A stretch of 32,404 bases of DNA from Ranitomeya imitator (lineage: Eukaryota): the NCBI RefSeq assembly GCF_032444005.1, contig NC_091285.1, positions 7,905,597-7,938,000 of the forward strand, given 5' to 3'. The position numbers and the translations under genes were made by a program. Shown here piece by piece: positions 1-32,404 of this stretch (positions are counted from its first letter, which is position 1; every line of letters begins with the position of its first letter). Under the pieces are notes generated by a model. The model was not told where the DNA came from, searched no databases, and saw only the letters and a program-made list of their open reading frames with translations.

Positions 1-10937: not shown

Positions 10938-12860
10938 CCCTCTCCAGACCCCTCTGTCACCTCCTCCAGACCCCTGTCCCTTCCTCTAGACCCCTCTGTC
11001 CCCTCCTCCAGACCCCTCTGTCCTCTCCTCCAGACCCTTCTGTCCCCTCCTCCAGACCCCTCTGTCCCCTCCTCTAGACCCCTCTGTCCCCTCCTCCATA
11101 CCCCTTTGTCCCTTCCTCCAGACTCCTCTGTCACCTCCTCCAGACCCCTCTGTCTCTTCCTCCAGACCCCTGTGTCCCCTCCTCCAGACCCCTGTGTCCC
11201 CTCCTCCAGACCCCTCTGTCCCTTCCTCTAGACCCCTCTGTCCCTTCCTCTAGACCCCTCTATCTCCTCCTCCAGACCCCTCTGTCCCTTCCTCTAGACC
11301 CCTCTGTCCCTTCCTCTAGACCCCTCTATCTCCTCCTCTAGACCCCTCTGTCCCCTCCTTCAGACCCATCTGTTCCTTCCTCTATTCCCCTCTGTCCCTT
11401 TCTCCAGACCCCTTTTTCCTTTCCTCTAGACCCCTCTGTCCCTTCCTCTAGACCCCTCTGTCTCCTCCTCTAGACCCCTCTGTCCCCTCCTCCAGACCCC
11501 TCTGTCCTTTCCTCCAGACCCCTCTGTCCCTTCCTCCAGACCCCTCTGTCCCTTCCTCCAGACCCCCCTTTCCTTTCCTCTAGACCCCTCTGTACCTTCC
11601 TCTAGACCCCTCTGTCTCCTCCTCCAGACCCTTCTGTCCCTTCCTCTTGACCCCTCTATCTCCTCCTCCAGACCCCTCTGTCTCCTCCTCCAGACCCCTC
11701 TGTCCCCTCCTCCAGACTCCTCTGTCCCTTCCTCCAGACCCCTCTGTCCCTTCCTCCAGACCCTTTTCCTTTCCTCTAGACCCCTCTATCCCCTCCTCCA
11801 GACCCCTCTGTCCCTTCCTCCAGACCCTTCTGTCCCTTCCTCCAGACCCCTCTATCTCCTCCTCCAGACCCTTCTGTCCCTTCCTCCAGACCCCTCTGTC
11901 CCCTCCTCTAGACCCCTCTGTCCCCTCCTCCATACCCCTTTGTCCCTTCCTCCAGACTCCTCTGTCACCTCCTCCAGACCCCTCTGTCTCTTCCTCCAGA
12001 CCCCTGTGTCCCCTCCTCCAGACCCCTGTGTCCCCTCCTCCAGACCCCTCTGTCCCTTCCTCTAGACCCCTCTGTCCCTTCCTCTAGACCCCTCTATCTC
12101 CTCCTCCAGACCCCTCTGTCCCTTCCTCTAGACCCCTCTGTCCCCTCCTCCAGACCCCTCTGTCCCTTCCTCTAGACCCCTCTGTCACTTTCTCCAGACC
12201 CCTCTTTCCTTTCCTCTAGACCCCTCTGTCCCTTCCTCTAGACCCCTCTGTCTCCTCCTCCAGACCCCTCTGTCCCCTCCTCCAGACCCCTCTGTCCCTT
12301 CCTCTAGACCCCTCTGTCCCCTCCTCCAGACCCCTCTGTTCCTTCCTCTAGACCCCTCTGTCCCTTTCTCCAGACCCCTTTTTCCTTTCCTCTAGACCCC
12401 TCTGTCCCTTCCTCTAGACCCCTCTGTCCCCTCCTCCAGACCCCTCTGTCCCCTCCTCCAGGCCCCTCTGTCCCTTCCTCCAGACCCCTCTGTCTTTTCC
12501 TCCAGACCCCTCTTTCCTTTCCTCTAGACCCCTCTGTCCCTTCCTCTAGACCCCTCTATCTCCTCCTCCAGACCCCTCTGTCCCCTCCTCTAGACCCATC
12601 TGTCCCTTCCTCCAGACCCCTCTATCTCCTCCTCCAGACCCCTTTGTCCCTTCCTCTAGACCCCTCTGTCCCCTCCTCCTGACACCTCTTTCATCTCCTC
12701 CATTCCTCTCTGTCTCCCTTCCTCCAGACCCCTCTGTCTCCTCCTCCAGACCCCTCTGTCGCCTCCTCCAGACTCATCTGTCACTTCCTCCAGACTCATC
12801 TGTCATCTCCTCCAGACCCTTCTGTCCCTTTCTCCAGACCCCTCTGTCCCCAGACTCCTA
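10938..12860 (+). repeat. 22-bp pyrimidine-rich minisatellite (CCAGACCCCTCTGTCCCCTCCT)n
   Basis: 22-bp period, degenerate toward 12670-12860. Confidence 0.96.
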
Positions 12861-12924
12861 TGTTCCATTTTTTCTCCAGATCAAGGTTTCCAAACTCCCC
12901 CCAATTTTTTTCTGGACACCTGGA

Positions 12925-13100
12925 CTTCCGTCATTATGACCATGTGAGGGCTTGTTTTTTGCGGGACGAGTTGTACTTTGAACGACACCATTGGTTTTAA
13001 CATATCGTGTACTAGAAAACGGGAAAAAAATAAAAATACGGGAAAAAAATTCAAAGTGCGGTGAAATTGCAAAAAGAAAAAGTGCAATTCCACAACTTTT
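12925..13100. mobile_element. Probable internal fragment of a frog interspersed DNA-transposon-derived repeat
   Basis: Sequence ttgttttttgcgggacgagttgtac...aagtgcggtgaaattgc resembles anuran repeats from memory only; no termini visible. Confidence 0.3.
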
Positions 13101-13449
13101 TTACCAGTCCACCAATTACTAAGCACAAAAGAATGCCCCACAATATAAACACGGAGGGCCGTGAGAATCAGGAACACCAAAACAAAAAAGTCCTCCAAGA
13201 CAAGTCATATAAAAATGTAATTTTTATTGAATCATGTTAAAACATAATTAAAAAGAGAATAATATTATACAAAAAAGGAACGAAAGGACGCGCAAACATC
13301 GGGCAGCAATATGTAACAGGTCCAAAGAGTAGTGATAAATATATAGAAAATATTGGTAACAAATCACAAAAAGTGATCAGATGAAAAGCACAATATTTAG
13401 AATAAATAGAAAAAAGAGAACATGTGTATGTGGACCCCAAATATTCTAC

Positions 13450-13914
13450 AGGACTGCCGGTATTCTAGGGGCTTATTTCAGCCGAACCCTGAAACCACAT
13501 ACATAAGACAACATTGGCACTGAACACACCACTCAGTTGATACTAGTGCATGGCCATGCAAACCTTTTATAGCTGCAGCAACTACAGGACCTTCCTAGAG
13601 GACCAATGGGAGCTACTGCAGTACCTGAGCATGTGACCCCCGACCTCCAATGAGAGGTCTTACCCTGGGCATGCTCAGAAGGGGAAAAGCAGGACTTAGT
13701 CCCAGAGACGTCTGCTCGCCGCTGACCAGTACTGGCTACAATGGCTGAGCCTGGAAAGGCAGCAGTAATCATCCACACCGTATAAGGCTGAGCTAGATGC
13801 TGGGACCGACGTCTCCACTGAGCAGGCTCCACTGCAGCTGGAGGAGAATGGGAGACCGCAGAGGAAATGGTTTGAGATTCCCCCTGTGCAGAGCTGGGAA
13901 CTCGACCCCTAACA
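13450..13914 (-). mobile_element. Truncated LTR (probably Gypsy-type), 5' end at 13914
   Basis: Minus strand starts TGTTAGGGGTCGAG at 13914 and contains TATAAAAGG (about 13573-13565). It abuts the Tc1 coding fragment exactly. Left boundary approximate; no matching CA end or TSD found. Confidence 0.6.
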
Positions 13915-14130
13915 GAAGATCAGTCAGTGCGAAAAATTGGGCAAACTTTGAAAGTGTCCCCACGTGCAGTGGCAAAAACCATCAAGCGCTACAAAAAAAC
14001 TGGCTCACATGAGGCCCGCCCCAGGAAAGGAAGACCAAGAGTCACCTCTGCTTCTGAGGATAAGTTTATCTGAGTCACCAGCCTCAGAAATCGCAGGTTA
14101 ACAGCAGCTCAGATTAGAGACCAGGTCAAT
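13915..14130 (+). pseudogene. Tc1-family transposase, N-terminal (paired-like/HTH) fragment
   Basis: Translates EDQSVRKIGQTLKVSPRAVAKTIKRYKKTGSHEARPRKGRPRVTSASEDKFI*VTSLRNRRLTAAQIRDQVN, with a GRPR motif and a premature TGA at 14071-14073. Continues in frame at 16172. Confidence 0.92.
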
Positions 14131-15103
14131 CAGAGGCGTAGCTAGAGCTTTTGCCGCCCGGGGCTGTTCCAGAGTTTGGCGCCCCCCCCCCCCCCCCCGG
14201 CTCAATACACACAAAGGTTACCAAAAACGGTTTTCCTGTTTTGTAGAACTTAAACTGGGCCTAATGGTGTCACCCCCACATGCCACACCTGTGACTTAAT
14301 ACCACCACACCATGACCAGGCCACATAGTGACCGAATAATACTACATACAAGGGACAAATACCACAACACCATTTCCAGACCACATATTACCACCACATA
14401 GTGACTGAATACTACAATACTGATCAGTAATAAAAAAAAAACACAATACTATCACCATAAGTGCCAGTATTCACAGGAGATCTGTACTTAGTATGCAGTG
14501 TCTGTGTAGAGGTAATACAGAGATCACTGGTGACATTATACACAGGACCTCTATATAGTATACAGTGTATAGTGTCAGTGTATAGGTAACACTGACTCAC
14601 CAGTGACGTCTCTAGGTGAATTCCTTCATCTTTCATCCAGCACAGACCGCCATCATTCCTTCCAGCCAGGACTCGTTTCTGCAGGAAATAACACAGTTAT
14701 CTCGAGCTCCGCTTGCAGAACACATTACTTAATTTTTCACAACTTCTACATTACATCACATGAAGAAAAAAAGGTGATATAGTGTCACTCTGCACAGTAA
14801 CAGGACCGCCCCCCCCATTTAAAACAGTATACTCAAAAAATAAAATAAATACATCACTGCAGTAATAATATCCCTTAATTAGCCCCTATGGTAATAATAT
14901 TCCCCACCCTGGCCCCGTTTCTCATTCCTGGCTCCAGCCATATGTTCTCGCATCCTGCCCTCATGAGCATCCATTCTACCCCATATGATCTCCACATCCT
15001 GCCCCACCAGCCTCCTTCGTATCCGTCCTGCCCCATGATCCAATCCTGCCCCGTGTCTCCAATCATGCCCCGTATCTACATTCTGCTCATGCCTCAAGTC
15101 CTG

Positions 15104-15750
15104 CCCCCAGTGTGTCCAGCATATTACCCCCATGTTGTCCAGCAATCTGCCCCAGTGTGTCCAGCATATTACCCCCATGTTGTCCAGCAATCTGCCCCAG
15201 TGTGTCCAGCATATTACCCCCAGTGTGTCCAGCAATCTGCCCCAGTATGTCCAGCACTGCCCCCAGTGTGTCCAGCAATCTGCCCCAGTGTCCAGCCTTT
15301 CCCCAGTGTGTCCAGCAATCTGCCCCATGGTCTCCTGTATTGCCCCAGTGTGTCCAGCATTCTGCCACATGGTCTCCTGTATTGCCCCAGTGTGTCCAGC
15401 AATCTGCCCCATGGTCTCCAGTATTGCCCCATTGTGTCCAGCAATCTGCCCCATAGTCTCCTGTATTGCCCCAGTGTGTCCAGCAATCTGCCCCATGGTC
15501 TCATGTATTGCCCCAGTGTGTCCAGCAATCTGCCCCATGGTCTCCTGTATTGCCCCAGTGTGTCCAGCAATCTGCCCCATGGTCTCCAGTATTGCCCCAG
15601 TGTGTCCAGCAATCTGCCCCATGGTCTCCTGTATTGCCCCAGTGTGTCCAGCAATCTGCCCCATGGTCTCCAGTATTGCCCCAGTGTGTCCAGCAATCTG
15701 CCCCATGGTCTCCAGTATTGCCCCAGTGTGTCCAGCATTGCCCCAGCCCC
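15104..15750 (+). repeat. 42-bp tandem repeat inside the hAT element (CCCCAGTGTGTCCAGCAATCTGCCCCATGGTCTCCTGTATTG)n
   Basis: 42-bp period from about 15300; related units of about 22/44 bp from 15104. Confidence 0.93.
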
Positions 15751-15790
15751 AGACAGTCAGACATAAAGAAAAAAAAAAAAAAGTAAAATC

Positions 15791-15972
15791 CTCACCTCTC
15801 CCGTTCCCAGCGCAGGTCCGGTGCAGTCAGCATCTCTCCGGCTCTGCGACGCTCAGGACAGAGAGGCAGAGCGGCGCGCACAGTAGTGACGTCATCGCGC
15901 CCTCTGCTCTGAGACGTCGCAGAGTCAGAGGACGCTGTAGCTGCCGGCGCCGCAGGAACCAGGAGAGGTGAG
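15791..15972. other. Imperfect palindrome of about 180 bp with a central TGACGTCA and outward-facing splice donors
   Basis: CTCACCTCTCC at 15791 and GGAGAGGTGAG ending at 15972 are reverse complements; inner arms GGCTCTGCGACG / CGTCGCAGAGTC; CRE-like palindrome at 15887-15894. Confidence 0.65.
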
Positions 15973-16163
15973 TATAGAGCGGGGGGCGGGGTCCGGTGGT
16001 GGGGGGAGCTGGCCCTGGTCGTGGCGGCGGACGGCGCCGCCCGAAGATTTAAAGGGGCGTCTTTTTTTTTTTTTTTCTTCTCCTGCAGCGCCGGCCGCCC
16101 CCCGCATTGTGCCGCCCGGGGCGGACCGCCCCCCCCCCCCGCACCCCCCTTCCTACGCCACTG

Positions 16164-17097
16164 AGGTCAATGCCACACAGAGTTCTAGCAGCAGACACAT
16201 CTCTACAACAACTGTTAAGAGGAGACTTTGTGCAGCAGGCCTTCATGGTAAAATAGCTGCTAGGAAACCACTGCTAAGGACAGGCAACAAGCAGAAGAGA
16301 CTTGTTTGGGCTAAAGAACACAAGGAATGGACATTAGACCAGTGGAAATCTGTGCTTTGGTCTGATGAGTCCAAATTTGAGATCTTTGGTTCCAACCACC
16401 GTGTCTTTGTGCGACGCAGAAAAGGTGAACGGATGGACTCTACATGCCTGGTTCCCACCGTGAAGCATGGAGGAGGAGGTGTGATGGTGTGGGGGGGCTT
16501 TGCTGGTGACACTGTTGGGGATTTATTCAAAATTGAAGGCATACTGAACCAGCATGGCTACCACAGCATCTTGCAGCGGCATGCACTTCCATCCGGTTTA
16601 CGTTTAGTTGGACCATCATTTATTTTTCAACAGGACAATGACCCCCAAACACCTCCAGGCTGTGTAAGGGCTATTTGACCAAGAAGGAGAGTGATGGGGG
16701 CTACACCAGATGACCTGGCCTCCACAGTCACCAGACCTGAACCCAATCGAGATGGTTTGGGGTGAGCTGGACTGCAGAGTGAAGGCAAAAGGGCCAACAA
16801 GTGCTAAGCATCTCTGGGAACTCCTTCAAGATTGTTGGAAGACCATTCCCGGTGACTACCTCCTGAAGCTCATCAAGAGAATGCCAAGAGTGTGCAAAGC
16901 AGTCATCAAAGCAAAAGGTGGCTACTTTGAAGAACCTAGAATATAAGACATCATTTCAGTTGTTTCACACTTTTTTGTTAAGTATATAATTCCACATGTG
17001 TTAATTCATAGTTTTGATGCCTTCAGTGTGAATGTACAATTTTCATAGTCATAAAAATACAGAAAAATCTTTAAATGAAAAGGTGTGTCCAAACTTT
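16164..17097 (+). pseudogene. Tc1 DD34E transposase, catalytic part plus truncated 3' end
   Basis: WSDESKFEIFG, TVKHGGG, FQQDND and WPPQSPDLNPIE motifs; a frameshift near 16645 splits ORFs 15968-16678 and 16710-16946; stop at 16944-16946. The 3' end stops at GTGTGTCCAAACTTT and runs into (TA)n without the terminal bases. Confidence 0.95.
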
Positions 17098-17601
17098 ATA
17101 TATATATATACAGGAGCTGCAGGGAGCGGAGCCGCCGCCTGTGTCCCCCCATACACTGTACACACTGGATATATATATATACAGGAGCTGCAGGGAGCGG
17201 AGCCGCCGCCTGTGTCCCCCCATACACTGTACACACTGGATATATATATATATATATATATACAGGAGCTGCAGGGAGCGGAGCCGCCGCCTGTGTCCCC
17301 CATACACTGTACACACTGGATATATATATATATATATATATACAGGAGCTGCAGGGAGCGGAGCCGCCGCCTGTGTACCCCCATACACTGTACACACTGG
17401 ATATATATATATATACAGGAGCTGCAGGGAGCGGAGCCGCCGCCTGTGTCCCCCCATACACTGTACACACTGGATATATATATATATATATATACAGGAG
17501 CTGCAGGGAGCGGAGCCGCCGCCTGTGTCCCCCCATACACTGTACACATTGGATATATATATATACAGGACAGGAGCCGCCGCCTGTGTCCCCCCATACA
17601 C

Positions 17602-17664
<63 letters not shown>

Positions 17665-17929
17665 GACAGGAGCTGCAGGGAGCGGAGCCCCCCCCCCTCT
17701 GTACCCCCATACACTGTACACACTGGATATATATATATATATACAGGAGCTGCAGGGAGCGGAGCCGCCGCCTGTGTCCCCCCATACACTGTACACACTG
17801 GATATATATATATACAGGACAGGAGCCGCCACCTGTGTCCCCCCATACACTGTACACACTGGATATATATATATATATATATACAGGAGCTGCAGGGAGT
17901 GGAGCCGCCGCCTGTGTCCCCCCATACAC

Positions 17930-17976
<47 letters not shown>

Positions 17977-18373
17977 GACAGGAGCTGCAGGGAGCGGAGC
18001 CCCCCCCCCTCTGTACCCCCATACACTGTACACACTGGATATATATATATATACAGGAGCTGCAGGGAGCGGAGCCGCCGCCTGTGTCCCCCCATACACT
18101 GTACACACTGGATATATATATATATATACAGGAGCTGCAGGGAGCGGAGCCGCCGCCTGTGTCCCCCCATACAGTGTACACACTGGATATATATATATAC
18201 AGGACAGGAGCCGCCGCCTGTGTCCCCCCATACACTGTACACACTGGATATATATATATATATACAGGACAGGAGCCGCCGCCTGTGTCCCCCCATACAC
18301 TGTACACACTGGATATATATATATATACAGGAGCTGCAGGGAGTGGAGCCGCCGCCTGTGTCCCCCCATACAC

Positions 18374-18420
<47 letters not shown>

Positions 18421-18557
18421 GACAGGAGCTGCAGGGAGCGGAGCCCCCCCCCCTCTGTACCCCCATACACTGTACACACTGGATATATATATATATACAG
18501 GAGCTGCAGGGAGTGGAGCCGCCGCCTGTGTCCCCCCATACACTGTACACACTGGAT

Positions 18558-18627
<70 letters not shown>

Positions 18628-18743
18628 GAGCTGCAGGGAGTGGAGCCGCCGCCTGTGTCCCCCCATACACTGTACACACTGGATATATATATATATACAG
18701 GACAGGAGCCGCCGCCTGTGTCCCCCCATACACTGTACACACT

Positions 18744-18795
<52 letters not shown>

Positions 18796-19201
18796 GAGCT
18801 GCAGGGAGCGGAGCCGCCGCCTGTGTCCCCCCATACACTGTACACACTGGATATATATATATACAGGAGCTGCAGGGAGCGGAGCCGCCGCCTGTGTCCC
18901 CCCATACACTGTACACACTGGATATATATATATACAGGAGCTGCAGGGAGCGGAGCCGCCGCCTGTGTCCTCCCATACACTGTACACACTGGATATATAT
19001 ATATATACAGGAGCTGCAGGGAGCGGAGCCGCCGCCTGTGTCCCCCCATACACTGTACACACTGGATATATATATATATATACAGGAGCTGCAGGGAGCG
19101 GAGCCGCCGCCTGTGTCCCCCCATACACTGTACACACTGGATATATATATATATACAGGACAGGAGCCGCCGCCTGTGTCCCCCCATACACTGTACACAC
19201 T

Positions 19202-19267
<66 letters not shown>

Positions 19268-19467
19268 GAGCTGCAGGGAGCGGAGCCGCCGCCTGTGTCC
19301 CCCATACACTGTACACACTGGATATATATATATACAGGACAGGAGCTGCAGGGAGCGGAGGCCGCCGCCTGTGTCCCCCCATACACTGTACACACTGGAT
19401 ATATATATATACAGGAGCTGCAGGGAGCGGAGCCGCCGCCTGTGTCCCCTCATACACTGTACACACT

Positions 19468-19501
<34 letters not shown>

Positions 19502-19553
19502 GAGCTGCAGGGAGCGGAGCCGCCGCCTGTGTCCCCCATACACTGTACACACT

Positions 19554-19591
<38 letters not shown>

Positions 19592-19643
19592 GAGCTGCAG
19601 GGAGCGGAGCCGCCGCCTGTGTCCCCCATACACTGTACACACT

Positions 19644-19681
<38 letters not shown>

Positions 19682-19733
19682 GAGCTGCAGGGAGCGGAGC
19701 CGCCGCCTGTGTCCCCCATACACTGTACACACT

Positions 19734-19775
<42 letters not shown>

Positions 19776-20035
19776 GACAGGAGCTGCAGGGAGCGGAGGC
19801 CGCCGCCTGTGTCCCCCCATAGACTGTACACACTGGATATATATATATACAGGACAGGAGCTGCAGGGAGCGGAGCCCCCCCCTCTGTACCCCCATACAC
19901 TGTACACACTGGATATATATATATATACAGGAGCTGCAGGGAGCGGAGCCGCCGCCTGTGTCCCCCCATAGACTGTACACACTGGATATATATATATACA
20001 GGACAGGAGCTGCAGGGAGCGGAGGCCGCCGCCTG
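17098..20035 (+). repeat. Composite minisatellite: 59-bp GC-rich core plus variable (TA)n, 36 full units and one partial
   Basis: Core CAGGAGCTGCAGGGAGCGGAGCCGCCGCCTGTGTCCCCCCATACACTGTACACACTGGA followed by TA runs of variable length; units counted by eye. Confidence 0.97.
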
Positions 20036-20414
20036 TGCCTCCTTCCGGCCTCTCAGCAGATCCCCGTCCTCCTCCCATCGTACAATCCGCTTCCTGCCCG
20101 GTACAGATTGTGGTACAGATCCCTGCGGTGGTGACCGGTGCCGGGAATAGAAGGACGAGCTCCCGCAGCAGCTTTATCTCCGGAGACACCCGGTGATGAG
20201 CAGCCCGGGAGGACTATGGGGAGATCCCGGGCCTCCTCCCGGCTCCTTCCTGCCTCCTCCGCCAGTGACGGCTACAGACATGTAGGGAAGATGTCAGGGA
20301 GGAGGCGGACACCGAGACAGCGCGCTCTGCTGTCCGGTCCTGGCCGGTAATGGGCGATCATCCCGGGCAGGGAAGCACAAGGGGAGAGCGGAGCTTCCCT
20401 CGGCTCAGACAGGT

Positions 20415-20503
20415 GGGGCGGGGCTTGTGTCCTGTGTCAGCCAATAGGAGCTCAGGAGGAGGCAGCTCGGCAGCCAATCAGTGCGCAGTGTGACTGTATA
20501 TAT
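20415..20503 (+). promoter_or_regulatory. H1 promoter: GC box, two CCAAT boxes, TATA
   Basis: GGGGCGGGGC 20415-20424; CCAAT 20441 and 20474; TATATAT 20497-20503. Confidence 0.85.
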
Positions 20504-20572
20504 GAGGCGCCTCCATCTCCGTCCTCAGTGTTTTTCTTCCAGTAGATTATTGTGTCAGTTCTTGATTACACG

Positions 20573-21226
20573 ATGGCAGAGACCGCGCCAGCCGCCGCTT
20601 CTCCTCCCGCTGAACCGGCCGCCAAATCCAAGAAGCAGCCGAAGAAAACCGCCGCAGGGGGCGCCAAGAAGAGCAAGAAACCTTCTGGTCCCAGCGTGTC
20701 CGAGCTGATCGTCAAGGCCGTGTCCGCCTCCAAAGAGCGCAGCGGGGTGTCCCTGGCCGCCCTGAAGAAGGCTCTGTCTGCAGGAGGGTACGATGTGGAG
20801 AAGAACAACAGCCGCCTGAAGCTGGCCGTCCGGGGTCTGGTCACCAAGGGCGCCCTCCTCCAGGTGAAGGGCAGCGGCGCCTCCGGCTCATTCAGGCTGA
20901 ACAAGAAGCAGGAGACCAAGGACAAAGTGGCCAAGAAGAAGCCGGCGGCTGCGGCCAAACCCAAGAAACCCGCTGCTGCCAAGAAAGCCGCCAAATCTCC
21001 GAAGAAGCCCAAGAAGGCTCCGACCGCGGCCAAGAAGAGCCCGAAAAAGGCCAAGAAGCCCGCAGCAGCTGCGGCCAAAAAAGCCAAGAGCCCCAAGAAG
21101 CCGAAGGCCGCTCCCAAGCCCAAGAAGGTGACGAAGAGTCCGGCTAAGAAGGTGGCGAAACCCAAAGCTGCCAAGAGTCCGGCTAAGAAGGCGGCTAAAG
21201 CCAAGAAGCCCGCGGCTAAGAAATAA
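20573..21226 (+). CDS. H1: Linker histone H1, replication-dependent type (217 aa)
   Basis: [10 protein letters not shown]-terminus, globular domain [28 protein letters not shown]...[13 protein letters not shown] tail with SPKK motifs; intronless; true ATG at 20573. Confidence 0.97.
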
Positions 21227-21255
21227 AAGGAGCCGCCCTGTCCTCATACCACAAA

Positions 21256-21296
21256 GGCTCTTATCAGAGCCACCACCTCCTCCCCGCAGAGCTGTA
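21256..21296 (+). terminator. H1 3' stem-loop and HDE
   Basis: GGCTCT-TATC-AGAGCC 21256-21271, then ACCAC; GCAGAGCTGT 21286-21295. Confidence 0.92.
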
Positions 21297-21376
21297 TGAT
21301 CAGTGCCACCACCTCCTCCCCGCAGAGCTGTATGATCAGTGCCACCACCTCCTCCCCGCAGAGCTGTATGATCAGT
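21269..21376 (+). repeat. Exact triplication of a 36-bp segment holding the H1 cleavage site and HDE
   Basis: GCCACCACCTCCTCCCCGCAGAGCTGTATGATCAGT at 21269, 21305 and 21341. Confidence 0.97.
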
Positions 21377-21624
21377 TCTGGATGCTGGGCGCAGTGTCAG
21401 GGTGGGGGGATGGGTGTGATCTGATGATCACTGTACAGCGCTATACACGGGGACAGCGCAGTGACATCAGCTGCTGCAGTTCTCGCGGGTAACAGATGAT
21501 GTGACCCTATTTGTGTTACAGCAGCGGCAAATGAGTGAACGGAGGAAAGAAGCATCTGGAGGAGGCGGGGTCTGTAGGGGGCGGGATTACTGGGCGGGAG
21601 GCGGAACTGCCTCCTTTGACAATG

Positions 21625-22194
<570 letters not shown>

Positions 22195-22221
22195 ATCTGC
22201 CGGCACAGACCACAACACAAA

Positions 22222-22263
22222 GGCTCTTTTCAGAGCCACCAAATCCTCCCACAGACGAGCTGA
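22222..22263 (+). terminator. H3 3' stem-loop and HDE
   Basis: Canonical GGCTCT-TTTC-AGAGCC 22222-22237 followed by ACCA; GACGAGCTGA 22254-22263. Confidence 0.93.
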
Positions 22264-23036
22264 GTCCTGAACAGTCCGTCTTCTGCGCGTATTCCCTGTA
22301 TACGGAGCGCAGTGATCCGTTATAGGCGGCGACTGCCGTGTCCGATATTTTAGGTGACGAGCGACATACAGTGATCGCTGCGCACATTCTCTGTTCTCAC
22401 CCATCGGTGATTGATTGTTTTTTTTCCCCCCCATTGTTTCGCGGTAATTTACTGATCCGTTGGTGGATTTGAATTTCCCACTCAGTCGCTTCTCGCGCTC
22501 CGGATGATCAGAACCGATCACAATCTGCTGGGTCCTAGTGCCGCCCGCTGTATTGCGGCTTTAAGTTCTGATCGGTGATCTCTGCGCTTATAATCTTATT
22601 TCCCCCCAGATCGGTGCTGGCCTCTTCCTCCCCTTTCTACTAAGTATTATTATGTCTTGAGTGAATCTATTGTGCCTGACACTGATCGGAGCAGATCCCT
22701 CCCTGTGCCCTGCTATGGGTCGCTACAGGTCACATTTGTGGTGGGAGGATCGTTATGTAATTATCGTATATTTGAGTTTTCCATCTTCTCCGGGGCTGGA
22801 GCCGCCCGGGCACTGGTTGCCTGCAGCTCCCTGCGTTGTAGTGACCTGTAATGGCCGCCGAGCACTGAGTGCAGTGACTGCCGGGGATCAGATGAGTCTT
22901 GTGCTGATTTAATTCTACTCTCTAACATTTGACAGAAGCTGGAAAATCGCAACAGAAACAACAATGAAGGGAAAACCCCAAGTTACTAACATCGAGATGA
23001 GAAGAATAGAGAAGCGGGGAAATAACAGCACAATAA

Positions 23037-23531
<495 letters not shown>

Positions 23532-23557
23532 TTGTTCTCTTCTGTCCTCACCCCAAA

Positions 23558-23599
23558 GGCTCTTATCAGAGCCGCCCACATCTTCTAAGAAAAAGCCGT
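23558..23599 (+). terminator. H4 3' stem-loop and HDE
   Basis: GGCTCT-TATC-AGAGCC 23558-23573; purine tract AAGAAAAAGCCGT at about 23587-23599. Confidence 0.88.
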
Positions 23600-24834
23600 G
23601 ACCTCGAATATGAGCCATCAGCGGCTGAAGCAGAAGGGCGTCCGGATATACAGCGGTATATGGGGGCAACTACGGATGGGATATAGACCGAGCTATATAC
23701 ATTCCAGCCCTGGACACTTACTGCTCTATACCGCTATATCCCAGTATGCAGCACTATATGGGGGTACAAAGAGCTGTTTACAAGGACACGTTTCTATATA
23801 GAGGTATTTATTTCTACATGGAAGGTTTACAGCTGTATTTGGGGATTACAGGGAATATACAGCGCTATATGGGGGTGGAGTCCGACTGCTCACAGGAAAT
23901 GTCCCTCATTACTGTCTGATACTCCGCTGTAGTTAGCACGTCCCGGAGTATCGGGGGGACGGCGGCCTCTCCCGGAGGACGATCCCGTGTGCGGCGGATC
24001 AGGAGGGCAGGACTCCGCGCTGTAATCTCCACCGACCACTCAGGTCTCAGGTTATTTGGAGAATCATGTTATACCAGATGACTGAGACCCCAGAATATCA
24101 GATCTGGGGAGCAAAGGGTTAAATCCAGGCGCCACTGATCCCAGCGACTCGCTGAGAACTGACCCGATCAGTAGTGAAGGCTCCGAGCTGTGGAGGAGCT
24201 CAGCCCCGGATCTCACCATCACCCTCCTCAGCGTTCAGCCTTCACCTCTATTGCGCCACCTGCTGTTTGTCCCGTCTCTAGAGACCCGGGCTGCGCAGCC
24301 GCAGACACGGCGGGATCACTGGAGCGGACACGGGAGCATGGACGTCGGTCGGTGTCGGGTCGGACGATCCGCTCTTGTATCCTGATCCCTCACTGGATCC
24401 CTGATTAGTGGCGCAGGATCCGCAGAACATGGACATAGCGGGAGCCGGTACACGGACTGATCGGTGGCCGCATCATCCTCGCAGGTGATTTGTGGCTTCG
24501 GACATTCCCGCTCCGTTACTGACGGTTCTCACCAGTTGTTTCTGGTTGGGGAAATGTCGCAGCGATCAGTCCTGGGCTCTGAACATACAATCTGGTCAGC
24601 TGTGAGAGAGGGATCCGGGTGAGGAGCACAGGGGAGAGGCCGAGACCCGATCACTGCTCCTCTGCTTCTTGCAATATGCGGCGTCCTCCGATCACATGCG
24701 ACAGTGAGAAGATCAGTGAGAGAATCGCACCGACCCGATAGCAATAAAGTCACAACCGACAGCAAAGTTATCAGGTAGATCACAGGATCTACTGAGGTAA
24801 AAGCTCCTATATGGAAGAATGCAGCACTAAACGG

Positions 24835-25295
24835 GGGTATACATCACTATACACGGGTAAAAACGGTACATGGGGGATTCCAGCGCTATATGGAGGGTGT
24901 GCAGTACAACATGGTGTTTGTAGCGCTATAAGGGGAGTATATAGCACATATGGACGGAGGGTTTACAGCGCTATATGCGATACACAGCATTATGTGTAAG
25001 GTATACAGCGCAATATGAGGGTATACATTGCTATATGGGCATACACCGCAGTATACGGGGGTAAGCAGCAGTATATGGGGGTTTACAGTACAATATGAGG
25101 GTATACATTGCTATATGGGCATACACCGCAGTATATGGGGGTTTACAGCACAATATGAGGGTATACATTGCTATATGGGCATACACCGCAGTATATGGGG
25201 GTTTACAGCACAATATGAGGGTATACATTGCTATATGGGCATACACCGCAGTATACGGGGTAAGCAGCAGTATATGGGGGTTATAGCACAATCTG
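24835..25295 (+). repeat. 20-bp-based repeat with 60-bp higher-order units upstream of H2B
   Basis: CAATATGAGG recurs at 25011, 25091, 25151 and 25211 (80, 60, 60 bp apart); 20-bp sub-units like GTATACAGCGCAATATGAGG; degenerate 5' part. Confidence 0.85.
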
Positions 25296-25378
25296 GGGGC
25301 GCGGTCCATGGGGAGGAGATCATTTATGGAATATCCAATGAACTGCCGAGGGCGGAGCTTCTGATGTTGATCACCTGA

Positions 25379-25885
<507 letters not shown>

Positions 25886-25914
25886 NNNNNCCGTGCTCCG
25901 CTCCTCACCCCAAA

Positions 25915-25930
25915 GGCTCTTCTAAGAGCC
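25915..25930 (+). terminator. H2B 3' stem-loop
   Basis: CCCCAAA-GGCTCT-TCTA-AGAGCC-ACCCA. Assignment to H2B assumes the N-run is correctly sized. Confidence 0.88.
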
Positions 25931-27890
25931 ACCCACACCCTCACTATAAGAGCCCCCCGCACCCTCACTATAAGAGCCCCCCGCACCCTCACTATAAGAG
26001 CCCCCCGCACCCTCACTATAAGAGCCGCCCGCACCCTCACTATAAGAGCCGCCCACACCCTCACTATAAGAGCCGCCCACACCCTCACTATAAGAGCCGC
26101 CCACACCCTCACTATAAGAGCCCCCGCACCCTCACTATAAGAGCCCCCCGCACCCTCACTATAAGAGCCCCCGCACCCTCACTATAAGAGCCGCCCACAC
26201 CCTCACTATAAGAGCCCCCCGCACCCTCACTATAAGAGCCCCCCGCACCCTCACTATAAGAGCCCCCGCACCCTCACTATAAGAGCCCCCCCGCACCCTC
26301 ATTATAAGAGCCCCCCGCACCCTCATTATAAGAGCCCCCCGCACCCTCACTATAAGAGCCCCCCGCACCCTCACTATAAGAGCCCCCCGCACCCTCACTA
26401 TAAGAGCCCCCCGCACCCTCACTATAAGAGGCCCCCGCACCCTCACTATAAGAGCCCCCCGCACCCTCACTATAAGAGCCCCCCACACCCTCACTATAAG
26501 AGCCCCCACACCCTCACTATAAGAGGCCCCCGCACCCTCACTATAAGAGCCCCCACACCCTCACTATAAGAGGCCCCCGCACCCTCACTATAAGAGCCCC
26601 CCGCACCCTCACTATAAGAGCCGCCCGCACCCTCACTATAAGAGCCCCCGCACCATCACTATAAGAGCCCCCCGCACCCTCATTATAAGAGCCCCCCGCA
26701 CCCTCACTATAAGAGCCCCCCGCACCCTCACTATAAGAGCCCCCCGCACCCTCACTATAAGAGCCCCCCGCACCCTCACTATAAGAGCCCCCCGCACCCT
26801 CACTATAAGAGCCCCCCGCACCCTCACTATAAGAGCCCCCCCGCACCCTCACTATAAGAGCCCCCCGCACCCTCACTATAAGAGCCCCCGCACCCTCACT
26901 ATAAGAGCCCCCCGCACCCTCACTATAAGAGCCCCCCGCACCCTCACTATAAGAGCCCCCACACCCTCACTATAAGAGGCCCCCGCACCCTCACTATAAG
27001 AGCCCCCCGCACCCTCACTATAAGAGGCCCCCGCACCCTCACTATAAGAGCCCCCCGCACCCTCACTATAAGAGCCGCCCGCACCCTCACTATAAGAGCC
27101 CCCGCACCATCACTATAAGAGCCCCCCGCACCCTCATTATAAGAGCCCCCCGCACCCTCACTATAAGAGCCCCCCGCACCCTCACTATAAGAGCCCCCCG
27201 CACCCTCATTATAAGAGCCCCCCGCACCCTCACTATAAGAGCCCCCCGCACCCTCACTATAAGAGCCCCCCGCACCCTCACTATAAGAGCCCCCCGCACC
27301 CTCATTATAAGAGCCCCCCGCACCCTCACTATAAGAGCCCCCCCGCACCCTCACTATAAGAGCCCCCCCGCACCCTCACTATAAGAGCCCCCCCGCACCC
27401 TCACTATAAGAGCCCCCCGCACCCTCACTATAAGAGCCCCCGCACCCTCACTATAAGAGCCCCCCGCACCCTCACTATAAGAGCCCCCCACACCCTCACT
27501 ATAAGAGCCCCCACACCCTCACTATAAGAGGCCCCCGCACCCTCACTATAAGAGCCCCCCACACCCTCACTATAAGAGCCGCCCGCACCCTCACTATAAG
27601 AGCCCCCCACACCCTCACTATAAGAGCCGCCCGCAGCCTCACTATAAGAGCCCCCGCACCATCACTATAAGAGCCCCCCGCACCCTCATTATAAGAGCCC
27701 CCCGCACCCTCACTATAAGAGCCCCCCGCACCCTCATTATAAGAGCCCCCCGCACCCTCACTATAAGAGCCCCCCGCACCCTCACTATAAGAGCCCCCCG
27801 CACCCTCACTATAAGAGCCCCCCGCACCCTCATTATAAGAGCCCCCCGCACCCTCACTATAAGAGCCCCCCGCACCCTCACTATAAGAGC
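25923..27890 (+). repeat. 24-bp tandem array (TAAGAGCCCCCCGCACCCTCACTA)n, about 80 copies, starting inside the H2B stem-loop
   Basis: The first unit is the loop/3' arm of the hairpin; the array ends in AAGAGCTG at 27885-27892. Confidence 0.97.
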
Positions 27891-28183
27891 TGCGGCTGCT
27901 CCGGTGTCCTCTCCCGTCTCCCCGAGGTGTCTGCTCGCACCGCCCGGGGCTCTGCGTCTGGTGATGAGGGAGATGGTGAGAACCTTGTCAGGAATAATCC
28001 GGGCATTTCTCAGTGAGTTGCTGGGTATTCAGTGACTTCTCTTATTTAACCCCTTGCTGCACAGATCTCGGCATTCTGGGGTCTCGTTTCCCCGATAACA
28101 GGAGCCGTTTGTGGTCGGTGGAGTTGATCTAGAAACTAATCCGGATTATTTTTACAGTGTAAGTGACGTCATTACATTTAGAA

Positions 28184-28313
28184 GCGCAGGAAATTCACCC
28201 CCCCCCCCAACCGTCCTGAGTTCAGCCAATCAGCAGAGGGAGGGAGGAGCTAATGTTGCCAATGGTAATACGTTTACAGTTCCCGCTTTTTTCCGTCCTT
28301 TGTCTTCATATAA
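28184..28313 (+). promoter_or_regulatory. Orphan, degenerate copy of the H4 promoter with no H4 CDS
   Basis: Colinear matches to 23037-23173: TCAGCCAATCAG, AGGGAGGAGCTA, GGnAATACGT, GTTCnCGCT, CTTC-ATATAA. Confidence 0.6.
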
Positions 28314-28353
28314 CACGTGGTCCCAGGACGGATATCGGATTCTGCTTGTGTTT

Positions 28354-28680
28354 TGCGAGAGTGTTAGAGGGGAGGCCACAGAGCAGGAGGTTGCAGTAGT
28401 CCCGGCGGGAGATGATGAGGTCATGGACTAGGGGTTTTGCAGATTCTTGGTTTAGGAATGTACGGATCCGTGAAATATTGAGTTGAAGGCAGTGGGAAGT
28501 GAGAAGGGCTTGGATATGTGGTTTGAAGGGAAGATCAGTGTCAAGGATTACCCCGAGACAGCGGGCTTGTGGGACTGGGGAGAGTGGGCAGCCATTTACT
28601 GTCATGGATAGGATCGTTGGGGGAAAGAATGAATTCTGTTTTGTTCACTTGTAGAAGCTCCGAGAATGAGGAGGGGAATA
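28354..28680 (-). mobile_element. L2 (CR1-clade) LINE ORF2 C-terminal fragment
   Basis: Minus-strand peptide KTEF...SPVPQARCLGVILDTDLPFKPHIQ...ISRIRTFLNQESAKPLVHDLIISRRDYCNLLLCGLP is typical of the post-RT region of L2; truncated at both ends. Confidence 0.85.
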
Positions 28681-29717
28681 ACGAATCATGGGAGAAATAT
28701 CCCAATATAATGGCAGGATAGGATCCTCTAGCAGCAGGTGTAATAATGTATAAGGAATGTCATAGATCTCATAGGGTTAATATGAGGTGAGATAAAACCA
28801 CCGCAGTGCAGAGATCTCCGATCACAATGACTGTAAGATCCCCGAGCACTGGTGCCTCCATCACAGCACAAATGCGGTCTCTTCATATTGATCTATAAAA
28901 TAAATATAACACGGATTTCCAGGGGAGCGGGCTGTACAGTAATATTCTCCTGATCAGATCCGTGTGGGGTGAATAGGGCAGCGAATATTCCCAGGGAATG
29001 TGGCGTATGAGGCAGCTGGCTAGACGGACGCCCTGTGCACCGGGTACGGAGACTCCTGTGTGATGACCTCGTCCTGGACACTAATGTTTCGGATGGATGG
29101 CGCCTCTGAAGGTTGTTATAACCTCCCAGGATGTAATAATGGCGGCCGATCGCCGTGTTTGGGGGCAGACAGCTGGGAGGACCCGGTATTATCCAGCAGA
29201 GGGGCCGGTAATATCCGACGGACAAAGACCAGAAATTGAGCGGGAAATTCAAAACCACCAACGGATCTGTAATCAGCCAATGAGCGAGAGAGATCCGCAG
29301 GCGCCGACCAATCCCAGATACAGGAATATCCGCCTCCATTAACTCCTCAGTGTCCGTGTGTGCTGATCCCCCACTACACACTCGCTGTACAGAAGCGGCG
29401 ACTTCCCCACCCGGGACCGGCAGCGTCACATCAGGCTCCGGGCAGAACATAGGATCAGCGCGGACACCGCAGGGAATCAGCACCGGATAATAAGCGGTGA
29501 GTGCGGAGCCTCCGCCTGTGCAGATGGAGGGAGGAGAAGCGCTGACAGGGATTAACCCCTCACCCGCCAGACTGTCAGTGCAATTTATGGCTGATAGAAG
29601 ACACAAGTCCAACAAGTGCAAACTACAAATGAAGAGAATATTTCTGCATTTCCTTCTGCTCCAGGACAAATATCTGTTTTCACCCCTTATCTAGTCTGTT
29701 CAAAACAAACGTTTTCT

Positions 29718-29861
29718 ATTGGGTGAGAAACTCATTTGAGCAAGGAGCATAATAAGCTCCGCCCTCTGCAGCTCATTGGTGGTTCCTCAAGACTCTTCCC
29801 CATTGGCAGCTTCAGATCCGTCCAACCACAGGAGAGGAGGCGGAGCAGCGGACTATATAAA
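29718..29861 (+). promoter_or_regulatory. H2A promoter: three inverted CCAAT boxes and TATA
   Basis: ATTGG 29718, 29775 and 29802; TATATAAA 29854-29861. Confidence 0.82.
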
Positions 29862-29905
29862 GAGACACAGCGCAGTCTCTTCTCCACACGATTTTCTGGC
29901 TTTAG

Positions 29906-30313
<408 letters not shown>

Positions 30314-30342
30314 GCGCTGCCGCCGATCTCTACAAAACCAAA

Positions 30343-30384
30343 GGCTCTTCTCAGAGCCCCCCACACCGTCACCACAAGAGCCGG
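30343..30384 (+). terminator. H2A 3' stem-loop and HDE
   Basis: GGCTCT-TCTC-AGAGCC 30343-30358; AAGAGCCGG 30376-30384. Confidence 0.9.
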
Positions 30385-30842
30385 CGCCGCCTATCTCAGG
30401 GTCCTCACATGAGGCTGATGGTTCATACACCATTGCCGCCACCAGTTCATATGTTGGTGCACATATCCTCAGAATAACAGGAGATGAAAGGGTCAATCCC
30501 ACATGGAGTCTCAGATCCTCAGTGTCGTCTGCAGAGCTCGCAGGAAATGTCCCCTCATTACTGTCTGATGCTCCGCAGTGAGGTCTACATGTAGTTAGTG
30601 TTGGGGGGACGGCGGCCGCTATCAGTGACCGGTAACAATCCTCCGGGGATTATGAGCGGGGAATTCAAATTCCCCAACGGATTCTGTGATCAGACAATGA
30701 GCGAGAAACCTCGGTAACGCTCAGCCTTCAGTGACGTACATAGACGTCTTTTCTCTCACGTTTAACTCCTTACTTGCCGTTTTCCAGCTGATCTTTTCTT
30801 TACCAGAGTATCCACAGATGCGGCAGCTTCACCCCCAGGCCC

Positions 30843-30971
30843 CGGCAGCGCTGTGTCCCCTATACACTGCACACAATATATACACTGTGTATATACATCT
30901 ACAGGACAGGAGTTGTAGGGAACAGAAGCAACACCGGTGTCCCCCCATATACTGCACACACTGGATATATA
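30843..30971 (+). repeat. Diverged 1.5 copies of the 17098-20035 minisatellite monomer
   Basis: 30900-30971 aligns ungapped to the array consensus at 60 of 72 positions (hand alignment). Confidence 0.85.
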
Positions 30972-31569
30972 AATACATGACACATCTACCCGGCTGTCAC
31001 ACATTGAAGACACCACCGCAGCTGTCAGACATTGAAGACACCACCGCACTGCACCCAGTAGGGCACTGTAGGAAAAGAAACAGGTTGGATTCACTACCCC
31101 CCCCCCCCCCCCCCCATTAGGTGGCTTTGATGTTCTGCAGCAGTGACCGGGGAGTCTCGTGTACATAATCGCTGTTTTTCGGCAGGGGACGTTTTATGTT
31201 ATCCAAATCCATCTTCTTTATGTCTCCAGGGGTCCATTCTGCTGGGCGCTCCTGCCGGTCCCAATTATTATTAAACTTCCATAACATATCATCCCGCACC
31301 ATAGCGGAGACACTTGAGGGAAGATAGAGGCGGATTATCACCACTTCTGTCTTCTCCTTTGCTACAGCTCGAAGTATCGGCAATGCTGATGAGTACACTG
31401 GGCCCAGCGATCACTTGGCTGGATATGGAAACGTGGAGAGGAAAAACGAGGATGATGAAAGGGATTACAGCAGCACCGCACGTGCAGATGGCGGCGCCTA
31501 GAAAATCTCGTACATCAGCCTCATTCTGGAGAGGTGCACTGCAGACATGAAGGATTGATCATCTCTCCC

Positions 31570-31678
31570 TGAGAGAGAGACTGACGAAGAGAGAGAAAGA
31601 AAGGAAGGGAGAAAGATTTACAGAAAGAAAGGAGAGAGCGAAAGAATGAAAGAGAGGAGAAAAATAGAGAGAGAGACT
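31570..31678 (+). repeat. GA-rich polypurine low-complexity tract
   Basis: gagagagaga...gaaagaaagg...agagagagag. Confidence 0.8.
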
Positions 31679-32404
31679 GCTCTATATACTGTACACACTG
31701 TTCTATATACTGTACACTGCTCTATATACTGTACACTGCTCTATATACTGTACACACTGCTGTATATACTGTACACTGCTCTATATACTGTACACACTGC
31801 TCTATATACTGTACACACTGTTCTATATACTGTACACTGCTCTATATACTGTACACTGCTCTATATACTGTACACACTGCTGTATATACTGTACACTGCT
31901 CTATATACTGTACACTGCTCTATATACTGTACACACTGCTCTATATACTGTACACTGCTCTATATACTGTACACTGCTCTATATACTGTACACACTGCTC
32001 TATATACTGTACACTGCTCTATATACTGTACATTCTGCTGTATATACTGTACACACTGCTCTATATACTGTACACTGCTCTATATACTGTACACTGCTCT
32101 ATATACTGTACACTCTGCTCTATATACTGTACACACTGCTGTATATACTGTACATTCTGCTGTATATACTGTACACACTGCTCTATATACTGTACACTGC
32201 TCTATATACTGTACACTGCTCTATATACTGTACACTCTGCTCTATATACTGTACACACTGCTCTATATACTGTACATTCTGCTGTATATACTGTACACAC
32301 TGCTCTATATACTGTACACTGCTCTATATACTGTACACTGCTCTATATACTGTACACACTGCTGTATATACTGTACACAGTGCTCTATATACTGTACACT
32401 GCTC
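31679..32404 (+). repeat. 19/21-bp tandem repeat (CTCTATATACTGTACA[CA]CTG)n running off the window
   Basis: Alternating 19- and 21-bp units read directly. Confidence 0.97.

What the first reader, a model, noticed from the sequence alone, without database searches (positions are those of the whole stretch)
25915..27892. About 80-copy expansion of the H2B 3'-processing signal displaces the consensus U7 site by about 2 kb
Seen: the array starts inside the hairpin (TAAGAGCC-ACCCAC-ACCCTCACTA), repeats at 24 bp, and ends in AAGAGCTG (27885-27892), the best HDE match. Known: processing needs SLBP on the hairpin and U7 (CAGCUCUU) pairing about 15 nt downstream. Inference: AGAGCC of the stem arm and AAGAGC of the HDE form a natural 24-bp direct repeat that slipped. 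The hairpin now faces a weaker AAGAGCCC (6 rather than 8 bp of pairing), and read-through RNA would carry about 80 partial U7 sites whose AGAGCC could also compete for the 5' arm of the stem. This may weaken processing, titrate U7 snRNP, or act as a length-variable regulator.
Basis: partly seen in the sequence, partly recalled or inferred. Interest (0 to 1): 0.85.

Follow-up and report, generated by a model that had tools for sequence, protein, structure and literature searches.

The report
Minisatellite grown from histone H2B 3' signal
In a poison-frog histone gene cluster, the short stretch that tells the cell where to cut the H2B messenger RNA has been copied head-to-tail 82 times; the gene still has a complete cutting signal at the front of the array, so this is most likely a tolerated by-product of an unusually repeat-prone locus.

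Summary
A 24-bp array (25923-27890; 82 full units plus a terminal TAAGAGC; 95% matches) starts in the loop and 3' arm of the H2B hairpin (25915-25930) and ends in AAGAGCTG (27885-27892).

The window is a Ranitomeya imitator cluster, H1-H3-H4-H2B-H2A, all on the + strand.

A 7-bp direct repeat, TAAGAGC, occurs in the hairpin and again in the downstream U7 site 24 bp away, and it brackets the array exactly. Unit 1 is unique and keeps ACCCA. The single-copy H2A 3' end matches hairpin plus unit 1 at 37 of 46 positions with the same 24-bp register. No 24-mer lies elsewhere in the window. Three blocks of about 20 units show later growth by unequal exchange. The H1 gene carries an independent 3 x 36-bp duplication that also starts in its hairpin. 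A Xenopus tropicalis cluster has eight hairpins and no such arrays.

The functional claims are not supported. The first unit supplies a U7 site in the correct register, with predicted pairing (-10.2 kcal/mol) between that of H3 (-10.5) and H2A (-8.0). The native hairpin stays the minimum-energy fold. Read-through, U7 titration and length polymorphism could not be tested. Interest is moderate to low.

The parts
25335..25441 (+). H2B promoter elements: CCAAT 25335-25339, TGACGTCA 25405-25412, octamer ATTTGCAT 25419-25426, TATAAAT 25435-25441
   Evidence: Read directly. Their assignment as promoter elements rests on general knowledge of H2B promoters and was not tested.
25508..25885 (+). H2B coding sequence (125 aa gene call). 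25606-25890 are masked N and were left untouched.
   Evidence: Gene call with a Pfam Histone hit in the source assembly, mapped by offset to the window. The N-terminal 32 residues are readable.
25915..25930 (+). H2B 3' hairpin (SLBP site): stem GGCTCT, loop TCTA, stem AGAGCC, preceded by CCAAA
   Evidence: Rfam Histone3 34.4 bits, gathering score 34, E 1.8e-06; regex hit.
25931..25935 (+). ACCCA cleavage context, kept only in unit 1
   Evidence: Unit 1 (variant K) is the only unit with ACCCACA.
25943..25954 (+). Proximal HDE-like U7 site ACTATAAGAGCC (end of unit 1, start of unit 2), the presumed working site
   Evidence: RNAduplex with U7 nt 8-20 gives -10.2 kcal/mol, starting 13 nt after the stem. 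The GAGC register is 24, the same as in H3 and H2A.
25923..27890 (+). 24-bp minisatellite: 82 units plus terminal TAAGAGC, 13 variants, 48% C on the + strand
26473..26949 (+). Higher-order block 1 (units 24-43), containing the variant run G-H-C-H-C-A-E-J-B
   Evidence: Variant string.
26950..27477 (+). Higher-order block 2 (units 44-65), containing H-C-A-C-A-E-J-B
   Evidence: Variant string.
27478..27883 (+). Higher-order block 3 (units 66-82), containing G-H-C-G-E-G-M-J-B
   Evidence: Variant string.
27880..27893 (+). Distal, presumably ancestral HDE ACTATAAGAGCTGC, now about 1.95 kb from the hairpin
   Evidence: Best U7 duplex among the sites compared, -14.5 kcal/mol (core) and -17.6 (20 nt).
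28899..28904 (+). Only AATAAA/ATTAAA between the H2B hairpin and H2A
   Evidence: Regex scan.
21256..21271 (+). H1 3' hairpin
   Evidence: Rfam Histone3 29.8 bits, E 3.1e-05.
21263..21376 (+). Second, independent case: 36-bp x 3 tandem duplication starting in the loop/3' arm of the H1 hairpin, each copy carrying CAGAGCTG, bracketed by ATCAG microhomology
   Evidence: TRF period 36, 3.2 copies, 98% matches; three copies at 98-100% identity (family D4); sequence.
30343..30382 (+). H2A hairpin, spacer and AAGAGCC: the single-copy counterpart of the H2B hairpin plus unit 1, unexpanded
   Evidence: 37 of 46 identical to H2B, spacer 13 of 17; GAGC-to-GAGC period 24; Rfam 27.5 bits.

Best explanation
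This is a locus-specific minisatellite that was born from the H2B mRNA 3'-processing signal itself.

In the ancestral single-copy state, the hairpin's last loop bases and 3' arm (TAAGAGC-C) and the core of the downstream U7-binding element (TAAGAGC-TG) formed a 7-bp direct repeat 24 bp apart. That spacing is imposed by the fixed hairpin-to-U7-site distance. A slip or unequal exchange between the two copies duplicated the 24-bp interval. The array then grew to 82 units, largely by unequal exchange of blocks of about 20 units, in a locus where nearly half the DNA is minisatellite.

Each new unit begins with a copy of the 3' arm that resembles the U7-site core. The first unit therefore rebuilds a full signal: hairpin, ACCCA, 12-nt spacer and AAGAGCC in the native register. 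H2B mRNA is probably still cut normally just after the hairpin. The strong ancestral site, now 2 kb away, is out of reach. The internal units have no 5' arm, so they are not SLBP sites. The array is most likely neutral or nearly so.

Shown: the anatomy, the boundaries, the block structure, the register, and predicted pairing within the cluster's normal range. Inferred: the order of events, and continued normal processing.
For: Boundaries:
- The array runs 25923-27890 and is bracketed by TAAGAGC at both ends.
- Unit 1 is the only unit with ACCCACA.
- Units with the ancestral-like CACACCC state lie at units 1, 6-8 and 12 near the 5' edge and recur within the three higher-order blocks.

The unit is histone 3' flank and is not a foreign satellite:
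- The H2A 3' end matches 37 of 46 positions, with the same 24-bp GAGC-to-GAGC period. H3 shares that period.
- No copy of the 24-mer lies elsewhere in the window.
- The unit has no similarity above shuffled controls to the other 10 array units.

Growth by block exchange:
- Three blocks of 17-22 units share an ordered variant run ending in the J-B variant pair.

Signal retained:
- Rfam Histone3 scores hairpin plus unit 1 at 34.4 bits, second best of the five genes.
- U7 core duplex energies in kcal/mol: H1 -12.6, H3 -10.5, H2B proximal -10.2, H2A -8.0, H4 -5.9.
- U7 cleaves at a fixed distance from its pairing site (PMC7026596).
- The native hairpin remains the minimum-energy fold with up to 60 units.
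- The gene has an annotated 125-aa histone product and readable promoter motifs.

Same process elsewhere:
- H1 has a 3 x 36-bp duplication starting in its hairpin.
- 16 arrays cover 47.7% of the window.
- A Xenopus tropicalis cluster has 8 hairpins and none carries an array.
Against: - No RNA data, so normal processing is inferred and not shown.
- The U7 sequence used is the human 5' end (PMC12360213), taken as a proxy for the frog's.
- Duplex energies of this size are not rare: 9% of random 40-nt windows reach -10 kcal/mol. Position, more than energy, carries the argument.
- H2A has an equally slippable 6-bp repeat at the same spacing and has not expanded. The direct repeat is therefore permissive and does not by itself cause expansion.
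- Equilibrium folding suggests downstream arms could take the 5' arm in about a third of naked read-through molecules.
- TAAGAG and the preceding TA are invariant in all 82 units. This could hint at constraint, or simply that mutation concentrates in the C-run and the CpG.
- Genome-wide absence of the 24-mer could not be checked.
Confidence: 0.65

Rival explanations
1. The array is functional. Nascent or read-through RNA carrying dozens of hairpin-less HDE-like sites binds U7 snRNP, and its AGAGCC arms compete for the hairpin's 5' arm. Processing of this H2B would be weakened, U7 titrated or concentrated locally, and H2B output would depend on array length.
For: - 82 sites each pair with the U7 core at about -10.2 kcal/mol.
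- In mammalian extracts U7 snRNP can bind, and even cleave, substrates without SLBP when pairing is strong (PMC5435866).
- The native hairpin's equilibrium probability drops to about 0.65 with 10 or more units.
- TATAAGAG is invariant across all units.
- The only AATAAA is about 1 kb beyond the array, so any misprocessed transcript would carry the whole array.
Against: - There is no evidence of read-through.
- The proximal site is in the normal register and energy range, so efficient cleavage is expected and would cut transcripts before most of the array.
- Without SLBP, binding is weak, and it is weaker still for a 6+3-bp duplex.
- The locus is full of unrelated minisatellites with no obvious function, so a neutral origin is the economical reading.
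- The invariance can be explained by mutation concentrating in the C-run and CpG.
Confidence: 0.12
2. The trigger was the hairpin palindrome itself and not the TAAGAGC direct repeat. The 16-bp inverted repeat stalls replication or forms a hairpin in single-stranded DNA, which promotes template switching just 3' of its centre. The direct repeat only fixed the junction.
For: - Both arrays (H2B and H1) have their left junction in the loop/3' arm.
- The H1 event used ATCAG microhomology and a 36-bp unit, not the AGAGC repeat.
- H2A and H3 have the same 24-bp GAGC repeat but no array.
- The chance of a second array start inside one of the other four hairpins is about 0.03.
Against: - There are only two cases, found in one post-hoc inspected window.
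- A 6-bp stem is a weak replication barrier.
- Eight hairpins in the Xenopus cluster show no arrays.
- This rival is not exclusive with the main explanation.
Confidence: 0.15
3. The 24-mer is a dispersed satellite of this genome that happens to abut the H2B 3' end, or it spread from elsewhere and converted the flank.
For: - The genome is very repeat-rich, and 47.7% of this window is tandem arrays.
- The rest of the genome could not be searched because no assembly DNA was available.
Against: - The array edges coincide to the base with the functional hairpin arm and the HDE core.
- Unit 1 is the functional flank.
- The independent H2A flank resembles the unit at 37 of 46 positions.
- There are no copies elsewhere in the window, and no relation to neighbouring arrays.
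Confidence: 0.07
4. The array, or its length, is an assembly artefact.
For: - Tandem arrays are error-prone in assemblies.
- Reads could not be inspected.
Against: - Thirteen unit variants in an ordered, non-periodic pattern with three diverged blocks are not what a mis-joined or looped assembly graph gives.
- Two kilobases is, from general knowledge, well within a long read, and the assembly is a Vertebrate Genomes Project one.
- A paralogous cluster in an older R. imitator assembly, GCA_958301615.1, also has a long H2B-to-H2A interval: 3648 bp end to end, against 4428 here. This is a proxy only.
Confidence: 0.05

Closest known systems
Canonical replication-dependent histone mRNA 3' processing signal (SLBP hairpin, cleavage after ACCCA, U7-binding histone downstream element)
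   Same: Hairpin plus unit 1 has every sequence feature: a 6-bp stem, a 4-nt loop with U at positions 1 and 3, the CCAAA and ACCCA flanks, and a purine core complementary to U7 CUCUUU in the same register as H3 and H2A of this cluster.
   Different: The downstream element is reiterated 82 times, and the strongest copy lies 2 kb away. No report of a tandemly repeated HDE was found in the searched literature.
GC-rich minisatellites (10-100 bp units with interspersed variant repeats, growing by slippage and unequal exchange)
   Same: The unit is 24 bp, with 13 interspersed variants, higher-order blocks, strong strand asymmetry (48% C) and neighbouring unrelated minisatellites.
   Different: The seed sequence can be identified and is a functional RNA-processing signal. 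The array keeps one working copy at its 5' edge.
Newt (Notophthalmus) histone clusters embedded in satellite DNA, with read-through transcription on lampbrush chromosomes (from my own knowledge of Stephenson, Diaz and Gall, 1981). One search retrieved only the abstract of a paper on the genome-wide satellite 2 (PMC2114352), whose reference list cites Gall et al. 1981 on histone genes at newt sphere loci.
   Same: It is an amphibian histone cluster with tandem repeats directly downstream of histone genes. Failure of 3' processing would send polymerase into the repeats.
   Different: The newt satellites have roughly 220-330-bp units unrelated to the processing signal and span tens of kilobases. 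Here the repeat derives from the signal, spans 2 kb, and transcription is untested.
Engineered insertions between hairpin and HDE (mH2a+4, mH2a+12; Scharl and Steitz; PMC7026596)
   Same: These address the same question: what happens when the HDE is moved away from the hairpin. Cleavage follows the HDE at a fixed distance.
   Different: In the frog the natural 'insertion' brings its own HDE-like copy in the correct register, so no shift of the cleavage site is expected.

Membership tests
Histone mRNA 3' processing signal | 16-nt hairpin (6-bp stem, 4-nt loop with U at loop positions 1 and 3) with A-rich 5' flank | tested here: met
   25910-25954 scores 34.4 bits on Rfam RF00032, gathering score 34. 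The sequence is CCAAA GGCTCT TCTA AGAGCC.
Histone mRNA 3' processing signal | ACCCA-type cleavage context directly 3' of the stem | tested here: met
   ACCCA at 25931-35, present in unit 1 only.
Histone mRNA 3' processing signal | Purine-rich downstream element complementary to the U7 5' region at the fixed distance | tested here: met
   ACTATAAGAGCC starts 13 nt after the stem and gives -10.2 kcal/mol with U7 nt 8-20. The register is identical to H3 and H2A. The U7 sequence is a human proxy.
Histone mRNA 3' processing signal | Actual SLBP/U7-dependent cleavage producing a non-polyadenylated mRNA | not testable with these tools
   No RNA or biochemical data were available.
Histone mRNA 3' processing signal (internal units 2-82) | A hairpin upstream of each HDE-like site | tested here: not met
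   Internal units lack a 5' arm. No Rfam Histone3 hit lies inside the array even at E up to 1.
Minisatellite | Head-to-tail array of 10-100 bp units | tested here: met
   Period 24, 82.3 copies, 95% matches.
Minisatellite | Interspersed variant units or higher-order structure indicating unequal exchange | tested here: met
   13 variants; three blocks of 17-22 units share an ordered variant run.
Minisatellite | Length polymorphism between alleles or individuals | not testable with these tools
   Only a proxy exists: a paralogous cluster in another assembly has an H2B-to-H2A interval 780 bp shorter.
Dispersed satellite family | The same unit at many unrelated loci | tested here: inconclusive
   None elsewhere in the 32-kb window, no relation to the other arrays, none in metagenome contigs. 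The frog genome itself could not be searched.
Newt-type histone/satellite read-through unit | Transcripts that run from a histone gene into the repeats | not testable with these tools
   No transcript data.

The most novel reading that the evidence does not exclude
The array is a natural tandem U7 landing pad. RNA made from the first units, or from the whole array when processing fails, carries many hairpin-less HDE-like sites. These sites recruit U7 snRNP. The result could be a local U7 reservoir at the histone locus body, a fail-safe cleavage and termination zone, or a sponge that lowers processing, so that H2B output or 3'-end choice scales with copy number. The invariance of TATAAGAG in all 82 units would then reflect selection.
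Probability: 0.1. Interest if true: 0.7.

Novelty: new member of a known kind. Interest (0 to 1): 0.35.

Why it matters
It is a clean case in which the seed of a minisatellite can be read off the sequence. The fixed spacing that U7 imposes between the hairpin and the downstream element, plus the built-in resemblance of the hairpin's 3' arm to that element, creates a short direct repeat at histone 3' ends: four of the five genes here have one. That repeat can expand.

For histone mRNA biology it offers a natural allelic series (1 site, 3 sites at H1, 82 at H2B). This series could test how extra U7 sites, a slightly weaker proximal site and competing stem arms affect processing and termination.

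For annotation, it is a warning. Long open frames run through such arrays, so gene models there need care.

If the array proves neutral, as I expect, the interest is mainly evolutionary and local.

Tried and rejected
- **DNA of other cluster copies and other frogs.** Exact-protein look-ups for H1 and H2A of the window, and for H1 relatives from R. imitator (older assembly), R. variabilis and Phyllobates terribilis, returned gene positions only ('file too large'). Whether other H2B copies carry the array therefore stayed untested. Only the Xenopus tropicalis locus came with DNA.
- **Metagenome scan for the 24-mer.** No matches. This says nothing about the frog genome.
- **Relation of the 24-mer to the other ten array units in the window.** No alignment scored above the shuffled controls. 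An eye-catching CCCCCGCA shared with the 32-mer is only 8 bases.
- **The repeat finder for inverted repeats around H2B.** Nothing at seed 11 and minimum length 40. A blastn with word size 7 then found an 88-bp inverted pair.
- **Pfam on three open frames near H2B.** Two lie between the array and H2A, one lies upstream of H2B. No families, so my impression that 28306-28605 (-) looks like a retroelement tail is unconfirmed.
- **Bacterial-type promoter and terminator scan.** Uninformative for a frog locus.
- **Xenopus U7 paper (PMC46907).** Not held. I used the human U7 5' end as a proxy.
- **Species table in PMC12822217.** It is scrambled in the held text.
- **Masked bases.** I did not read or fill the masked H2B bases from any source. 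In the Xenopus locus only hairpins and their downstream flanks were printed.
Full report
**Source and layout**

The H1 and H2A proteins encoded in the window occur at one place each, on a 725.8-Mb chromosome of assembly GCA_032444005.1. Two papers identify that assembly as Ranitomeya imitator, aRanImi1.pri, from the Vertebrate Genomes Project.

ORFs and hairpin scans give a histone cluster with all genes on the + strand:

| Gene | Coding sequence | 3' hairpin |
|---|---|---|
| H1 | 20573-21226 | 21256-21271 |
| H3 | 21784-22194 | 22222-22237 |
| H4 | 23220-23531 | 23558-23573 |
| H2B | 25508-25885 | 25915-25930 |
| H2A | 29927-30313 | 30343-30358 |

- All five hairpins match Rfam Histone3, at 27.5 to 35.4 bits. 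H2B scores 34.4, second best.
- Another cluster copy follows about 5 kb after H2A.
- Bases 25606-25890 of H2B are masked. I left them masked and did not look them up anywhere.

**The observation**

- Tandem Repeats Finder reports one array at 25923-27890: period 24, 82.3 copies, 95% matches.
- Splitting on TAAGAG gives 82 full units of 23-25 nt in 13 variants, plus a terminal TAAGAGC that continues as TG.
- The array starts at the third loop base of the H2B hairpin. Unit 1 is therefore the end of the loop, the 3' arm, ACCCA and the spacer.
- The array ends in AAGAGCTG at 27885-27892.
- The consensus has 65 matches at up to 3 mismatches, all inside the array, against none in 100 shuffles.

**Where the array came from**

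The array is bracketed by the same 7 bases, TAAGAGC. At the left they are part of the hairpin. At the right they are the core of the U7-binding downstream element (HDE). This is the footprint expected when the interval between two short direct repeats is duplicated. Four further points support a local origin.

- **Unit 1 is unique.** It alone has ACCCACA. The CACACCC state, which is also the state of the H2A and H4 flanks, occurs at units 1, 6-8 and 12 near the 5' edge and recurs within the higher-order blocks. The CGCACCC form makes up 69 of the 82 units.
- **The unit is histone 3' flank.** The H2A gene, unrelated in coding sequence, has a single-copy 3' end that matches the H2B hairpin plus unit 1 at 37 of 46 positions (13 of 17 in the spacer), and it ends in AAGAGCC.
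- **The spacing is structural.** The distance from GAGC in the 3' arm to GAGC in the downstream element is 24 in H3, H2B and H2A, and 22 in H1. It follows from the fixed hairpin-to-U7-site geometry.
- **Nothing else in the window is related.** There are no other copies of the 24-mer. Its similarity to the ten other array units is no better than shuffled controls.

Later growth was not unit-by-unit slippage alone. The variant string shows three blocks of 17-22 units, each carrying an ordered variant run that ends in the J-B variant pair (26473-26949, 26950-27477, 27478-27883). This pattern is typical of unequal exchange.

**A second case, and the context**

The H1 gene has a 36-bp unit present three times (21263-21376, 98-100% identical). 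It begins in the loop/3' arm of the H1 hairpin, each copy carries CAGAGCTG, and it is bracketed by ATCAG microhomology. That event used a different microhomology and period, so it is independent.

Sixteen arrays cover 47.7% of the window. The chance that two array starts fall inside the five hairpins is about 8e-4. Given the first, the chance of a second is about 0.03. That is suggestive, but it is post hoc and rests on two cases.

A Xenopus tropicalis cluster (L001, 20.9 kb) has eight hairpins, each with a single-copy downstream flank. Its only tandem repeats lie in H1 coding tails. The arrays are therefore derived relative to Xenopus.

**Does the gene still have a working signal?**

[quoted passage not shown] A site 2 kb away cannot direct cleavage at the hairpin. 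The proximal copy must do the work.

As a proxy for the frog U7, I used the human U7 5' end from PMC12360213. That paper calls the CUCUUU core highly conserved. Predicted duplexes with U7 nt 8-20:

| Site | ΔG (kcal/mol) |
|---|---|
| H2B distal (ancestral) | -14.5 |
| H1 | -12.6 |
| H3 | -10.5 |
| H2B proximal | -10.2 |
| H2A | -8.0 |
| H4 | -5.9 |

- The expansion cost about 4 kcal/mol relative to the ancestral site, but the gene stays in the middle of its own cluster's range.
- The proximal site's register is identical to that of H3 and H2A.
- Energies of this size are not rare: about 9% of random windows reach -10 kcal/mol. Position carries most of the weight.
- CCAAT, TGACGTCA, ATTTGCAT and TATAAAT are readable upstream.
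- The source annotation calls a 125-aa histone product.

I infer that processing is probably normal. This is not shown.

- **Competition for the 5' arm.** In naked RNA at equilibrium, the probability of the native hairpin falls from 0.998 with no units to 0.95 with two, and to about 0.65 with ten or more. The native hairpin stays the minimum-energy fold. The idea has some physical basis. Co-transcriptional folding and SLBP binding should still favour the adjacent arm.
- **U7 titration or a length-dependent regulator.** This needs array-containing RNA, for which there is no evidence. Mammalian U7 snRNP can act without SLBP only on strong duplexes, and then less efficiently (PMC5435866).
- **Read-through length.** The only AATAAA or ATTAAA before H2A is at 28899. 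A misprocessed transcript would carry the entire array.
- **Invariant core.** TAAGAG and the preceding TA are invariant in all 82 units. With roughly ten independent mutation types, the chance of missing an 8-base block is about 0.02 by my own rough count. However, the changes cluster in the C-run and a CpG, which are mutation hot spots. I treat this as inconclusive.

**Artefact and dispersal**

- The ordered, non-periodic variant pattern argues against an assembly loop.
- A paralogous cluster in the older R. imitator assembly has an H2B-to-H2A distance of 3648 bp, against 4428 here. That is compatible with a shorter array there, but it rests on gene positions only.
- Read support and genome-wide distribution of the 24-mer could not be tested, because no frog assembly other than X. 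tropicalis returned DNA.

**Comparison with what is known**

- Hairpin plus unit 1 meets all the sequence criteria of a histone 3' processing signal. Units 2-82 do not, because they lack a hairpin.
- The array meets the structural criteria of a minisatellite.
- I found no paper describing tandemly repeated downstream elements.
- The nearest biological parallel, from my own knowledge, is the newt histone cluster embedded in satellite DNA that is transcribed by read-through on lampbrush chromosomes. The one paper I retrieved here (PMC2114352) concerns the genome-wide satellite 2. Those satellites are unrelated to the processing signal.

**Verdict**

The origin hypothesis is well supported. The functional hypotheses are unsupported and, on the anatomy, less likely than near-neutrality. 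I file it as a new member of a known kind: a minisatellite with an identifiable seed in a functional RNA-processing signal.

Noticed in passing
window 21263-21376: The H1 gene has its own tandem duplication (36 bp x 3, 98-100% identical). It starts in the loop/3' arm of the H1 hairpin, so the H1 3' flank carries three CAGAGCTG U7 sites. It is bracketed by ATCAG microhomology.
   Followed up: yes
window 679-20037 and 31676-32404: Sixteen tandem arrays (units of 20-90 bp, unrelated to each other by my test) cover 47.7% of the window. The 20 kb upstream of H1 is almost continuous minisatellite. A Xenopus tropicalis histone cluster (L001) has none outside the H1 coding tails.
   Followed up: partly
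window 24084-24166 and 28000-28085; 25308-25394 and 29716-29803: An 88-bp inverted repeat (80% identity) flanks H2B plus the array. The H2A promoter region is an inverted copy (77% over 91 bp) of the H2B promoter region. In X. tropicalis H2B and H2A are divergent neighbours (L001 6054-6434 on the - strand, 6751-7143 on the + strand). This suggests that the H2B segment was inverted in the Ranitomeya lineage.
   Followed up: partly
window 28207-28252: This stretch is 85% identical over 46 bp to the CCAAT region upstream of H4 (23055-23099), with no histone gene behind it. It may be a promoter remnant.
   Followed up: no
window 29237-29289, 30653-30706, 23036-23087, 22449-22484 (-): A CCAAT-containing element of about 50 bp (85-92% identical) recurs upstream of H4 and H2A, downstream of H2A, and inverted downstream of H3. 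Its function is unknown.
   Followed up: no
window 25923-27890: TAAGAG and the preceding TA are invariant in all 82 units. All variation lies in the C-run, a CpG, and positions 7, 9, 16, 18 and 22. This could reflect constraint on the U7-like core, or only mutation hot spots.
   Followed up: partly
window 25923-27890, minus strand: The template strand of the array is G-rich and holds 35 G-quadruplex-type motifs when loops of up to 12 nt are allowed (none with loops up to 7). The transcribed RNA would be 48% C.
   Followed up: no
window 17049-20189 (both strands), 25417-27354: Open frames of more than 1000 aa (17049-20189) and of 111-239 aa (25417-27354) run through the arrays purely because of periodicity. 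In the older R. imitator assembly an H2A model of 165 aa spans 1.9 kb downstream of H2B. This may be such a miscall.
   Followed up: no
window 9-179: A second masked run of 171 N lies at the very start of the window. The readable flank gives no hint of a histone hairpin.
   Followed up: no
window 23636-23877 and 24807-25282: A degenerate 20-bp repeat family (about 60-80% identical copies) lies both downstream of H4 and upstream of H2B, on either side of a unique segment of about 900 bp.
   Followed up: no
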